Source: Candidatus Omnitrophota bacterium
GTDB lineage: Bacteria; Omnitrophota; Gorgyraeia; Gygaellales; Profunditerraquicolaceae
Direction: 5' to 3'
Assembly (NCBI GenBank): GCA_041663665.1
Contig: JBAYMG010000005.1
Span: 1,354 to 65,353, forward strand
Length of the DNA stretch: 64,000 nt
The position numbers and the translations under genes are program-made. Shown here piece after piece: positions 1-64,000 of the stretch (positions within the stretch are counted from its first letter, which is position 1; each line of letters starts with the position of its first letter). The notes below the pieces were generated by a model, which was given only the letters and a program-made list of their open reading frames with translations, was not told the origin of the DNA and made no database searches.

Positions 1-386
1 TTTATCGTCCGCTGCTTGAAACTGATATTACTAAAAAAGTAATTAACCGCTATCTTTTTGACGGTAATCTTAAGCCGGCGAAAGAGGCTCAAGCCGATCT
101 GGTGTTAAAAGGGGAATTGATTGAATACCGCAAAGATCCGTTAAGTTATAATTCGGATAATGACGAAGTTACTGAATACCGCATAAATGTTTATGTGAAT
201 TTGACTCTTTGGGATACTAAGGAAAATAAATTAATCTGGCAGGAAAATAACTTTAATGGTAATGTTTCTTATTTTACCAGTTTCGCTGCTGGAAATGTGC
301 TTAGGGTAACTGAAGATACGGCGGTAAACAATGCAATCGATGATTTGGCTCGCCGCATAGTCGAACGCACGGTCGAGCAATGGTAA
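1..386 (+). CDS. lptE: LPS-assembly lipoprotein LptE, C-terminal part (5' end outside window)
   Basis: ORF frame is open to the window edge. The alternating hydrophobic pattern (LVLKGELIEYR...YRINVYVNLTLWD...KLIWQ) resembles LptE, and it sits directly upstream of a holA-like gene as in the conserved lptE-holA synteny. Confidence 0.5.
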   Translation, partial: YRPLLETDITKKVINRYLFDGNLKPAKEAQADLVLKGELIEYRKDPLSYNSDNDEVTEYRINVYVNLTLWDTKENKLIWQENNFNGNVSYFTSFAAGNVLRVTEDTAVNNAIDDLARRIVERTVEQW

Positions 387-387
387 T

Positions 388-1026
388 ATGGTCTATTTAC
401 TTATCGGCCAGGATGTTTTGGCTAAAGAAGTTCAGCTTAAAAAGATAAAACAAGAATTCCTTCCCCGCCAGCTGCAGGATTTTAATCTGGACACGCTCTA
501 TGCTAAAGAAATAACTCTAAAAGACATCCAGGAACGTTTTTTAATTATTCCGTTAAAGAGCGTTAAAAGAATTATCGTAATTAAAGAAGCTGATTCTTTA
601 GATGAAGCATCCCGCAAATTTTTTCTAATTTATTCTAAGCATCCGCATAAACAATTAGTTCTGGTTCTAGATTTTGAACATTATGATTATAAAGATGAGT
701 TTATCCGCGGAATTTCTCCTCAGGCGCAGACATTGCGTTTTAAGGAGATAGTTAATCCGGATACATTCGCTTTAAGCCGGCAGATTGAGTTAAAAAAAAC
801 TGAGCTTTCCTTGCGCATACTGAATCAACTTCTTGGATCCGGCCAGGCGCCGGAACGAATTCTTGGTGGGCTACGTTACGCCTGGGAAAAACAGGGTATG
901 GCGGGGCAGCTTGCGCGTAAGAAGCTTAAATTACTTTTGGTTTGTGATATAGAAATAAAAACAGGCAGGCTTGCGCCTGCCTTTGCTTTGGAAAAATTAG
1001 TGGTTAGTTTATGCGGATTTGCTTAA
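388..1026 (+). CDS. holA: DNA polymerase III delta subunit-like (short HolA)
   Basis: Clamp-loader delta N-terminal domain pattern (LIGQDVLAKEVQLKKIKQ...), synteny with lptE, and a start codon overlapping the upstream stop. At 212 aa it is shorter than E. coli HolA. Confidence 0.5.
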   Translation: MVYLLIGQDVLAKEVQLKKIKQEFLPRQLQDFNLDTLYAKEITLKDIQERFLIIPLKSVKRIIVIKEADSLDEASRKFFLIYSKHPHKQLVLVLDFEHYDYKDEFIRGISPQAQTLRFKEIVNPDTFALSRQIELKKTELSLRILNQLLGSGQAPERILGGLRYAWEKQGMAGQLARKKLKLLLVCDIEIKTGRLAPAFALEKLVVSLCGFA

Positions 1027-1269
1027 TTTGCGCATAAGGCGCGATTTTCTACGGTTGGCAGTAGCCGGATGGATGATGTTTTTCTTAGCGGCTTTGTCTA
1101 ATTGCGAGAAAACCTTGGAAATAAAAGTTTTAGCTTCGGCGTCTTTTTTTTCGACTAACCCCTGGAATTTTTTAATTGCTCCTTTAAGTTGCACCTTTAC
1201 CTTGAGATTGCGAGTATGTTTTCTTTTGTTTACACGATTACTTTTTAATGATGTTCTGCGTCTTGGCAT
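1009..1269 (-). CDS. rpsT: 30S ribosomal protein S20
   Basis: 86-aa highly basic protein, KSA-terminal, with the helical S20 pattern (RNLKVKVQLKGAIKKF...ATANRRKSRLMRKL). Confidence 0.85.
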   Translation of the reverse strand: MPRRRTSLKSNRVNKRKHTRNLKVKVQLKGAIKKFQGLVEKKDAEAKTFISKVFSQLDKAAKKNIIHPATANRRKSRLMRKLSKSA

Positions 1270-1359
1270 ATATTCTCCTTATCCACGAGCTTGCACTCGT
1301 TAAACATGGGGTGTTTTAGTTAACTTACAGGTTAATATTATTAGCATAATTAATTATCC

Positions 1360-2910
1360 ATGTCAATAAGCAAATATCTTAAAAATAACCAAAATCAAAC
1401 AGTTGCCCGCTCGGCAACTATCATTAGTTTGGCTACCCTTGTTTCGCGTGTGCTTGGTTTTATCAGGGATGTAGTTATTGCCCGGCTGTTTGGAATTTAT
1501 GTTTACGCCCAGGCTTTTGTCATTGCCTTTCGTATACCCAATCTTTTTCGCGATTTAGTTGCTGAAGGGGCTGCGAATGCGGCAATTATCCCGGTTTTAA
1601 GCGAGTACAGCTTAAAACGCACTAAAGAAGAATTTTGGGAACTGGCTAACCTGTTGCTTAATATACTGTTGGTGGCCTTAAGTGTAATAACTATACTTGG
1701 GATAATCTTTTCTCCTTTACTGGTACGTTTAATTGCCCCGGGTTTTATTGCCTCTCCTGAAAAACTGCAAGCAACAATTAATCTAAATCGGATTATTTTT
1801 CCTTATATATTACTGGTTGGCCTTGCTGCTTATGCCATGGCGGTGCTTAATTCGTTAAAGAATTTTACTGTTTCTGCGTTTGCCCCTTGCCTTTTAAATA
1901 TTGCGATAATTGTTTGTGCGATTATTTTTGGAGAAAATGTAATTGGTCTGGCAAGCGGAGTTTTGCTTGGCGGCATATTACAGTTGGCCGTGCAGGTGCC
2001 TATTTTATATAAAAAAGGATTTCATCCGAAATTTGCTCTTGGTTTTAAACATCCGGCAGTTGTGCGGATTGGAAAATTAATGGTGCCGCGCCTGGTGAGC
2101 TCAAGTATTTATCAATTAAATAATTTTGTCGATTCAATTTTTGGTTCTTTTGCCTGGATTGTCGGCGATGGCGGGGTGGCGGTACTCTATTTTGCTTACC
2201 GGCTTATTCAGTTTCCTATTGGTATTTTTAGTAATGCCATTGCCCAGGCAATTTTACCGACTCTTTCCACCCAAGTGCTAGAGGAGGGTTATGACGAACT
2301 TAAAACTACTCTTTCCTGGGGGCTGCGCACAGTTTTTTTTGTGATGCTGCCGATTACCGCTATTTTTATGGTTCTTGGCGGGCCATTGGTTTTTGCTCTT
2401 TTTGGAGGAGGAAAATTTGATTTTAATTCCGGGGTTTTAACCGGTGATGCTTTGTTTTTTTATAGTATTGGCCTATGTGCTTATGGAGGGACTAAGATAC
2501 TGCAATGTTGTTTTTTTGCCCTGAAAGATACTGTTACTCCGACAAAGATAGCCGGTTTAGCTCTGGGGTTAAATATTGTTCTTAATGCGGCATTGATGTT
2601 TCCGCTTAAAATCAGCGGCTTGGCACTGGCTACTTCAATTTCAGGGACAATTTCTTTCTTCTTTTTATTTTTTATTTTAAAGAAGCGGCTGAATGGATTC
2701 GGAGAGCATAAAATATTAAAATCATTTTTACGCATCTTGCTGGCCTCTTTTTGTATGTCGGTAGTATGTTTTTTAGTCAATCGAGCGCTAAATTTTAGCT
2801 GGGCATTATTTTTTAGCGCGTTAGCTTATGTCGTTTTTTGTTTCATTTTTGGTGTTGCTGAATTTAAAGAGCTCATGCGGAAAATACTATGGAAAACCGG
2901 GAGAAGCTAA
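1360..2910 (+). CDS. murJ: Lipid II flippase MurJ (MviN)
   Basis: 516-aa polytopic protein with the canonical MurJ N-terminus (ISLATLVSRVLGFIRDVVIARLFG). Confidence 0.9.
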   Translation: MSISKYLKNNQNQTVARSATIISLATLVSRVLGFIRDVVIARLFGIYVYAQAFVIAFRIPNLFRDLVAEGAANAAIIPVLSEYSLKRTKEEFWELANLLLNILLVALSVITILGIIFSPLLVRLIAPGFIASPEKLQATINLNRIIFPYILLVGLAAYAMAVLNSLKNFTVSAFAPCLLNIAIIVCAIIFGENVIGLASGVLLGGILQLAVQVPILYKKGFHPKFALGFKHPAVVRIGKLMVPRLVSSSIYQLNNFVDSIFGSFAWIVGDGGVAVLYFAYRLIQFPIGIFSNAIAQAILPTLSTQVLEEGYDELKTTLSWGLRTVFFVMLPITAIFMVLGGPLVFALFGGGKFDFNSGVLTGDALFFYSIGLCAYGGTKILQCCFFALKDTVTPTKIAGLALGLNIVLNAALMFPLKISGLALATSISGTISFFFLFFILKKRLNGFGEHKILKSFLRILLASFCMSVVCFLVNRALNFSWALFFSALAYVVFCFIFGVAEFKELMRKILWKTGRS

Positions 2911-4154
2911 AAGAAAAAATATTACAAGCGCCGGATTCGCCCGGTGTTTATCTGATGCGCGATAGCCAGGGTCAGGTTCTTTATGTCGGTAAGGCTAATT
3001 CATTAAGAAAGCGCCTGCTTAGTTATTTAGGCGCAGGTTTATCTAATAAAACTATGGCTCTAGTGGATAAAATCGCTGATGTTGAGGTCAGGTTGTCGGC
3101 CAACGAGAGTATGGCTTTACTGCTTGAGGCCAACCTTATCCATGAATTTAAGCCAAGATATAATATTTCGCTCAAAGATGACAAAAGTTTTCCTTTTCTT
3201 AGGATTTCGCAGGAAAAATTTCCATCAATTTCTATTGTTCGCCGGAAGAAATATGCAGACGGCCAATATCTGGGGCCATATACTAATGCTAAGCTTCTAA
3301 AAAGTGCTCTTAAAATTATCCGGTATAGTTTTGCTTTTCGATCTTGCAGGAATATGCCCAAAAAGAGCTGTATTTACTTTAGGATTAATCTCTGCCCTGC
3401 TCCTTGTATTGGAAAAATCAGTGCTCGGGAATATAAGCTGGCCCTGGATAATATTATTCTAATTTTAGAAGGTAAAAATGACCGATTAGTTAGCAAGCTT
3501 ACAAAATTAATGCAGGATAAAGCTAAAGTAATGGATTTTGAGGCGGCAGCCAATTGTCGCGATCAGATTAGTGTTTTATCTGAGATGCCACTGGTTTATT
3601 CCGGAGATAATCGTAGAAAAGAGCTGTTGGATTTAAAAAATAGGCTGGGTTTAAAAAAACTTCCCGTAGTCATCGAAGGATTCGATATCTCTGACATTTT
3701 TGGTAAACTTGCGGTTGGCTCAATGGTCAGTTTTCGCGATGGTAGCCCGGATAAAAATAGTTACCGCAGGTATCGGATAAAAAGTTTTAATGGAATTGAC
3801 GATTATCGCATGCTAGCTGAGGTGGTCAGGCGGCGTTATAGACGTTTGCTTAAAGAAAATTTGCCTTTGCCGGATTTGTTGCTTATTGATGGTGGCAAGG
3901 GGCATCTTCTGACAGTTCAGGGAGTGCTTAAGGAATTAAATGTTTCTATTCCCCTGGTCAGTATTGCTAAAGAAAAAGAAAATATTTATAGCAATAAAAA
4001 TTTGTCCGCCTTAAACTTTCCTAAAGATGCCGTGGCTATGAATTTGATTCGCAGGATACGTGATGAAGCGCATAGGTTTGCTTTAAGCTACCATCATTTA
4101 TTACGGCGGCAAGAATTAATTGGGGCTAGTCGAAAAACAGGTAGATTAAATTGA
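2889..4154 (+). CDS. uvrC: UvrC-like excinuclease (GIY-YIG plus RNase H-like endonuclease domain; C-terminal HhH pair absent)
   Basis: GIY-YIG motif (PGVYLMRDSQGQVLYVGKANSLRKR) and the UvrC endonuclease-domain pattern (VVIEGFDISDIFG...GSMVSFRDGSPDKNSYRRYRI). The stop at 4154 falls where the (HhH)2 domain would begin. Confidence 0.75.
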   Translation: MENREKLKEKILQAPDSPGVYLMRDSQGQVLYVGKANSLRKRLLSYLGAGLSNKTMALVDKIADVEVRLSANESMALLLEANLIHEFKPRYNISLKDDKSFPFLRISQEKFPSISIVRRKKYADGQYLGPYTNAKLLKSALKIIRYSFAFRSCRNMPKKSCIYFRINLCPAPCIGKISAREYKLALDNIILILEGKNDRLVSKLTKLMQDKAKVMDFEAAANCRDQISVLSEMPLVYSGDNRRKELLDLKNRLGLKKLPVVIEGFDISDIFGKLAVGSMVSFRDGSPDKNSYRRYRIKSFNGIDDYRMLAEVVRRRYRRLLKENLPLPDLLLIDGGKGHLLTVQGVLKELNVSIPLVSIAKEKENIYSNKNLSALNFPKDAVAMNLIRRIRDEAHRFALSYHHLLRRQELIGASRKTGRLN

Positions 4155-4166
4155 GGATTTAAAATA

Positions 4167-5102
4167 ATGTTAAACTTTCAGAGAATAAGAAGTTTCCTAT
4201 TTTACTCAAGCGTAATCTTGTTTTTTAGCGCCTTACCTTTTATTATCGCTTCGGCTTTGGGGTATAAATTTAATCCGGATACTTTAAAGTTTTCTAAGAC
4301 AGGTTTAATTTATATAAAAACTCAGCCGGAAGGGGCCAGTATATATCTTAACGGTAAGAAAATAGCTGAAAAAACTCCGGCGAGCATTGCGGAGCTAGTT
4401 CCGGGTGTATATAAAATTGTTTTGGAGCTAGCTCAACATTATCCATGGCGGGAGGAGATAGATGTCGAAGCAGGTAAGGTTACTCGGGTTGATAAGGTTA
4501 TTCTTTTTCCTCTGCGGCCGAATTTAGAACAGTTAAATCAGGAAAGGTTTTCTTCTTTTCGCCTGGATACCGATAAAAATGTGATATATTATCTAGACCA
4601 GTTAAATAAAGTTGTCTATAAATCTAATTTAGACGGCAGCAATTTCGATGATGTGGCAAGCCTGCCGGATAAGTTTGTGCAAATTATCGGCTGGGATGTC
4701 TCACTAGATAAGAAAAAAATATTTATTTTTAATAATTCTCAAATTGGCGTGATTTTTTTCGATAATCAAGGTGAGCGTGATTATTCAGATTCACCGATAT
4801 TTTTTGATTATTCTCGAGAGAAGATAGTTAATGTTTTTTGGCATTCAGACAGTTATCATTTGATAGTGCTAACTAATAAGTATGTCCAAGTGATTGAAGC
4901 TAGGCCAAGGGCATTACCGATTAACCTGGTAAAATTAAATAAAGAGGAGTCACCGGCATTTTACGATGCCAGAAAAGATATTCTTTATTTCAGCGATACC
5001 CAAATAAGCCCGAGCGGATATTTTTATAATAATTTGTATAAATTAGAGCTTAATGCGGATCTATATCTATTAGGTATGTTAATGAATAAGACAAATGAAT
5101 AA
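4167..5102 (+). CDS. Membrane-anchored PEGA-domain protein
   Basis: N-terminal TM helix followed by a PEGA-like motif (TQPEGASIYLNGKKIAEKTPASIAELVPGVYKIVLEL). Confidence 0.55.
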   Translation: MLNFQRIRSFLFYSSVILFFSALPFIIASALGYKFNPDTLKFSKTGLIYIKTQPEGASIYLNGKKIAEKTPASIAELVPGVYKIVLELAQHYPWREEIDVEAGKVTRVDKVILFPLRPNLEQLNQERFSSFRLDTDKNVIYYLDQLNKVVYKSNLDGSNFDDVASLPDKFVQIIGWDVSLDKKKIFIFNNSQIGVIFFDNQGERDYSDSPIFFDYSREKIVNVFWHSDSYHLIVLTNKYVQVIEARPRALPINLVKLNKEESPAFYDARKDILYFSDTQISPSGYFYNNLYKLELNADLYLLGMLMNKTNE

Positions 5103-6588
5103 GGCTGTATTTTTAAAGCGCGTTCTGGAAATTATTCCCGGAGGGTTATCTTGGGGGATAATTATTACTTTGATTTTGTTGTCGATTCTGCATCCGATAG
5201 CCAGTGCAATTATAATTATTACTTTTGATTTTTATTGGATTATCCGTACAGTTTATTTAACTACACTTTTAATCTTGGCTCATCACCGGCTTTCCGCAGA
5301 AAAAAATAAAGATTGGTTTGCTAACTGCCTGGGGTTGCCGATTGGTAAAAGATTTAGGGATTTATATCAGCTGGTAATCTTTCCGGTTTACAATGAGGGG
5401 TTAGAAGTCTTGCGGCCGTCGTTAGAAGCTTTAAGCGCCAGCCGTTACTTGAATGAAAGGTTTATTGTAGTTATGGCTTTTGAAGAACGTAATATCCAGG
5501 CGCGTAATGTTGCGCAAAAACTCGAGGAAGAATTTGGCGCAAAATTTGGCGCCTATTTATCTACTTTTCATCCTGATGGTTTAGCCGGAGAAAGCCGGAC
5601 TAAAGGCGCAAATGCTACTTGGGCGGCTAAAGTGGCTAAGGACTATTTAGATTCCCGGGGGATTGCTCATGAACAGGTGGTAGTTTCTTGTTTTGATGCT
5701 GATACTTGTGTTGATCCGCAATATTTTGGTTGTTTAAGCTATCATTTTTTAACTTCCCCTAAACCCCATCAGGCAAGTTACCAGCCAATGCCGGTTTATA
5801 ATAATAATATTTGGCAGGCTCCATCTTTTGCTCGTTTGATCGAAATCAGTAGTTCGTTTTGTCAGTTAATCGAAAGTATGCGTTTGGAAAAATTTGTTAC
5901 ATTTTCAAGCCACAGTATGAGTTTTAAGACCCTGGTTGAAATTGATTATTGGCCGACAAACATGATTTCCGACGACTCGGTAATTTACTGGAAAGGTTAT
6001 CTGTATTATAATGGCGATTATCGTGTTCAGCCGCTGTATACTACTGTCTCGATGGATGTGGCATATTCTAATAATATTTGGCGCACAATTGTTGTACAGT
6101 ATAAGCAGAAGAGAAGATGGGCTTGGGGTGTAGAAAATTTTCCTTTTGTGGTGGCTGGGTTTATGAAGAATAAAAACATTTCCCTGTTTAATAAGCTAAG
6201 AAGGTCTTTTCAGCTCTTAGAAAGCCATGTAACTTGGGCTGTTTGGGCGGTTATCTTGGCAGTGATTGGATATCTGCCGATATTTTTTGGCGGGGTATTT
6301 TTTAACCAGACAGCCATTGCTTATAATCTACCCAGGATTGCCGGTTTATTATTTAAGTTTACCTTAGTAACAAGTTTAACCTGGATATTTTTAAGCTGGA
6401 CAATTTTGCCTGCGCGCCCTAAAGGGGTAAGCTGGTTTAAAAATATAATTTTTGTTTTAGAATGGTTTTTTGTGCCGATTATTATATTAATTATTGGTTC
6501 TTTGCCGGCAATAGATGCACAAACCCGGTTGATGCTGGCTAAATACATGGAATTTAATCCTACATTAAAAGGAAATAGGGTGATATAA
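5095..6588 (+). CDS. Processive family-2 glycosyltransferase (cellulose/chitin/NodC-synthase-like), integral membrane
   Basis: GT2 motifs: VYNEG, DAD (CFDADTCVDPQYF) and QxxRW (QKRRWAWG), with N- and C-terminal TM segments. Confidence 0.65.
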   Translation: MNKAVFLKRVLEIIPGGLSWGIIITLILLSILHPIASAIIIITFDFYWIIRTVYLTTLLILAHHRLSAEKNKDWFANCLGLPIGKRFRDLYQLVIFPVYNEGLEVLRPSLEALSASRYLNERFIVVMAFEERNIQARNVAQKLEEEFGAKFGAYLSTFHPDGLAGESRTKGANATWAAKVAKDYLDSRGIAHEQVVVSCFDADTCVDPQYFGCLSYHFLTSPKPHQASYQPMPVYNNNIWQAPSFARLIEISSSFCQLIESMRLEKFVTFSSHSMSFKTLVEIDYWPTNMISDDSVIYWKGYLYYNGDYRVQPLYTTVSMDVAYSNNIWRTIVVQYKQKRRWAWGVENFPFVVAGFMKNKNISLFNKLRRSFQLLESHVTWAVWAVILAVIGYLPIFFGGVFFNQTAIAYNLPRIAGLLFKFTLVTSLTWIFLSWTILPARPKGVSWFKNIIFVLEWFFVPIIILIIGSLPAIDAQTRLMLAKYMEFNPTLKGNRVI

Positions 6589-6594
6589 TCAAGA

Positions 6595-6622
6595 AACTAA
6601 ACTGCTTTAAAGCAGTTTAGTT
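6595..6622. terminator. Perfect 28-bp palindrome (hairpin; possible terminator or protein-binding site) between the GT2 gene and pilT
   Basis: aactaaactgcttt|aaagcagtttagtt is perfectly self-complementary. No U-tract follows. Confidence 0.35.
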
Positions 6623-6677
6623 CCGCAGCCCCGCATGTTTGTGCAGAAAAAGAGGGGAAGAGTAACTCGGGAGGAAT

Positions 6678-7751
6678 ATGGATATTAAAAAATTAATGCA
6701 TGAAATGGTGGATAGAAATGCTTCGGATCTTTTTTATCGTGCCGGAGGTGTGCCTCGCTTGCGTATCGATGGGAAAGTAATTCCTATGGATACTAAAATA
6801 TTAACCGTAGATGATGTCATGGTGGCAATTGAACAACTGGCTAACACCAAGCAGTTGGAAGTTTTTAGGAATGAAATGGATGTAGATTTTGGCGTGTATC
6901 TGGAAGAATTCCTGCGGCGTTTTCGAGTTAGCATCTTTATGCAGAGGAATTGGCCATCTATTGTTATCCGAAATGTGCATAACAATATAGCTAGTTTTGG
7001 GGAACTTAATCTTCCCGATGAAATATTAAAAAAACTATCAATGGAAACCCGGGGGATTGTGCTTTTGACCGGTACGATGGGTAGTGGGAAATCAACTACA
7101 ATTGCCAGTATGATGGAATATATAAATAATAATGCCAAAAAACATATTTTAACTGCGGAAGAGCCGATTGAGTTTACTTTTGAGGATAAGCAGGCAATTA
7201 TCAATCAGCGCGAACTGGGTATGGATGTTAAGAACTATCCGGTTGCTTTACGTGCTTTTACCTTACAGAGCCCCGACGTAATTTTTATCGGCAACATTCG
7301 TGATTATGAGACAGTATCAAGCGCTATGGCTGCTGCGGAAACAGGGGTTTTAGTTTTAAGTACCTTGCATACTATTAATGCTTCTCAGACCGTAGAAAGA
7401 TTAATCAATCTTTTTCCTCCGCACCAGCATCAAGAAGTAAGGAATCAATTGGCTTCTCTGTTGAAAGGGGTAATCTCTTTGCGGCTTGTACCTGCTAAGG
7501 ATGGGGTCGGACGTTTTCCTGCCTATGAGGTTATGCTTTTGACACCGACTATCAGCCGTTTGATCCGCGAGGGTAAAATCTGGGAGATTCCTCAATTTAT
7601 TGAAGAGGGCACAGTTTTTGGCATGCAGTCATTTAATCAATCTTTAGTTAAATTAGTTAATGAGGACAAGGTAAATTTAGAAGATGCGGCATTAGTCGCG
7701 GATAGCCGTGAAGAGTTTATGTTAGTTTACCGGGGAATTAAGAAAACATAA
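6678..7751 (+). CDS. pilT: Type IV pilus retraction ATPase PilT
   Basis: Walker A (GTMGSGKSTT) and a PilT-family N-terminus. At 357 aa it is typical of PilT/PilU. Confidence 0.85.
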   Translation: MDIKKLMHEMVDRNASDLFYRAGGVPRLRIDGKVIPMDTKILTVDDVMVAIEQLANTKQLEVFRNEMDVDFGVYLEEFLRRFRVSIFMQRNWPSIVIRNVHNNIASFGELNLPDEILKKLSMETRGIVLLTGTMGSGKSTTIASMMEYINNNAKKHILTAEEPIEFTFEDKQAIINQRELGMDVKNYPVALRAFTLQSPDVIFIGNIRDYETVSSAMAAAETGVLVLSTLHTINASQTVERLINLFPPHQHQEVRNQLASLLKGVISLRLVPAKDGVGRFPAYEVMLLTPTISRLIREGKIWEIPQFIEEGTVFGMQSFNQSLVKLVNEDKVNLEDAALVADSREEFMLVYRGIKKT

Positions 7752-7845
7752 AATTTGGCGCTAATAGGTATTGGGTCGCTGTATTCTGGAGGGTTGACAG
7801 TTGGCCTTAAAGGAGCCGCCGGCGTATCCCGGGCAAGGAGAAAAG

Positions 7846-8944
7846 ATGATTGATAAAATTACAACTAAACTTAGCGAAATCGGTGTGAGAATAGAAAATT
7901 TAAGAGGTTATCTTTGACGTTGAAAAAAGAAGCCAGCAGATCGAAGCTTTAGCTCGTCAGATGTCTTCTGAGGGGTTCTGGGATAGCGGTGAACAATCTA
8001 CTAGAATAGTTAAAGAATTAAAAAATCTTAAAATTATAGTTGAGCCTTGGAGCCAAGCTTATAAAAAATATCAGGAGCTTGCTGAGCTTGTTCCTTTACT
8101 TGAAGAAGATGATCAGGATCTTATTTTGGATTTAACGAAAAATATTGATTCTCTTCTAGTGGTCGTTGACAAACTTGAATTTCAAGTGCTTTTGGGCGGC
8201 CGGTTGGATAAGAACAGTGCGATTTTAAGTATTAATGCTGGTGCCGGCGGGACAGAATCATGCGATTGGGCGGGGATGCTTTTTAGGATGTATAGCCGTT
8301 TTGCACAAGCTCATGATTATAGTGTAAAAACAATCGATCTTTTAGATGGGGAAGAGGCAGGAATAAAAAATGTCACTATTTTAATCGAGGGTCCATATGC
8401 TTTCGGTTATCTAAAAGCAGAGCGCGGTGTACATCGGTTGGTGCGCATTTCTCCTTTTGATGCCAATAAACGCCGGCATACTTCTTTTGCTTCAGTAGAC
8501 GTGATTGCGGAGATAGAAGAGGATCTGGATATAAAAATTGATGAAAAAGATCTGCGTATCGATGTCTATCGTTCTAAGGGCGCAGGCGGGCAAAGCGTTA
8601 ATACTACGGATTCGGCAGTAAGGATTACGCATCTACCGACCGGTATCATAGCGCAATGCCAGAATGAGCGTTCGCAGTTTCAGAATAAGCAGACGGCGAT
8701 GAGAATCCTCAAGGCCCGTCTTTATGAAGCTGAGCAGGCAAAAAAAGAGGCAGAATTAAAAGAGCAAGATTCGGATAAAAAAAGAATTGAATGGGGCAGC
8801 CAGATCCGTTCGTATGTTTTGCATCCTTACAATTTAGTTAAAGATCATCGCACGGATTTTGAAACCGGGGATTCCGGGAAGGTTTTAGATGGTTTTCTGG
8901 ATGAGTTTATTGAGGCGTATTTAAAATTTATTGCTAAAAGATAA
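7846..8944 (+). CDS. prfB: Peptide chain release factor 2 (programmed +1 frameshift at 7912-7918)
   Basis: A short frame-0 ORF (MIDKITTKLSEIGVRIENLRGYL) ends at CTT TGA C. The +1 frame continues in phase with ORF 7961-8944, which carries the GGQ motif (GAGGQSVNTTDSAVRITHLPTGI) and the SPF-like motif. Confidence 0.9.
7903..7918 (+). promoter_or_regulatory. prfB: prfB autoregulatory +1 frameshift site (SD-like AGAGGT, 3 nt, then CTT TGA C)
   Basis: AGAGGTTATCTTTGAC matches the E. coli AGGGGGUAUCUUUGAC architecture. Confidence 0.85.
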
Positions 8945-8975
8945 GCCCTTATCGGGGGATCTAAAGGAAAATTAA

Positions 8976-11939
8976 ATGCTAGGATTAATTAGAAAAATTA
9001 TATTGAATAATAAGCAGGGTGCAATAATCAAAAGATACCCCAAGCTGAATATAGCATTGCATCCGGATATGCCAAGCCCTTCAATGAATAAGATGGTTGA
9101 GGTGGCTGGATTGGTTGACCGGGTTAATTCTTGTGAAAGCCGGATAAGCTTGCTTAGCGATCAAGAGTTAACCGCTAAATCCGAGGAATTTAAAAAACAT
9201 TTAAAAATTAAGTCTGAAGAAATTGCTCCGGAATTAGAGCAATTGCAGCAGGCTATGCAGAATGTCGCTATGCCTGAAGAAAAAGAAAAGTTAAAAGAAA
9301 AGTTAAAGAATAGCCGCAATAGAATTTTTGCTGATATTCTACCTGAGGCTTTTGCAGTGGTTCGCGAAGCATCCAAGCGCACGATTGGTTTAAGGCATTT
9401 TGATGTGCAAATCGCCGGAGGTATTATTTTACATGAAGGCAGAATCGCCGAGATGTCCACCGGAGAAGGAAAAACACTGGTGGCAACACTGGCAGCATAT
9501 CTTAATGCTTTGCTGGGCAAAGGTGTTCACGTTGTTACGGTTAACGACTATTTAGCCAAGCGCGACCGAGAGTGGATGGGGCCGATCTATGAATTTTTAG
9601 GTTTAAGTGTCGGTACTATCCAACATGACATGAGTGATGAGGAAAGGAAAATCGGTTATGCTTGCGATATAACTTATGGGACAAACAACGAATTTGGTTT
9701 TGATTACTTGCGCGATAACATGAAGTATTCTATTGATGACCTGGTGCAGAGGCCGTTCTATTATGCAATTGTTGATGAGGTTGACTCGATATTAATTGAT
9801 GAAGCCCGGACCCCTTTAATTATTTCCGGCCCGGCTGAAGAATCTACCGAGAAATATTATTTGGCTAAAAAAATAGTTGAACAATTAAAGGGGCGCCGCG
9901 TAACTGAGCATGATGAAATTGATGCAAAATACAAGGGAATAGACTTAGGTTTGGGGTTTGATTATGTAGCTGATGAGAAGGCCCAAACAGTAGCTTTAAC
10001 TGATGCCGGGGAAGTTAAAGCTTCTCAACTTTGGAATGTGGAAACATTGCATTCTTTAGAGACAATTGAATATCGGCACCATACTATTGCCGCTTTGCGG
10101 GCAAAAGAGTTTTTTAAGCGCGATGTGGATTATGTCATCAAAGACGGGCAGGTAATTATCGTCGATGAATTTACCGGAAGGCTTATGCCGGGCAGGCGTT
10201 GGTCAGACGGATTACATCAGGCAGCTGAAGCTAAAGAAGGATTAAAGATTGAGCGGGAAAACCAGACTTTGGCAACAGTGACCTTCCAGAATTATTTTCG
10301 TATGTATGAAAAATTGGCGGGTATGACCGGGACTGCTTTTACCGAAGCCAATGAATTTAAAAGTATTTATCAACTGGATGTGGTGGTTCTGCCGACTAAC
10401 CAGGCTTTGGTGCGCAAGAATTATCCGGATCGTATTTATAAAACTGAAGAAGAAAAATTTGCGGCAGTAGTTGAAGAAATTGTTGAGTTAAGCAAATTAG
10501 GTAAACCCGTATTAGTCGGGACAATTACTATTGATAAATCTGAAATGCTTTCTGAGATGCTTAAGCGCCGGGGGGTTATTCATCAGGTGTTGAATGCAAA
10601 ATATCATGAAATGGAAGCCCAGATTATCGCGCAAGCCGGTAGGTATAAAGGCGTAACTATTGCCACCAATATGGCTGGCCGCGGAACTGATATACTCCTT
10701 GGAGGGAATCCTGAATTTATTGCTCGGAGTGTAGCTAAACAAAAATTAAATCCGGAAGATCCAAATTATATTAGCGAACGTGAAGCAATTTTTAAGCATT
10801 ATAAGTCAGAGGCTCAGCTCGAACATAATAAAGTAGTGGAATTAGGCGGTTTACATGTTTTAGGGACAGAGCGGCATGAAGCAAGGCGTATTGATAACCA
10901 GCTGCGCGGCCGCTGCGGCCGCCAGGGTGATCCCGGATCTTCGCGTTTTTATGTGTCGTTAAAGGATGACCTTATGCGCTTGTTCGGTTCCGAGAGAATT
11001 ATCGGGTTAATGGATAAATTAGGATTAGAAGACGGGCAGGTTATCGAACATCCCTGGGTAAGCGGCTCGATTGAGATTGCTCAGCGCAGGGTAGAGCAGC
11101 ATAACTTTGAAATTAGAAAGCAGCTTCTAGAATACGATAATGTAATGAATAAACAAAGAGAGATTATTTATGGCCAGCGCCGGCAAATCTTGGGCGGGTT
11201 TTCTTTAAAAGAAAATATTATTGAGATCATTTCTAAACTAGCCGGTGATTATTTGAAAGTTTATAACAACGAAAATTCATCGGAAACAGATCTTGCAGGT
11301 TTAGTCAGTTTTACAGCTTTAAATTTTGGCTTAGAATTAGGTTCCCAAGTATTCACAAACCTCAGTATCCAGGATATGAAAGAAGAGTTAACTAAAGAAT
11401 TGCTTGCCGCCTATGAAAATAAAGAAAAATCAATGGGGGAAGAGTTGTTGCGTAATTTAGAGCGTATGGTTTTTTTACAGATTATCGATAGTAAATGGAA
11501 AGACCATCTTTATGCTATGGATAGCTTGCGTGAAGGCATTGGTTTGCGTGCCTATGGGCAAAAAGATCCTCTGATTGAGTATAAGCGCGAAGCTTTCGGG
11601 ATGTTCAGCCAGATGATTGCTGCCATTGAAGAAGATGCTGTACAGACTGTTTTTAAATTACAGCCGGCCAAACCGGATAAATTTCAAGGAGTTTTTAGTT
11701 CTTTACCTAAGGAGATGTCTCATCCGGTGGCTTTGGCTATTGGGAGCCAAACCACTGTTTCCCGGATTGAGACAGATCAGTTCCAAGCTTTTCCGCAACA
11801 AGATAGCGTTTCAGAAAATGCCGCTATTTCAGAAAAGCCCACAGTCAAAACTGTGCAATCAGATCATCCTAAGGTTGGGCGCAATGATTCTTGCCCATGC
11901 GGTTCCGGTAAGAAATATAAAAAGTGCTGTGGAAAATGA
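8976..11939 (+). CDS. secA: Preprotein translocase ATPase SecA
   Basis: DEAD-like motor motifs ([37 protein letters not shown]) and the C-terminal zinc finger [14 protein letters not shown]. Confidence 0.95.
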
Positions 11940-13399
11940 GTGCGGTAGCCCTTTCGATTATAACTGCAACTTTATTGTCGCTTTCATTATCTAGTTTTAA
12001 TTTTTGGCAATTTGCCTGGTTTGGTTTTATCCCCCTTTTTATTGCCTTAGAAAATAAATCTCTACGCCAATCTTTTGTTCTGGCGTATTTGTGCGGAATT
12101 ATTTTTTGGGCATTTACGGTTTATTGGCTTGTTCATGTTACGCTTTTGGGCACAGCTATTCTCGTTTTATACCTGGCTTTATATTTTGGCTTATTTGGTT
12201 TAGGTGCAGCATTTATAAAAAAACCTACAGCTAAGGGGATTATTTTTTTACCTTGTTTCTGGGTTTTGCTCGAATATACCCGAAGTTATTTATTTACCGG
12301 ATTTCCCTGGGCATTAATCGGCTTTTCGCAATCCACAAATTTACCGGTTATTCAGCTGGCGGATATTACCGGTGCCTGGGGAGTTTCTTTTTTGGTTGTT
12401 TTGGTTAACGTTACAGCCTATTCCATAATCCGCCGGCAATCAAAATTAAAAATTTATTTAATTCCCGCTGCAATTATTTTTTTATCCTTAGGCTATGGAG
12501 TTGTTAGATTAAGCTATAAACCCGATTTAGGAGCCAGCCGGAAGTTTAAAATATCAGTCATCCAGGGCAATATTCCGCAAAATTTAAAATGGAATAAGCA
12601 GGCAGTTAGTTTTATTCAAAATAACTATAATCAATTGACTGTTTTGGCAGCCAAGGATAATCCGGATTTAATTATTTGGCCGGAAGCCTCTGTCCCGGCT
12701 CTTTGGGGCCAGGATGATATAGAGTTTGAACAGGTTTATTCTCTTGCCCGCCGGGAAAAAATTAGTTTATTAGCCGGTGCAGTTAGGCTGCTTGAAAATA
12801 ACTATTATAACAGTGCTTTGTTTATCGATAGATCAGGTATTTTGCGCTCAACTTATAATAAATTACACTTAGTTCCTTTCGGCGAATTTGTGCCCCTTAA
12901 AAATATTTTTCCGTTTTTAGAGTCTATCGCTCCGATCGGAGATATAACACCGGGTCGGGAGTATACTATTTTTAAGTATCCGGCTGATTTCGGGGTGCTT
13001 ATCTGTTTTGAGGATTTATTTCCGGAATTATCCCGCCAGTTTGTGCAAAAAGGGGCAAGGTTCCTAGTTAATATTACCAATGATGCCTGGTATAAAAAGG
13101 GGAGTGCACCTTATCAGCATTTTGCGGCTTCAGTTTTTAGGGCAGTTGAGAATCGTGTATATCTGGCGCGTTCAGCTAATACCGGGATATCCGGTTTTAT
13201 TGACCCAAAGGGAAAAATTTTATCAGTAGTCAATGGCCTAAAAGGCAATAAAATATTTGTTGCCGGTTTTACCAGCCAGGATATCTATTTAGAACCGTTT
13301 AGGCGCACATTTTATAATCACTACGGTGATTTTTTTATCGTTTTTTGCCTGCTACTTGATGCAGGTGTTATAATATTTATATTAAAAAATAGAAAATGA
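11924..13399 (+). CDS. lnt: Apolipoprotein N-acyltransferase Lnt
   Basis: N-terminal polytopic membrane domain plus a C-terminal CN-hydrolase domain (WPE...[11 protein letters not shown]). Confidence 0.85.
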
Positions 13400-13881
13400 A
13401 AAAAATCTTATTAATTATTTTTATTTTATTGTCAACCTCTGTATTTCTGGGGATAGCTGCAATGGACAAACAGTATTTTATCTGTCCCATCGAATATAAG
13501 GGAGATATTGTTATCCGCAGTGATAATCACGGGAATGGTTTGTTTGCCTCAAGCAGATCCGGCAGGAGGTTTCATAAAGGGATTGATCTGTTAGCTTATA
13601 TTGGTACGCCGGTTTTGACTGCTAAAAGCGGTAAGGTGGTTTGTGCAACCGAGAATCGTGGCATGGGTAAATATGTCATCATCCGCCATCGTAATAATAT
13701 TATTACGATTTATGGGCATCTCTCGGAAATTTTTGTACGTAAAAATGATTATTTGCGTCAAGGACAGGTTGTTGGTAGTGTTGGCAAGACCGGTAATGCC
13801 AGATATCGCGATATGCTCCCCCATTTGCATTTTGAAATCAGGAAAAACGGCGTTCCCCAGGATCCTCTTGAATACATTTAA
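13396..13881 (+). CDS. M23 family metallopeptidase
   Basis: HKGIDL...G.PV and HLHFEI zinc-ligand motifs, with a signal peptide. Confidence 0.8.
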   Translation: MKKILLIIFILLSTSVFLGIAAMDKQYFICPIEYKGDIVIRSDNHGNGLFASSRSGRRFHKGIDLLAYIGTPVLTAKSGKVVCATENRGMGKYVIIRHRNNIITIYGHLSEIFVRKNDYLRQGQVVGSVGKTGNARYRDMLPHLHFEIRKNGVPQDPLEYI

Positions 13882-13921
13882 TTCTCTCGACTAGAAATTA
13901 TTTGAATGCTAAGATATAAGT

Positions 13922-15325
13922 ATGTATAAAAAAAGATTAACATTTATTTTGTTACTTTTATTGCTTAATGGATGCGCAAGCGCGCAGAAACTGCAGCTTG
14001 AGCGTAATTCTATATTACCGCTAGAGCCTTTTAAGAATGGCCAGCGGATTTTGATTTTAGCTCCACATCCGGATGATGAGGCTATTGCTTGTTCCGGAGT
14101 TATCCAGCAGGCACTTAAAGCCGGATCCAAAGTCAAGATAGTTTACCTGACTAATGGCGATCACAATGAATTGGCTTTTATTGTTTATGAAAAAAGAATT
14201 GTTATGCGCCAGAGCGAATTTATTCATATGGGCTTTTTACGTCAGCAAGAGTCAATTCGGGCGATGAAATTCTTAGGGCTGAATGAGGACGATCTGGTAT
14301 TTTTAGGATACCCGGATTACGGAACTTTTGAAATATTCTGTAAATACTGGCAGACCAAGAAACCATTCCGGGACCGGCTAACCCGTATATCTAATGTGCC
14401 GTATCCAGATAATTCTTCTTACGGAGCTCCCTATTACGGAGAAAGTATTTTAAAAGATTTAACTAATCAGCTTTTGGATTATCGGCCGGATCAAATATTT
14501 GTTTCGCATCCGGCTGATGTCAATGTTGACCATAAATCATTATATTTGTTTCTCCAGGTGGCTTTAAGCGATTTAGAGGAGGTGTTTCCTGCTCCCGAAA
14601 TTCATCCTTATCTTGTGCATTTTGTTGGTTGGCCCAAGCCAAGGCATTATCATCCGGAACTAGAGTTGTACCCGCCAGATAAATTTATTAATTCTAAAAT
14701 TAATTGGCAACGCCTGAATTTAAGTTTTGATGAGTTGGATAAAAAATATCAATCGATACTTTTTTATAAGAGCCAAACGCAAACCAGCGCTTTTTATTTA
14801 CTTTCTTTTGCTCGAGAAAATGAGCTTTTTGGTAATTATCCGGTTTTAGAGTTAAATCTTCAGTCGACATTGCAAGATAAGATGATTGCTTACTTTGGGG
14901 CTTCGGAGATGTTTAGTGAGGGGGATTATCCGTCAAGTTCAAGAGAAGTCGAAGTAATGGAAGAAAAAGGTTCAGTTAGCTATGCTCATGAAGATAACTA
15001 TTTGATCGTGCGTGTAGATAAGCCCCGGAAGCTTAGCAGCAGGTTCGGAACGTTGCTATATCTTTTTGGGTATAGCAAAAATAAAGCTTTTGCTCAAATG
15101 CCAAAAATTCGCATAATTACCTCATCGAGAAGATGTAAGGTGTTTAATGCCAAAGACAAGGTTATTGACCATGGGGTAATTTTAGATTTGGGTGCTAATT
15201 ATTTAATTTTAAAAATTCCGCTTAAGCTTTTAGGGGATCCGAATTATTTGCTTACTTCCTTGAAAGCTTATCATGGCAATCTGCCGGTTGATGTTGTTGG
15301 TTTTCGTAAAATTAAAATTAAATAG
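13922..15325 (+). CDS. Lipoprotein with N-terminal PIG-L/LmbE-family deacetylase domain and an uncharacterised ~200-aa C-terminal domain
   Basis: Lipobox (LLLLLNGCASA) and the PIG-L motif (ILILAPHPDDEAIACSG...HPADVNVDH). Confidence 0.7.
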   Translation: MYKKRLTFILLLLLLNGCASAQKLQLERNSILPLEPFKNGQRILILAPHPDDEAIACSGVIQQALKAGSKVKIVYLTNGDHNELAFIVYEKRIVMRQSEFIHMGFLRQQESIRAMKFLGLNEDDLVFLGYPDYGTFEIFCKYWQTKKPFRDRLTRISNVPYPDNSSYGAPYYGESILKDLTNQLLDYRPDQIFVSHPADVNVDHKSLYLFLQVALSDLEEVFPAPEIHPYLVHFVGWPKPRHYHPELELYPPDKFINSKINWQRLNLSFDELDKKYQSILFYKSQTQTSAFYLLSFARENELFGNYPVLELNLQSTLQDKMIAYFGASEMFSEGDYPSSSREVEVMEEKGSVSYAHEDNYLIVRVDKPRKLSSRFGTLLYLFGYSKNKAFAQMPKIRIITSSRRCKVFNAKDKVIDHGVILDLGANYLILKIPLKLLGDPNYLLTSLKAYHGNLPVDVVGFRKIKIK

Positions 15326-15409
15326 GGCGCAAGGTGGATAAAACAAGGCTAGATAAACCTATTGTAATTTTAGGGTAGTTTGGTATAATCTGAATTAACT
15401 TAAATTAAA

Positions 15410-16324
15410 ATGGATTTTAAAAAATTTCGTAAATTAATAAAACATTCTACGGCTAGGTTTGGAATAGGCCTTTGTTGTTCAATAGTGAAGGTTATGCCTG
15501 CTGGTTTTTTGTATGCTTTTGCCAGTAACCTTGCCGCTTTAGCCTATGTGTTTGCGCTAAAACAAAAGAAAATTGCTTTAAATAGTTTGAATATTGCTTT
15601 TGGCGGAGAAAAATCCTCCCAGGAGATTAATAAAATAGCCAAGACTTGTTTTACCTACATGGCCAAGAGCGCAGTCGAGCTCATGTTCTTTTTTGATAAG
15701 CCGCACGCTTTAAAGGACCGGGTGGAAATTATCGGCTGTCAGAATTTGGATAAGGCATTGGCTCGTGGGCATGGCGTGATTTTGGTTAGTGCTCATTTTG
15801 GTAATTTCCCTCTTCTCTTGGGCAGGCTGGCGGTAGCCGGGTATAAGGCCGGCGGGATCATGAAACCGATGCATGATGCTAAGATGGAAGAGATCTTTCG
15901 TAAGAAAAGAGAGAAATATGGAGTGCGTACGATTTATAGCCAACCGCGGAGTGAGTGTGTGAATAGCACCATTACTGCTCTGCGTAATAATGAACTGATT
16001 TTTACCCCGATCGATCAGAATTTTGGAACCGGAGGAGTATTCGTTAATTTCTTTGGAGAAAAGGCAGCTACTGCTACCGGTCCGGTAATTTTAGCTCAAA
16101 GAACTAAAGCTGCAATTGTCCCTTGTTTTATTCTCAGGCAGCCCAATGATAAGCATAGGATAGTGTTTGAACCGGAACTAGAGTTAGTTGAAGGTAAAGA
16201 TCCCCGGGATACAATATTGGTCAATATCCAGAGGCTTACTGATATCATTGAGTCTTATATACGGAAGTATCCCGCAGAGTGGGGATGGATTCATCGTCGC
16301 TGGAAGAGTAAGCCTCCCGCCTAA
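15410..16324 (+). CDS. Lipid A biosynthesis late acyltransferase (LpxL/LpxM/HtrB family)
   Basis: HX4-type catalytic region (SAHFGNFP) and the family C-terminal signature WIHRRWK. Confidence 0.7.
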   Translation: MDFKKFRKLIKHSTARFGIGLCCSIVKVMPAGFLYAFASNLAALAYVFALKQKKIALNSLNIAFGGEKSSQEINKIAKTCFTYMAKSAVELMFFFDKPHALKDRVEIIGCQNLDKALARGHGVILVSAHFGNFPLLLGRLAVAGYKAGGIMKPMHDAKMEEIFRKKREKYGVRTIYSQPRSECVNSTITALRNNELIFTPIDQNFGTGGVFVNFFGEKAATATGPVILAQRTKAAIVPCFILRQPNDKHRIVFEPELELVEGKDPRDTILVNIQRLTDIIESYIRKYPAEWGWIHRRWKSKPPA

Positions 16325-16431
16325 AATTATGCGGCGGGATAAAACTGCGCATGAGCTTACTTTTACTGTTAATCTATTTTTGCAGGCAAGTAGCAGTAAG
16401 CCAAGCGTTCATTTAAAAGGAGGGTTTTAAG

Positions 16432-16656
16432 ATGGGGCAAGACGAGAAGAAGTGTTGTGGTACAGAAAGTAAATGTTGTAATGGGAAGAAAACATTAGCT
16501 ACGCTTTTTAAAGTTATTTTAGGGTTAGTGTTTTTGGTTTTAGGTGGCTTGTCAATTTTAAAGTTTTGGCCTGAGCTTATTTCAATTATTAAAGGTGGTA
16601 TCGGTTTATTCTTGATTTTAGCTGGTATAATTACTTTAGCTATAGCTAAAGAATAA
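16432..16656 (+). CDS. Small Cys-rich two-TM membrane protein (hypothetical)
   Basis: Good SD (AAAGGAGGG). N-terminal KKCCGTESKCCNGKK is followed by two hydrophobic helices, and a strong terminator lies directly downstream. Confidence 0.5.
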   Translation: MGQDEKKCCGTESKCCNGKKTLATLFKVILGLVFLVLGGLSILKFWPELISIIKGGIGLFLILAGIITLAIAKE

Positions 16657-16681
16657 GCAAAAAGCTTTAAAATAATTAAAT

Positions 16682-16733
16682 AAGAGGAAGATTCTATCCG
16701 GTCAAAAGGATAGAATCTTCCTCTTATTTCTTT
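16682..16733 (+). terminator. Rho-independent terminator
   Basis: 18-bp perfect stem (aagaggaagattctatcc / ggatagaatcttcctctt) with an 8-nt loop, followed by a T-rich tract. Confidence 0.75.
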
Positions 16734-16864
16734 TGCTATTATTTAGTTTTCATATATAATATACAAATTATAAGAAAATAAAATAACACTTTGCGTGCAG
16801 GGGTGTAATCCTCGATCTTAATAGGGTAGTCGTTTATACCTTCGCGAGTTTTAAGGAGAATGAT

Positions 16865-17434
16865 ATGGAAAGTATTCTTAAGAAAGAATTGATTAGTGAC
16901 AGTCGAGTTTGCCGGATGATTGCTGTAGGGGTTTTCTTTACTCTTACTGTTTTATCTGCTTTTGTCCGGATACCTTTGCCTTTTACCCCGGTGCCGTTTA
17001 CTTTGCAGACACTCTTTGTTTTACTTTCCGGGGCATTACTGGGTAGAAAACTCGGCATGTTTACGCAGGCCTCATATATGTTTTTAGGTTTGATAGGCCA
17101 GCAGGTTTTTACCGGTTTGGGCAGTGGTAGTTTATACTTGCTCGGCCCCACCGGCGGTTATGTTGTCGGTTTTGTTTTAGCTTCTTTCTTAACCGGTAGC
17201 CTCTTTACAGACGAAAGGCAAAGCAGGCTTGCTATTTTTTCGAAACTCTTATTTGCGGATTTTATAATTTTATCTAGCGGCATGTTTTGGTTAAAATTCA
17301 GTTTATCCTGTTCGATGGCTCAGGCATTTTTGCTCGGGTTTCTACCGTTTGTATTTGGTGATTTATTAAAGATTATCCTGGCTGTGATTGTTTATCGCAA
17401 ACTTCATTTACGTATTAAAGCCAGCCTTTATTAA
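16865..17434 (+). CDS. bioY: Biotin transporter BioY
   Basis: BioY family motif (PFTPVPFTLQTLFVLLSGALLG) and a 189-aa size with 5-6 TM helices. Confidence 0.85.
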   Translation: MESILKKELISDSRVCRMIAVGVFFTLTVLSAFVRIPLPFTPVPFTLQTLFVLLSGALLGRKLGMFTQASYMFLGLIGQQVFTGLGSGSLYLLGPTGGYVVGFVLASFLTGSLFTDERQSRLAIFSKLLFADFIILSSGMFWLKFSLSCSMAQAFLLGFLPFVFGDLLKIILAVIVYRKLHLRIKASLY

Positions 17435-17545
17435 TTAAAGCTATTTTTTAGTTGTAATATTTAGGTCAGTTTCATTGGTTTTATAGGTAACTTGACAAAT
17501 ATTAAATACTATGATAATTTAAATTAAGCTTAAAAGGAGGGTAAG

Positions 17546-18139
17546 ATGCATTTTAAGAAAATTTTGTTTTTATCGGTATTTATTATTTCAAGCATAATGG
17601 TTAGTTGTGCTGTTTTTGCTGAAGAGGCTGCGGTTACGCCTACTGATTCCGTCGTTATTGCTCCAGTTGTTACTCCTAACCAGCAGGTTGCGGTTCCTCA
17701 GGAAAAAAGCGATACGCAGTGGGCTTGGGGAGAAGTAACAAATTTAGATAATCAGTCCAAAGCGCTTACCATTAAGTATCTTGATTATGAAACTGATCAG
17801 GAGAAAGAACTTATTTTAATTGTTGATGATAAAACAACTTTTGAGAATATTAATAGTTTTAATGAATTAAAGTTAAAAGATACTCTGAGCATAGATTATG
17901 CAATTAGCGCGGATAATAAAAATATTGCTAAAAACATAAGCCTTGAAAAGCCGGATGCTGTGCCGCCGGTTGCGGAATCTGCTAAAACAGGGGATAAAAC
18001 TGCTGAGGCGCCTGCAGCTAATGCTCCGCCAGTATTAGAAGATGCCACAGCAACGACGACGCAGCCAGCTGTCGTTGATGCTCCAGCAGAAGTTCTAGCG
18101 CCTGAATCAACGTCTGCTGTCAGCGCGCAAGCACAATAA
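17546..18139 (+). CDS. Secreted hypothetical protein with Ala/Pro/Thr-rich low-complexity C-terminal tail
   Basis: Signal peptide, SD AAAGGAGGG, and a biased-composition C-terminus. Confidence 0.5.
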   Translation: MHFKKILFLSVFIISSIMVSCAVFAEEAAVTPTDSVVIAPVVTPNQQVAVPQEKSDTQWAWGEVTNLDNQSKALTIKYLDYETDQEKELILIVDDKTTFENINSFNELKLKDTLSIDYAISADNKNIAKNISLEKPDAVPPVAESAKTGDKTAEAPAANAPPVLEDATATTTQPAVVDAPAEVLAPESTSAVSAQAQ

Positions 18140-18165
18140 TTGTTTATATAAATAAATTATTACCG

Positions 18166-18200
18166 ATAGGCAGGGCCTTAAAACCCTGCCTATATTTATT
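18166..18200 (+). terminator. Rho-independent terminator
   Basis: 10-bp perfect stem (ataggcaggg / ccctgcctat) with an 8-nt loop, followed by ATTTATT. Confidence 0.6.
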
Positions 18201-18842
18201 ATGAGAAATATAAAATTAATTATTTTTGATTTAGATGGTACATTAATTAATGCCTATGCAGCGATAGAAAAGAGCTTTAATTATGTGATGCGTACGTTGG
18301 AATTAAAAATACAAAATTCCGGCGTTATTCGTCGAGCAGTCGGCTGGGGCGATGGGAATTTGCTCAAGCCTTTTGTGCCCAGCGAAAATTTAGACCAAGC
18401 GTTGAGTCTTTACCGTAAACATCATAAACATAGTTTACTTAAGTATGCGCATCTTTATCCGTATGCCAAATCTCTTTTGCGCCAACTCAAGGCCAGGGGC
18501 TATAAGTTGGCAGTAGCCAGTAATCGGCCAACGGAGTTTTCTCTTATACTCTTAAGGCATTTACAGATATTTGACTATTTTGATTATGTGCTTTGTGCTG
18601 ATAAATTAAAGCATGGCAAACCAAATCCTGAAATACTAAATAAAATAGTTAAAAGGTTCGCCTTTAAGAAATCGCAGGTTTTGTATGTCGGGGACATGGT
18701 GATTGACGCTCAAGCAGCGAATCGGGCGAAGATTAATGCGATAATTGTCATGGGCGGCTCAAGTAGTAAAAGTGAGATTAAAAAAGAGAAGCCTTTTAAA
18801 ATTATTCCGGCAATTGGCAAGCTTATGCAGATGCTGGAGTAG
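18201..18842 (+). CDS. HAD-superfamily hydrolase (phosphoglycolate phosphatase-like)
   Basis: HAD motif I (IKLIIFDLDGTLINAY) and motif IV (VGDMVIDAQAA). Confidence 0.7.
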   Translation: MRNIKLIIFDLDGTLINAYAAIEKSFNYVMRTLELKIQNSGVIRRAVGWGDGNLLKPFVPSENLDQALSLYRKHHKHSLLKYAHLYPYAKSLLRQLKARGYKLAVASNRPTEFSLILLRHLQIFDYFDYVLCADKLKHGKPNPEILNKIVKRFAFKKSQVLYVGDMVIDAQAANRAKINAIIVMGGSSSKSEIKKEKPFKIIPAIGKLMQMLE

Positions 18843-18861
18843 CTTGTTAATTAGGTTTTCC

Positions 18862-18890
18862 TTGACAGTTAGGTTAATCGGTAATATATT
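18862..18890 (+). promoter_or_regulatory. Sigma70-type promoter TTGACA-17-TATATT (leaderless or near-leaderless start of the CsgG-like gene)
   Basis: cTTGACAgttaggttaatcggtaaTATATTaaaaATGagtATG. The predicted TSS falls at or within the first ATG. Confidence 0.5.
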
Positions 18891-18894
18891 AAAA

Positions 18895-19548
18895 ATGAGT
18901 ATGAAGAAATGCTTTGAGATATTTAGTTTCGCGGCAATGTTGTTGTGTTTAGCTGGATGTTTTTCAACCAAACCGCATTTTGCTTTAGATAAATCATTAA
19001 CCGGAGAGCCATTAAGTCAATATTCCGGTCCAAAAGCTAAAATCACAATTAATGATTTTGAACTGAAAACTTCGGGTGTTGATGTTGAGATTGGTTTAGC
19101 CCTGAAAGAATACTTTATCAGCATTTTGTCCGGCACTAAGCGTTTTATTGTAGTCGGCCCGCAAGAAGCAGACTTAATTGTTAGTGTTGCGGTTATTGAA
19201 TTTATACCTGAAAGTTCAGGCGGCAAAGCGGGTTTAGCTGGCGGAGGAAGCAGTGCCAGTAGTTTTATGGGTGGATTGTTAGGAGAAGCTTTAAATAAAG
19301 CAAATATGCAGTTGGGCCTGCGGATTATTGACCGGGCTACTTCTAATATTATAAGCAATAGAGATATTCAAAGTCAGGCAATAGAAAACCCTGGGAAGAA
19401 GAGTATAAAAACCCCTCATGACAAGGCTTTCAAAGCAGGTTTGAGTGAGTATTCCGGAAAGCCTATGGGTAAAGTTATTTATGATTGCTTGGTTGAAGCA
19501 GGGCGCTATATTGCGCAAAACGTACCGATGAATTACTACAAAAATTAA
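18895..19548 (+). CDS. CsgG/HfaB-family lipoprotein (curli-type secretion channel-like)
   Basis: Lipobox (LLCLAGCFS), a CsgG-like pattern (LKEYFISILSGTKRFIVVGPQ...GGKAGLAGGG...LGLRIIDRATSNII), and an in-frame ATG at 18895/18901 downstream of the promoter. Confidence 0.55.
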   Translation: MSMKKCFEIFSFAAMLLCLAGCFSTKPHFALDKSLTGEPLSQYSGPKAKITINDFELKTSGVDVEIGLALKEYFISILSGTKRFIVVGPQEADLIVSVAVIEFIPESSGGKAGLAGGGSSASSFMGGLLGEALNKANMQLGLRIIDRATSNIISNRDIQSQAIENPGKKSIKTPHDKAFKAGLSEYSGKPMGKVIYDCLVEAGRYIAQNVPMNYYKN

Positions 19549-19550
19549 CT

Positions 19551-19631
19551 ATGGGAAAAAGAAAACGTAGAGGAAAGCTTAACTGGCGTTCTAAGAAAGC
19601 CAATAAGGGCAGAAAACCTAATTTAGGTTAA
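19551..19631 (+). CDS. Small basic ORF (26 aa) resembling 30S ribosomal protein bTHX (absent from the provided ORF track)
   Basis: MGKRKRRGKLNWRSKKANKGRKPNLG resembles Thermus Thx ([26 protein letters not shown]). It starts 3 nt after the upstream stop and has no obvious SD. Confidence 0.4.
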   Translation: MGKRKRRGKLNWRSKKANKGRKPNLG

Positions 19632-19641
19632 ATTCCTGTAT

Positions 19642-20382
19642 ATGGTTTTATTTTGGATTATAGCCAGCACATTTTTGGTTAGCCTTATATCCTTAGTGGG
19701 TATTTTTACACTTGCCATAAAGGATAATTTGCTGCATAAGATTATTTTTTGCTTGATCGGTTTTTCTGCCGGTGCGCTTATTGGCAGTGCTTTTCTCTGT
19801 ATCCTTCCGGAAGCACTTCAAAAAACAAGTAGTACAATTGTCTTTTACTATCTAATCTTAGGCATAGTTTTATTTTTTCTGATGGAGAGGTATCTGCATT
19901 GGAGGCATTGCCACGATAAAGATTGTCACATTCATGCTTTTACCTATCTAAATCTTTTTGGGGAGGCTTTTCATAATTTTATTGATGGCATTGCTATTGC
20001 CGCAAGTTTTACTATCTCAATAAAATTAGGAATTGCTACAACCTTAGCGATAATTTTGCACGAAATACCTAAAGAATTGGGGAATTTTGGCGTGCTTATT
20101 TATGGTGGTTTCAGCCGGAAGCGAGCCTTATTTTATAATTTTATTTGCGGCTCAACTGCGATGATCGGGGCAATCGCTGGTTATTTTATTTCTGATTTTG
20201 CGTCTGGTTTTTCCAGTTTTATTATGCCTTTGACTGCCGGAGGGTTTATTTATATTGCCATGTCAGACCTCATTCCGGAGGTGCATAAAGAAAGCAATCA
20301 GAACCGCGCTACGCTGGCATTTATTGCTTTCTTATTTGGTATCCTGTTTATTGCATTCGCGAAGGTTTTCCTACCTGAATAG
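19642..20382 (+). CDS. zupT: ZIP-family zinc transporter ZupT
   Basis: HNFIDGIAIAASF and ILHEIPKELGNFGVL motifs. Confidence 0.8.
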   Translation: MVLFWIIASTFLVSLISLVGIFTLAIKDNLLHKIIFCLIGFSAGALIGSAFLCILPEALQKTSSTIVFYYLILGIVLFFLMERYLHWRHCHDKDCHIHAFTYLNLFGEAFHNFIDGIAIAASFTISIKLGIATTLAIILHEIPKELGNFGVLIYGGFSRKRALFYNFICGSTAMIGAIAGYFISDFASGFSSFIMPLTAGGFIYIAMSDLIPEVHKESNQNRATLAFIAFLFGILFIAFAKVFLPE

Positions 20383-20394
20383 TCAATTATTTTT

Positions 20395-21375
20395 ATGAAA
20401 ATAAAGGCGTTAGCTTTAATCTCTGGAGGCTTGGATAGTCTATTAGCCGCAAAACTTATCCAAAATCAGGGCGTAGAAATAATCGGCCTGCATTTTAAAA
20501 TACCATTCTGCAAATTAAATATAAGGGAAAAATTTTCTGATTTCCGGATGGAGATAATCGAAATTGATTTAGGAAGTGAATTTCTTAAATTAGTTCAAGA
20601 GCCGCGTTATGGGTTTGGATCAAATATGAATCCTTGTATTGATTGTAAAATTTTAATGTTTAGCAAAGCAAGAGAATTAATGCCTGAGTTAGGCGCCAGC
20701 TTTATCGTTACCGGAGAGGTGCTTGGCCAGCGGCCGATGTCCCAAAATAAACAGGCATTAAAGTTAATTAAAGAAAAAAGCGGGCTCGGTGATTTATTGC
20801 TGCGGCCGTTATCTGCACAGTTTTTTCCTCCAAGCTTAGCTGAAAAAGAGGGGTGGGTAGAAAGGGTTAAGCTGCTTAAGCTTAACGGCCGTAGGCGTAA
20901 ACCACAGATGCATTTGGCTGGAGATTTGGGTATTTTAAAGTATTCAACGCCTGCCGGAGGCTGTTTATTGACCGATCCCAGTTTTTCTAAAAGATTAAAA
21001 GAGCTTCTTGCGCATAATGAATTAAACCTGAATAATTTGGAGCTTTTAAAATTAGGCAGGCATTTTCGGATAGGAGAAAAATCCCGCCTTGTTTTGGGAA
21101 GAAACGAAAGTGAAAATAATTTGCTTATGCAGTTAACTGAGCCGGGAGATCACCTATTAAGTCCGCAGAAAAATTTAGCTGGTCCGATCTCCTTGATTAG
21201 GGGGCCGGTTAATCCGGAGATGGTTTCTTTATCGGCACAGATAATCTCCGGTTACACGGATACTATTGGTTTAAAAGAAATAGAAGTGTTCTATAGGCAG
21301 CTGCCGGTATTAAGTGATACTCTTTATAGAGTAACCTGTATGCCTAAAACCAGCTTTACCCACTTATTAATATGA
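20395..21375 (+). CDS. PP-loop ATP pyrophosphatase, MnmA/ThiI-like (sulfurtransferase-type)
   Basis: PP-loop (SGGLDS) and NPCIDCK, similar to the MnmA NPCVRCN catalytic-Cys region. At 326 aa it is distinct from the bona fide mnmA at 40877. Confidence 0.55.
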   Translation: MKIKALALISGGLDSLLAAKLIQNQGVEIIGLHFKIPFCKLNIREKFSDFRMEIIEIDLGSEFLKLVQEPRYGFGSNMNPCIDCKILMFSKARELMPELGASFIVTGEVLGQRPMSQNKQALKLIKEKSGLGDLLLRPLSAQFFPPSLAEKEGWVERVKLLKLNGRRRKPQMHLAGDLGILKYSTPAGGCLLTDPSFSKRLKELLAHNELNLNNLELLKLGRHFRIGEKSRLVLGRNESENNLLMQLTEPGDHLLSPQKNLAGPISLIRGPVNPEMVSLSAQIISGYTDTIGLKEIEVFYRQLPVLSDTLYRVTCMPKTSFTHLLI

Positions 21376-22388
21376 AAGAAGCTCAGCTGTATGTTCAATT
21401 AGAAGATCGGAAGGTAGGTTGTCAGCTTTGTGCGCATAATTGTAAAATTAAGGATGGTGCATTTGGTTTTTGTGGTGTAAGGCAGAATATTGACGGTATT
21501 CTCTATACGCTTAATTATGGCAAGTTGGTGGCAGCGAATGTAGATCCAGTTGAGAAAAAACCGTTGTATCACTTTTTCCCTGGATCGAGAGCCTTTTCTA
21601 TTGCCTCTGCTGGATGTAACTTCCGTTGCGGTTTTTGCCAGAACTGGCAGATTTCTCAGATTAATTATATCAATCAAAGTCCGGGGGAGTATTCTAGTGC
21701 GGATGATATTGTTGAATTGGCTAAGCAAAATAACTGTAAAGCAATAGCTTATACTTATACCGAGCCGACTATTTACTTCGAATTTGCTTTAGAAATAATG
21801 AAATTGGCCAAAGAGTCCGGTTTGTGCAATATATTTGTTACCAATGGTTATATGACCCGGGAAGCTGTTTTTTTACTTAAGCCATATTTAGGCGCGGCTA
21901 ATATTGATTTAAAGTTTTTTAAGGAAAGTTCTTATCAGAAAATATGTTCGGCTAAACTTCAGCCTGTTCTTGATTCCATTCGATTATTGTATGAATCCGG
22001 GGTTTGGGTTGAGGTTACTACTTTAGTGGTCCCCGGAGAGAACGATACGGAAGAGGAATTAATGGGGATTGCCAGGTTCATTGCTAGTGTTAACCGGGAT
22101 ATTCCATGGCATATTTCTTGTTTTCATCCGGATTATAAGTTTAGTTCTTACCTGGCTACCCCGGAGCGTACCTTAAGATCTGCTTATGAGTTAGGCAAGG
22201 CCCAAGGGTTGCATTATGTCTATGCCGGTAATTTCCGCGGTTGGGGGCAGGATACCTTTTGCACTTCCTGCCGGAAGGTCCTTATTAAAAGAGAGGGGTT
22301 TGATATTATAGAATCCCATCTTTCTGGAAATAAGTGTTTATTTTGCCAGGCAAGCCTCCCGGGGGTCTATAGCCCTAGGTTAATTTAG
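21372..22388 (+). CDS. Radical SAM enzyme, PFL-activase-related (AmmeMemoRadiSam-type)
   Basis: CNFRCGFCQNW (CX3CX2C) plus an N-terminal VGCQLCAHNCKI...GFCGVRQN cluster typical of that family. Confidence 0.7.
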   Translation: MKEAQLYVQLEDRKVGCQLCAHNCKIKDGAFGFCGVRQNIDGILYTLNYGKLVAANVDPVEKKPLYHFFPGSRAFSIASAGCNFRCGFCQNWQISQINYINQSPGEYSSADDIVELAKQNNCKAIAYTYTEPTIYFEFALEIMKLAKESGLCNIFVTNGYMTREAVFLLKPYLGAANIDLKFFKESSYQKICSAKLQPVLDSIRLLYESGVWVEVTTLVVPGENDTEEELMGIARFIASVNRDIPWHISCFHPDYKFSSYLATPERTLRSAYELGKAQGLHYVYAGNFRGWGQDTFCTSCRKVLIKREGFDIIESHLSGNKCLFCQASLPGVYSPRLI

Positions 22389-22487
22389 AGTTGACAGGTT
22401 TTAAGGTTAGGGTTAAAATAACAATAAGTAGTTAAAGTTTGCCTACCCCTTTTAACGCGATAGGGGTATATTTTTTAAGGATCTTAT

Positions 22488-23162
22488 ATGAAAGAAAAGA
22501 GTATTCAGCTGGATCCCAAAAAATGTATTGTTTTTTTTGATTTTGACAATACTATCGCCACTTGTGATGTTTTTGATAATATGCTTTTACTTTTTTCCAA
22601 AGATGACCGTTGGGTAGAGTTGGAAAAGAGATGGAAGAGTGGGAGAATCGGCTCAAAGACTTGCCTGGAAGGTCAGCTTCGGGGTATGGATTTAACTAAA
22701 AAATCCCTGGATGCCTATTTGCCTAAAATAAAACTAGATCCTTACTTCAAGCAGATTTATAAGCTCTTGCAGGCTAAAAAAGTTAAGACGATTATCTTAA
22801 GTGATAATTATGACTATGTGCTTAATCGCGTTTTAAAGATTAATGGGATCAATAAGTTAAAAGTTTATGCTAATAAGTTAATTTTCTCTAAAGGTAAGGT
22901 ACTTACGGAGTATCCCTTTAAAGATAAAGATTGTCAGATTTGCGCGCATTGTAAGACGAAAAATCTTTTGGTAAATTCTTTGAAAGATTACACAGTAATT
23001 TATGTTGGTGATGGTGAATCGGATGTCTGCCCGGCGAAATATGCGCATGTTGTGTTTGCCAAAGATCATCTGCTCAGGCATCTTAAGGATAGTAAGTTGG
23101 ATTATATGGCTTTTCATAATTTAAAAGACGTTTTTATCTATTTAAAGAGGAAATTAATATGA
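22488..23162 (+). CDS. HAD-IB family phosphatase (MtnX/PSP-like)
   Basis: DFDNTI motif I and a GDGESD motif. Confidence 0.5.
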   Translation: MKEKSIQLDPKKCIVFFDFDNTIATCDVFDNMLLLFSKDDRWVELEKRWKSGRIGSKTCLEGQLRGMDLTKKSLDAYLPKIKLDPYFKQIYKLLQAKKVKTIILSDNYDYVLNRVLKINGINKLKVYANKLIFSKGKVLTEYPFKDKDCQICAHCKTKNLLVNSLKDYTVIYVGDGESDVCPAKYAHVVFAKDHLLRHLKDSKLDYMAFHNLKDVFIYLKRKLI

Positions 23163-24571
23163 GCTCAAAGCAATTAACTAAAACTTCAAAAGGTAAGAAA
23201 AATTTTTCTCACGATGAACTACTGGAGTTAGAAGCAAAATATTGTTCCTGGGGGGACACGGTACACTATGCCGAGAAACTGAATATATTTAAGAGCGCAG
23301 AAGGAAGTTATCTTTATGACCGCAAAGGCGTGGAGTATTTAGATTTACAGATGTGGTATTCGGCAGTTAATTTTGGTTATAAAAATAAGCGTTTAAATGA
23401 TGCACTAAAAAATCAAATTGATACCTTGCCGCAGTTGGCCTGTCAATATCTCCATGAAGAAAAAATTCAATTGTCGGCAAAACTCGCACAGAAAAATCAG
23501 CGGACCTTTGAAGAAAAGGGGAGAATCCATTTTAATGTTGGTGGCTCAAGCGCTCTTGAAGATTCATTGAAATTAGTACGGAACAATACCGGGAGAAGCC
23601 TGGTTTTTGCTTTTATGGGCGGGTATCACGGCCGGACGTTAGCTGCCTCAGCAATTACCTCGAGCTTTAGATATCGTGAGCGTTTCGGCCATTTTGGTGA
23701 CCGGGCGATGTTTGTGCCTTATCCGTATTGTTTTAGATGCCCCTATGATAAGAAGAGGGATTTTTGTGATTTATATTGCTTGAAGCAGTTTGAGCGTCTT
23801 TTTGAAACTGAATATTACTCAGTAGTGAATAAGAAAAATAATAAATGTGAATTTGCCGCTTTCTACGCTGAAGCAATTCAGGGAACCGGAGGCTATATTG
23901 TCCCTCCGCAGGAATATTATTCAAGGTTAAAAGATATTTTGGATCAGTATGGCATTCTTTTTGTTGATGATGAAATCCAGATGGGATTCTTCCGTACTGG
24001 TAAATTCTGGGCGATTGAGCATTTTAATGTTACCCCGGATATTATTGTTTTTGGTAAGGCTTTAACTAATGGGTTAAATCCTATAAGCGGAGTTTGGGCA
24101 AAAGAGAAGTTAATTTCTCCGGATGTTTTTCCCCCGGGTTCAACTCATGCTACCTTCTCTAGTAATCCTTTGGGCACTGCCGCAGGCCTTGAAGTGATGA
24201 AGCTAATTGAGGAATCAGATTTTGCGATATCTGTCCCTAAGAAAGGCCAATATTTTGTTTCCCAGCTTAAGAAATTGCAGAAGAAGTATCCGCAAATTGG
24301 CGATGTTGATGGCCTTGGCCTTGCCTTGAGAATAGAAATATGCGAAAAAGACGGGTATACTCCGAATAAAGAACTTACGGATAAGATTGTTAATTTAGGC
24401 TTAAGCGGTTCCTTAAACGTCGCCGGAAAACGTCGCGGGTTGATTTTGGATGTCGGAGGGTATTATAAAAACGTCTTTACTATTGCCCCTTCTTTTTATA
24501 TTACTGAAGAAGAAATTGATTTAGGCGTGAATCTTTTTGAGGAAGCGCTAAATAGGGCACTAAAGAAATAA
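23159..24571 (+). CDS. Class III (omega) PLP-dependent aminotransferase
   Basis: DEIQMGFFRTGKFWAIEHF and FGKALTNG (PLP-Lys) motifs. Confidence 0.7.
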   Translation: MSSKQLTKTSKGKKNFSHDELLELEAKYCSWGDTVHYAEKLNIFKSAEGSYLYDRKGVEYLDLQMWYSAVNFGYKNKRLNDALKNQIDTLPQLACQYLHEEKIQLSAKLAQKNQRTFEEKGRIHFNVGGSSALEDSLKLVRNNTGRSLVFAFMGGYHGRTLAASAITSSFRYRERFGHFGDRAMFVPYPYCFRCPYDKKRDFCDLYCLKQFERLFETEYYSVVNKKNNKCEFAAFYAEAIQGTGGYIVPPQEYYSRLKDILDQYGILFVDDEIQMGFFRTGKFWAIEHFNVTPDIIVFGKALTNGLNPISGVWAKEKLISPDVFPPGSTHATFSSNPLGTAAGLEVMKLIEESDFAISVPKKGQYFVSQLKKLQKKYPQIGDVDGLGLALRIEICEKDGYTPNKELTDKIVNLGLSGSLNVAGKRRGLILDVGGYYKNVFTIAPSFYITEEEIDLGVNLFEEALNRALKK

Positions 24572-24645
24572 TTAAATTTCTCAATCTGCGAACTTAATAC
24601 TTTAGAATTAGATTTAATTGTTTAGGTGTGCCAGAAGCCCGTTTT

Positions 24646-25509
24646 TTAACTTTGATACTTTTTAAAAAACTCTACAGTCATTTCTGCAACTTTATCTCTT
24701 TCTTGATCTGCGGTAATAATGTGGTAGGAATTTTCTAAAAAGATAATCTCTTTATCTTTAGAGCTGATGTGATTATAGATATAGCAAGAGTTTTTGGGGC
24801 TAGTTACATCATCTTCTCTGGCTTGCATTAACTGTATAGGTGTTTTTATTTCTTTAAGTATTGAGATCACTTTTTTAGCTAATAATTCATTTTGCTGCAT
24901 GTTTGATACCGGGATTACCGGATAGCCATAAAGATGAACTTTGCTGTAATCAAAAAGTTCAGCAGTTTTATAGAAGCTTCCTATTTTTGCCCTCAGGCGT
25001 TCATTTTTAATCCCATAGGGATACCCTTCCTTAAAATACAGCCAATCTTTTAGCGGAGTTTTGTAGATCAGAGGAAGAAGAACCCTGGATTTGGGATTGC
25101 TCCAGCCATCGAAAAATAAGGTAGGAGAGAAACAATTTAGTGCCTTTATTTTGTCAGGAAATTCACGTGCCAGCAGGATACTGATCAGTGAGCCGAAAGA
25201 TAGTCCGGCCACAAAAATATTTTCATAACTGCTTGAGTATTTAATAAATTCATCGCGTATAGAATTGTAAATTTGCTTCCAGGATGTTCTTTTAAGGCAG
25301 GATATAGATTTGTCATGATTTAACAATAAGGGGGCGGCTACAGAATATCCCTGTTTATTTAATCGTTTGGCAATTGAGCTCATCTCTTTGGCAGTACCGG
25401 TAAGCCCGTGAATTAAAAAACAGAGATTTTTGTCTCCGGGTAAAAAAAAGCTGGTATTAGGTATTTCAGTAATTAAACGCTTATCTTCTTTTAATGAGAA
25501 TATTATCAT
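24646..25509 (-). CDS. Alpha/beta-hydrolase (esterase/lipase-like)
   Basis: HGLTGTAKEM oxyanion region and a GLSFGS nucleophile elbow. Confidence 0.65.
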   Translation of the reverse strand: MIIFSLKEDKRLITEIPNTSFFLPGDKNLCFLIHGLTGTAKEMSSIAKRLNKQGYSVAAPLLLNHDKSISCLKRTSWKQIYNSIRDEFIKYSSSYENIFVAGLSFGSLISILLAREFPDKIKALNCFSPTLFFDGWSNPKSRVLLPLIYKTPLKDWLYFKEGYPYGIKNERLRAKIGSFYKTAELFDYSKVHLYGYPVIPVSNMQQNELLAKKVISILKEIKTPIQLMQAREDDVTSPKNSCYIYNHISSKDKEIIFLENSYHIITADQERDKVAEMTVEFFKKYQS

Positions 25510-25677
25510 GTTTCCCTTAAGTGATGTTTTTTAGAAAAATGGAAGGAACTTTGTTTATGAGAGCTGGATATGATTTCTTTTCTATTATTTATTTTACTTA
25601 TTTTATGCTAAAATAGCTGCAAATGCAAGCACTCTCGATGTTTTAGATTAGCCGTAAACTATTAGAGAATAAAATAT

Positions 25678-26094
25678 ATGTTTAAAAAGAAAGTTACGCT
25701 TAAAGTATTTTTACTGCTTATTGCCAGTGATGTCCTTGAGACCGTAATTCAGTTCTTTTTTAAGAAAAGTGCTTTGACCCAAAGCAACTTTGCCGTAGTT
25801 AATTTGGCTACTGCTCTGGGGTTCCTTAAGGCAGTTTTTGCTTCGCCATTTTTGTGGGCAGGATTGTTTACTGTGGCGGTTGTCTTTATTATTTGGTCTT
25901 TAATCCTTTCTAAAATAGACTTAAGCGTTGCTGTACCGATTGCCAGCTTTAGTTATATTTTTGTCCCTTTAGTTTCGATTATCTTCTTAGGCGAGAAGAT
26001 TACTATTCTAAGATGGGCTGGAATATTGTTTGTCCTTGTCGGGGTTGTTCTGGTTTCTTTGAGCAGCAAAGAAAGGACTGTACAGGTAGAATGA
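25678..26094 (+). CDS. 4-TM EamA-like/DMT half-transporter (ArnE-like)
   Basis: 138 aa and four hydrophobic helices. It overlaps the next gene as ATGA. Confidence 0.55.
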   Translation: MFKKKVTLKVFLLLIASDVLETVIQFFFKKSALTQSNFAVVNLATALGFLKAVFASPFLWAGLFTVAVVFIIWSLILSKIDLSVAVPIASFSYIFVPLVSIIFLGEKITILRWAGILFVLVGVVLVSLSSKERTVQVE

Positions 26095-26474
26095 GAGAAG
26101 GCCTGTTGTTAATTCTTATTTTGATTGCTTTGACCAGTTTGTGCGACACTGTCAATCAGTTATTTTTAAAATCAGCAATTAACTCTTTGAATTTTACGCC
26201 CACTCTGGATGTCGTAAAAATTTTTAAGTTTATTTCTGCACTGCTAGTTAAGCCCCGGCTTTGGTTAGGCCTTGTTTTTAGTTTAGTATCTTTATCTATT
26301 TGGCTGCTGGTGCTTTCGAAGGTGGACCTAAATTTTGCTTTTTCTGCTGACAGCATGCATTATATTTTTATTGCTTTAGCATCAAAATTGATTTTAAAAG
26401 AAAAATTCGGTTCTCTGCGTTGGGTGGGTACTGGTTTAATTGTTTTTGGAATAGTTATTGTTAGTTTAAGTTAA
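26091..26474 (+). CDS. 4-TM EamA-like/DMT half-transporter (ArnF-like); start refined to the ATG at 26091
   Basis: Paralogous to the previous gene, with ATGA stop/start coupling. Confidence 0.5.
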   Translation: MREGLLLILILIALTSLCDTVNQLFLKSAINSLNFTPTLDVVKIFKFISALLVKPRLWLGLVFSLVSLSIWLLVLSKVDLNFAFSADSMHYIFIALASKLILKEKFGSLRWVGTGLIVFGIVIVSLS

Positions 26475-26477
26475 AAT

Positions 26478-27746
26478 ATGAGCCCTAAAATAATATCTTT
26501 AACCATTTTTTTGCTTGCCTACATATTCTTTATTCTCTTGCCACATAGGCGTACGGTTGTAGCTTTAATCGGCAGCTTGCTGCTTATTTTAACCCAGGCG
26601 GTATCCTTAAAAGAAGCATTTTTTGCAGTTAATTGGAACGTTATGGGTATTTTTGTCGGTACTTTGATTATTGCTGATGTTTTCATGGAAAGCCGCGTTC
26701 CGGCTTATGTTGCTGAGATAATTGTTGATCGGGCTAAAAATACGGCTTGGGCGATTTTATTTATTTGTCTTTTAACCGGGTTTATTTCTGCTTTTGTAGA
26801 GAATGTGGCTACGGTATTGATTGTTGCTCCGATTGCTTTAGCTTTAGCTAAGAAACTTAAAATAAATCCCACTAGGATGATGATTGCTATTGCTATTTCA
26901 AGCAATATACAGGGTACAGCTACTTTAATTGGGGATCCTCCAAGCATGCTTCTCGGTGGGTTTGCTAAAATGAACTTTGGAGACTTCTTTTTTTATCAAG
27001 GACGGCCGAGCATATTTTTTGCAGTAGAACTTGGTGCTTTTTTCTCCTTTTTTGTACTCTATTTTATATTTAAGCAGAATAAAGAAAAAGCGCAGCTTGT
27101 GGCGGTCGAGAAAGTGAAGAGTTGGGTGCCGACAGTTTTGTTAGTCAGTTTGATTGTTTTATTGGCGTTGTCCTCATTTTTTGATACTGAGTTTAGCTTT
27201 ATGGCTGGAATAATTTGTATGGTTTTCGGTATAGTTGCTTTGTTTTGGGAAAAATTTATAAATAAAGTTTCAATTATTTCCGGGATGAAGAAGTTGGACT
27301 GGGATACTACTTTTTTCCTTTTAGGAATTTTTATTATTGTCGGAGGGATTTCGCTTACCGGCTGGATTGGCGTGCTGGCCGATTATTTAGCTAGTTTAGT
27401 TGGGTCAAATATATTCTTAGGGTTTACGGCGATAGTGTTCCTATCTGTAATTTTATCCGCGTTTATTGATAACGTTCCTTTCTTAGCAGCGATGCTTCCG
27501 GTAGCTATAATTATGGCAAATAAACTGCAAATCAATCCTTCTTTGTTTCTTTTTGGTTTGCTTATTGGCGCAAGCTTAGGCGGTAACATTACTCCTATTG
27601 GGGCTTCAGCTAACATTGTCGCCTGTGGTTTGCTTAAAAAAGAAGGGCATCCGGTTAAGTTTGGCGAATTTATGAAGATTGGTGTTCCCTTTACCTTAGT
27701 TGCGGTTATTGCTGCTTATTTATTTATCTGGTTTGTTTGGAGTTAG
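26478..27746 (+). CDS. ArsB/NhaD-superfamily anion permease
   Basis: 422 aa and polytopic. The pattern (VENVATVLIVAPIALALAKKL...GDPPSML) is typical of this family. Confidence 0.6.
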   Translation: MSPKIISLTIFLLAYIFFILLPHRRTVVALIGSLLLILTQAVSLKEAFFAVNWNVMGIFVGTLIIADVFMESRVPAYVAEIIVDRAKNTAWAILFICLLTGFISAFVENVATVLIVAPIALALAKKLKINPTRMMIAIAISSNIQGTATLIGDPPSMLLGGFAKMNFGDFFFYQGRPSIFFAVELGAFFSFFVLYFIFKQNKEKAQLVAVEKVKSWVPTVLLVSLIVLLALSSFFDTEFSFMAGIICMVFGIVALFWEKFINKVSIISGMKKLDWDTTFFLLGIFIIVGGISLTGWIGVLADYLASLVGSNIFLGFTAIVFLSVILSAFIDNVPFLAAMLPVAIIMANKLQINPSLFLFGLLIGASLGGNITPIGASANIVACGLLKKEGHPVKFGEFMKIGVPFTLVAVIAAYLFIWFVWS

Positions 27747-27998
27747 CTATGCCTGATAACCCTGTTTGTTGCCGGAAAACATAAAGGGTTGTGAGGGAAT
27801 AGATTATTTTTAGTTACAGTTTTTACTCTTGTTTTAGTGCTGTTTTCGTATTTTTTTCCTGCGTTAATAACTTTCCGTAAAGTCTTATTTCAATATTTTA
27901 AATCAATCTGGGTTGCAGTAACTTTAGGTTTTTAATGAGTGCCTGCAGCCCTGGGTATATTTTTAACTTATTTATAAGATAGAAATTCCGCGAAAGAT

Positions 27999-28190
27999 GA
28001 TTTTCGCTAGACAAAAGCTTAAGGTGCCTATCCTGCCTCACTATGTTCGACAGGATTTCGCTAGACAAAAGCTTAAGGTGTCTATCCTGCCTCACTATGT
28101 TCGACAGGATTTCGCTAGACAAAAGCTTAAGGTGTCTATCCTGCCTCACTATGTTCGACAGGATTTCGCTAGACAAAAGCTTAAGGTGCT
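27999..28190. repeat. Tandem direct repeat array, 54-bp unit, about 3.5 copies (first unit 55 bp)
   Basis: ATTTCGCTAGACAAAAGCTTAAGGTG(C/T)CTATCCTGCCTCACTATGTTCGACAGG repeats at 27999, 28055, 28109 and 28163 (the last partial). The only variation is one SNP and one extra T in unit 1. Confidence 0.95.
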
Positions 28191-28199
28191 TAATTTTAC

Positions 28200-28234
28200 T
28201 TGACAAATGATACTTATATGGTATCATTAATGAT
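28200..28234 (+). promoter_or_regulatory. Promoter TTGACA-16-TATCAT overlapped by the operator-like palindromes ATGATAC-N7-GTATCAT and ATCATTAATGAT
   Basis: TTGACA is at 28200-28205. The inverted repeat spans 28207-28227 and overlaps -10, and a 12-bp perfect palindrome lies at 28223-28234. Confidence 0.55.
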
Positions 28235-28255
28235 GTATGAAGGAGGTGATTAGAT

Positions 28256-28333
28256 ATGGAAGTAACGATTAAGTATATGCTTAGGCCGGTAGCCCACTGT
28301 AAAGAAGGCTGCAGTAGATTGTCCCGGGCATGA
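28256..28333 (+). CDS. 25-codon ORF with a perfect 10-nt Shine-Dalgarno (leader peptide or small protein)
   Basis: AAGGAGGTGAttagatATG; the peptide is MEVTIKYMLRPVAHCKEGCSRLSRA. Confidence 0.35.
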   Translation: MEVTIKYMLRPVAHCKEGCSRLSRA

Positions 28334-28384
28334 CGATAAACTACCCACCGTTTTTATAAAATATGATTAGGAGAAGAAGTAGTT

Positions 28385-28783
28385 ATGAAATTGATTACCA
28401 GGAATACCGATTATGCGCTGCGCGCAATTTGTTATATTTCCAAACAGAAGGGGATAGTTGCTGTTGATGAGTTGGTCCGCAAGCTTGATGTGCCTGGTCC
28501 GTTTATGCGCAAAATTCTGCAGCAGCTAAGTAAAGAAAAAATTTTAGAATCTTACAAAGGCCAATCTGGAGGTTTTAAATTAAGAGTCTCACCTTTAAAA
28601 ATTTACGTAATTGATATTATGCGTATTTTCCAGGGCCGTTTCAATTTAAGTGAATGTTTTCTGAAAAAAAATATCTGTCCGGATAAGGGCAAATGTGCCT
28701 TGAGTAAGAAAATACACGCTATTGAAGAGAATGTATTTAAGCAACTTAAACAAATCAGTATTGCTTCTTTAACCGCTGGATAA
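28385..28783 (+). CDS. Rrf2-family transcriptional regulator (NsrR/IscR-like, three conserved Cys)
   Basis: wHTH (TRNTDYALRAICYIS) and a C-x6-C-x5-C cluster (ECFLKKNICPDKGKCA). Confidence 0.85.
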   Translation: MKLITRNTDYALRAICYISKQKGIVAVDELVRKLDVPGPFMRKILQQLSKEKILESYKGQSGGFKLRVSPLKIYVIDIMRIFQGRFNLSECFLKKNICPDKGKCALSKKIHAIEENVFKQLKQISIASLTAG

Positions 28784-28806
28784 TCATATGTTTGAAAGGG
28801 GAATTG

Positions 28807-29037
28807 ATGTTGAATAAATGTCCGGGCCAAGATGAACGTAAAGCCAGGGCCGAAAATATAATTTGTTCTAATTGTGGTTATTTAGCTGAAATTTTTTCTG
28901 ATGAAATTCAGGTTAATTGTCCGAAATGCAAGAATCTAATTTCTAAGGAACTGCTTCCTTCTTGCATTGATTGGTGTAAGGCAGCCAGGGAATGTATTGG
29001 AGAACAAAGGTGGCGTAAACTTCAAGGGGGTGTGTAA
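28807..29037 (+). CDS. Small Cys-rich zinc-ribbon-like protein, translationally coupled to hcp
   Basis: CSNCGY...CPKC plus a CIDWC...C cluster. SD AAAGGGGA, and the stop overlaps the hcp start. Confidence 0.45.
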   Translation: MLNKCPGQDERKARAENIICSNCGYLAEIFSDEIQVNCPKCKNLISKELLPSCIDWCKAARECIGEQRWRKLQGGV

Positions 29038-30326
29038 TGTTTTGTTACCAATGTGAGCAGACAGCTCTAGGCACGGGTTGCACAAAATCCGGTGTATGCG
29101 GTAAAAATGAGGATATCCAAAGCTTGCAAGATACGCTTTTGTACGGTTTAAAAGGTATCGCTGCTTATGCGTTTCATGCCCGCCAATTAGGTTTTCGCGA
29201 TGAACAGGTAGATGCTTTTCTGCACGAAGCACTTTTTAAGACTATAACTAATGTAAGTTTTGACTTAAATCAATATCTTGAGTTGGTTTTGAGATGCGGA
29301 GAAATGAATTTAAAGATAATGGAGGTGTTGGATAAAGCGCATACACAAAAATTTGGTAATCCTGTACCCACACAGGTTGAAACCGGAACAAAAGCCGGCC
29401 CGGGTATTTTAATTACCGGGCATGATTTGTTGGATCTTTATGAACTGCTTAAGCAAACTGAAGGCACAGGGATAAATGTTTATACGCATGGGGAAATGCT
29501 TCCGGCACACGGTTATCCGGAGTTGAAAAAGTTTAAGCACTTAGCAGGTAACTACGGTGGGGCTTGGCAGGAGCAGAAAAAAGAGTTTAACACTTTTAGC
29601 GGTGCTTTGTTAGCAACGACAAACTGTGTGTTAATTCCTCCGGAAAATACGTATTTGGACAGGCTTTTTACGATAGGTATTACCGGTGTGGCAGGGGCAA
29701 CGCATTTAAAAAATCGTGATTTTAAGGCTCTGATGGGAAAAGCTAAATCATTACCTCCTTTGCCGGATGCACCGGGCAAAAAGATTTTAACCGGGTTTCA
29801 TCATACGGCAATTTTAGGCTTAGCAGATAAAATTATTCTAGCGATTAAAGCCGGGAAAATTAAGCATTTCTTTTTGATTGGCGGATGCGATGGTGCAAAG
29901 CCGGGCCGCAATTATTACACAGAGTTTGCCGAAAGAGTGCCTCAGGATTGCATAATTCTCACTTTGGCTTGTGGTAAATATCGTTTTAACAAGCTTGATT
30001 TTGGTGAGATAGAGGGTATTCCCAGGTTAATTGATATTGGACAGTGCAATAATGCTTATTCTGCCATTCAAGTAGCAGTGGCATTGTCTAAGGCATTTAA
30101 TTGTACAGTAAGCCAGCTTCCTTTGACCCTGGTGCTTTCCTGGTTTGAGCAAAAAGCAGTTGCCATTCTATTATCTTTATTGTATCTTAATATTAAAGGT
30201 ATCTATATCGGGCCAACTCCACCGGCATTTATCAGTAAAAATGTTTTTGGCCTCTTACAAGAAAAATTTGACCTGAAACTAATTAGTACTCCAGAGAGTG
30301 ATTTAAAAAAGATATTGGGAAAATAG
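29037..30326 (+). CDS. hcp: Hybrid-cluster protein (hydroxylamine reductase), short class-3 type
   Basis: N-terminal MFCYQCEQT...GCTKSGVCGK cysteine motif. 429 aa. Confidence 0.85.
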   Translation: MFCYQCEQTALGTGCTKSGVCGKNEDIQSLQDTLLYGLKGIAAYAFHARQLGFRDEQVDAFLHEALFKTITNVSFDLNQYLELVLRCGEMNLKIMEVLDKAHTQKFGNPVPTQVETGTKAGPGILITGHDLLDLYELLKQTEGTGINVYTHGEMLPAHGYPELKKFKHLAGNYGGAWQEQKKEFNTFSGALLATTNCVLIPPENTYLDRLFTIGITGVAGATHLKNRDFKALMGKAKSLPPLPDAPGKKILTGFHHTAILGLADKIILAIKAGKIKHFFLIGGCDGAKPGRNYYTEFAERVPQDCIILTLACGKYRFNKLDFGEIEGIPRLIDIGQCNNAYSAIQVAVALSKAFNCTVSQLPLTLVLSWFEQKAVAILLSLLYLNIKGIYIGPTPPAFISKNVFGLLQEKFDLKLISTPESDLKKILGK

Positions 30327-30340
30327 CGAGGAGGCGGATA

Positions 30341-30736
30341 ATGGCAGATTTTAAAGATTTATTGCAGAGTGCAGACTGGAAAACTGAAAAACACGCCCCG
30401 GTTATTGATGTGCCGGACAAGATAAGCAAGGGTGACATTTTAAAGATCGATGTCAGTGTCGGTAAACAAATAGCCCATCCGAATACTACTGATCATCATA
30501 TTAAATTTATCGAAGTATATTTTTTAGCAACCGGGGAGAAATTTCCTTATCAGGTGGCTCGTTTTGAGTTTACTGTGCATGGAGAGTCTACTCAAGGGCC
30601 AAATACCAGTACTATATTCTCTGAGCCTAAGATAACCACATCTTTTAAGACTGAAAAAAGTGGCGTAATTATGGCTGTTTCTTATTGTAATATTCATGGG
30701 CTTTGGAAGAGCGAGAAAGAAGTTAAGGTAGAATAA
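30341..30736 (+). CDS. Superoxide reductase (1Fe-SOR/neelaredoxin-type)
   Basis: EKHAPVIDV motif and His/Cys ligand spacing in a 131-aa protein. Confidence 0.8.
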   Translation: MADFKDLLQSADWKTEKHAPVIDVPDKISKGDILKIDVSVGKQIAHPNTTDHHIKFIEVYFLATGEKFPYQVARFEFTVHGESTQGPNTSTIFSEPKITTSFKTEKSGVIMAVSYCNIHGLWKSEKEVKVE

Positions 30737-30758
30737 GGGGCGAAAAAAGGAGGTCAGT

Positions 30759-31142
30759 ATGTGTTGTATTTTTTTGTTTACAGCTTTAAAAGCGATTGTT
30801 CCGATTGCGATATTATTGACAATAAGTTTCTTTGTTCTTTTGTCGATGCGCAAAGTAGAAGAGAAAGGTTTAAGGGCTTTTGGTTATGTGGCGGTAAGTT
30901 TTCTTTGGCTGGCAATTTTAGTAGTCTTTTCAGGGGCAATTTATAAAACGGCTGCCGGTCCTTTTGGGGAGAGGCGTACAGCGCAGCAAAAGATGAGAAA
31001 TTGCGATATGCCGCAGATGATGCAGCAAAACAGAATGCCGAACATGGTTATGCCGGATAAAGGTATGTCGGTTAAGGATGAAAGAAATTTTAAGGCTCCT
31101 AAGTGTGGTGGGAATAAAGGGATGGTGTTTAAAGCAGAATAA
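30759..31142 (+). CDS. Hypothetical membrane protein with Met-rich C-terminal tail
   Basis: TM helices followed by a QKMRNCDMPQMMQQNRMPNMVMPDKGM tail. Confidence 0.4.
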   Translation: MCCIFLFTALKAIVPIAILLTISFFVLLSMRKVEEKGLRAFGYVAVSFLWLAILVVFSGAIYKTAAGPFGERRTAQQKMRNCDMPQMMQQNRMPNMVMPDKGMSVKDERNFKAPKCGGNKGMVFKAE

Positions 31143-31175
31143 ATTATTGATTAGGATTTTATGCCAGGAGGGAAA

Positions 31176-31337
31176 ATGGGTAAATACAAATGTTTGGTCT
31201 GCGGTTATATTTACTACCCTAGTGCCGGAGATCCGGAGAATGGAATTGCCCCGGGTACAAGTTTTGAAGATTTACCAGATACCTGGGTTTGTCCCGAATG
31301 CGGCGTCGGTAAAGACCAATTTGAAAAAGTAGTTTAG
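31176..31337 (+). CDS. Rubredoxin (53 aa; absent from the provided ORF track)
   Basis: [53 protein letters not shown], with the two CxxCG knuckles. Confidence 0.85.
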
Positions 31338-31362
31338 TTTCTAGCTAGAGTATTAAGTTAAA

Positions 31363-32067
31363 ATGCCTCAGGAGATTCAGGTAAAAGTAAAAGAAATTAT
31401 CCAGCGTAATTATAATGTTAAGAGCGTTCGACTGGACCTTGCCGGTAATTTAGATTTTAAAGCCGGACAATTTCTTTCTGTTTCCATTGGCAGTGGACCG
31501 GGGATGAAAAAATACCTTTCTATTTCCAGTTCTCCGACCGAAAAATGTTATTTAGAATTTACTAAGAAATTAAGCGCAAGTGATTTTTCTAAGGCGCTGG
31601 ATAATTTAAAAGCCGAGGATGAAGTAACTATCCAATATCCTTTCGGTAAGTTTGTTTTGGATGAGGTTTCCCCTAAGATTGCTTTTTTATCCGGCGGGAT
31701 TGGGATTACTCCTATCCGCAGCATGATCAAATATGTAGTCGATAAAAATTTAGGCACTGATGTAGTGTTGGTTTATTCAAATCGAGCCGTGCGGGATATA
31801 GTTTTTAAAGAAGACCTTGAAGGGATGCAAAAGAAATATCCTCTTTTAAAAGTTTCACATATATTGTGTGAAGCCGAACCGAAATTTAATTGTATTGTCG
31901 GTTTAATTAACAGCAGGATAATCAGAGATGAAATTCCAGATTACCAGGAAAGAAAGTTTTATCTTTGTGGCCCGCCGTTGATGGTTGAAGCAATGCACAA
32001 AATACTGTCTGATGATTTAAATTTAACTGAAGAAAAAATAATTAGAGAAAACTTCCAGGGTTATTAA
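31363..32067 (+). CDS. FNR-like FAD/NAD(P)-binding oxidoreductase (candidate NAD(P)H:rubredoxin reductase partner)
   Basis: FAD-binding six-stranded barrel plus a NAD-binding pattern (GQFLSVSIG...LSGGIGITP). Confidence 0.6.
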   Translation: MPQEIQVKVKEIIQRNYNVKSVRLDLAGNLDFKAGQFLSVSIGSGPGMKKYLSISSSPTEKCYLEFTKKLSASDFSKALDNLKAEDEVTIQYPFGKFVLDEVSPKIAFLSGGIGITPIRSMIKYVVDKNLGTDVVLVYSNRAVRDIVFKEDLEGMQKKYPLLKVSHILCEAEPKFNCIVGLINSRIIRDEIPDYQERKFYLCGPPLMVEAMHKILSDDLNLTEEKIIRENFQGY

Positions 32068-32093
32068 TTTGTTTTAAGTCAGGGGGGGGCTTA

Positions 32094-33278
32094 ATGGCAG
32101 CTACAAAGATATTACCGGATATATATTCAGTCGGGGTTGTTGATTGGAATGTACGTAATTTTCACGGGCATACGTATACTACGCAGAGAGGCTCTAGCTA
32201 TAATGCTTATTTGATAATTGATGAAAAGATTACGCTGGTTGATACTGTTCATGGTGCGTTCGCTCAAGAATTAATTGACAACATTAAGGAAGTTATCCCT
32301 CTTGAAAAGATCGATTATATTATTGTCAACCATGTGGAATCTGATCATTCTGGGGCGCTGCCTGATATTATGCCGCTTTGCCCTAGAGCTAAAATTTTGG
32401 GCACTGCTAAGTGTAAAGAAGGCCTGTATAGGCATTATTATAAGGATTGGGATTTTCAGGTTGTTAAGACAGGGGATGAGTTGAAGCTGGGCAGGCGCAC
32501 CCTTTCCTTTATTGAAGCTCCGATGATTCATTGGCCGGACAGCATGTTTACTTACTGTCTGCAAGATGCCTTGCTTATGCCTAATGATGCTTTTGGCCAG
32601 CATTTTGCTGCAAGCGAACTTTTTGATGACCAGGTTGATCAGTGTGTTTTAATGGATGAGGCTGAAAAATATTACGCTAACATTCTTTGGCCGTTGGGAT
32701 CAGTAATCCTGAGGAAAATCCAGGAAGTTCAGAAATTAAATATACCGATTAAGATAATCGCACCCAGCCATGGAATTATCTGGCGTAAAGATCCGAATAA
32801 AATAATTAATGCTTATGTTTCCTGGGCTAAAGGTGAAACTAAAAATAAAGTAGTTATAGCTTATGAGACGATGTGGGGAGCAACTGAGAAAATGGCTAAG
32901 AAGATTGCCCTGGGCATCCAGTCTCAAGGGGTAGAGGTTAAGCTTTATGATGTAGCTGGCAGTGATCGTACCGAAATAATTACTCAAATGTTGTCTTCCA
33001 GTGGTTTTCTTTTTGGCTCTTCTACCCACGACAATGATATGCTGCCGAATATCGCCGGTTTCTTGGAAATTGTTAAAGGCCTTAAACCTAAAGGCCGGCA
33101 AATAAGTTTTTTTGGTTCATACGGCTGGGCCGGCGGAGCAGTCAAGGAAATGCAGGAAATGCTTGTTAATAGCGGAGCTAACTTTAATCTTCCGGGGGTG
33201 TCTTTTAAATATGTCCCCGACAAGGCTGAGTTAGAAAACTGTTTTAAATTTGGCGTCAATTTTGCCAAACTTTTATAA
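32094..33278 (+). CDS. Flavodiiron protein (rubredoxin:O2/NO oxidoreductase, FprA/ROO)
   Basis: Metallo-beta-lactamase-like HVESDHSG diiron motif plus a C-terminal flavodoxin domain. Confidence 0.85.
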   Translation: MAATKILPDIYSVGVVDWNVRNFHGHTYTTQRGSSYNAYLIIDEKITLVDTVHGAFAQELIDNIKEVIPLEKIDYIIVNHVESDHSGALPDIMPLCPRAKILGTAKCKEGLYRHYYKDWDFQVVKTGDELKLGRRTLSFIEAPMIHWPDSMFTYCLQDALLMPNDAFGQHFAASELFDDQVDQCVLMDEAEKYYANILWPLGSVILRKIQEVQKLNIPIKIIAPSHGIIWRKDPNKIINAYVSWAKGETKNKVVIAYETMWGATEKMAKKIALGIQSQGVEVKLYDVAGSDRTEIITQMLSSSGFLFGSSTHDNDMLPNIAGFLEIVKGLKPKGRQISFFGSYGWAGGAVKEMQEMLVNSGANFNLPGVSFKYVPDKAELENCFKFGVNFAKLL

Positions 33279-33757
33279 TGAAGCAAATTTCCCCGGAACT
33301 AATTAGTTTTTTACATCTCCAAAGTTTTGTGATAGTTACTTCAATAGATAAGGGGGGTTTTCCCCATAGTTCATGTAAAGCCATAGCCAAGATTGATTCG
33401 GTTGGTTTGATTTATCTAATTGATGTTTATCGCGGATTGACCGGTGAGAATATAAAACGTAATCCGTTAGCTGGCATTAGCGTTGTTGATGAGCATAAAT
33501 TTATAGGCTATTGTTTTAAGGGTAAAGCTAGAATTTTGCCTGATGATAACATAAGTCAGGAGATGATTAAGAAATGGGAGGATAATATTACCTCTCGTTT
33601 GGCAAAAAGATTATTGGTAAACTTATCTGCTGATAAAACTTTACGGCATCATCCTGAGGCTAGCTTGCCAAAACCCCAGCAGCTTATTGTTTTTGAGGTT
33701 GAGGATGTAGTTGATCTTGCTCCGCGTCACTTAAAAAAGGAGGTAACACATGGCTAA
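33278..33757 (+). CDS. Split-barrel FMN-binding protein (pyridoxamine 5'-phosphate oxidase-like), tentative
   Basis: Size and hydrophobic pattern only. Confidence 0.35.
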   Translation: MKQISPELISFLHLQSFVIVTSIDKGGFPHSSCKAIAKIDSVGLIYLIDVYRGLTGENIKRNPLAGISVVDEHKFIGYCFKGKARILPDDNISQEMIKKWEDNITSRLAKRLLVNLSADKTLRHHPEASLPKPQQLIVFEVEDVVDLAPRHLKKEVTHG

Positions 33758-33986
33758 AAGTGTAAAAGTTTACAGTACTCCTACTTGCCCCTGGTGCCTT
33801 CGGGTTAAAGGTTTTTTAAAGGAAAATAATATTGAATTTAAGAATTTTGATGTTGCAGTTGATTCCGGCGCAGCAGACGAAATGGTTAAAATCAGCGGAC
33901 AAATGGGTGTACCGGTTTTAGATATTGAAGGTGAAATTATTGTTGGGTTTGACAAAGAAAAAATAAAGCAGTCGCTAAATTTATAA
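33750..33986 (+). CDS. Glutaredoxin-like protein (CPWC active site)
   Basis: YSTPTCPWC thioredoxin fold at 78 aa, directly upstream of trxB. Confidence 0.65.
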   Translation: MAKSVKVYSTPTCPWCLRVKGFLKENNIEFKNFDVAVDSGAADEMVKISGQMGVPVLDIEGEIIVGFDKEKIKQSLNL

Positions 33987-34000
33987 TTTTTCGGGTCGCC

Positions 34001-34918
34001 ATGCAAATCTACGATTTGATTATTATCGGCGCAGGTCCAGCGGGAATTACAGCCAGTATTTATGCGGCTAGAAAAAAGCTGAATTTTTTAGTGATTAGCT
34101 TAAATATCGGCGGGCAAGCTGCCTGGAGCGGGGATATTGAAAATTATACCGGTTATCAATTTATTACCGGACCGGATTTGGCGCAGAAATTTGAAGAGCA
34201 TATTCGTAAATACGGTATTGAGCTTAAAGAAAATGAAGCGGTTCTTGCGCTTAAGAAGTCCGGCGAAACAATTTTCGTAAAAACCAATAAGGCAGATTAT
34301 CAGGCAAGATGTGTAATTATTGCTTCGGGGAAGAAATCAAAAGAACTGGCAGTCCCGGGAGAAAACGAATTTAAGAATCATGGTTTAACCTATTGCGCAA
34401 CTTGTGATGGGCCATTGTTTTCAGGCAGGGACGTAGCCGTAATCGGCGGCGGTAATTCTGCACTAGATGCTGCTTTGCAGTTAATTAAAATCGCCAGGTT
34501 TATTTATATAGTAAATAGCGCAGACCAGCTCCTCGGGGATATGGTAATGCGTCAGAAGATAGAAGAAGCTGGCAATGTTAAGATTTTAAATAATTCCCAA
34601 GTTTTAGCTGTGCTTGGTGATAAATTTGTTAAGGCGATTAAAATAAAGTATGGGGGAATAGAAAAAGAATTGGCAGTTAGTGGTGTTTTTGTTGAGATCG
34701 GGCTTTTTCCCAATTCCGAATTCGTAGAGGGAGTTGAAAAAAATCAAAAAAAGGAAATTGTCGTTAATTTGCATAACCAAACGAATATTCCAGGGATTTT
34801 TGCCGCGGGGGATGTTACCGATGTCCCGGAGAAACAGATTATTATTGCTGCCGGAGAAGGTTCAAAAGCTGCCCTAAGTGTTTTTCGTTATTTGGCTAAG
34901 ACAAGGTTTTCGGGATAA
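34001..34918 (+). CDS. trxB: Thioredoxin-disulfide reductase
   Basis: GAGPAG FAD motif and the CATCDG redox-active disulfide. Confidence 0.8.
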   Translation: MQIYDLIIIGAGPAGITASIYAARKKLNFLVISLNIGGQAAWSGDIENYTGYQFITGPDLAQKFEEHIRKYGIELKENEAVLALKKSGETIFVKTNKADYQARCVIIASGKKSKELAVPGENEFKNHGLTYCATCDGPLFSGRDVAVIGGGNSALDAALQLIKIARFIYIVNSADQLLGDMVMRQKIEEAGNVKILNNSQVLAVLGDKFVKAIKIKYGGIEKELAVSGVFVEIGLFPNSEFVEGVEKNQKKEIVVNLHNQTNIPGIFAAGDVTDVPEKQIIIAAGEGSKAALSVFRYLAKTRFSG

Positions 34919-34979
34919 ATATGTTGTCAGTATTTTTTGCGATGGTACAATAAAACAAAATTAACCAGAGGAGGATAAG

Positions 34980-35201
34980 ATGAGAGAGAGAATCGAAAAA
35001 GCTTTAGATAAAGTCAGGCCGATGTTAGCTGCGGATGGTGGTAATGTTGAATTAGTTGATGTAACAGCTGACGGGGTGGTTAAATTAAAGTTAAAAGGAA
35101 GCTGCGGATGCTGTCCGATGAGCTCGATGACCTTAAAGAACGGCATTGAGAAAATCTTAAGGCAGGAAGTTCCGGAAATAAAAGAAGTAGTCGCGTTATA
35201 A
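34980..35201 (+). CDS. NifU-like (Nfu) Fe-S cluster carrier domain protein
   Basis: [11 protein letters not shown] motif. Confidence 0.75.
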
Positions 35202-35217
35202 TTGAGTTTTAGCCGTA

Positions 35218-36021
35218 ATGCTTACGAAGAATTTAGCTGTTCTTAAAAGTATAATTTCTAAGTATCAATCGTGTTTAGTAGCCTTCTCCGGAGGACAGGA
35301 CAGCGCGTTTTTACTTAAGGTTTGTTCATTAGTGCTTCCCCCGGATAAAATCCTGGCAGTAACAGCTGTTTCAGCTACTTATCCTGAATCGGAATTAGCC
35401 AAGGCGAAAATCCTGGCAGAAAATATAGGGGTAGGGCTTAAAGTAATCAGGACTGCCGAATTAAGTAATAAAAAGTTTACGGTGAATTCAATCCGGCGCT
35501 GTTATTTCTGTAAAAAAGAGCTTTTTACAAAATTGATTAAGATTGCAAAACAAAATAAGTTAAATTTTGTTTTGGAAGCAAGCAGTCTGACTGATACAAA
35601 AGATTACCGGCCGGGAAGTATTGCTAAAAAAGAGCTCAAAATAAAATCGCCGTTGTTGGAAGCTGGTTTTAGTAAGCCGGATATATGTAAATTAAGTAAG
35701 AAGTTAAAATTGTCTAGCTGGAATAAGCCGAGTTTAGCCTGCTTGGCTTCGCGGGTGCCCTATGGCACAAAAATTACCAGTGATTTATTAAAACGCATTG
35801 ATCGAGCAGAAGTATATTTAAACGGCTTAGGTTTTAAACAAGTGCGCTTGCGCCATTATCATGGGCTTTGCCGGATTGAGGTAGAAAAAAAAGAAATTCC
35901 CCGTCTATTGAGTTACCGTCAGGCAATAATTAAGCGCTTAAAAAGTTTGGGTTATTATTATATTACTTTAGATTTAGAAGGGTATCGAACTGGCAGTTTA
36001 AATGAGGTGATTAATAAATGA
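35218..36021 (+). CDS. PP-loop ATPase, LarE-like/TIGR00268-type
   Basis: SGGQDS PP-loop. The gene sits adjacent to a cysteine desulfurase. Confidence 0.6.
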   Translation: MLTKNLAVLKSIISKYQSCLVAFSGGQDSAFLLKVCSLVLPPDKILAVTAVSATYPESELAKAKILAENIGVGLKVIRTAELSNKKFTVNSIRRCYFCKKELFTKLIKIAKQNKLNFVLEASSLTDTKDYRPGSIAKKELKIKSPLLEAGFSKPDICKLSKKLKLSSWNKPSLACLASRVPYGTKITSDLLKRIDRAEVYLNGLGFKQVRLRHYHGLCRIEVEKKEIPRLLSYRQAIIKRLKSLGYYYITLDLEGYRTGSLNEVINK

Positions 36022-37187
36022 AAAAAGTATATTTAGATTATGCGGCAACTACGCCGACTGATCCGGAAGTCTTAATGGCTATGGAACCCTATTTTTTTGA
36101 GAAATTCGGTAATGCCTCGAGTTTGCATGCCTATGGGCAGGAAGCCAAAAAAGCTCTCGAGGATAGCCGTCAAAGCATTGCGGAGTTTATTGGCGCGCAT
36201 CCCGAGGAAATTGTTTTTACCTCAGGTGGAACAGAGTCGGACAACTTTGCGCTTTTAGGCGTTGCCTATGCTTTGGAAAGTAAGGGTAATCACATCATTA
36301 CTTCTGAGATTGAGCATCATGCTATCAGTGAACCGGCAAAACTTTTAGAAAAAAGAGGTTTTAAAGTAACTTATCTGCCTGTAGATAAAAATGGCATGGT
36401 TTTAGCTGAAGACTTAAAGAAGGCGATTACTGATAAAACTATTTTAATTAGTATTATGCATGCTAATAACGAGATTGGTACTTTGCAGCCGATTGCCCGG
36501 CTGGCCAGCTTGGCTAAAGAAAAGGGAGTTTATTTTCATACTGATGCTGTGCAGACATTCGGGCATATTCCTATAGATGTCAATGAACTTAATGTTGATC
36601 TTTTATCTCTCTCTGCACATAAGTTCTATGGGCCAAAAGGAGTGGGAGCTTTATATATTAAAAAAGGTACCCGAATTGAAACATTTATGCGTGGCGGTGA
36701 TCAGGAAAGAGGCAGGCGTGCATCTACACATAATATTCCCGGAATATTCGGTTGTGCTCAGGCAGTCGGGCTTTGCCAAAAAAATATGGAAAGCGAGATT
36801 AGGTTTCAAACTATTTTGCGCGATAGGTTGATTAAAGAAATCCCTCTTAAAATCCCCGAAGTCAGGCTTAACGGGCACCCTACAGAAAGATTGCCGAATA
36901 ATGTAAATTTTTCTATTAAATACATAGAAGGGGAGTCGATGCTTTTAAGCTTGGATATGCTGGGAATTGCAATTTCTACAGGTAGTGCTTGTACTTCGAG
37001 CTCTCTTGAGCCATCGCATGTTTTATTAGCAATTGGTTTAGATCATGAAACTGCGCATGGATCTTTAAGAATAACTCTTGGCCGGTGGACTTGCGAAAGC
37101 GATATTAATTATTTACTGGAAAAATTGCCTTTAGTTGTGCAGAAGTTACGCGCAATGAGCCCACTCTATGAAAGAAAAGATACTTGA
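36018..37187 (+). CDS. Cysteine desulfurase (NifS/IscS)
   Basis: PLP-Lys motif SAHKFYGPKGVGALY and the C-terminal active-site loop GSACTS. Confidence 0.85.
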   Translation: MKKVYLDYAATTPTDPEVLMAMEPYFFEKFGNASSLHAYGQEAKKALEDSRQSIAEFIGAHPEEIVFTSGGTESDNFALLGVAYALESKGNHIITSEIEHHAISEPAKLLEKRGFKVTYLPVDKNGMVLAEDLKKAITDKTILISIMHANNEIGTLQPIARLASLAKEKGVYFHTDAVQTFGHIPIDVNELNVDLLSLSAHKFYGPKGVGALYIKKGTRIETFMRGGDQERGRRASTHNIPGIFGCAQAVGLCQKNMESEIRFQTILRDRLIKEIPLKIPEVRLNGHPTERLPNNVNFSIKYIEGESMLLSLDMLGIAISTGSACTSSSLEPSHVLLAIGLDHETAHGSLRITLGRWTCESDINYLLEKLPLVVQKLRAMSPLYERKDT

Positions 37188-38124
37188 TTGTTTAAATAAA
37201 GAACACGATTATGTTTCCGGGGATCAAATTAGTAAACATCTGGGCATCAGCCGGCAGGGTTTATGGAAACATATACAGGAGTTAAAAGATTCCGGTTATG
37301 AGATAGTTGCTGTTCCGCATTTAGGTTACCGTTTAGAATCTTGTCCTGACCGGCTTTTTCCTTTCGAAATTTCCCGCAGGCTTAGTACAAAATTCGTTGG
37401 TAAAAAAATCTATTATTTTGATTATCTGGCTTCGACGATGGATCTGGCTATGCAGTTGGGCATGCAGTTGGCCCCCCATGGGACGCTTGTGTTGGCCGAG
37501 TCGCAAACCAAAGGCCGCGGCCGGTTAGGCCGAAGCTGGTTTTCACCGAAATACAAAGGAATTTATTTATCTTTAATTTTAAGGCCGCTTATTCCTCCGG
37601 CAGTTTCTCCTGTACTTACGCTTTTGGCTGCGGTAAGTATCTGTGAGGCGGTAAAAAAAGTCTTGGATTTGGATGTGCAGATTAAATGGCCGAATGATGT
37701 TTTTATCCATAATAAAAAATTTACCGGCATTTTGACTGAGATGAACGCCGAAGTGGATAAAATTAATTTTGTGGTGATCGGTATCGGTTTAAATGTCAAT
37801 AACGATAAAAAATCTTTAATTGCCCAGGCTACTTCTTTAAAAGAACAATCCGGACAGCCGGTAAACCGCGTTGTATTGCTGCAGGAGCTTTTAAGAAAAA
37901 TAGAAAATAATTATTTTTTATTGGAAGATAAGGGGGCTGGGCCGATAATTGATAAATGGCGTAATTTTAGTCTTACTTTGGGCAAGCGGGTTAAAGTCTA
38001 TTGTCAAAATAAGCATATTGAAGGCCAGGCTGTGGATATTGATCAGGATGGCAGCCTGCTTATCCGTAAAGATTCCGGGCTTATCCAAAAAGTTTCAAGC
38101 GGCGATGTTATGCATTGCCGTTAA
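37168..38124 (+). CDS. birA: Bifunctional biotin-protein ligase/biotin operon repressor BirA (with N-terminal HTH)
   Basis: GRGRLGRSWFSP biotin-binding loop and an N-terminal wHTH. Confidence 0.85.
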   Translation: MKEKILDCLNKEHDYVSGDQISKHLGISRQGLWKHIQELKDSGYEIVAVPHLGYRLESCPDRLFPFEISRRLSTKFVGKKIYYFDYLASTMDLAMQLGMQLAPHGTLVLAESQTKGRGRLGRSWFSPKYKGIYLSLILRPLIPPAVSPVLTLLAAVSICEAVKKVLDLDVQIKWPNDVFIHNKKFTGILTEMNAEVDKINFVVIGIGLNVNNDKKSLIAQATSLKEQSGQPVNRVVLLQELLRKIENNYFLLEDKGAGPIIDKWRNFSLTLGKRVKVYCQNKHIEGQAVDIDQDGSLLIRKDSGLIQKVSSGDVMHCR

Positions 38125-38149
38125 TTGTAAACTAAATATAAATTATAGG

Positions 38150-38177
38150 TTGACAGTTAGGCCGCAGGCTTTATAAT
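38150..38177 (+). promoter_or_regulatory. Promoter TTGACA-16-TATAAT with ATG 6 nt downstream (leaderless TonB-receptor mRNA)
   Basis: TTGACAgttaggccgcaggcttTATAATtattccATG. It shares TTGACAGTTAGG with the promoter at 18862. Confidence 0.5.
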
Positions 38178-38183
38178 TATTCC

Positions 38184-39971
38184 ATGTTAGGAATAAGGCT
38201 GAGCGGTTTTTTTGTTGCGGTTTTTTTGTTTTCCTCCGGGGTGTCTTTTGCTTCTGAAGATAAGGCTCTAGATTTAGAGACTTTGGTAATTTCCAAACAA
38301 AGGCAGTTTCTTCTAAATACCTATGTTGCAGATTCAGGACAGAGCAAAGCTTTTAATTATCAATCCAGTGTAGAAGATTTGAGTATAGCTCCGGTAGATT
38401 TACAAAGCCGATCCTTGAGGAGCGCAATTCAGACTGACTTTTCACTGCGTGGCTCTACTTTTCAACAGGTTCTAATTTTACTTAACGGCCAGAGGATAAA
38501 TGATCCTCAGACTGCCCACCATAATTCTGATATTCCTTTTACTAAGGAAGATATTAAAAAAATACAGGTTATTCCCGGGGCAAGCTCATCATTATTCGGC
38601 TCGGATGCTATCGGTGGGGCAATAAATTTTACTTTGGAAAAACCGGAAAAGAGAAAAATGCTTTGGGAATTTGCATCCGGTAATAATCGTAACGGTTGTG
38701 GGCTATTTAGCGTAAGTGATAAATTCAAAAGTTTGGGTTTTCGGTTTTCGGTCGAAGATGCCCAGTCAAAAGGGTTTCGTTATGACACTGATTTTAAGAA
38801 ATTTACCACTTCCTTCGGCGGTTCTTTGGATTTGCCTTTAGGCAGTTGGGAAAATAATTTTGGTTATCAAGAAAAAGAGTTTGGCGCCTATGATTTTTAT
38901 ACTCCGGGGATGGGTTATCCTTCCTGGGAAAAGACAAAAACCTATTTAATAAATAGCGGTATTACTTTAAATAAAGATAATTTATTGATCAAGCCGAATT
39001 TTCTTTGGCGTAGGCATTTTGATAAATTTGCTTTAAAAAGAACGGTGGATAGTTTTAATGATCACCGAAACGATATTTATACTCCCAGTATTTATTTACA
39101 AAAAGAAGCCGGGTTTTTGGGAAAAGTGGGGTTGGGTTTAGAGTGGGGGCAGGAGAAAATTACTTCGACTAGTTTAGGCAATCATAGCCGAGAACATAAA
39201 AGCATATTTTTAGATGATAGCTTGGAAATCGGCGAGCAATTGGATTTGGGTTTTTCTTTGCGCAGGGATGATTTTTCTGTTTTTGATCGGGTTTATACCG
39301 GATCAAGCAGCGTAAAATTTGCCTTAACCGAACGGGCAGATCTAAATCTTGGCATTTCAAGGAGCATGCGCGTTCCATCATTCACCGAGCTTTATTATAG
39401 CGACTCGACTACAATCGGCAATGAGGGCTTAGCTGCCGAGAAAGCCTGGAATTATCAGGCAGGATTTGAATATAAAGACGGGGGTTTCTCTTCGGGGCTT
39501 GTTTTCTTTTTGCGCCAGGAACATCAAATGATTGATTGGGTCAGATCAGATGTAAGTCAAAAGTGGCAGGCTAGGAATTTTACGCAAGATAGTGTTTTTG
39601 GTGTTGAATGCTCTCTGCATAAAAAAATTAATAAATTAGTCAGTTTAGATGTTAATTATGCCTATACCAATAAAAATATTGATAACCAGGGGTATCTCTA
39701 TAAATACGGCCCAAATTATGCCAAGCATTTAGTAAACACAGTTTTTAATTTTGACCTTCCCTTTGGCCGGCAGGAACTGGGGCTTAGCTATAAAAAACGG
39801 CCCCAAAGGAATGGATGGTTATTAATGAATGCTGGATTAAATTACAATTTAAATCCCAATTCCAAGGTTTTTTTAAACTCAACCAATGTCTTAAACGTTG
39901 AATATCAGGATATTGCGGGTATTCCTTGCCCGGGTAGATATTTTGAAGCAGGCCTAAGATTAGAGTGGTAG
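38184..39971 (+). CDS. TonB-dependent outer-membrane receptor
   Basis: Signal peptide, plug-domain motif (LRGSTFQQVLILLNGQRINDP) and a C-terminal aromatic terminus (LRLEW). Confidence 0.7.
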   Translation: MLGIRLSGFFVAVFLFSSGVSFASEDKALDLETLVISKQRQFLLNTYVADSGQSKAFNYQSSVEDLSIAPVDLQSRSLRSAIQTDFSLRGSTFQQVLILLNGQRINDPQTAHHNSDIPFTKEDIKKIQVIPGASSSLFGSDAIGGAINFTLEKPEKRKMLWEFASGNNRNGCGLFSVSDKFKSLGFRFSVEDAQSKGFRYDTDFKKFTTSFGGSLDLPLGSWENNFGYQEKEFGAYDFYTPGMGYPSWEKTKTYLINSGITLNKDNLLIKPNFLWRRHFDKFALKRTVDSFNDHRNDIYTPSIYLQKEAGFLGKVGLGLEWGQEKITSTSLGNHSREHKSIFLDDSLEIGEQLDLGFSLRRDDFSVFDRVYTGSSSVKFALTERADLNLGISRSMRVPSFTELYYSDSTTIGNEGLAAEKAWNYQAGFEYKDGGFSSGLVFFLRQEHQMIDWVRSDVSQKWQARNFTQDSVFGVECSLHKKINKLVSLDVNYAYTNKNIDNQGYLYKYGPNYAKHLVNTVFNFDLPFGRQELGLSYKKRPQRNGWLLMNAGLNYNLNPNSKVFLNSTNVLNVEYQDIAGIPCPGRYFEAGLRLEW

Positions 39972-40040
39972 AAATAAATATTTATTTTTAACCGCAAAAA
40001 GCATATAATGGCATAGTTTTAAATTAACCAGAAAGGGCCT

Positions 40041-40331
40041 ATGTTTACGCATGTAGTTTTATTTGAAATAAAGCCGAAAGAAGTGGCTAAGTATCGTAAG
40101 GACAGCCTGATGTGGGCGCGTTATACCAAATGCTCTAACGGGTTTTTAGCCTATTACACTATGCAGCGTTTTGGTTTTAAAAATCAATATGCCTCGGTGT
40201 ATCAGTGGGTAAAAAAGGCTAATCATGATAATTTTATGCGTAAATATCATGATTGGTTAGTTAGTAAATCCAGCGCCGAAGTTAAAGTTATAGATTATTA
40301 CAATCTTAAAGTAATTGATAAATTAATCTAG
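40041..40331 (+). CDS. ABM-domain (antibiotic biosynthesis monooxygenase-like) small protein, tentative
   Basis: HVVLFEIKP ferredoxin-like fold pattern in a 96-aa protein. Confidence 0.4.
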   Translation: MFTHVVLFEIKPKEVAKYRKDSLMWARYTKCSNGFLAYYTMQRFGFKNQYASVYQWVKKANHDNFMRKYHDWLVSKSSAEVKVIDYYNLKVIDKLI

Positions 40332-40350
40332 TTTTTGATATAAAAAATTT

Positions 40351-40447
40351 ACTACGTTCGACAGGATTTCGCTAGATAAAAGCTTAAGGTGCCTATCCTG
40401 CCTCACTATGTTCGACAGGATTTCGCTAGACAAAAGCTTAAGGTGCT
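40351..40447. repeat. Second locus of the 54-bp repeat family (about 1.8 copies)
   Basis: actacGTTCGACAGG + ATTTCGCTAGATAAAAGCTTAAGGTGCCTATCCTGCCTCACTATGTTCGACAGG + ATTTCGCTAGACAAAAGCTTAAGGTGCT. It is near-identical to the 27999-28190 units. Confidence 0.95.
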
Positions 40448-40457
40448 CAAAAAATAG

Positions 40458-40485
40458 TTGACAAATTCAAGAAATATTATAAAAT
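40458..40485 (+). promoter_or_regulatory. cspA promoter TTGACA-16-TAAAAT with about 120-nt 5'UTR
   Basis: TTGACA lies 10 bp after the last repeat unit. Long 5'UTRs are typical of cold-shock genes. Confidence 0.55.
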
Positions 40486-40614
40486 ATTTAACGTAGTGAG
40501 CAAGGGAGTTGAAGTCTTAAGCCGTTTGGTGAAAGAATAATACACCTTACGGTTTTTTGTTTTTATACTTCTTTTGTCCGCTATAATTATAGTGGAAAGG
40601 AGGAAGCAGAGAAA

Positions 40615-40815
40615 ATGGCAAAAGGTAAAGTAAAATGGTTTTCTAATCAAAAGGGATATGGTTTTATCACTCCTGAGAATGGTGCTGATGTCTTCGTACA
40701 TCATACCGCAATTCAGGGCGAAGGCTATAAGACCTTAGAGGAGGGCCAAGAGGTTGAATTTGAAATTGAAAAAGGTCCCAAAGGTGAACAAGCTACTAAA
40801 GTAGTGAAGTTATAA
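40615..40815 (+). CDS. cspA: Cold-shock protein CspA family
   Basis: [19 protein letters not shown]1 and VFVHH RNP2 motifs in a 66-aa protein. Confidence 0.9.
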
Positions 40816-40832
40816 CCTGTAAGGAGCAACGA

Positions 40833-40865
40833 AAAGGCCCGGCATAACCTGCTGGGCCTTTTTCA
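40833..40865 (+). terminator. Rho-independent terminator after cspA
   Basis: aaaGGCCCGGCataacctGCTGGGCCttttt. Confidence 0.65.
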
Positions 40866-40876
40866 TAATAAAGCAT

Positions 40877-41944
40877 ATGAAAAAAATTGTAGTGGTGGCG
40901 ATGAGTGGAGGGGTGGATTCTTCGGTTGCGGCAGCCTTATTAAAAGAACAGGGCTATGAAGTAATCGGGTTAACCATGTGTTTTAATCTGGCTGAGAAAG
41001 ACGGTAAGAAGCCTGCTTGTTGCGGGTTAGCCGGGATTGAAGATGCCCGCCGCGTAAGCCATAAGTTGGGTATCCGGCATTATGTTATAAATCTGGATAA
41101 AGATTTCTACCGGGATGTAATCCAGAATTTTTATCAGGAATATCTTTCCGGGAGGACACCAAATCCTTGCGTTAGATGCAATCAATTCATAAAATTTGAT
41201 CTTTTACTTAAGAAAGCAATTAATTTAGGTGCACAGTTTTTAGCTACCGGCCATTATGCCAGGATTGTAAAGTCAAAACAGGGTTACTTGCTTAAAAAAG
41301 CTAAGGATTTAAAAAAAGACCAATCTTATTTTCTTTATCGTTTAACTCAAAGTAAGCTTAAGCATATAATTTTCCCTTTGGATGGTTTAACTAAACCTAA
41401 AGTAAGGCAGATAGCTCTTAGCCTTGGGCTGACTGTGGCTAATAAGCAAGACAGCCAAGAAATTTGTTTTTTGCCCGATGGGAAATATCGGGATCTGCTT
41501 AAAGCTAAAGGGCTGGGCTCTGTTAAACCGGGTAATTTAGTGAATAAAGACGGCAATATTCTTGGTCTGCATCAGGGAATATCCGCTTATACTATAGGCC
41601 AGCGCCATGGATTAGGAGTTGCTAAAGGTTATCCCCTATATGTAACTGCAATTGATGCTAAGAATAACCAGGTTACAGTTGGCAGCCGGGAGGACAGTTG
41701 TAAAAGTGAATTCATAGTTCAAGATCAGCATTTTATAGCTAAACCTTTTAAAAAGAAGGTTGAGATTAAGGTAAGGATACGTTATAATCATAAAGAAATG
41801 CCGGCAGTTATTATCCCGGCGGGTAGAAAATTAAGAGTGATTTTTAAAAAACCGCAATTTGCTATAACGCCCGGACAATCGGCGGTTTTTTTCGCTAAGG
41901 ACACAGTTTTGGGTGGGGGAATAATCGAGAAAGTAATTAATTAA
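40877..41944 (+). CDS. mnmA: tRNA-specific 2-thiouridylase MnmA
   Basis: PP-loop VAMSGGVDSS and NPCVRCNQFIKF motifs. Confidence 0.9.
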   Translation: MKKIVVVAMSGGVDSSVAAALLKEQGYEVIGLTMCFNLAEKDGKKPACCGLAGIEDARRVSHKLGIRHYVINLDKDFYRDVIQNFYQEYLSGRTPNPCVRCNQFIKFDLLLKKAINLGAQFLATGHYARIVKSKQGYLLKKAKDLKKDQSYFLYRLTQSKLKHIIFPLDGLTKPKVRQIALSLGLTVANKQDSQEICFLPDGKYRDLLKAKGLGSVKPGNLVNKDGNILGLHQGISAYTIGQRHGLGVAKGYPLYVTAIDAKNNQVTVGSREDSCKSEFIVQDQHFIAKPFKKKVEIKVRIRYNHKEMPAVIIPAGRKLRVIFKKPQFAITPGQSAVFFAKDTVLGGGIIEKVIN

Positions 41945-41945
41945 A

Positions 41946-42863
41946 ATGATTAATGAAGATAAAAAAATAGCTGCAAAAATTAAAGAGTTAAAGAAAAAAC
42001 GCAGTGCTATAGTTTTAGTGCATAATTATCAACTGCCGGAAGTGCAGGATATAGCAGATTTTCGCGGAGACTCCTTGGAGCTTTCGCGGGCAGCCGCAAA
42101 AACCGATGCTAAGGTGATTGTCTTTTGTGGAGTTTATTTTATGGCCGAGACCGCTTCTATTCTTTCGCCGGATAAATTAGTTATTATGCCGGATACATTA
42201 GCCGGTTGCCCGATGGCCAGCATGATGAATGCTGAGGATTTAAGGAAACTTAAAAGCCAACATCCTGATGCTGTGTCCGTAGGTTATGTAAATACTTCAG
42301 CCGAGGTAAAGGCAGAGTTAGATTATTGCTGTACTTCGACAAATGCCGTGGCGGTAATTAATGCGCTTAGTGATAAGAAAGAAATAATTTTTGTTCCGGA
42401 TAAATATCTAGCTGATTATGTTACTAAGAAGACCGGCCGGAAATTAATTACTTGGCACGGTTTTTGTCCAACTCATGTTAAGATTTTGCCGGAGGATTTA
42501 TTACGGGAGAAAAAGTTCCATCCCAAAGCTAAGATTATGGTTCATCCTGAGTGCCTGCCAGCTGTAGTTGCTCTAGCTGATTGTGTATTGTCGACTAGCC
42601 AGATGGCGAAATTTGCTAAAGAAAGTACTGCGAAAGAATTTATTATTGGTACGGAAGCGGGATTGGTTTACCGGTTAAAACAGGATAACCCGGATAAAGA
42701 ATTTTATTTAGCCAGTGAACGTGCCGTATGCCCAAATATGAAACGCACTACACAGGAAAAAGTTCTTTGGGCATTAGAAGAGCTTAAAGAAGAAGTCCGG
42801 GTGCCTGAGAAGGTTAGAAAAAATGCGCTTCTGGCTATTGGACGGATGTTAAAGATTATTTAA
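41946..42863 (+). CDS. nadA: Quinolinate synthase NadA
   Basis: Family N-terminus (VLVHNYQLPEVQDIADFRGDSLELSRAA) and conserved Cys residues. Confidence 0.85.
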   Translation: MINEDKKIAAKIKELKKKRSAIVLVHNYQLPEVQDIADFRGDSLELSRAAAKTDAKVIVFCGVYFMAETASILSPDKLVIMPDTLAGCPMASMMNAEDLRKLKSQHPDAVSVGYVNTSAEVKAELDYCCTSTNAVAVINALSDKKEIIFVPDKYLADYVTKKTGRKLITWHGFCPTHVKILPEDLLREKKFHPKAKIMVHPECLPAVVALADCVLSTSQMAKFAKESTAKEFIIGTEAGLVYRLKQDNPDKEFYLASERAVCPNMKRTTQEKVLWALEELKEEVRVPEKVRKNALLAIGRMLKII

Positions 42864-43489
42864 TGAATATTCCGGTTGTTTTCGAAGATGATTGGTTTTT
42901 GGTGGTGAATAAGCCGGCAGGATTATTAAGTGTTCCGACTCCCAAGAACGAGTCACGGACTTTAAGCAGTATTTTAAATCAGGATGCCGAAGAGAGGAAA
43001 TTAAACTACCGTTTTTATCCTTGTCATCGGCTTGACCGTCAAACTTCCGGGCTTATAATATATGCTAAGTCCAAAGGTATTGAAGAAAAAATGGCGGATG
43101 CTTTTCGGAATAGGGAAATAAGTAAAAAATATATTGCTTTCGTGCAGGGGAAATTATCTCAAGTTCAGGGGCAGATTAATTCTCCCATTGAAGGGAAAAG
43201 CGCTCTGACAAAATACAAAGTTATAGAAGAAAAAAGCAACTATAGCGTTGTTGAAATATCCCCGGTTACCGGAAGGACCAATCAGATTCGCATCCACTTT
43301 AAGAGCATTCAACATCCTTTGGTTGGAGAAGATAAATTTGCTTTTCGTAAAGATTTTGCTTTACGTTTTAAGCGCGTTTGCCTGGAAGCCAAAGAACTTA
43401 ATTTCAAACATCCGGTAAGCGGGAAGGATTTAACTATCAGTATTGATTTAGCGCAGGATCTCAAACATTTTTTAGCTACTCATGATTAA
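42863..43489 (+). CDS. RluA-family pseudouridine synthase
   Basis: Catalytic HRLDRQTSGLIIYAKS motif. Confidence 0.8.
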   Translation: MNIPVVFEDDWFLVVNKPAGLLSVPTPKNESRTLSSILNQDAEERKLNYRFYPCHRLDRQTSGLIIYAKSKGIEEKMADAFRNREISKKYIAFVQGKLSQVQGQINSPIEGKSALTKYKVIEEKSNYSVVEISPVTGRTNQIRIHFKSIQHPLVGEDKFAFRKDFALRFKRVCLEAKELNFKHPVSGKDLTISIDLAQDLKHFLATHD

Positions 43490-44225
43490 ATACGTATTCT
43501 TAGGGATAATTCAAGGTTTAACTGAATTTTTACCGGTTAGCTCCTCCGGGCATTTAGTTGTTATGCAGAATATCTTAAGTATTACTGCTGACCATGTGGC
43601 AGTATCGGTTGTTCTGCATTTAGGAACGCTTCTGGCTGTGGTTTTATTTTTTCGCAAAGATATTTTAAGTTTATTAAAAAATCCAAAACTGCTTGGTTTA
43701 TCAGCTGTAGTTGTAGTGATTACCGGTATTATTGGAGTATTAGGTAAGGATTTCTTCGAAAGTTTGTTTAGTTCGGTTAAGTTGGTAGGGGTAGCTTGGA
43801 TTTTTACCGGTCTGCTGCTTATCAGTACTAAAAATTTTACTCAAGGCAATAAGGACAAGTTTGGAGTCGTTGATGCGCTTATTTTGGGGCTGACTCAAGG
43901 GTTGGCAATTATTCCTGGGGTCTCCCGCTCGGGGATAACTATATCTACCTTGTTTTTTAGAGGGATCCAACGCCAGCTAGCTTTTGTTCTTTCGTTCCTT
44001 ATATCTATTCCTATAATTTTGGGGGCAGCATTGCTAGAAGCCAAAAAGATAGGGGCAGTTTCAGCTGCAGATAGCATAAATTTGGCAGTAGGTTTTCTGG
44101 TTAGTTTTATTACCGGTTTATTTGCGCTTTTATTACTAAGGTTAGTTATTAATAAAGCCAAATTTTATTATTTTGGATATTACTGTCTCTTTATGGCAAT
44201 AATTACATTACTATTTATAAAATGA
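43482..44225 (+). CDS. uppP: Undecaprenyl-diphosphatase UppP (BacA)
   Basis: FLPVSSSGHL and PGVSRSG motifs. Confidence 0.85.
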   Translation: MIKYVFLGIIQGLTEFLPVSSSGHLVVMQNILSITADHVAVSVVLHLGTLLAVVLFFRKDILSLLKNPKLLGLSAVVVVITGIIGVLGKDFFESLFSSVKLVGVAWIFTGLLLISTKNFTQGNKDKFGVVDALILGLTQGLAIIPGVSRSGITISTLFFRGIQRQLAFVLSFLISIPIILGAALLEAKKIGAVSAADSINLAVGFLVSFITGLFALLLLRLVINKAKFYYFGYYCLFMAIITLLFIK

Positions 44226-45124
44226 GCATAATTGTCTTAGGTACAGTGGCGTTAGATAGTGTTAAGACCCCCTTTGGCAAGCGTAAAGAACTATTAGGAG
44301 GTTCAGCTGCGCATTTTTCTATGGCCGCCCGCCTTTTTACTAAGGTTAATTTGATTGCTATTGTCGGAAACGATTTTCCTAAAAAGCATATTACTTTTTT
44401 AAGGAGTAAGGGGCTTGACCTTAGCTCTCTAGTTGTGGATCAGGGGAAAACTTTTCGTTGGGAAGGTGAATACAAAGGTGATTTAAATTCCGCATTGACT
44501 CTTAATACCGAATTAGGCGTACTTTCAGCCTTTAAGCCTCAAATCTCCGAGGAACAGCGCAAAATTGAAAATATATTTTTAGCCAATGTTGATCCGGATA
44601 TCCAGGAACATTTATTGTCTAAAATGCATTCTCCCAAGCTGGTTGGTTTAGACAGTATGAATTACTGGATTAATACGAAACGAAAAGAACTAATCAAACT
44701 GCTTAAGCATATCGATATCTATGTGGCTAATGACCAGGAAGCCAGGGATTTATCAGAAGAAAACAATTTAATTAAGGCGGCAAAACGGTTATGTTCTTTT
44801 GGCCCTAAAATGGCGTTGATCAAAAAAGGCGAACACGGAGTTTTATTTTATGCTAAGAGCGGTTTTCTTTTTTCTCTTCCGGCTTATCCTGTGGAAACAG
44901 TAATTGACCCAACCGGTGCCGGGGATACGTTTGCCGGGGGTTTTATGGGGTATCTGGCGAAGAGCGCAAGAATTAACTCTTTAACAATAAAAAAGGCGTT
45001 AGCCTATGGGACAGTGGCAGCTTCTTTTAATGTTGAAGATTTTGGTTTGAAGAGAACCAGTGAATTGGTGCCCGGTGATTTAGAAAAACGTTTAATCAAA
45101 TTCAAAGATTGTTTTTTATTTTAA
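44222..45124 (+). CDS. PfkB-family carbohydrate/nucleoside kinase
   Basis: DPTGAGDTFAGGF anion-hole motif. Confidence 0.7.
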   Translation: MSIIVLGTVALDSVKTPFGKRKELLGGSAAHFSMAARLFTKVNLIAIVGNDFPKKHITFLRSKGLDLSSLVVDQGKTFRWEGEYKGDLNSALTLNTELGVLSAFKPQISEEQRKIENIFLANVDPDIQEHLLSKMHSPKLVGLDSMNYWINTKRKELIKLLKHIDIYVANDQEARDLSEENNLIKAAKRLCSFGPKMALIKKGEHGVLFYAKSGFLFSLPAYPVETVIDPTGAGDTFAGGFMGYLAKSARINSLTIKKALAYGTVAASFNVEDFGLKRTSELVPGDLEKRLIKFKDCFLF

Positions 45125-45185
45125 TCTTTTAATACGAATCCAGGAAAAGAGTACGGTAAATACAACCAACGACAGGAAGGTAGTA

Positions 45186-45494
45186 ATGAAAGAACTTCGG
45201 GAAGAATTTTTACAGTTTATTAAATCTTATGGTGTTATTGGGGTAGCTATTGGTATTGTTATGGGGCAGGCAGTAGCTAAAATCATCACGGTTATTGTCG
45301 AAGGTTTGGTTATGCCGGTCTTAGAAGTCTTGCTGCCTGGAAATAAATGGCAGGAAGCAGTTTTGCATTTATGGAGAATAAACTTTAAGATAGGCTTGAT
45401 TATTGCAGCATTCATTGATTTTTTTATAATTTCGGCGGTAGTTTTTCTTTTCTTTAAATATATATTAAAAGTTAATCCGGAGAGCAAAAAATAG
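45186..45494 (+). CDS. mscL: Large-conductance mechanosensitive channel MscL
   Basis: FIKSYGVIGVAIGIVMG TM1 signature in a 102-aa protein. Confidence 0.8.
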   Translation: MKELREEFLQFIKSYGVIGVAIGIVMGQAVAKIITVIVEGLVMPVLEVLLPGNKWQEAVLHLWRINFKIGLIIAAFIDFFIISAVVFLFFKYILKVNPESKK

Positions 45495-45551
45495 CGCCAG
45501 GCGTTTATAAGCTGCTCTAGCCGGTGTACCTTTTTAGATAAGGAGGGTGTT

Positions 45552-46004
45552 ATGTTGGTAGATAGTATTTTTAATGATTATAAAGCGGCAATGAAATCCA
45601 GGGATGTTCTTAAGAGTTCGGTTTTAAGTTTTTTGCGTGCAGAGATGCTTAATCAGGCAACGGCTAAGAAAAAGGATAAACTTGATGATGCAGAAATATT
45701 TGTTGTAATAAAGAAACAGATAAAACAGCGCCAGGATTCTATCGAGCAGTTTACTAAAGGCGGCCGAATAGAAGCAGCGGATAAAGAGAAAAAAGAATTA
45801 GAGATTTTAAAATGTTATTTGCCTGCGGAAATGCCTCAGGAACAAATAAAAAGTTTAATTGAAGAGTTAATTGTTGTTACCGGCGCAAGCAGTATGAAGG
45901 ATATGGGTAAGTTGATGAAAGAGCTGACGGAAAAAATAGCCGGTAAGGCCGACGGTAAATTGGTCAGCGATTTAGTCAGGCAAAGGTTAAGTATTCCTTC
46001 CTAA
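45552..46004 (+). CDS. GatB/YqeY-domain protein
   Basis: YqeY-family pattern at 150 aa. Confidence 0.65.
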   Translation: MLVDSIFNDYKAAMKSRDVLKSSVLSFLRAEMLNQATAKKKDKLDDAEIFVVIKKQIKQRQDSIEQFTKGGRIEAADKEKKELEILKCYLPAEMPQEQIKSLIEELIVVTGASSMKDMGKLMKELTEKIAGKADGKLVSDLVRQRLSIPS

Positions 46005-46017
46005 AAGAAAGCCCGAA

Positions 46018-47211
46018 ATGTTCTCTTCATTAAAGATTAAATATTTTCGTATATATTGGCTGGGTATGTTTGTGTCTTTAGTCGGTACGTGGATACAGAG
46101 CGTAGCCCAAGGCTGGCTGGTATTTCAGCTGACTAATTCCGCCTTTCTTCTTGGAGTAGTGGGTTTCTTGGGCTCAATACCTATATTCGTATTTTCTTTG
46201 TTTGGCGGGGTACTTGCAGACAGGGTGAATAAAAGGAACATACTTATTTTCACCCAAGTTTTTTTTATGCTTTTGGCATTTCTATTAGCGGTTTTAACTC
46301 AATTCAAAATTATCACGCCATTGCAGATTATGTTTATCGCTTTATTTAATGGGATAATTATGGCTTTTGATGCCCCGGCGAGACAGTCAATAGTAGTGGA
46401 GTTAGTAGGTAGAGAGCATCTTTTTAATGCTATTACTTTGAATTCAGTAGCTTTTAATTCATCACGCATCATTGGCCCTACCATCGCTGGTGTTTTAATT
46501 TCGGTAATTGGAATGAGCGGATGTTTTTATTTAAATGGAATTAGTTTTTTAGCGGTAATTATTGCGCTTTTTTATATTAGGCTTGGGCGGGGAGTTGAAA
46601 AAAATAATAATTCAGCCTTAAGAGACCTTAAAGAAGGGCTGATTTTTATCAGTTGCAACCGTCTAATTTTAGCCTTAGTTAGCACGGTGGCTTCAGTTAG
46701 CCTCTTTGGTGTCTCTTATGTTATTCTTATGCCAGTTTTTGCTGAGCATGTGCTTGGTGTGGGAGTTAGGGGTTTAGGGGTGTTGATGTCCAGCGCCGGA
46801 CTGGGTGCCTTAATCGGGGCTTTGGGTTTAGCCCGCCTGGGGGATTTTAAATATAAGGGCAGGCTTTTAATCGGCTCGGTATTTCTTTTCGCTATTTCCC
46901 TTATATCTTTTTCATTAACTAAAAATTATTCATTAGCTCTCCTTATTTTGGTTTTTATCGGCTGTACAAGCGTTGTTCCAATTGCCTTAATTAATACTTT
47001 ATTGCAGGTTAATGTCCCGGATAAGTTTCGCGGCAGAATAATGAGTATTTTTATGATTACTTTTGCCGGAATTATGCCTTTTGGGAATTTGATTTCCGGT
47101 AGCCTTGCGCAAGCCTTTGGTGTGTCAACAGCTCTTTTTTTCTCAGGAATAGCTTGTTTAATATTATTTATGCTGATTAATTTTTTCTTTAGCGGCTTAC
47201 GAAGGCTCTAA
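46018..47211 (+). CDS. MFS transporter
   Basis: 12-TM MFS pattern with a motif A-like GGVLADRVNKR. Confidence 0.7.
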   Translation: MFSSLKIKYFRIYWLGMFVSLVGTWIQSVAQGWLVFQLTNSAFLLGVVGFLGSIPIFVFSLFGGVLADRVNKRNILIFTQVFFMLLAFLLAVLTQFKIITPLQIMFIALFNGIIMAFDAPARQSIVVELVGREHLFNAITLNSVAFNSSRIIGPTIAGVLISVIGMSGCFYLNGISFLAVIIALFYIRLGRGVEKNNNSALRDLKEGLIFISCNRLILALVSTVASVSLFGVSYVILMPVFAEHVLGVGVRGLGVLMSSAGLGALIGALGLARLGDFKYKGRLLIGSVFLFAISLISFSLTKNYSLALLILVFIGCTSVVPIALINTLLQVNVPDKFRGRIMSIFMITFAGIMPFGNLISGSLAQAFGVSTALFFSGIACLILFMLINFFFSGLRRL

Positions 47212-47393
47212 CAAATATCATTTGATTTATTAATTAAATTTGATAGAATTATTATCAGTAAGTTGCCGCGTTTTGAGGTAGTAGTTGCGCGGGTGCGCCT
47301 TGCGTGGTAAGGAGGTGAGAGGAAGTTTTTAGTAACACCAGATATAATAACCGTCATAATAGAATAATTTTAAATTTTAGAGAGGAGAGCAAG

Positions 47394-47828
47394 ATGAAAA
47401 GGTTGTTAGGTTTAATGGTTGTGGTTTTAGTATTAGCAGGGTTATCTGGCTGCGGGAAAAAACAGGAAGCGGAAGAGTTACAGCCAATTACTATGGAATC
47501 TTTAGGTGCGGCTAATTCTCTATCTGTAGCTACTGCGGATACTAAGGCTCCGGTTGTTGAAGCGGCATCTGTGCCAGCGGCTAAAGAGGTATTACCTTTA
47601 CCGCCACAGGGTCCGTATAAGCCCACAGGTATTGAAATTCAGACTGCTTTAAAGAATGCCGGATTCTATACTGGAAGCGTCGACGGTAAAGTCGGTCCAA
47701 AAAGCAAAAAAGCGATTGAAGATTTTCAGTCCGCAAATGGTTTAAAAGCTGATGGAAAAGTTGGCCCAAAAACTTGGGAAGCATTGGCTAAGCATTTAAC
47801 TGCTGCCCCGGTTTCAGCTAAAAGATAA
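47394..47828 (+). CDS. Lipoprotein with C-terminal peptidoglycan-binding (PG_binding_1) domain
   Basis: Lipobox LAGLSGCGKK and a PG-binding motif (IQTALKNAGFYTGSVDGKVGPKSKKAIEDFQSANGLKADGKVGPKTWEAL). Confidence 0.65.
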   Translation: MKRLLGLMVVVLVLAGLSGCGKKQEAEELQPITMESLGAANSLSVATADTKAPVVEAASVPAAKEVLPLPPQGPYKPTGIEIQTALKNAGFYTGSVDGKVGPKSKKAIEDFQSANGLKADGKVGPKTWEALAKHLTAAPVSAKR

Positions 47829-47859
47829 ATAAAGAGGCTCTAGACTGATTTATATTTTG

Positions 47860-47902
47860 TTTAAAGAGGATCCCAGCATTTTATGTTGGGATTTTCTTTT
47901 TT
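47860..47902 (+). terminator. Probable rho-independent terminator (imperfect hairpin plus T-run)
   Basis: ggATCCCAgcattttatgtTGGGATtttcttttttc. Confidence 0.4.
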
Positions 47903-47923
47903 CGGGTGCTATAATAAGGCCAT

Positions 47924-49141
47924 ATGAAAAAATTTCCGCATAATTTTTTTTGGGGTGCGGCTACTAGCGCGCATCAGGTCGAAGGGAACAACATCTATAA
48001 TGACTGGTGGAACGCTGAACAGAATGGTTCTTTAAAAGCAGTTTCTGGCCAGGCCTGTTGTCATTATGAGCTATACCAGGAGGATTTTGAAATTGCCAAA
48101 GAACTTAATCATAATTGCCATCGTTTCTCTATCGAATGGAGCCGGATTGAGCCGCAAGAAGGTAAATTCGACCAGTCGGAAATTGAGCATTATCGTAAAG
48201 TCCTTGTTGAATTAAAAGATAAGGGGCTTGAGCCGGTGGTTACCCTGCATCATTTTACTAGCCCTCTCTGGTTTAGCCAAAAAGGCGGTTGGACTAAATT
48301 TAAACTGCAGAAATATTTCCTGCGATTTGTTGAAAGGATAGTTGAGGAGTTTGCCCCCCAAGTAAAATTCTGGATAACAATAAATGAACCGTTAATTTAT
48401 TCATCGCATTCTTATCTTTTGGGAGTTTGGCCGCCTAAACAATGTTCACTATTTAAGACTGCCAAGGTAACCTTGAATATGGCCAAGGCTCATATTCAAG
48501 CCTATCAAATTATACATAAAATTTATCAGGATAAATTGTTAGAGAAGCCAATGGTCAGTATTGCTGCTAATCTTCAGGCATTCGAGATTTGCCAGCCGAC
48601 TTTAAAAAATAAATTAGCACTTTATCTCCGGCATAAATTCTATAATCTTTATTTTATTGAGATGCTTTTGCGTAAGAAAACTTTGGATTATATCGGAATC
48701 AATTATTACGGTAGGAATTTAGCGGATGTACGTAGCTGGGGGATAAAGCACTTGCTGTTAGATACTTGTATGCAGAATCATCATCCGTTACGCAAGAATT
48801 CCTTAGGCTGGGATATTTACCCGCAGGGATTATATAAACTGGCGATTGCACTTAAGAGATATAAGCTTCCGATTTTTATTACTGAAAACGGCATATGTAC
48901 CGAGGATGATAACTTAAGATGGGATTATATACGGGAGCATTTGGAAGAATTACATAAGGCAATGCAGGAAGGATCCGGTATTTTAGGTTATATTTACTGG
49001 TCGCTGATTGATAACTTTGAATGGGATAAAGGGTTTGGGCCCCGGTTCGGCCTGGTTTATGTGGATTATCAAAATCAAAAACGGACCATTAAACCAAGCG
49101 CAAAAAGGTTTGCTGCCATCGCCAAAAGCGGTGAAATTTAA
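47924..49141 (+). CDS. Family-1 glycoside hydrolase (beta-glucosidase)
   Basis: FFWGAATSAHQVEGN N-terminus, with the acid/base NEP and nucleophile ITENG motifs. Confidence 0.85.
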   Translation: MKKFPHNFFWGAATSAHQVEGNNIYNDWWNAEQNGSLKAVSGQACCHYELYQEDFEIAKELNHNCHRFSIEWSRIEPQEGKFDQSEIEHYRKVLVELKDKGLEPVVTLHHFTSPLWFSQKGGWTKFKLQKYFLRFVERIVEEFAPQVKFWITINEPLIYSSHSYLLGVWPPKQCSLFKTAKVTLNMAKAHIQAYQIIHKIYQDKLLEKPMVSIAANLQAFEICQPTLKNKLALYLRHKFYNLYFIEMLLRKKTLDYIGINYYGRNLADVRSWGIKHLLLDTCMQNHHPLRKNSLGWDIYPQGLYKLAIALKRYKLPIFITENGICTEDDNLRWDYIREHLEELHKAMQEGSGILGYIYWSLIDNFEWDKGFGPRFGLVYVDYQNQKRTIKPSAKRFAAIAKSGEI

Positions 49142-51154
49142 ATGAATCTTAAAGATAAAGAATTTATAATCAAAGAGATGCCTTTTTTTGCCGGATTAAG
49201 CAAGTCAGAGCTTGCAGCCGTTTGCGCAAAAAGCCAGATTATCGAATGTTCCAAGGGGCAGGTTATTTACGAGGAGGGGTCTGCCCCAAGTGCTTTTTAT
49301 TGTATTATTTCAGGACGGGTGCAAATTTATACCAAGGGTAAAGATGGCAACCAGCTAATTCTAGAGTATCTTCACCGGGGTAAATATTTTGGGATCATTT
49401 CTCTTTTGACTAATGAGCCGCATTCGGTTTCAAGTGTGGCGATCAATGATTGCTCAATTTTAGTAATTAGAAAAGATGATTTTGATGTTGTATTGCAGGA
49501 TATCCCGCATTTAGCTATTGACTTAAGCCGTACATTAAGCCGCCGGCTTAAACGGAAAGATATACATCAGAAGAAGATATTTGAAAGCATGGTTATTTCT
49601 ATTTTTAGTTCTTATGCTCAGGCAGGTAAAACCGTTTATGCCCTGAATCTCGCTTTAAGTTTAAATCGCGAGACACATAAATCTGTAATCATTCTTGATA
49701 TCCTGCCTAAAGATAAAATACACACTTTACCTGCTAAATTAGAAATTCAGCCGCCGCCAATATTGAATTTATCTTCTGTCCTGGATATCTATACTTTACC
49801 AAAAGATTATATTTTAAAAAGTAATTTTGGCGTAGACTTGTGCTGTTTTTACTATGAAGAAAATAATGCTCTATGCCTTAAAAGGTTAATTGAGATGTTA
49901 AGTCTCTTGGTTAACGACTATCACTACATTGTTCTTGATTTGCCGGCAGCTATGGATTCTTCGATTATTAGCATGCTTAATCAATCGGATCTTATTCATA
50001 TATTAACCAGCCCTGATTCAGTAGACTTGAAACGCACCAATAATCTTATCAGCCGGTTAAGAACAGATTACAATTTTGATCTTAAAAAAATAAAAACTAT
50101 TGTTAATGAGTATAAGCTCGCTAAGATTAATTACAGTAATCAGATTGAGATCCTGGGCCAGGATATTTTTGCGACAATCCCGAGGATTGAATTTGATGCG
50201 TCCCAGCGTTTGATTATTGATGATCCTGACTGTGAATATGCTAAAACAGTCAGGAGGATTGCCCGTCAGTTAGGGGATTGTCTTGTGGGATTGGTTTTAG
50301 GAGTAGGAGTGGGTTATGGATTTTGTCATATCGGGGTACTCAAGGTTATTGAAGAAGAAAATATCCCGATTGACGTTATTGTGGGTTCGAGTATGGGATC
50401 TCTAATTGCCAGCCTTTGGGCGATTGGTAAAAGCAGCAGTGAGATCTTAGAGATTACCCGGGATTTCAGAGAACCTAAACATATTTGGGGTTTAATTGAT
50501 GTAACTTTTCCGAGAGTAGGTTTTATCAAGGGTAATAAGCTGTATCGTTTTTTGAAGAAACATCTCGGGGACAAAACTTTTTATGATACCAAACTTCCTT
50601 TAAAGATCATTGCTAGTGATGTGCGCAGGAAGGAACCAAAGATTTTAGATAAAGGTTATTTGGTTGATGCTATAATGGCCAGTTGTTCTATGCCGGGGGT
50701 CTTTGCGCCTTTCAATTTTAAAGGAGATATACTTTTTGACGGAGGGGTTACTTATCCCCTGCCTACCGAACCATTGGTGCAGATGGGAGTAAGAAAGATT
50801 ATTGCGGTAAACGTTACTCCTTCCCGGGAGGATATTTTAAAACAGCTAAAAAAAATTAAAAAAGAAATTTCTTTAGAGCCGGTAGGGCAAGCCTTAATTA
50901 AAAAACCGTTCAGTTTATTACAGCGGTTAAAAAGTATTTTTAATCTTAATATCGTTGAGATTATCTTTAGCAGTGTTGAGGTTTTACAATCGGAAGTTGC
51001 TCAAAGTGAAGGCGAATTAGCCGATATAGTTTTGCATCCAGATACTACCGGTTTATTTTGGCTGGAGCTGTATAAGGCCGATGAGTTCGCCCAACGCGGA
51101 GAGGATGAAGCGCGTAAACATTTGGATCAGATTCGACAATTAGTTAATGAATAA
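49142..51154 (+). CDS. Three-domain protein: cNMP-binding (CAP effector) domain, degenerate ParA/MinD-like domain and patatin-like phospholipase
   Basis: cNMP-binding pattern (FAGLSKSELAAVCAKSQIIECSKGQVIYEEGS...RTLSRRL). Middle ParA-like domain with a deviant P-loop (ISIFSSYAQAGKTVYALNLALSL ... HYIVLDLPA). Patatin GxGxxG (GLVLGVGVGYGFCHIGVL) and GxSxG (GSSMGS) motifs. Confidence 0.7.
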   Translation: MNLKDKEFIIKEMPFFAGLSKSELAAVCAKSQIIECSKGQVIYEEGSAPSAFYCIISGRVQIYTKGKDGNQLILEYLHRGKYFGIISLLTNEPHSVSSVAINDCSILVIRKDDFDVVLQDIPHLAIDLSRTLSRRLKRKDIHQKKIFESMVISIFSSYAQAGKTVYALNLALSLNRETHKSVIILDILPKDKIHTLPAKLEIQPPPILNLSSVLDIYTLPKDYILKSNFGVDLCCFYYEENNALCLKRLIEMLSLLVNDYHYIVLDLPAAMDSSIISMLNQSDLIHILTSPDSVDLKRTNNLISRLRTDYNFDLKKIKTIVNEYKLAKINYSNQIEILGQDIFATIPRIEFDASQRLIIDDPDCEYAKTVRRIARQLGDCLVGLVLGVGVGYGFCHIGVLKVIEEENIPIDVIVGSSMGSLIASLWAIGKSSSEILEITRDFREPKHIWGLIDVTFPRVGFIKGNKLYRFLKKHLGDKTFYDTKLPLKIIASDVRRKEPKILDKGYLVDAIMASCSMPGVFAPFNFKGDILFDGGVTYPLPTEPLVQMGVRKIIAVNVTPSREDILKQLKKIKKEISLEPVGQALIKKPFSLLQRLKSIFNLNIVEIIFSSVEVLQSEVAQSEGELADIVLHPDTTGLFWLELYKADEFAQRGEDEARKHLDQIRQLVNE

Positions 51155-51167
51155 TCAAGGGGGTATT

Positions 51168-51638
51168 ATGAAAAGCAAGGCGCGGTTATTTTCTTCTTTT
51201 TTATTATGTTTATTAATTCCTGTTTTTTTGGGATGCTCGACGGCTAAAGAGATGGGAAAAGGTTTTATCGGCGTATCAACTCAAGTCTTAGAACAAAAGC
51301 GCAATGCTGCCTTGAGCAAATCTTTTGCTTTGGGTTATAATGATTGCTATGCGAAGGTTAAGGATATCTTAAATGAGAAAGATAAAGAATCCTATATTTA
51401 TTCCGAGGATCTTAAAAAGAAAATGATTGCCTTTTATCTTACTCCGTCAGACACTACTCCTGTGGGAATATTTTTTACTGAGCAAACCGGGGGGAATACC
51501 TTGATTGAAGTGTCCAGCCCGAGTACTTATGCTAAAGAAGAAATCGCCAATAGAATTTTTAGCGGGATTAATGTTTTAATTAAATCTAAAATAACTAAGG
51601 AGAATCCGACTGATGTTAAAGAAAAAGCTGGGAATTAA
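51168..51638 (+). CDS. Hypothetical lipoprotein (start probably at MKSKARL)
   Basis: Lipobox LLCLLIPVFLGCST. Confidence 0.45.
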   Translation: MKSKARLFSSFLLCLLIPVFLGCSTAKEMGKGFIGVSTQVLEQKRNAALSKSFALGYNDCYAKVKDILNEKDKESYIYSEDLKKKMIAFYLTPSDTTPVGIFFTEQTGGNTLIEVSSPSTYAKEEIANRIFSGINVLIKSKITKENPTDVKEKAGN

Positions 51639-51921
51639 AGATTTAATCAAAGAGTGCCATAGTGTTGCTAAAAGTAAGGGTTGGTGGGATACTGAGCGTA
51701 ATGATGGAGAGTTGATTGCGTTGATGCATTCTGAACTATCTGAGGCTTTGGAAGCTATGCGCAAACACGATGAAGAGAATAATCTGGCGGAAGAGCTGGC
51801 TGATTGCTGTATTCGTATATTTGATTATTGCGGTTCGCGTAAGATAGATTTAGAGGAAGCTTTATTGAAGAAGATTGCATATAATAAGACCCGGCCTTAT
51901 CGCCACGGGAAGAAGTTTTAA
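51613..51921 (+). CDS. MazG-like nucleoside triphosphate pyrophosphohydrolase (small all-alpha type)
   Basis: ELIALMHSELSEALEAMRK and EELADCCIRIFDYCG motifs (EExxE/D metal sites). Confidence 0.6.
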   Translation: MLKKKLGIKDLIKECHSVAKSKGWWDTERNDGELIALMHSELSEALEAMRKHDEENNLAEELADCCIRIFDYCGSRKIDLEEALLKKIAYNKTRPYRHGKKF

Positions 51922-51936
51922 AAGGGAGGAACAGCA

Positions 51937-52170
51937 ATGCCATATGATAGCAGCTTGGATGCACAGCAATTCAGCCGTTTTTGGGAAAATGATTCGGGTA
52001 AAATTGTGGTCAGCGTTTATTCTTATAACAACGGCCCTAAGAAAATTCAAATTGTTAGAGAGATTAAAGATAAAAATGGGGAGTATGCTTTTGCAAAACT
52101 CGGCCGTTTGACCAAAGATGAGGCTCAAGGAGTATTGCCATTAATTCAGGAAGCCCTGAAGAATATGTAA
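51937..52170 (+). CDS. Hypothetical small protein (77 aa)
   Basis: ORF with upstream SD AAGGGAGGAACAG; no recognisable motif. Confidence 0.35.
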   Translation: MPYDSSLDAQQFSRFWENDSGKIVVSVYSYNNGPKKIQIVREIKDKNGEYAFAKLGRLTKDEAQGVLPLIQEALKNM

Positions 52171-52173
52171 GGT

Positions 52174-53748
52174 ATGGCACAAGGGACAAAAAGGGATAGT
52201 TGGGGGTCGCGTTTAGGAATTATTATGGCTGTTGCCGGTTCAGCTATCGGCTTGGGTAATTTTTTACGTTTTCCGGCTAAGGCGGCATCCAATGGCGGCG
52301 GGGCCTTTATGATCCCGTATTTTATTTCTCTGCTTCTTTTAGGCATACCTCTGATCTGGATTGAATGGACCCTGGGCCGTTACGGCGGAGGATTTGAGCA
52401 TGGCACAGCACCCGGGATATTCCATAGCCTTTGGCAAAAAAACCGCTTTATAAAATATTTTGGAATAATTGGGATATTTGGGCCGCTGGTTATTTTTATT
52501 TACTATGTTTTTATTGAGTCTTGGACTTTAGCTTACAGTTTTTTTGCTTTAACCGGTAAATATACTGTTCTTACTGATCAAAATTCACTGCATAATTTTT
52601 TAATCGGTTTTCAGGGATTAGAGAAGAATCAGTATTTTAATGGTATTGGGACAGCTTATTCCTTTTTTTTGATTACTTTCCTAATAAATGTCGGAGTTGT
52701 CTATTACGGAATAAGAGGGGGGATAGAGAAATTTTGTAAATGGGCAATGCCGCTTTTATTTATTTTTGGTATAGTCCTGATGATCAGGGTGTTGACCTTA
52801 GGCGCCCCGGATTTAAGTAAGCCTGCTTGGAATATTAATAATGGTTTTGGTTTTTTATGGAATCCAGATTTTTCCGCGTTAAAATCAGCTAAGGTCTGGT
52901 TGGAAGCTGCCGGACAAATATTTTTTACTTTAAGCGTGGGTATTGGAGTAATTCTTACTTATGCCAGTTACTTAAAGAAAGCTGATGATGTTGTGCTCTC
53001 CGGCCTTACTGCTGCAATTACTAATGAATTTGCTGAAGTTGTACTCGGAGCAAGTATAATCATTCCGGCAGCATTTGTATTTCTCGGCCCGGTAGATATA
53101 AAATCTATTGCCCAATCGGGAGTATTTAATTTAGGTTTTGTAACTATGCCGTTAGTTTTAAATAAGCTGCCTTTACCTGAGCTTTTCGGATTTTTCTGGT
53201 TCTTTTTATTATTTTTAGCCGGGATAACTTCTTCAGTTTCGCTGGCGCAACCGGCAGTGGCTTTTTTAGAGGATGAATTTAATATTAATCGTAAGCGCGC
53301 TGTTTCTATTTTTAGCATAGTTTCATTTATTTTATGCCAACCGGCGGTATTTTTTCTAGGCAGAGGAGTAGTTGACGAGCTTGATTTTTGGGGTGGAACT
53401 TTCTTTCTGGTAGTTTTCGCAACGATTGAGACAATATTATTTGCCTGGGTATTTGGTATGGACCGGGCATGGGAAGAAATACATAAAGGTGCGGATATGT
53501 CTGTTCCAAAAATTTATAAATTCATTATTAAATATATTACTCCTTTATTTTTGTTTATTATATTAGGAATGTGGTTTGTGCAAGAATGGCTGCCAATAAT
53601 CATGATGAAGAATGTGCCTAGCGCAGATAAGCCGTTTATTTTTGGCACACGTTTGGGGTTATTGCTGTTATTTATGATTTTAGCAGTTTTAGTAAAAATT
53701 GCCTGGAAACAGAGGGCTCAGGAAGTATCAAAAGAAAGGCTAAAGTGA
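52174..53748 (+). CDS. Neurotransmitter:sodium symporter (SNF/NSS) family transporter
   Basis: NSS TM1 motif (AVAGSAIGLGNFLRFP) and TM6 motif. Confidence 0.85.
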   Translation: MAQGTKRDSWGSRLGIIMAVAGSAIGLGNFLRFPAKAASNGGGAFMIPYFISLLLLGIPLIWIEWTLGRYGGGFEHGTAPGIFHSLWQKNRFIKYFGIIGIFGPLVIFIYYVFIESWTLAYSFFALTGKYTVLTDQNSLHNFLIGFQGLEKNQYFNGIGTAYSFFLITFLINVGVVYYGIRGGIEKFCKWAMPLLFIFGIVLMIRVLTLGAPDLSKPAWNINNGFGFLWNPDFSALKSAKVWLEAAGQIFFTLSVGIGVILTYASYLKKADDVVLSGLTAAITNEFAEVVLGASIIIPAAFVFLGPVDIKSIAQSGVFNLGFVTMPLVLNKLPLPELFGFFWFFLLFLAGITSSVSLAQPAVAFLEDEFNINRKRAVSIFSIVSFILCQPAVFFLGRGVVDELDFWGGTFFLVVFATIETILFAWVFGMDRAWEEIHKGADMSVPKIYKFIIKYITPLFLFIILGMWFVQEWLPIIMMKNVPSADKPFIFGTRLGLLLLFMILAVLVKIAWKQRAQEVSKERLK

Positions 53749-53903
53749 AATTTGCCGGTTGGTTCTTTTTAATTCTTTCTTGGGGTTTAATTCTTGGTTT
53801 GGTTTTTTTCTGTTTTTTTAAGGTTTTTTCAAAAAGCATCCGGAGTTAATGTGTATTTCTTCGGCGTGTCTTTTTGAGGCTGCCCTTTAGGTAAGGAGAA
53901 GAG

Positions 53904-54287
53904 ATGAAAAAAGTTTTAGCATTAAGCCTGATCCTAGGTTCTTTGGTATCAATTTGCGGGTGTGCACCTTTGATAATTGGGGCAGCAGCAGGAGGGCTGG
54001 GGGCGTATGGGGTAAGCAGGGATACTGTGCAAGGCGATACGGATAAAAATTATGAAGAGCTTTGGGCTTCAGCTTTGAATGTTTCCTCAGCCTGCGGTTT
54101 GATTCAGCAGGAAGATGCTGCAGGTGGTTATATTGAACTAGGTACTCAATCTAGTAAGGTTTGGATAAAGTTGGTCCGTTTAACTCAAACTGCTACCCGG
54201 GTTAAGGTGTCTGCGCGTAAGTATCATTTTCCAAATATGGAACTGGCGCAGGATATTTTTGTTAAGATTATTACCGGGGTTAAGTAG
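53904..54287 (+). CDS. Hypothetical lipoprotein (glycine-zipper-like)
   Basis: Lipobox LILGSLVSICGC and a GAAAGGLGAYG segment. Confidence 0.45.
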   Translation: MKKVLALSLILGSLVSICGCAPLIIGAAAGGLGAYGVSRDTVQGDTDKNYEELWASALNVSSACGLIQQEDAAGGYIELGTQSSKVWIKLVRLTQTATRVKVSARKYHFPNMELAQDIFVKIITGVK

Positions 54288-54290
54288 ACG

Positions 54291-54483
54291 CTCTAGATAC
54301 TTGATCTTACTATCGTTCGATCAAGTATTTCGCTGGATAAAACCTTTGGGGTGCTCTAGATACTTGATCTTACTATCGTTCGATCAAGTATTTCGCTGGA
54401 TAAAATCTTTGGGGTGCTCTAGATACTTGATCTTACTATCGTTCGATCAAGTATTTCGCTGGATAAAATCTTTGGGGTGCTCA
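54291..54483. repeat. Tandem direct repeat array, 63-bp unit, 3 copies; diverged member of the same family with an internal 10-bp inverted repeat
   Basis: CTCTAGATACTTGATCTTACTATCGTTCGATCAAGTATTTCGCTGGATAAAA(C/T)CTTTGGGGTG repeats at 54291, 54354 and 54417. Each unit contains ATACTTGATC-N12-GATCAAGTAT, and the core ACTAT.GTTCGA...ATTTCGCT.GA.AAAA.CTT..GGTG is shared with the 54-bp units. Confidence 0.95.
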
Positions 54484-54547
54484 ATATTTTCTCTTTCTTT
54501 TTTAAGGAATTTGTGTACAATATAACAAAAGCTTGAAAAGTTATTTA

Positions 54548-54619
54548 GCCGAGATAGCTCAGTGGTAGAGCGCGGCCCTGAAAAGGCCGGCGTGGGGGGT
54601 CCGATTCCCTCTCTCGGCA
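54548..54619 (+). tRNA. tRNA-Phe (anticodon GAA), no encoded CCA
   Basis: Manual fold: acceptor GCCGAGA/TCTCGGC, D-arm GCTC-AGTGGTA-GAGC, anticodon arm CGGCC-CTGAAAA-GGCCG, T-arm GGGGG-TCCGATT-CCCTC. The T-loop reads TCC instead of the canonical TTC. Confidence 0.8.
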
Positions 54620-54620
54620 T

Positions 54621-54665
54621 AAAAAATAAAAAAGCCAGTTCTAAAAACGGAACTGGCTTTTTTAT
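54621..54665. terminator. Bidirectional rho-independent terminator shared by tRNA-Phe (+) and cspA paralog (-)
   Basis: A-run, then GCCAGTTC-taaaaacg-GAACTGGC, then a T-run. Confidence 0.75.
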
Positions 54666-54674
54666 TGCTTGAAC

Positions 54675-54875
54675 TTATATCTTTTTTACGTTGGTTGCTT
54701 GGTCGCCTTTTGGTCCTTGTGTAACTTCAAATTCAACTTCATCGCCTTCTGCTAAAGATTTATATCCATCTCCAGTGATAGCGCTGAAGTGGATGAATAC
54801 ATCCTTGCCATCTTCAGAAGTAACAAAGCCATAACCTTTTTGATTACTGAACCACTTTACTTTGCCTCTTGCCAT
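54675..54875 (-). CDS. cspA: Cold-shock protein CspA family (second paralog)
   Basis: [18 protein letters not shown]...VFIHF motifs. SD GGAGGAGGTGAG. Confidence 0.9.
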
Positions 54876-55054
54876 TTTTGTATCTCACCTCCTCCAAGAA
54901 TAAAAAAAATCCGCAAAGCAGGTTAATTTCTATTGCTGCCTTACGGTTTGTCGATAAAACTAATCAATTTCTTGTTTCTCCTCTTAAATCTACTTTTATT
55001 TAATTTATCATGAATTATCAGTTTGTCAACATCTTTCTGTTCATAAGTGAGTGG

Positions 55055-55082
55055 TTGACTATTGGTTAGGAATTGCTATAAT
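55055..55082 (+). promoter_or_regulatory. Consensus promoter TTGACT-16-TATAAT for tRNA-Thr
   Basis: The tRNA begins about 13 nt downstream of -10. Confidence 0.6.
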
Positions 55083-55094
55083 ATTGGACAAATT

Positions 55095-55167
55095 GCCGAT
55101 GTAGCTCAGTTGGTAGAGCAAATGTTTCGTAAACATTAGGTCGAGGGTTCGATTCCCCCCATCGGCT
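55095..55167 (+). tRNA. tRNA-Thr (anticodon CGU)
   Basis: Manual fold: acceptor GCCGATG/CATCGGC, anticodon arm AATGT-TTCGTAA-ACATT, T-loop GGTTCGATTCC. Confidence 0.8.
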
Positions 55168-55184
55168 CATATTGCTTTAAATCT

Positions 55185-56438
55185 ATGGCCCAATTCCGCA
55201 ATATTCTAAAGAATCGTAATTTTTTCTTATTATGGCTTGGACAAATTATCTCTCAATTAGGGGATAGGCTTGGCCAGATGGCCTTAATTGCTTTTGTTTA
55301 TTTGCGCGCTCCCGGTTCAACTCTGCAAATAGCTAAAATATTGTCTTTTACTATTATTCCTGTATTTCTTATCGGGCCTTTAGCCGGAGTCTATGTTGAC
55401 CGTTGGAATAGGCGCAGGACGATGTATGTTTGTGATTTTGTGCGCAGTTTACTGGTCTTAGCTATTCCTTTGTTTTTATTCTATACTAAGAATTTGACTC
55501 CGATTTATTTACTGATTTTTGTTACTTTTTCCATCGGCAGATTTTTTGTACCCGCGAAACTTTCAATTATTCCGGATTTAGTAGATAATGATGAATTACT
55601 CATAGCCAATTCCTTGATTAATACATCGGGGATGATTGCCGCAGTCTTAGGGTTTGGAATAAGCGGTGTTTTGGTTGAAAAGTTGGGAGCTAAAAGTGGT
55701 TTTTATTTGAACTCTCTGACTTTTTTAATTTCAGCCGCATTTATCTTCTTTATTTCGAAGAAGTTTACTGCCCGGGTGAGTTTTGAAGAAGTAGGTAAAG
55801 AGATCGTTGATGTAATTAAAAAATCAGTTTTTCAGGAAATCAAAGAAGGGGTCCTTTATTTTATCCACAAGAAGGATATTCGTTTTACTGCCGGGATAAT
55901 CTTTGCCCTTTGGTCAGCATTAGGCTCAGTTTATGTCGTGATTATCGTGTTTGTGCAAAATACGCTGCATTCGGCAACCAAGGACCTTGGGCTATTGGTG
56001 ATGTTCTTGGGCATCGGTTTATTCCTGGGCTCTTTGGTTTACGGTAAATTTGGCCAACGTATCTCGCATTACAAAATTATTTTTATTTCGCTGGTTTTAG
56101 CCGGCATAATGCTGGTAATATTTGCTTTAGGGATACATTACTTTCCTATCTTTTTTCTGGCGGCACTTTTAGCTTTATTTTTGGGTTTAATTGTTGCTCC
56201 GATTATGATTGCCTCCAATACTATAATTCATAGTGTCAGTAATAATGAGATGCTGGGTAAAGTATTTAGTTCTCTGGAAATAGTTATGCATTTAGGTTTT
56301 CTTTTGTTCATGTTTATTAGCAGTTTTCTTGCGGAAAGATTTTCGCATTTATTAATTTTAGTGGTGGTGGGTTGTTTGTTGAGTTTACTGGGTTTAGCCA
56401 GCCTATTTTTAAATCGGAAGGTAGAATGGTCAGATTAA
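55185..56438 (+). CDS. MFS transporter
   Basis: 12-TM MFS pattern with a GVYVDRWNRRR motif A-like loop. Confidence 0.7.
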   Translation: MAQFRNILKNRNFFLLWLGQIISQLGDRLGQMALIAFVYLRAPGSTLQIAKILSFTIIPVFLIGPLAGVYVDRWNRRRTMYVCDFVRSLLVLAIPLFLFYTKNLTPIYLLIFVTFSIGRFFVPAKLSIIPDLVDNDELLIANSLINTSGMIAAVLGFGISGVLVEKLGAKSGFYLNSLTFLISAAFIFFISKKFTARVSFEEVGKEIVDVIKKSVFQEIKEGVLYFIHKKDIRFTAGIIFALWSALGSVYVVIIVFVQNTLHSATKDLGLLVMFLGIGLFLGSLVYGKFGQRISHYKIIFISLVLAGIMLVIFALGIHYFPIFFLAALLALFLGLIVAPIMIASNTIIHSVSNNEMLGKVFSSLEIVMHLGFLLFMFISSFLAERFSHLLILVVVGCLLSLLGLASLFLNRKVEWSD

Positions 56439-57694
56439 CCGAGAATAAGCACTACTCAGAAAAAAAGATAATTGAAAAGTTGCCGCTTCCTTCGAGAGTA
56501 TACCTGCCTTTAATTCAACATTTAGGAAAAATTTGTAATCCGGAAGTAAAGGTTGGCGATTTAGTTAAGCTTGGCCAAAGGATTGCCAGTATCGAAGCCC
56601 ATGTTTATGCTCCGATTCATGCTTCAATATCCGGTAAAGTGGCTTCTATCCAGGATTATCCGCATCCTGTTTTAGGCAGGGCTAAAGCCATTGTTATTGA
56701 AGGAGACGGCCAGAATGAGGAAGCATCATTTATTCAAAAAACCCAACAGGAAATAGACCGGCTTACGGCAGGAGAGCTAAGAAAAATTGTTTTAGATTCA
56801 GGGATAGTCGGTATGGGTGGAGCAAGTTTTCCGACACATATAAAGCTTAATCCTCCAAAGCCGGTAACTACTTTAATTATTAATGGCGCAGAGTGTGAGC
56901 CGTACTTAACCGCAGACAGCCGGTTAATGGTTGAAAAGGCCAGCCAGATTTATGCCGCCGGCACATTAGTCGCCCGGTGTTTGAATATAAAAGAAATTTA
57001 TATCGGGATAGAGGAGAATAAGCCCGAAGCGATAAGTGTTTTTTCTAAATTTCCCGGGATTAAGGTTAGAGTTTTAAAATCAGACTATCCGCAGGGCGGA
57101 GAAAAGCAACTGATTCAGAATGTGCTCGGTAGGCAAATACCCCGCGGGAAGCTGCCCTTTGATATCGGAGTTATAGTGCAAAATGTAGCTACGTTTTATG
57201 CAATTTATGAGGCTGTTTACCGGGGCAAGCCTCTAATTGAAAGGATAGTTACGGTTACCGGAAGCTGTGTAGAAAACCCAAAAAATCTATTAGTGCGTTT
57301 AGGTACGCCAATAAAAAATTTGATTGAATTTTGCGGGGTGCTTAAGTCTAGCCCGGTTAAGATTATTATCGGAGGGCCGATGATGGGCCTGGCTCAGTAT
57401 ACAGACCAGGTTCCGATAATAAAATCAAGCAACGGGGTGTTGCTGATGGATAAAATCGAAGCTAAAATTTTAGATGAGGATCCTTGTATTCGCTGTGCAG
57501 CATGTGTACGTAATTGTCCGGTTGGGCTTATGCCTTGTCAGATTAATTTAGCATCCGAGAGGTCACTTTGGACTTTAACTAAAGAATATGGAGCTAGTGA
57601 TTGTATTGAATGTGGTATATGTAATTATGTCTGCCCATCTAACCGCAGGTTGTTGCAGACAATTAAGAGAGCAAAGTTAGAGGGAGCTAAATAA
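56426..57694 (+). CDS. rnfC: Rnf complex subunit C (start refined to the ATG at 56426 with SD GGAAGG)
   Basis: RnfC/NqrA N-terminal domain, the GMGGASFPTHIKL NADH-binding motif, and two C-terminal 4Fe-4S CxxCxxCxxxCP motifs. Confidence 0.85.
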   Translation: MVRLTENKHYSEKKIIEKLPLPSRVYLPLIQHLGKICNPEVKVGDLVKLGQRIASIEAHVYAPIHASISGKVASIQDYPHPVLGRAKAIVIEGDGQNEEASFIQKTQQEIDRLTAGELRKIVLDSGIVGMGGASFPTHIKLNPPKPVTTLIINGAECEPYLTADSRLMVEKASQIYAAGTLVARCLNIKEIYIGIEENKPEAISVFSKFPGIKVRVLKSDYPQGGEKQLIQNVLGRQIPRGKLPFDIGVIVQNVATFYAIYEAVYRGKPLIERIVTVTGSCVENPKNLLVRLGTPIKNLIEFCGVLKSSPVKIIIGGPMMGLAQYTDQVPIIKSSNGVLLMDKIEAKILDEDPCIRCAACVRNCPVGLMPCQINLASERSLWTLTKEYGASDCIECGICNYVCPSNRRLLQTIKRAKLEGAK

Positions 57695-57695
57695 T

Positions 57696-58220
57696 ATGAA
57701 AGAGATGGCTCGTTACGGTTTTATCTTGGCGCTTATTTGTATAGTTGCTGCCGGACTTTTAGCTGGAGTTAATGCACTTACTCGCACAAAGATAGCTGGT
57801 CAGGCTATTGCTTCGGAGCAAAGTGCGCTTAGAGAAGTCATGCCCTTAGCAGTTAGATTTAGCGAGATTAAGTCGGGTGAGGAGATATTATATTATAAAG
57901 CATTTGATAGCCAGGATAAATTGATTGGTTTTGTTTTTAAAGCTAGTGGAAAAGGATATTCTAGTGTGGTTGTAACTTTAGCCGGAATCTTTCTTGATTT
58001 AAAAATTAGTGCGATAAAAGTTATTTCTCAAAATGAAACTCCGGGCTTAGGGGTGCGTGTAACTGAAGATCAATTCCAGAATCATTTCAATAATCAGAAT
58101 TGTTTAGATTTATCCGGTGTTGAGGCAATTACTGGAGCGACAATTTCTAGTCGAGCAGTAATAAATTCAGTAATGAAAAAAGCACAGGAAATAAGTGAGT
58201 TAATAAAAAATGAAAGATAA
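57696..58220 (+). CDS. rnfG: Rnf complex subunit G (FMN-binding)
   Basis: FMN_bind motif ITGATISSRAV with an N-terminal TM anchor. Confidence 0.8.
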   Translation: MKEMARYGFILALICIVAAGLLAGVNALTRTKIAGQAIASEQSALREVMPLAVRFSEIKSGEEILYYKAFDSQDKLIGFVFKASGKGYSSVVVTLAGIFLDLKISAIKVISQNETPGLGVRVTEDQFQNHFNNQNCLDLSGVEAITGATISSRAVINSVMKKAQEISELIKNER

Positions 58221-59151
58221 ATTATTAGTTTCTGGTTCACCGCATATCCATAAAGATGAATCTATATCCCGCATTATGTGGGCGGTGGTAATTAGTTTAA
58301 TTCCTGCTGGAATTGCGGGCGTAATTATTTTTGGACTTGATGCTTTATGGGTTACGCTAATTGCGATATTTGCTGCAGTATTAACTGAATTGACTATCCA
58401 GGTAATTACTAAGAAAAAAATAACTATCCTTGATGGTTCAGCTGTAATTACCGGAATATTGTTAGCCTATAATCTTCCACCAAATGTACCTTTATGGCTT
58501 CCGGTAATTGGTGCAGTATTTTCTATTGCTATCGGCAAACAGGTTTTTGGTGGCATAGGACAGAATATTTTTAATCCAGCTTTAGTTGGCCGCGTATTTT
58601 TAATGGCTAGCTGGCCAAAATATATGACTACTTTTGTCAAACCATTTAGTCTTGATGCGGTAACTGCGGCTACTCCTTTGGCTGCACTGCGTGAAGGAAA
58701 AATCTTGGAACATATTTCATATTTGGATTTATTTTTAGGTAAGCGCGGCGGTTGTATCGGGGAAGTATGTATTTTGGCATTATTGCTTGGTGCGGCATTT
58801 CTTTTTTTAAGAGGTTATATTACCTGGCATATACCGGTAACTTATATCTTAACCACTGCGGTATTTATGTATATTTTTGGCGGTACTGGGCTTTTCCACG
58901 GGGATTGGTTATTTCAGGTATTAAGCGGCGGGTTAATTCTGGGTGCATTTTTTATGGCTACAGATTATGTGGCAACTCCTTTGACTGCTAGTGGTCAGTT
59001 AATTTTCGGCTTAGGATGCGGTTTGCTTACTGCAGTTATCCGGATTTGGGGCGGGTATCCTGAGGGGGTTTCATACGCTATATTAATGATGAATGGAGCA
59101 ACACCATTTATTGATCGCTATACTAAAAATAGAATTTACGGAACAAAATGA
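58210..59151 (+). CDS. rnfD: Rnf complex subunit D
   Basis: SGSPHIH N-terminus and a VTAATPL flavinylation motif; NqrB-like polytopic protein. Confidence 0.85.
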   Translation: MKDKLLVSGSPHIHKDESISRIMWAVVISLIPAGIAGVIIFGLDALWVTLIAIFAAVLTELTIQVITKKKITILDGSAVITGILLAYNLPPNVPLWLPVIGAVFSIAIGKQVFGGIGQNIFNPALVGRVFLMASWPKYMTTFVKPFSLDAVTAATPLAALREGKILEHISYLDLFLGKRGGCIGEVCILALLLGAAFLFLRGYITWHIPVTYILTTAVFMYIFGGTGLFHGDWLFQVLSGGLILGAFFMATDYVATPLTASGQLIFGLGCGLLTAVIRIWGGYPEGVSYAILMMNGATPFIDRYTKNRIYGTK

Positions 59152-59741
59152 AAAATTTAATCAAAGAATTTACCAAAGGCATAATTAAAGAAAATCCTAC
59201 ATTTGTTTTAGTTCTAGGTTTATGCCCGACATTGGCAGTTTCAGTGACCGTGGCTAATGGCATTGGTATGGGCATAGCCGCTACTTTTGTGCTTTTAGGG
59301 TCAAGCCTAATTATTTCCTTGGTTAGGGATTTTATCCCTGATAAGGTCCGTATACCTTGTTATATCGTTATTATCGCTACTTTTGTTACTGTCGTTGAAT
59401 TGTGTATGAAGGCTTATAGCCCGGTATTGGATCGTGCTTTAGGCATTTATGTTCCGTTAATTGTTGTTAATTGTATAGTCTTGGGGCGAGCTGAGGCGTT
59501 TGCTTGTAAAAATAATTTCTCCCGTTCATTTTTTGACGGCTTAGGAATGGGCTTAGGTTTTACTCTGGCTTTAATCTTAATTTCGGCAATCAGGGAATTT
59601 TTAGGCTCAGGCCAGATCTTGGGTATTAGTTTAATTAAAGGATTTGAACCGATATTTGTTTTTGGTATGCCTTCAGGCGCATTGTTAGTGATTGGATTGT
59701 TGCTGGGATTTTTTAATTTATTAAAGAATAAAAAAATATGA
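59148..59741 (+). CDS. rnfE: Rnf complex subunit E
   Basis: LVLGLCPTLAV and NCIVLGRAEAFA motifs. Confidence 0.85.
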   Translation: MKNLIKEFTKGIIKENPTFVLVLGLCPTLAVSVTVANGIGMGIAATFVLLGSSLIISLVRDFIPDKVRIPCYIVIIATFVTVVELCMKAYSPVLDRALGIYVPLIVVNCIVLGRAEAFACKNNFSRSFFDGLGMGLGFTLALILISAIREFLGSGQILGISLIKGFEPIFVFGMPSGALLVIGLLLGFFNLLKNKKI

Positions 59742-60346
59742 ACTTACAAGAATTCCTAACCATATTTATTTCTGCGGTATTTATCTACAATGTCATACTT
59801 TCCCGTTTTTTAGGGCTATGTTCTTTTATTGCTATTTCTAAGGAAACCAAGCCGGCTTTGGCGATGAGCTCGGCGGTAATGTTTGTCATTGTTGCTTCAA
59901 GTGCAATCACCTGGTTTGTTTATCGCTTTCTTCTTGTGCCATTTAATTTAACTTACCTGCGTACGATTTCGTTTATTTTAGTTATTGCTACTTTTGTCCA
60001 GCTGGTAGAGATGGTGATTAAAAAAGTAAGCCCACAGATCTACCGGGCATTTGGAATTTATCTGCCTTTAATTACGGTAAATTGCGCGGTATTAGGCGTT
60101 GCAGTATTAAATATTGATATGTTTTTTGTAAACGGGAAGGCACTTGCCGGGAGTTTTTATTATTCTGTTTTTCAGGGAGTGTGCGTAGGTTTAGGGTATA
60201 CTTTGGCAATGCTTTTAATGAGCGGGATAAGGGAAAGGCTTGAGCTCTGTAATGCTCCCAAGGCTTTTAAAGATTTTCCTTTAGCTTTTATTATTGCTTC
60301 AATTTTAAGTTTAAGTTTTATGGGTTTTAGCGGGTTTAGGTTCTAG
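59738..60346 (+). CDS. rnfA: Rnf complex subunit A
   Basis: NVILSRFLGLCSF and NCAVLGVA motifs. Confidence 0.85.
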   Translation: MNLQEFLTIFISAVFIYNVILSRFLGLCSFIAISKETKPALAMSSAVMFVIVASSAITWFVYRFLLVPFNLTYLRTISFILVIATFVQLVEMVIKKVSPQIYRAFGIYLPLITVNCAVLGVAVLNIDMFFVNGKALAGSFYYSVFQGVCVGLGYTLAMLLMSGIRERLELCNAPKAFKDFPLAFIIASILSLSFMGFSGFRF

Positions 60347-60462
60347 GGGTAATCCCCCGCGTAACGGCTTAAAAATTCATTTGGAATTTTTTCGCACGCT
60401 CGGGATAAATTCGCGCACTGATTTATTTTCACTGTCGTGTTCGTAAGTCAAGCGCTCATTTA

Positions 60463-61251
60463 ATGGAAATCTTAATTGCTATCTTAATCTTAGGTTCACT
60501 TGGCTTGTTGTTTGGGGTAGGACTAGCTATTGCCTCAAAAAAATTAGCTGTTGCTGTCGATTTAAAATTAGAAGAAGTGCAGCATTTGCTTCCCGGGGCA
60601 AATTGCGGGGCTTGCGGCAACCCCGGATGTTTTGGCTTTGCTGAGAGCTTGCTTAGCGGGAAAAGTAAAGTAGATGCTTGTCGAGTTTGTAGTCAGGAGA
60701 TTCAGGAGAAGATTGCTAAGGTTATGGGACAGACTGTTGATAAACAAATCAAAAAAATTGCTACTTTGCACTGTAATGGTGGTCTAAAGGTTCAAGATAA
60801 ATATCGATATAATGGAGTCGATGATTGTATCGCAGCAAATCAAGTTTTAGGTGGGCAAAAGGAATGTGTTTTTGCTTGTCTTGGTTTCGGTACCTGCGAG
60901 AAAGCCTGTCCATTTGGTGCAATTATTATGTCAGCTAATCGTTTACCTATAATTGATAAAATAAAATGTCGCTCTTGTAATAAATGTGCATTAGCTTGTC
61001 CTAAAAAAATATTATCACTTGTTTCTACGGCCCACCCTGTTTATGTGGCTTGTAGTTCACATGATTCAGGCCGGGATGTAAAGGCGATTTGCTCGGTTGG
61101 TTGTATTGCCTGTAAACTATGTGAGAAGGCTTGTAAGTATGATGCTATCCATGTAGTTGATAATTTAGCAGTAATTGATTATAATAAATGTACATCTTGT
61201 AAGGCATGCGTGGAAGTATGTCCTGCTAAAACAATCTTGGTGAGAGCATGA
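60463..61251 (+). CDS. rnfB: Rnf complex subunit B (polyferredoxin)
   Basis: N-terminal TM, a CGACGNPGC cluster, and several CxxCxxCxxxCP ferredoxin motifs. Confidence 0.8.
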   Translation: MEILIAILILGSLGLLFGVGLAIASKKLAVAVDLKLEEVQHLLPGANCGACGNPGCFGFAESLLSGKSKVDACRVCSQEIQEKIAKVMGQTVDKQIKKIATLHCNGGLKVQDKYRYNGVDDCIAANQVLGGQKECVFACLGFGTCEKACPFGAIIMSANRLPIIDKIKCRSCNKCALACPKKILSLVSTAHPVYVACSSHDSGRDVKAICSVGCIACKLCEKACKYDAIHVVDNLAVIDYNKCTSCKACVEVCPAKTILVRA

Positions 61252-61853
61252 ATTTAGCTATATTTGCTTCAGGTAGCGGGAGTAATTTTTCGGCAATCGC
61301 GAGAAAGATAAAGCAAGATAAAATTAAAGTAAGATTAGTGATTTTGGTTTGTGACCAACCAAATGCTTTTGTAATTAAGCGTGCAGAAAAAGCTGGAATT
61401 AAGGCAATTTTAGTCAGCAGGGAAGATTTCAAAAATCGGGCTGATTTTGAAGTAGCGATAATCCAGAGATTGAAAGCTTATAAAATTAATTTAATTGCGT
61501 TGGCCGGATTTATGCGGCTACTTAGCCCGGATTTTGTGAAGCTTTACCGTAATCGTATTATAAATATCCATCCTTCATTATTACCGGCATTTAAGGGGGC
61601 TAGTGCGATAAAAGATGCTTTTAATTGCCAGGTTGGGTCAACCGGAGTTACGGTGCATTTTATTGATGAAGAGGTTGATCATGGCCCGATTATTTTGCAG
61701 CAAGAAGTGAAAATTAAAAGTCAGGATACTTTAGCTTCGCTTGAGAAAAAAATACATGCTGTTGAACACAAGCTTTATCCGGAGGTAATCAAGTTATTTG
61801 TCGGCGGTAAAATTAAGGTAAGAGGCAGGAAGGTATCAATTTCTACTCTTTAG
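61248..61853 (+). CDS. purN: Phosphoribosylglycinamide formyltransferase PurN
   Basis: IFASGSGSNFSAI N-terminus and the NIHPSLLP catalytic motif. Confidence 0.85.
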   Translation: MNLAIFASGSGSNFSAIARKIKQDKIKVRLVILVCDQPNAFVIKRAEKAGIKAILVSREDFKNRADFEVAIIQRLKAYKINLIALAGFMRLLSPDFVKLYRNRIINIHPSLLPAFKGASAIKDAFNCQVGSTGVTVHFIDEEVDHGPIILQQEVKIKSQDTLASLEKKIHAVEHKLYPEVIKLFVGGKIKVRGRKVSISTL

Positions 61854-62742
61854 AATCAGCCAAGACCGCTTTTTGATTAAGAATAGACTTTTTCCCGGTT
61901 GCTTGATTCCAAATCTCTACCAGTGTAATATCTTTAAATCCGTAAGTATTCAGGGTATAAGTGATTATTTTTAAAACCTCTTTATCAATGTCTGCATTTT
62001 TTTCTACTTCCGGTTTTTGGAATTTTAATTTTATGCGGCCCTGGATTTGATCGGCAATAAATTCTTCCAAGCCTATCTTATGGTAATCTAAGTGGTTGCC
62101 GTCTTTGTCTCCAATAATTTGTGCTGAAACTGTTGTATCTTGAATAATGCGATGCATATATTCGGCTTGGGAAATAAAGCCGTAGGAAAGTTTTTTCAGG
62201 TCCATTAAATGAAAAATCTGTTTTATCTCGAAACCATTTTTAATATCCGCAGTAACGATGCAGAAGAATAAGGGCCTATCTTCTTTTGAATTATCGATAC
62301 TAAAGAGTACCCGGCGGATGACCTGCAGCAGGTAAAATATTTTCTCATTAACCGTTTTATCTAAAATCATATCCTGTTGTTTTTCTTTTTCAGCTGTTGG
62401 AGTTATAAAATAATTAATTTTTAACACCTTTTCATTAAGTGAATTTTTTTTGTCTTCTAATAGAAATCTTTCGATATATTTTTCCGGTTTGGGGGGTTTA
62501 GTGACAATATCTTCAAGCGGCATGTATACCCAGAGGGTATTGTCGGTTAGCTTGGCAGAGATATCAAGTTTGTACTCTGCCTTGGCAATATCCTTGACAG
62601 CTTGAGCGATATTCTCTCTTAAGAATGATGGTGAAGTAGAAGAGGTGCAGGCGGATAAAAATAGAATAAGCGGAAAAAGTTTAAGGGCGGCTTTTGCCAA
62701 ATTCTTTGAAGATAGCTTCAATCTCATCGTAGTTAAGTTCAC
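61843..62742 (-). CDS. Hypothetical lipoprotein
   Basis: Lipobox LILFLSACTSS; no recognised domain. Confidence 0.45.
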   Translation of the reverse strand: MNLTTMRLKLSSKNLAKAALKLFPLILFLSACTSSTSPSFLRENIAQAVKDIAKAEYKLDISAKLTDNTLWVYMPLEDIVTKPPKPEKYIERFLLEDKKNSLNEKVLKINYFITPTAEKEKQQDMILDKTVNEKIFYLLQVIRRVLFSIDNSKEDRPLFFCIVTADIKNGFEIKQIFHLMDLKKLSYGFISQAEYMHRIIQDTTVSAQIIGDKDGNHLDYHKIGLEEFIADQIQGRIKLKFQKPEVEKNADIDKEVLKIITYTLNTYGFKDITLVEIWNQATGKKSILNQKAVLADSKE

Positions 62743-64000
62743 TTTTAGCTACTAGTTCTTTGGCCAGCCGGTCCATAAGCGGTTCCTCTTTTTTAAGCAG
62801 GGCAGTTACTTCGCAAAGGCAGGAATTTAGTATGTCTTGAACATCAGCATCAAGCTTTGCTTTAATGTCTTCGGAAATTTTATCGAGCATTTCCCAATTA
62901 CCTAAAAATCCGCTTTTACCCATGCCGCAAGACCAAACCATGCTATGGGCATGGTGCATGGCGCTGGAGAAATCTCCGTATACGCCGCTGGTTGTGGCAT
63001 TATATTTAATTTTTTCAGCCGCGTATGAACCAAGGCTGATTTTAATTTTACTTAACAGCTCATTAGAGTCCTCAATAAAAGTATCTTCTCTTTCCGGGAT
63101 CCAGGTTGCTCCGCCGGTTGGCCCGCGGGGGGTAATAGTTATTTTAAAGACATCTTTAGAGGGAGCTAAGAGGTAAGTGGTAATGGCGTGCCCGGCTTCA
63201 TGGTAAGCGGTTTGCAATTTTTCCTTGTCGCTTAATTTAATCCTGCGTTTTATACCTAAGGCAATTCTTTCTCTGGCTTCATCAATTTCTTTCATGGAAA
63301 TTGATTCATTTTGATTACGCACAGTAATCAGCGCTGCTTCTCGGACGATATTGGCAATATCTGCCGGGCTTTGGCCGACAGTAATGCGTGCCAGGCGGTC
63401 AATTTTTACATCTGCCGGATCGTATTTTACTTTTGTAAGATAGTAGGCAAAAAGTTTGGCCCGATCCTCAAGGTTAGGTTTATCTACGATGATTTTACGG
63501 TCAAATCTTCCCGGCCTAAGCAGGGCTTGATCAAGATAAGTTTCCGGGGCGTTGGTTGCACCAATTAAAACAATGTTATAATCTTTGTCTTTTAAGCCAT
63601 CCATTTCAACCAGCAGCTGATTTAAGGTAGTGTTGTGTTCAGTAGTTCCGCCAAATCCGCGGTCCATGGAACGTTGAGCGCCGACAGCGTCAATTTCATC
63701 AATAAAGATTATGCAGCCGCCTTCAAGTTCCGCTAACTGTTGAGCTCTTTTAAACAGCGAGCGCACGCGGCCGGCTCCAACGCCGACAAACATTTCAACA
63801 AATTCCGATCCTGACATAGAGATAAAGGGAAGCTTGGTTTCTGTGGCGATTGCTTTAGCTAAATAAGTTTTACCGCAGCCCGGAGGGCCGAGCATCAGGA
63901 TGCCTTTAAGAATCTTCCCGCCAATGCGCTGAAGGCTGGCGCGGTCAGTAATTAATTTAACTATTTCCAGGGCTTCTTGTTTGGCCTCGTCCATGCCAAT
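62681..64000 (-). CDS. ftsH: ATP-dependent zinc metalloprotease FtsH, C-terminal two-thirds (N-terminus beyond window)
   Basis: AAA Walker A ([15 protein letters not shown]), SRH, and the M41 HEAGHAI zinc motif. The ORF is open to the window edge. Confidence 0.9.

Follow-up and report, generated by a model that had tools for sequence, protein, structure and literature searches.

The REP/BIME and ERIC repeats of Enterobacteria are extragenic hairpins that lie in transcribed intergenic DNA, are sometimes clustered, are conserved beyond the species level, and are gained and lost between strains; their known roles are those of stabilisers of mRNA 3′ ends or of attenuators. The MIRU-VNTR loci of mycobacteria consist of intergenic tandem units of 40–100 bp that lie within operons in the orientation of transcription, abut stop and start codons and are polymorphic in copy number, and MIRUs carry short open reading frames (ORFs) for translational coupling. 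The BOX elements of Streptococcus pneumoniae are modular intergenic stem-loop repeats of the form boxA-boxB(n)-boxC, with a variable number of boxB modules, whose orientation follows the coding-strand bias and which, transcribed together with neighboring operons at their 5′ or 3′ ends, give rise to spurious ORFs (PMC3049150). Finally, transposable elements of the IS200/IS605 type employ single-strand intermediates, target the lagging-strand template and produce no classical duplications; in IS608, the cleavage site is located about 10 nt 3′ of the hairpin foot, and the right-end tetranucleotide is TCAA (PMC3201880).

Here we analyze a 64-kb stretch of DNA from a Candidatus Omnitrophota bacterium (hereafter the window) in which three tandem arrays of one repeat family are found on the same strand. 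The overall explanation that we favor, with a probability of roughly 0.6, is that the last of these, array 3, represents a recent, copy-number-variable tandem expansion of a single interspersed, structured repeat unit of the Omnitrophota, under the mechanism proposed below. The family itself is apparently undescribed: it is most similar to BOX, REP, ERIC or MIRU, with a distinct architecture that combines a covarying hairpin with an invariant single-stranded tail. A search of the literature on Omnitrophota repeats and RNA motifs, complemented by a search with sequence strings that returned irrelevant matches only, found no description of a hairpin-tail repeat of this kind.

Like BOX, the Omnitrophota unit is a small intergenic repeat with strain-variable tandem copies (1 vs. 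3 and 2.5 vs. 3.5), a bias toward the gene strand and spurious ORFs. Unlike BOX, with which it shares no sequence similarity, it has no flanking A or C modules, the arrays in the window being built of one unit type; moreover, it spans divergent Omnitrophota whereas BOX is found in one genus, and its tail is often the sequence that directly precedes the ATG. With REP, the unit shares a short imperfect palindrome, as indicated by covariation, and an extragenic, intergenic position, but it lacks the 5′ GTAG-type tetranucleotide, occurs at low density and is arranged in head-to-tail units rather than in inverted pairs. Furthermore, the conserved part is not the palindrome but the 30-nt single-stranded 3′ tail, and no RAYT was found among the 10 window proteins scanned. 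The likeness to MIRU consists in the tandem, intergenic and strain-polymorphic organization, in an orientation that follows transcription and in the abutment of flanking stop and start codons; in contrast to MIRU, only some frames of the tail can be read through, one being open in all variants, another containing TAG and another TAA (in the T variant), and the unit lengths, which range from 53 to 63 bp, are not all multiples of 3.

The array between a DUF3568 gene and tRNA-Phe

The features of the array 3 locus and the two sister arrays of the window are the following.

53904..54287, + strand: DUF3568 lipoprotein-like gene (ORF list; Pfam DUF3568 on an identical protein; lipoprotein-like N-terminus)
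54290..54296, + strand: opening junction GCTCTAG(A), equal to the 3′ remnant of a tail and also present after each internal tail (sequence)
54297..54328, + strand: unit 1 hairpin, with a 10-bp stem, an internal loop, a 2-bp inner stem and a 4-nt loop
54328..54358, + strand: unit 1 tail TTTCGCTGGATAAAACCTTTGGGGTGCTCTA, with a 1-nt insertion relative to the family consensus
54360..54391, + strand: unit 2 hairpin (sequence and family model)
54391..54421, + strand: unit 2 tail (core match and family model)
54423..54454, + strand: unit 3 hairpin (sequence and family model)
54454..54484, + strand: unit 3 tail, ending in the family-terminal GGTGCTCAA (core match and family model)
54512..54521, + strand: extended −10 element TGTGTACAAT of the tRNA-Phe promoter, outside the repeat and conserved in repeat-less relatives
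54548..54619, + strand: tRNA-Phe (GAA), the downstream neighbor of array 3
54625-54666: bidirectional canonical terminator between tRNA-Phe and the cold-shock gene (terminator scan)
54675-54875, − strand: CSD (cold-shock) gene (domain match)
28002..28193, + strand: array 1, 3.5 copies of a 54-bp unit, stem TCCTGCC/GACAGGA with one C.A mismatch
40348..40450, + strand: array 2, 1.9 copies of a 54-bp unit, namely a 5′-truncated unit and one full unit

The first-pass annotation of this DNA had described three 63-bp units, each with a 10-bp inverted repeat and a core, between a lipoprotein gene and tRNA-Phe, and both Tandem Repeats Finder and the sequence itself confirm that description. Array 3 extends over 54290-54482 with a period of 63, 3.1 copies, 99% matches and a score of 379; it begins 2–4 nt after the TAG stop codon of the DUF3568 gene (54285-54287). 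Every unit contains the 10-bp inverted repeat ATACTTGATC-N12-GATCAAGTAT (at 54297-54328, 54360-54391 and 54423-54454) and the core TTTCGCTGGATAAAANCTTTGGGGTG (at 54328, 54391 and 54454), which is matched three times in the array as opposed to 0 times in 100 shuffles. The view that these units are a diverged member of a repeat family present in the window also holds, with the 54-bp sister arrays located on the same strand. The covariance model of the family, described below, matches unit 1 of array 3 at 54298-54358 and, when run without filters over the 64-kb window, detects nothing beyond the three arrays. Outside the window, the GGTGCTCTAGA junction likewise stands 5′ of this hairpin type (loci L055 and L088), the stem type TACTTGATC/GATCAAGTA of the 63-bp unit recurs (L011), and its close kin, TCCTTGATC and TACTTGACC, are found in L068, L088, L055 and L085.

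Each of the sister arrays is followed by a sigma-70-like promoter (11/12 each). Directly beyond array 1 lies TTGACA-16-TATCAT (28200-28227), the promoter of the operon for Rrf2 and the hybrid-cluster protein, and array 2, which begins 17 nt past a stop codon, is followed by the cspA promoter TTGACA-16-TAAAAT (40458-40485). A type III antitoxin array of the ToxI type was considered and rejected, given that the downstream neighbors are tRNA, cspA or Rrf2 genes and there is no toxin gene. ORFs span array 3 (54259-54525) and array 1 (27997-28203) only because the unit lengths, 54 and 63, are divisible by 3; a coding role for the arrays is ruled out by the stops in two frames of the tail and by the unit lengths of 53–63.

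Because no terminator separates the stop codon from array 3, its transcription as the 3′ UTR of the upstream gene is likely. Under the mechanism that we propose, the SNF-DUF3568 transcript probably extends at its 3′ end through array 3 and may continue into tRNA-Phe; the three stable hairpins of the array would form barriers to 3′-to-5′ exonucleases or partial attenuators of read-through, as in the case of REP, BOX and ERIC (PMC3049150).

Hairpin and tail of the repeat unit

Folding of the array 3 unit with ViennaRNA yields −15.5 kcal/mol as RNA (z = −2.5) and −7.6 as DNA, with the same architecture as in the family model; the 54-bp variant has no folding advantage over its shuffles (z = 0.75). 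In the family as a whole, the outer stem of the hairpin measures 7–10 bp and is separated by a conserved UC/UC internal loop from an inner stem of 2 bp, which is capped by a small loop; in some copies (L003, L005, L019, L033) an extra hairpin is nested in the loop. The covariance model, constructed from 18 copies, assigns 7 bp to the outer stem and 2 bp to the inner one, with a 2x2 internal loop (UC on either side) between them, followed by the small loop and the tail, and it retrieves 132 matches in the collected loci. Over 105 distinct rows, 96.5% of the pair cells are paired, compared to 71.8% in shuffles and to 24–50% when the partners are slid by 1–3 columns, double-change cells number 189 against 54 in shuffles, and compensatory changes occur at 9/9 modeled pairs, all of these figures leaning toward structure because the alignment was fitted to the model. 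Swaps of the stem are apparent in the raw sequences: TCCTGCC/GGCAGGA, TCCTACC/GGTAGGA, TACCTGC/GCAGGTA and TCCCGCC/GGCGGGA.

The stem sequence thus varies while pairing is kept, which argues for a folded single strand and against sequence-specific binding of a dimer. The inverted repeat had originally been interpreted as either a strong hairpin or a site for a dimeric protein; the first part of this proposal stands for the 63-bp unit, on the strength of its z-score, whereas the dimeric operator is not supported, the stem being free to vary across 105 distinct copies. With respect to the strand that folds, the wobble count in the stems (27 G.T vs. 18 A.C) weakly favors the forward strand; an assignment from this asymmetry, whether to RNA or to single-stranded DNA, is not decisive.

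Hairpins in this position could conceivably be tandem, and possibly decaying, intrinsic terminators of the upstream gene, given that UUUCGCU follows each of them, that the array lies directly past the stop codon, and that T-rich sequence is often found beyond the tail. We nevertheless deem this quite improbable. The stem is followed by three U residues only and encloses a 12-nt loop region, the scan that calls the terminator at 54625-54666 calls none of the units, and the conserved 30-nt tail would be unneeded for termination. Moreover, the relatives have no terminator at the site of array 3, units elsewhere are located inside operons just before start codons, where termination would be harmful, and composites of the L052 type carry a canonical terminator in addition to the unit.

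In every real match, the hairpin is directly followed on its 3′ side by the 30-nt tail TTTCGCTAGAYAAAANCTTAAGGTGCTCAA. The tail is conserved in sequence, not in structure, and is predicted to be single-stranded over its 30 nt. The conserved region breaks off abruptly, at tail position 30 on one side and 1 nt ahead of the hairpin on the other, and hence the unit has sharp edges; 5′ of the hairpin foot, T-N-A alone is weakly conserved. The invariance of the tail is partly inflated because an exact tail pattern served to retrieve most of the loci; in secondary copies that were found by the model alone, the tails are also well conserved.

Several known signals were sought in the tail and the hairpin and rejected. 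The end of the tail, GTGCTCAA, resembles a D-arm, TAGCTCAG, yet no cloverleaf could be drawn. CsrA-type sites are discounted because the position of GGA is inconstant and GGA is missing from several copies. As for a sigma-70, sigma-54 or alternative promoter, the TAAGGT of the tail has no consistent −35 partner; the promoter scanner returned a single match in the tail, TAGACA-17-AAAAAT, which is weak.

Distribution of the family, and gain and loss at orthologous sites

A scan with the exact pattern TTTCGCTNGANAAAANCTTNNGGTG of one genome per species identified 23 loci, nearly all of them labeled Candidatus Omnitrophota and a few bearing other labels; one match in Cytophagales, located within a gene, looks like a chance occurrence. 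The corresponding scan of metagenomes added 67 loci. Members of the family are thereby known from 67 metagenome contigs and from the genomes of about 20 species of Omnitrophota. Retrieval by the exact tail misses diverged members, such as the unit in L105-L107. With regard to a phage or plasmid origin, there was no match in IMG/VR or among GenBank phages or plasmids. The Rfam searches, both at the gathering threshold and at E <= 1-10, matched only tRNA, rRNA and an FMN riboswitch and left the units unmatched. The units occur singly or as arrays of 2–4, with periods of 53, 54, 55, 61 and 63 bp across the loci, and their density is modest, 3 loci in 64 kb, which is far below that of classical REP.

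Comparison of orthologous loci reveals differences even among close relatives. A contig of a sister strain, which comes from another assembly and encodes an identical lipoprotein, carries one 63-bp unit where the window carries three, and its array 1 contains 2.5 units as against 3.5, with array 2 unchanged. In species with a 71–86% identical lipoprotein, no unit is present at the tRNA-Phe site, where TGTGTACAAT and tRNA-Phe are kept: the stop codon is followed by 4–12 nt, then by the same T-rich stretch, TGTGTACAAT and tRNA-Phe. Similarly, at the cspA locus of L094, L095, L097 and L099, which encode an identical CspA, the −35 TTGACA comes directly after the upstream stop and array 2 is missing, and other relatives contain unrelated insertions at this site. 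Altogether, in 98 kb of sequence from relatives, fetched via proteins and hence blind to the element, the only family matches (E <= 0.1) were those of the sister strain. Taken together, the empty sites with intact promoters and the differences in copy number between strains imply that the arrays of the window are recent, variable insertions next to conserved promoters. A further copy, between tRNA-Glu and glmS, is retained though GlmS is 66% identical, with a tail that is identical at 29/30 positions and with compensated stems; this retention implies that some members of the family are old and maintained by selection, while others are young. The family consists of discrete intergenic units that are structured, can expand and insert, and are gained and lost at orthologous sites, and it is best read as comparable to REP, BOX or ERIC and as sometimes co-opted in the form of a hairpin-plus-RBS cassette.

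Initially, a functional tie of the family to its strongly or conditionally expressed neighbors, namely both cspA paralogs, tRNA-Phe and the stress operon, had been suggested. This tie did not survive the comparison, because the relatives keep the promoters without the arrays and copy number varies between near-identical strains. Judging from these alignable loci, array 3 appears not to be needed for the tRNA-Phe promoter; likewise, a regulatory interpretation, under which the arrays of the window would be control sites for the neighboring tRNA or cold-shock genes, is not supported by the sequences compared. The first-pass annotation leaned toward a specific version of that interpretation, an array of DNA binding sites, UP-element-like or for an activator, that would boost the tRNA-Phe, cspA and Rrf2 promoters. 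Indeed, all three arrays end 6–30 nt upstream of a sigma-70-like promoter, the tail is A-rich, and the same layout is observed in L081 (groES), L083, L064, L073 and L009. Apart from the array-less relatives that keep their promoters and the variable copy number in near-identical strains, this hypothesis has to contend with a distance from the tail end to the −35 box that ranges from 6 to 39 nt, with unphased periods of 53–63 bp, with the covariation of the stem, and with units that are also located inside operons, in the rRNA spacer and antisense to genes, and we consider it very unlikely. Helical phasing of the units as such is rejected given that the periods vary (53–63 bp).

Genomic contexts and routes of spread

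The unit lies on the gene strand in 47/59 loci and on the opposite strand in 12/59. The gene-strand bias of the carrier loci is almost complete, with a GC skew of 0.1–0.15, and the strand bias of the unit is inseparable from gene orientation because both coincide in every locus. Among independent sense loci, about one-fourth to one-third have the tail end within 12 nt (<=12) of a start codon; about half of the copies are located away from any start codon. The tail abuts the ATG (CTCAATG) at glmS, lpxD and an msbA-like gene, CTCAAATG or CTCAATATG is found at the starts of yebC and of an SNF-transporter gene, fabF is among the housekeeping genes with the hairpin and tail on the translation start, and in L035, L039 and L053 the unit makes up essentially the entire intercistronic spacer. 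At rpmA, dnaK and recA, the sense copy precedes a separate GGAGG ribosome-binding site (RBS); other sense copies lie ahead of a sigma-70-like promoter, as they do in the window, e.g., the groES promoter with CIRCE in L081. As part of the proposed mechanism, we suggest that the host may have recruited the unit at many loci for use as an intercistronic or 5′-UTR cassette in which the hairpin and an A-rich stretch are followed by AAGGTG, which would serve as the RBS before the start codon.

About 20% of the copies are antisense to all neighboring genes and have perfect tails; therefore, a role as an RBS at the RNA level cannot explain them. Often, such a copy directly adjoins the stop codon of the facing gene (L058, L046, L023), and the one upstream of tRNA-Gln is conserved at orthologous sites in several genomes. 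The invariance of the tail, antisense copies included, implies a reader that acts in trans, and under the mechanism proposed here the tail would be kept invariant by such a putative, conserved reader.

Alternatively, the family might represent an independent regulatory RNA, with the arrays functioning as CsrB/RsmZ-like sponges and the 5′-UTR copies as operators at which a protein occludes the AAGGTG RBS. This possibility is consistent with the occurrence of the hairpin and tail on many housekeeping starts, several of them envelope-related (glmS, lpxD, fabF, the msbA-like gene), with the 2–4-unit arrays that have no ORF behind them, and with the strong conservation of the tail sequence. However, no dedicated promoter or terminator accompanies the arrays, arrays 3 and 2 starting, respectively, 2–4 and 17 nt after stop codons; copy number is unconstrained among strains and arrays are missing in close relatives; and about half of the copies are away from start codons, with 20% antisense. 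On balance, this scenario seems distinctly unlikely to us.

The spacer between tRNA-Ala and 23S rRNA contains two forward copies, with the canonical boxA TGCTCTTTGACAAC as a separate element about 80 nt downstream. The presence of these copies in an rRNA spacer, the variability of the hairpin sequence, as is typical of boxB, and the loose similarity of GCTCA(A/T)T to boxA would be compatible with a nut-like site for processive antitermination in which the hairpin corresponds to boxB and the tail to boxA/boxC. Such a function is scarcely probable, considering that the same spacer has its separate canonical boxA, that the tail differs from the boxA consensus GCUCUUUAACAA, and that many copies are located upstream of promoters or antisense to genes.

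Units frequently adjoin tRNA genes. Three units are flanked by 5′ fragments of tRNAs that start exactly at the mature 5′ end (+1): nt 1-13 of tRNA-Phe (L105-L107), nt 1-16 of tRNA-Gln (L002), and a pseudo-tRNA-Ala that is interrupted in the anticodon (L048). In L048, the unit within the pseudo-tRNA-Ala is inserted exactly, from the hairpin foot to CTCAA, and an inserted hairpin of 41 nt distinguishes L083 and L061 from each other. In some loci, although not in the window, the unit is part of a larger mosaic that consists of an outer stem, a terminator, hairpin 1, the tail, hairpin 2 and GCTCATTRAA. No consistent target-site duplication was found, the candidates being 7 nt long at array 2 and 13 and 16 nt long at the tRNA sites. 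We propose that new copies arise by insertion or duplication, perhaps via a single-stranded intermediate, and that slippage or unequal exchange between units may lengthen and shorten the arrays.

A more specific route of spread would be mobilization by an HUH/Y1 enzyme, with the unit as a non-autonomous single-stranded DNA element, similar to PATEs or to REP/RAYT, in which the hairpin is the binding site, cleavage occurs at ..GCTCAA and insertion is into the lagging-strand template. This hypothesis concerns the spread of the family and is compatible with our explanation of array 3. Like the ends of IS200/IS605 elements and PATEs, the sharply bounded unit has an imperfect subterminal hairpin, whose internal loop is conserved, followed by a linker that ends in TCAA, the cleavage tetranucleotide of the IS608 right end (PMC3201880). 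Moreover, the forward strand is G-rich in 80% of the loci, which would make it the lagging-strand template if genes run with replication, sites are gained and lost, and the insertion inside the pseudo-tRNA is exact; a 3′ end of the unit that resembles its own target would also explain the head-to-tail arrays. The differences from IS200/IS605 are substantial nonetheless: there is a single hairpin per unit and no left end, TCAA is 26–30 nt away from the hairpin foot compared to 10 nt in IS608, and there is no conserved 4-nt guide 5′ of the foot, just the weak T-N-A. An unsystematic look at the loci revealed no Y1 gene, tnpA/tnpB, other transposase or partner protein, no Y1 transposase was detected among the 10 window proteins scanned, and the long-term conservation of the glmS locus is more suggestive of a host function than of parasitism. 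We accordingly view HUH/Y1 mobilization as rather unlikely.

More generally, and only tentatively, we suggest that the hairpin and the 30-nt tail could be the recognition module of an undescribed, Omnitrophota-specific machinery, the unit being either a non-autonomous mobile element with a single-stranded DNA or RNA intermediate or a post-transcriptional 'punctuation' cassette. The tRNA 5′ fragments beside three units hint at the former option. Under the latter, a dedicated RNA-binding factor would determine where mRNAs end and where translation begins, with housekeeping genes, the rRNA spacer and tRNA operons as its targets.

Array 3 itself is an ordinary strain-variable expansion. Arrays of this kind are VNTR-like markers that separate near-identical strains, and they contain spurious ORFs, which annotation pipelines may call genes. 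No cultures of the Omnitrophota exist, and next to nothing is known of how they regulate their genes; in these bacteria, an element with strong covariation and a near-invariant 30-nt tail sits on the starts of glmS, lpxD, genes of the dnaK region and further genes, in the rRNA spacer and next to tRNAs. Given its deep conservation at some loci, the family merits experimental follow-up. If a conserved factor indeed reads the tail, the family would point to a lineage-specific control of mRNA processing or translation, or else to a new mechanism of mobilization.

tRNA-derived sequence at the family units

Units of the Omnitrophota interspersed repeat family, each a covarying hairpin followed by a nearly invariant 30-nt tail, are in several loci from other genomes and metagenome contigs flanked by 5′ fragments of tRNAs, the start of the fragment coinciding exactly with the mature +1 position (L105, L106/L107, L002, and L048):

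L105 and L106/L107, about 1950-2015: tRNA-Phe nt 1-13, directly repeated on either side of a diverged unit
L002, 4455-4650: tRNA-Gln nt 1-16, adjoining the end of a tail
L048, 641-760: pseudo-tRNA-Ala, split within the anticodon by a unit in reverse orientation

In the window, ACAAAAGCTT in the tRNA-Phe leader (54525-54534) exactly matches the central part of the 54-bp family tail (tail positions 10-19), and TCAAAAGCTT is kept at the corresponding leader position in relatives that lack the repeat. This identity could be due to chance, could be a remnant, or could reflect a shared function. Separately, the end of the family tail, GTGCTCAA, resembles the tRNA D-arm, TAGCTCAG.

The cspA junction and upstream region

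When the cspA junctions of relatives (L092, L096, L098, and L100, about 2660-3000) were compared against window positions 40331-40457, the stretch leading from the 96-aa gene's stop codon to the -35 box of cspA was found to hold unrelated insertions of 80-190 bp, that in L100 including a 7-nt tandem, GAGCTAT. This junction looks like an insertion hot spot. The region that follows it is organized as below.

Window 40458-40614: cspA upstream region, with promoter, conserved stretch, hairpin and T-run, second -10-like sequence, and SD

The promoter is strong (TTGACA-16-TAAAAT), and the approximately 75 nt 3′ of it, which are kept in nine relatives, are closed by a CCGT...ACGG hairpin with a T-run (about 40520-40560), followed by a second -10-like sequence, GCTATAAT, and the SD. 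A leader attenuator is one candidate for the conserved stretch, a small RNA another; the upstream region yielded no match to the Rfam cspA thermoregulator.

Larger mosaics and an FMN riboswitch

In L052, L061, L070, L080, and L083, the family unit is embedded in a larger mosaic, the 5′ part of which is a canonical terminator enclosed by a long outer stem (CTCCTCGCCT/AGGCGAGGAG); hairpin 1 with its tail, TTCGC with a second hairpin (ACTTAC...GTAAGT), GCTCATTRAA, and a promoter follow in this order. The orthologous loci L083 and L061 differ by the second hairpin, which forms an exact insertion of 41 nt. An FMN riboswitch is oriented into the composite repeat element, and the 1.1-kb contig has no obvious gene downstream of the riboswitch on the same strand:

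L055, 712-843, minus strand: FMN riboswitch (106 bits)

Array ORFs and strand bias

ORFs traverse two of the window arrays for the sole reason that the unit lengths are divisible by three:

Window 27997-28203, plus strand: 68-aa ORF through array 1
Window 54259-54525, plus strand: 88-aa ORF through array 3

Both will probably be mis-annotated as genes. In the window and in L001-L090, a single strand carries nearly all of the genes across 8-64 kb, accompanied by a GC skew of 0.1-0.15 of uniform sign; such extreme gene-strand bias with same-sign skew appears to be typical of these Omnitrophota genomes.
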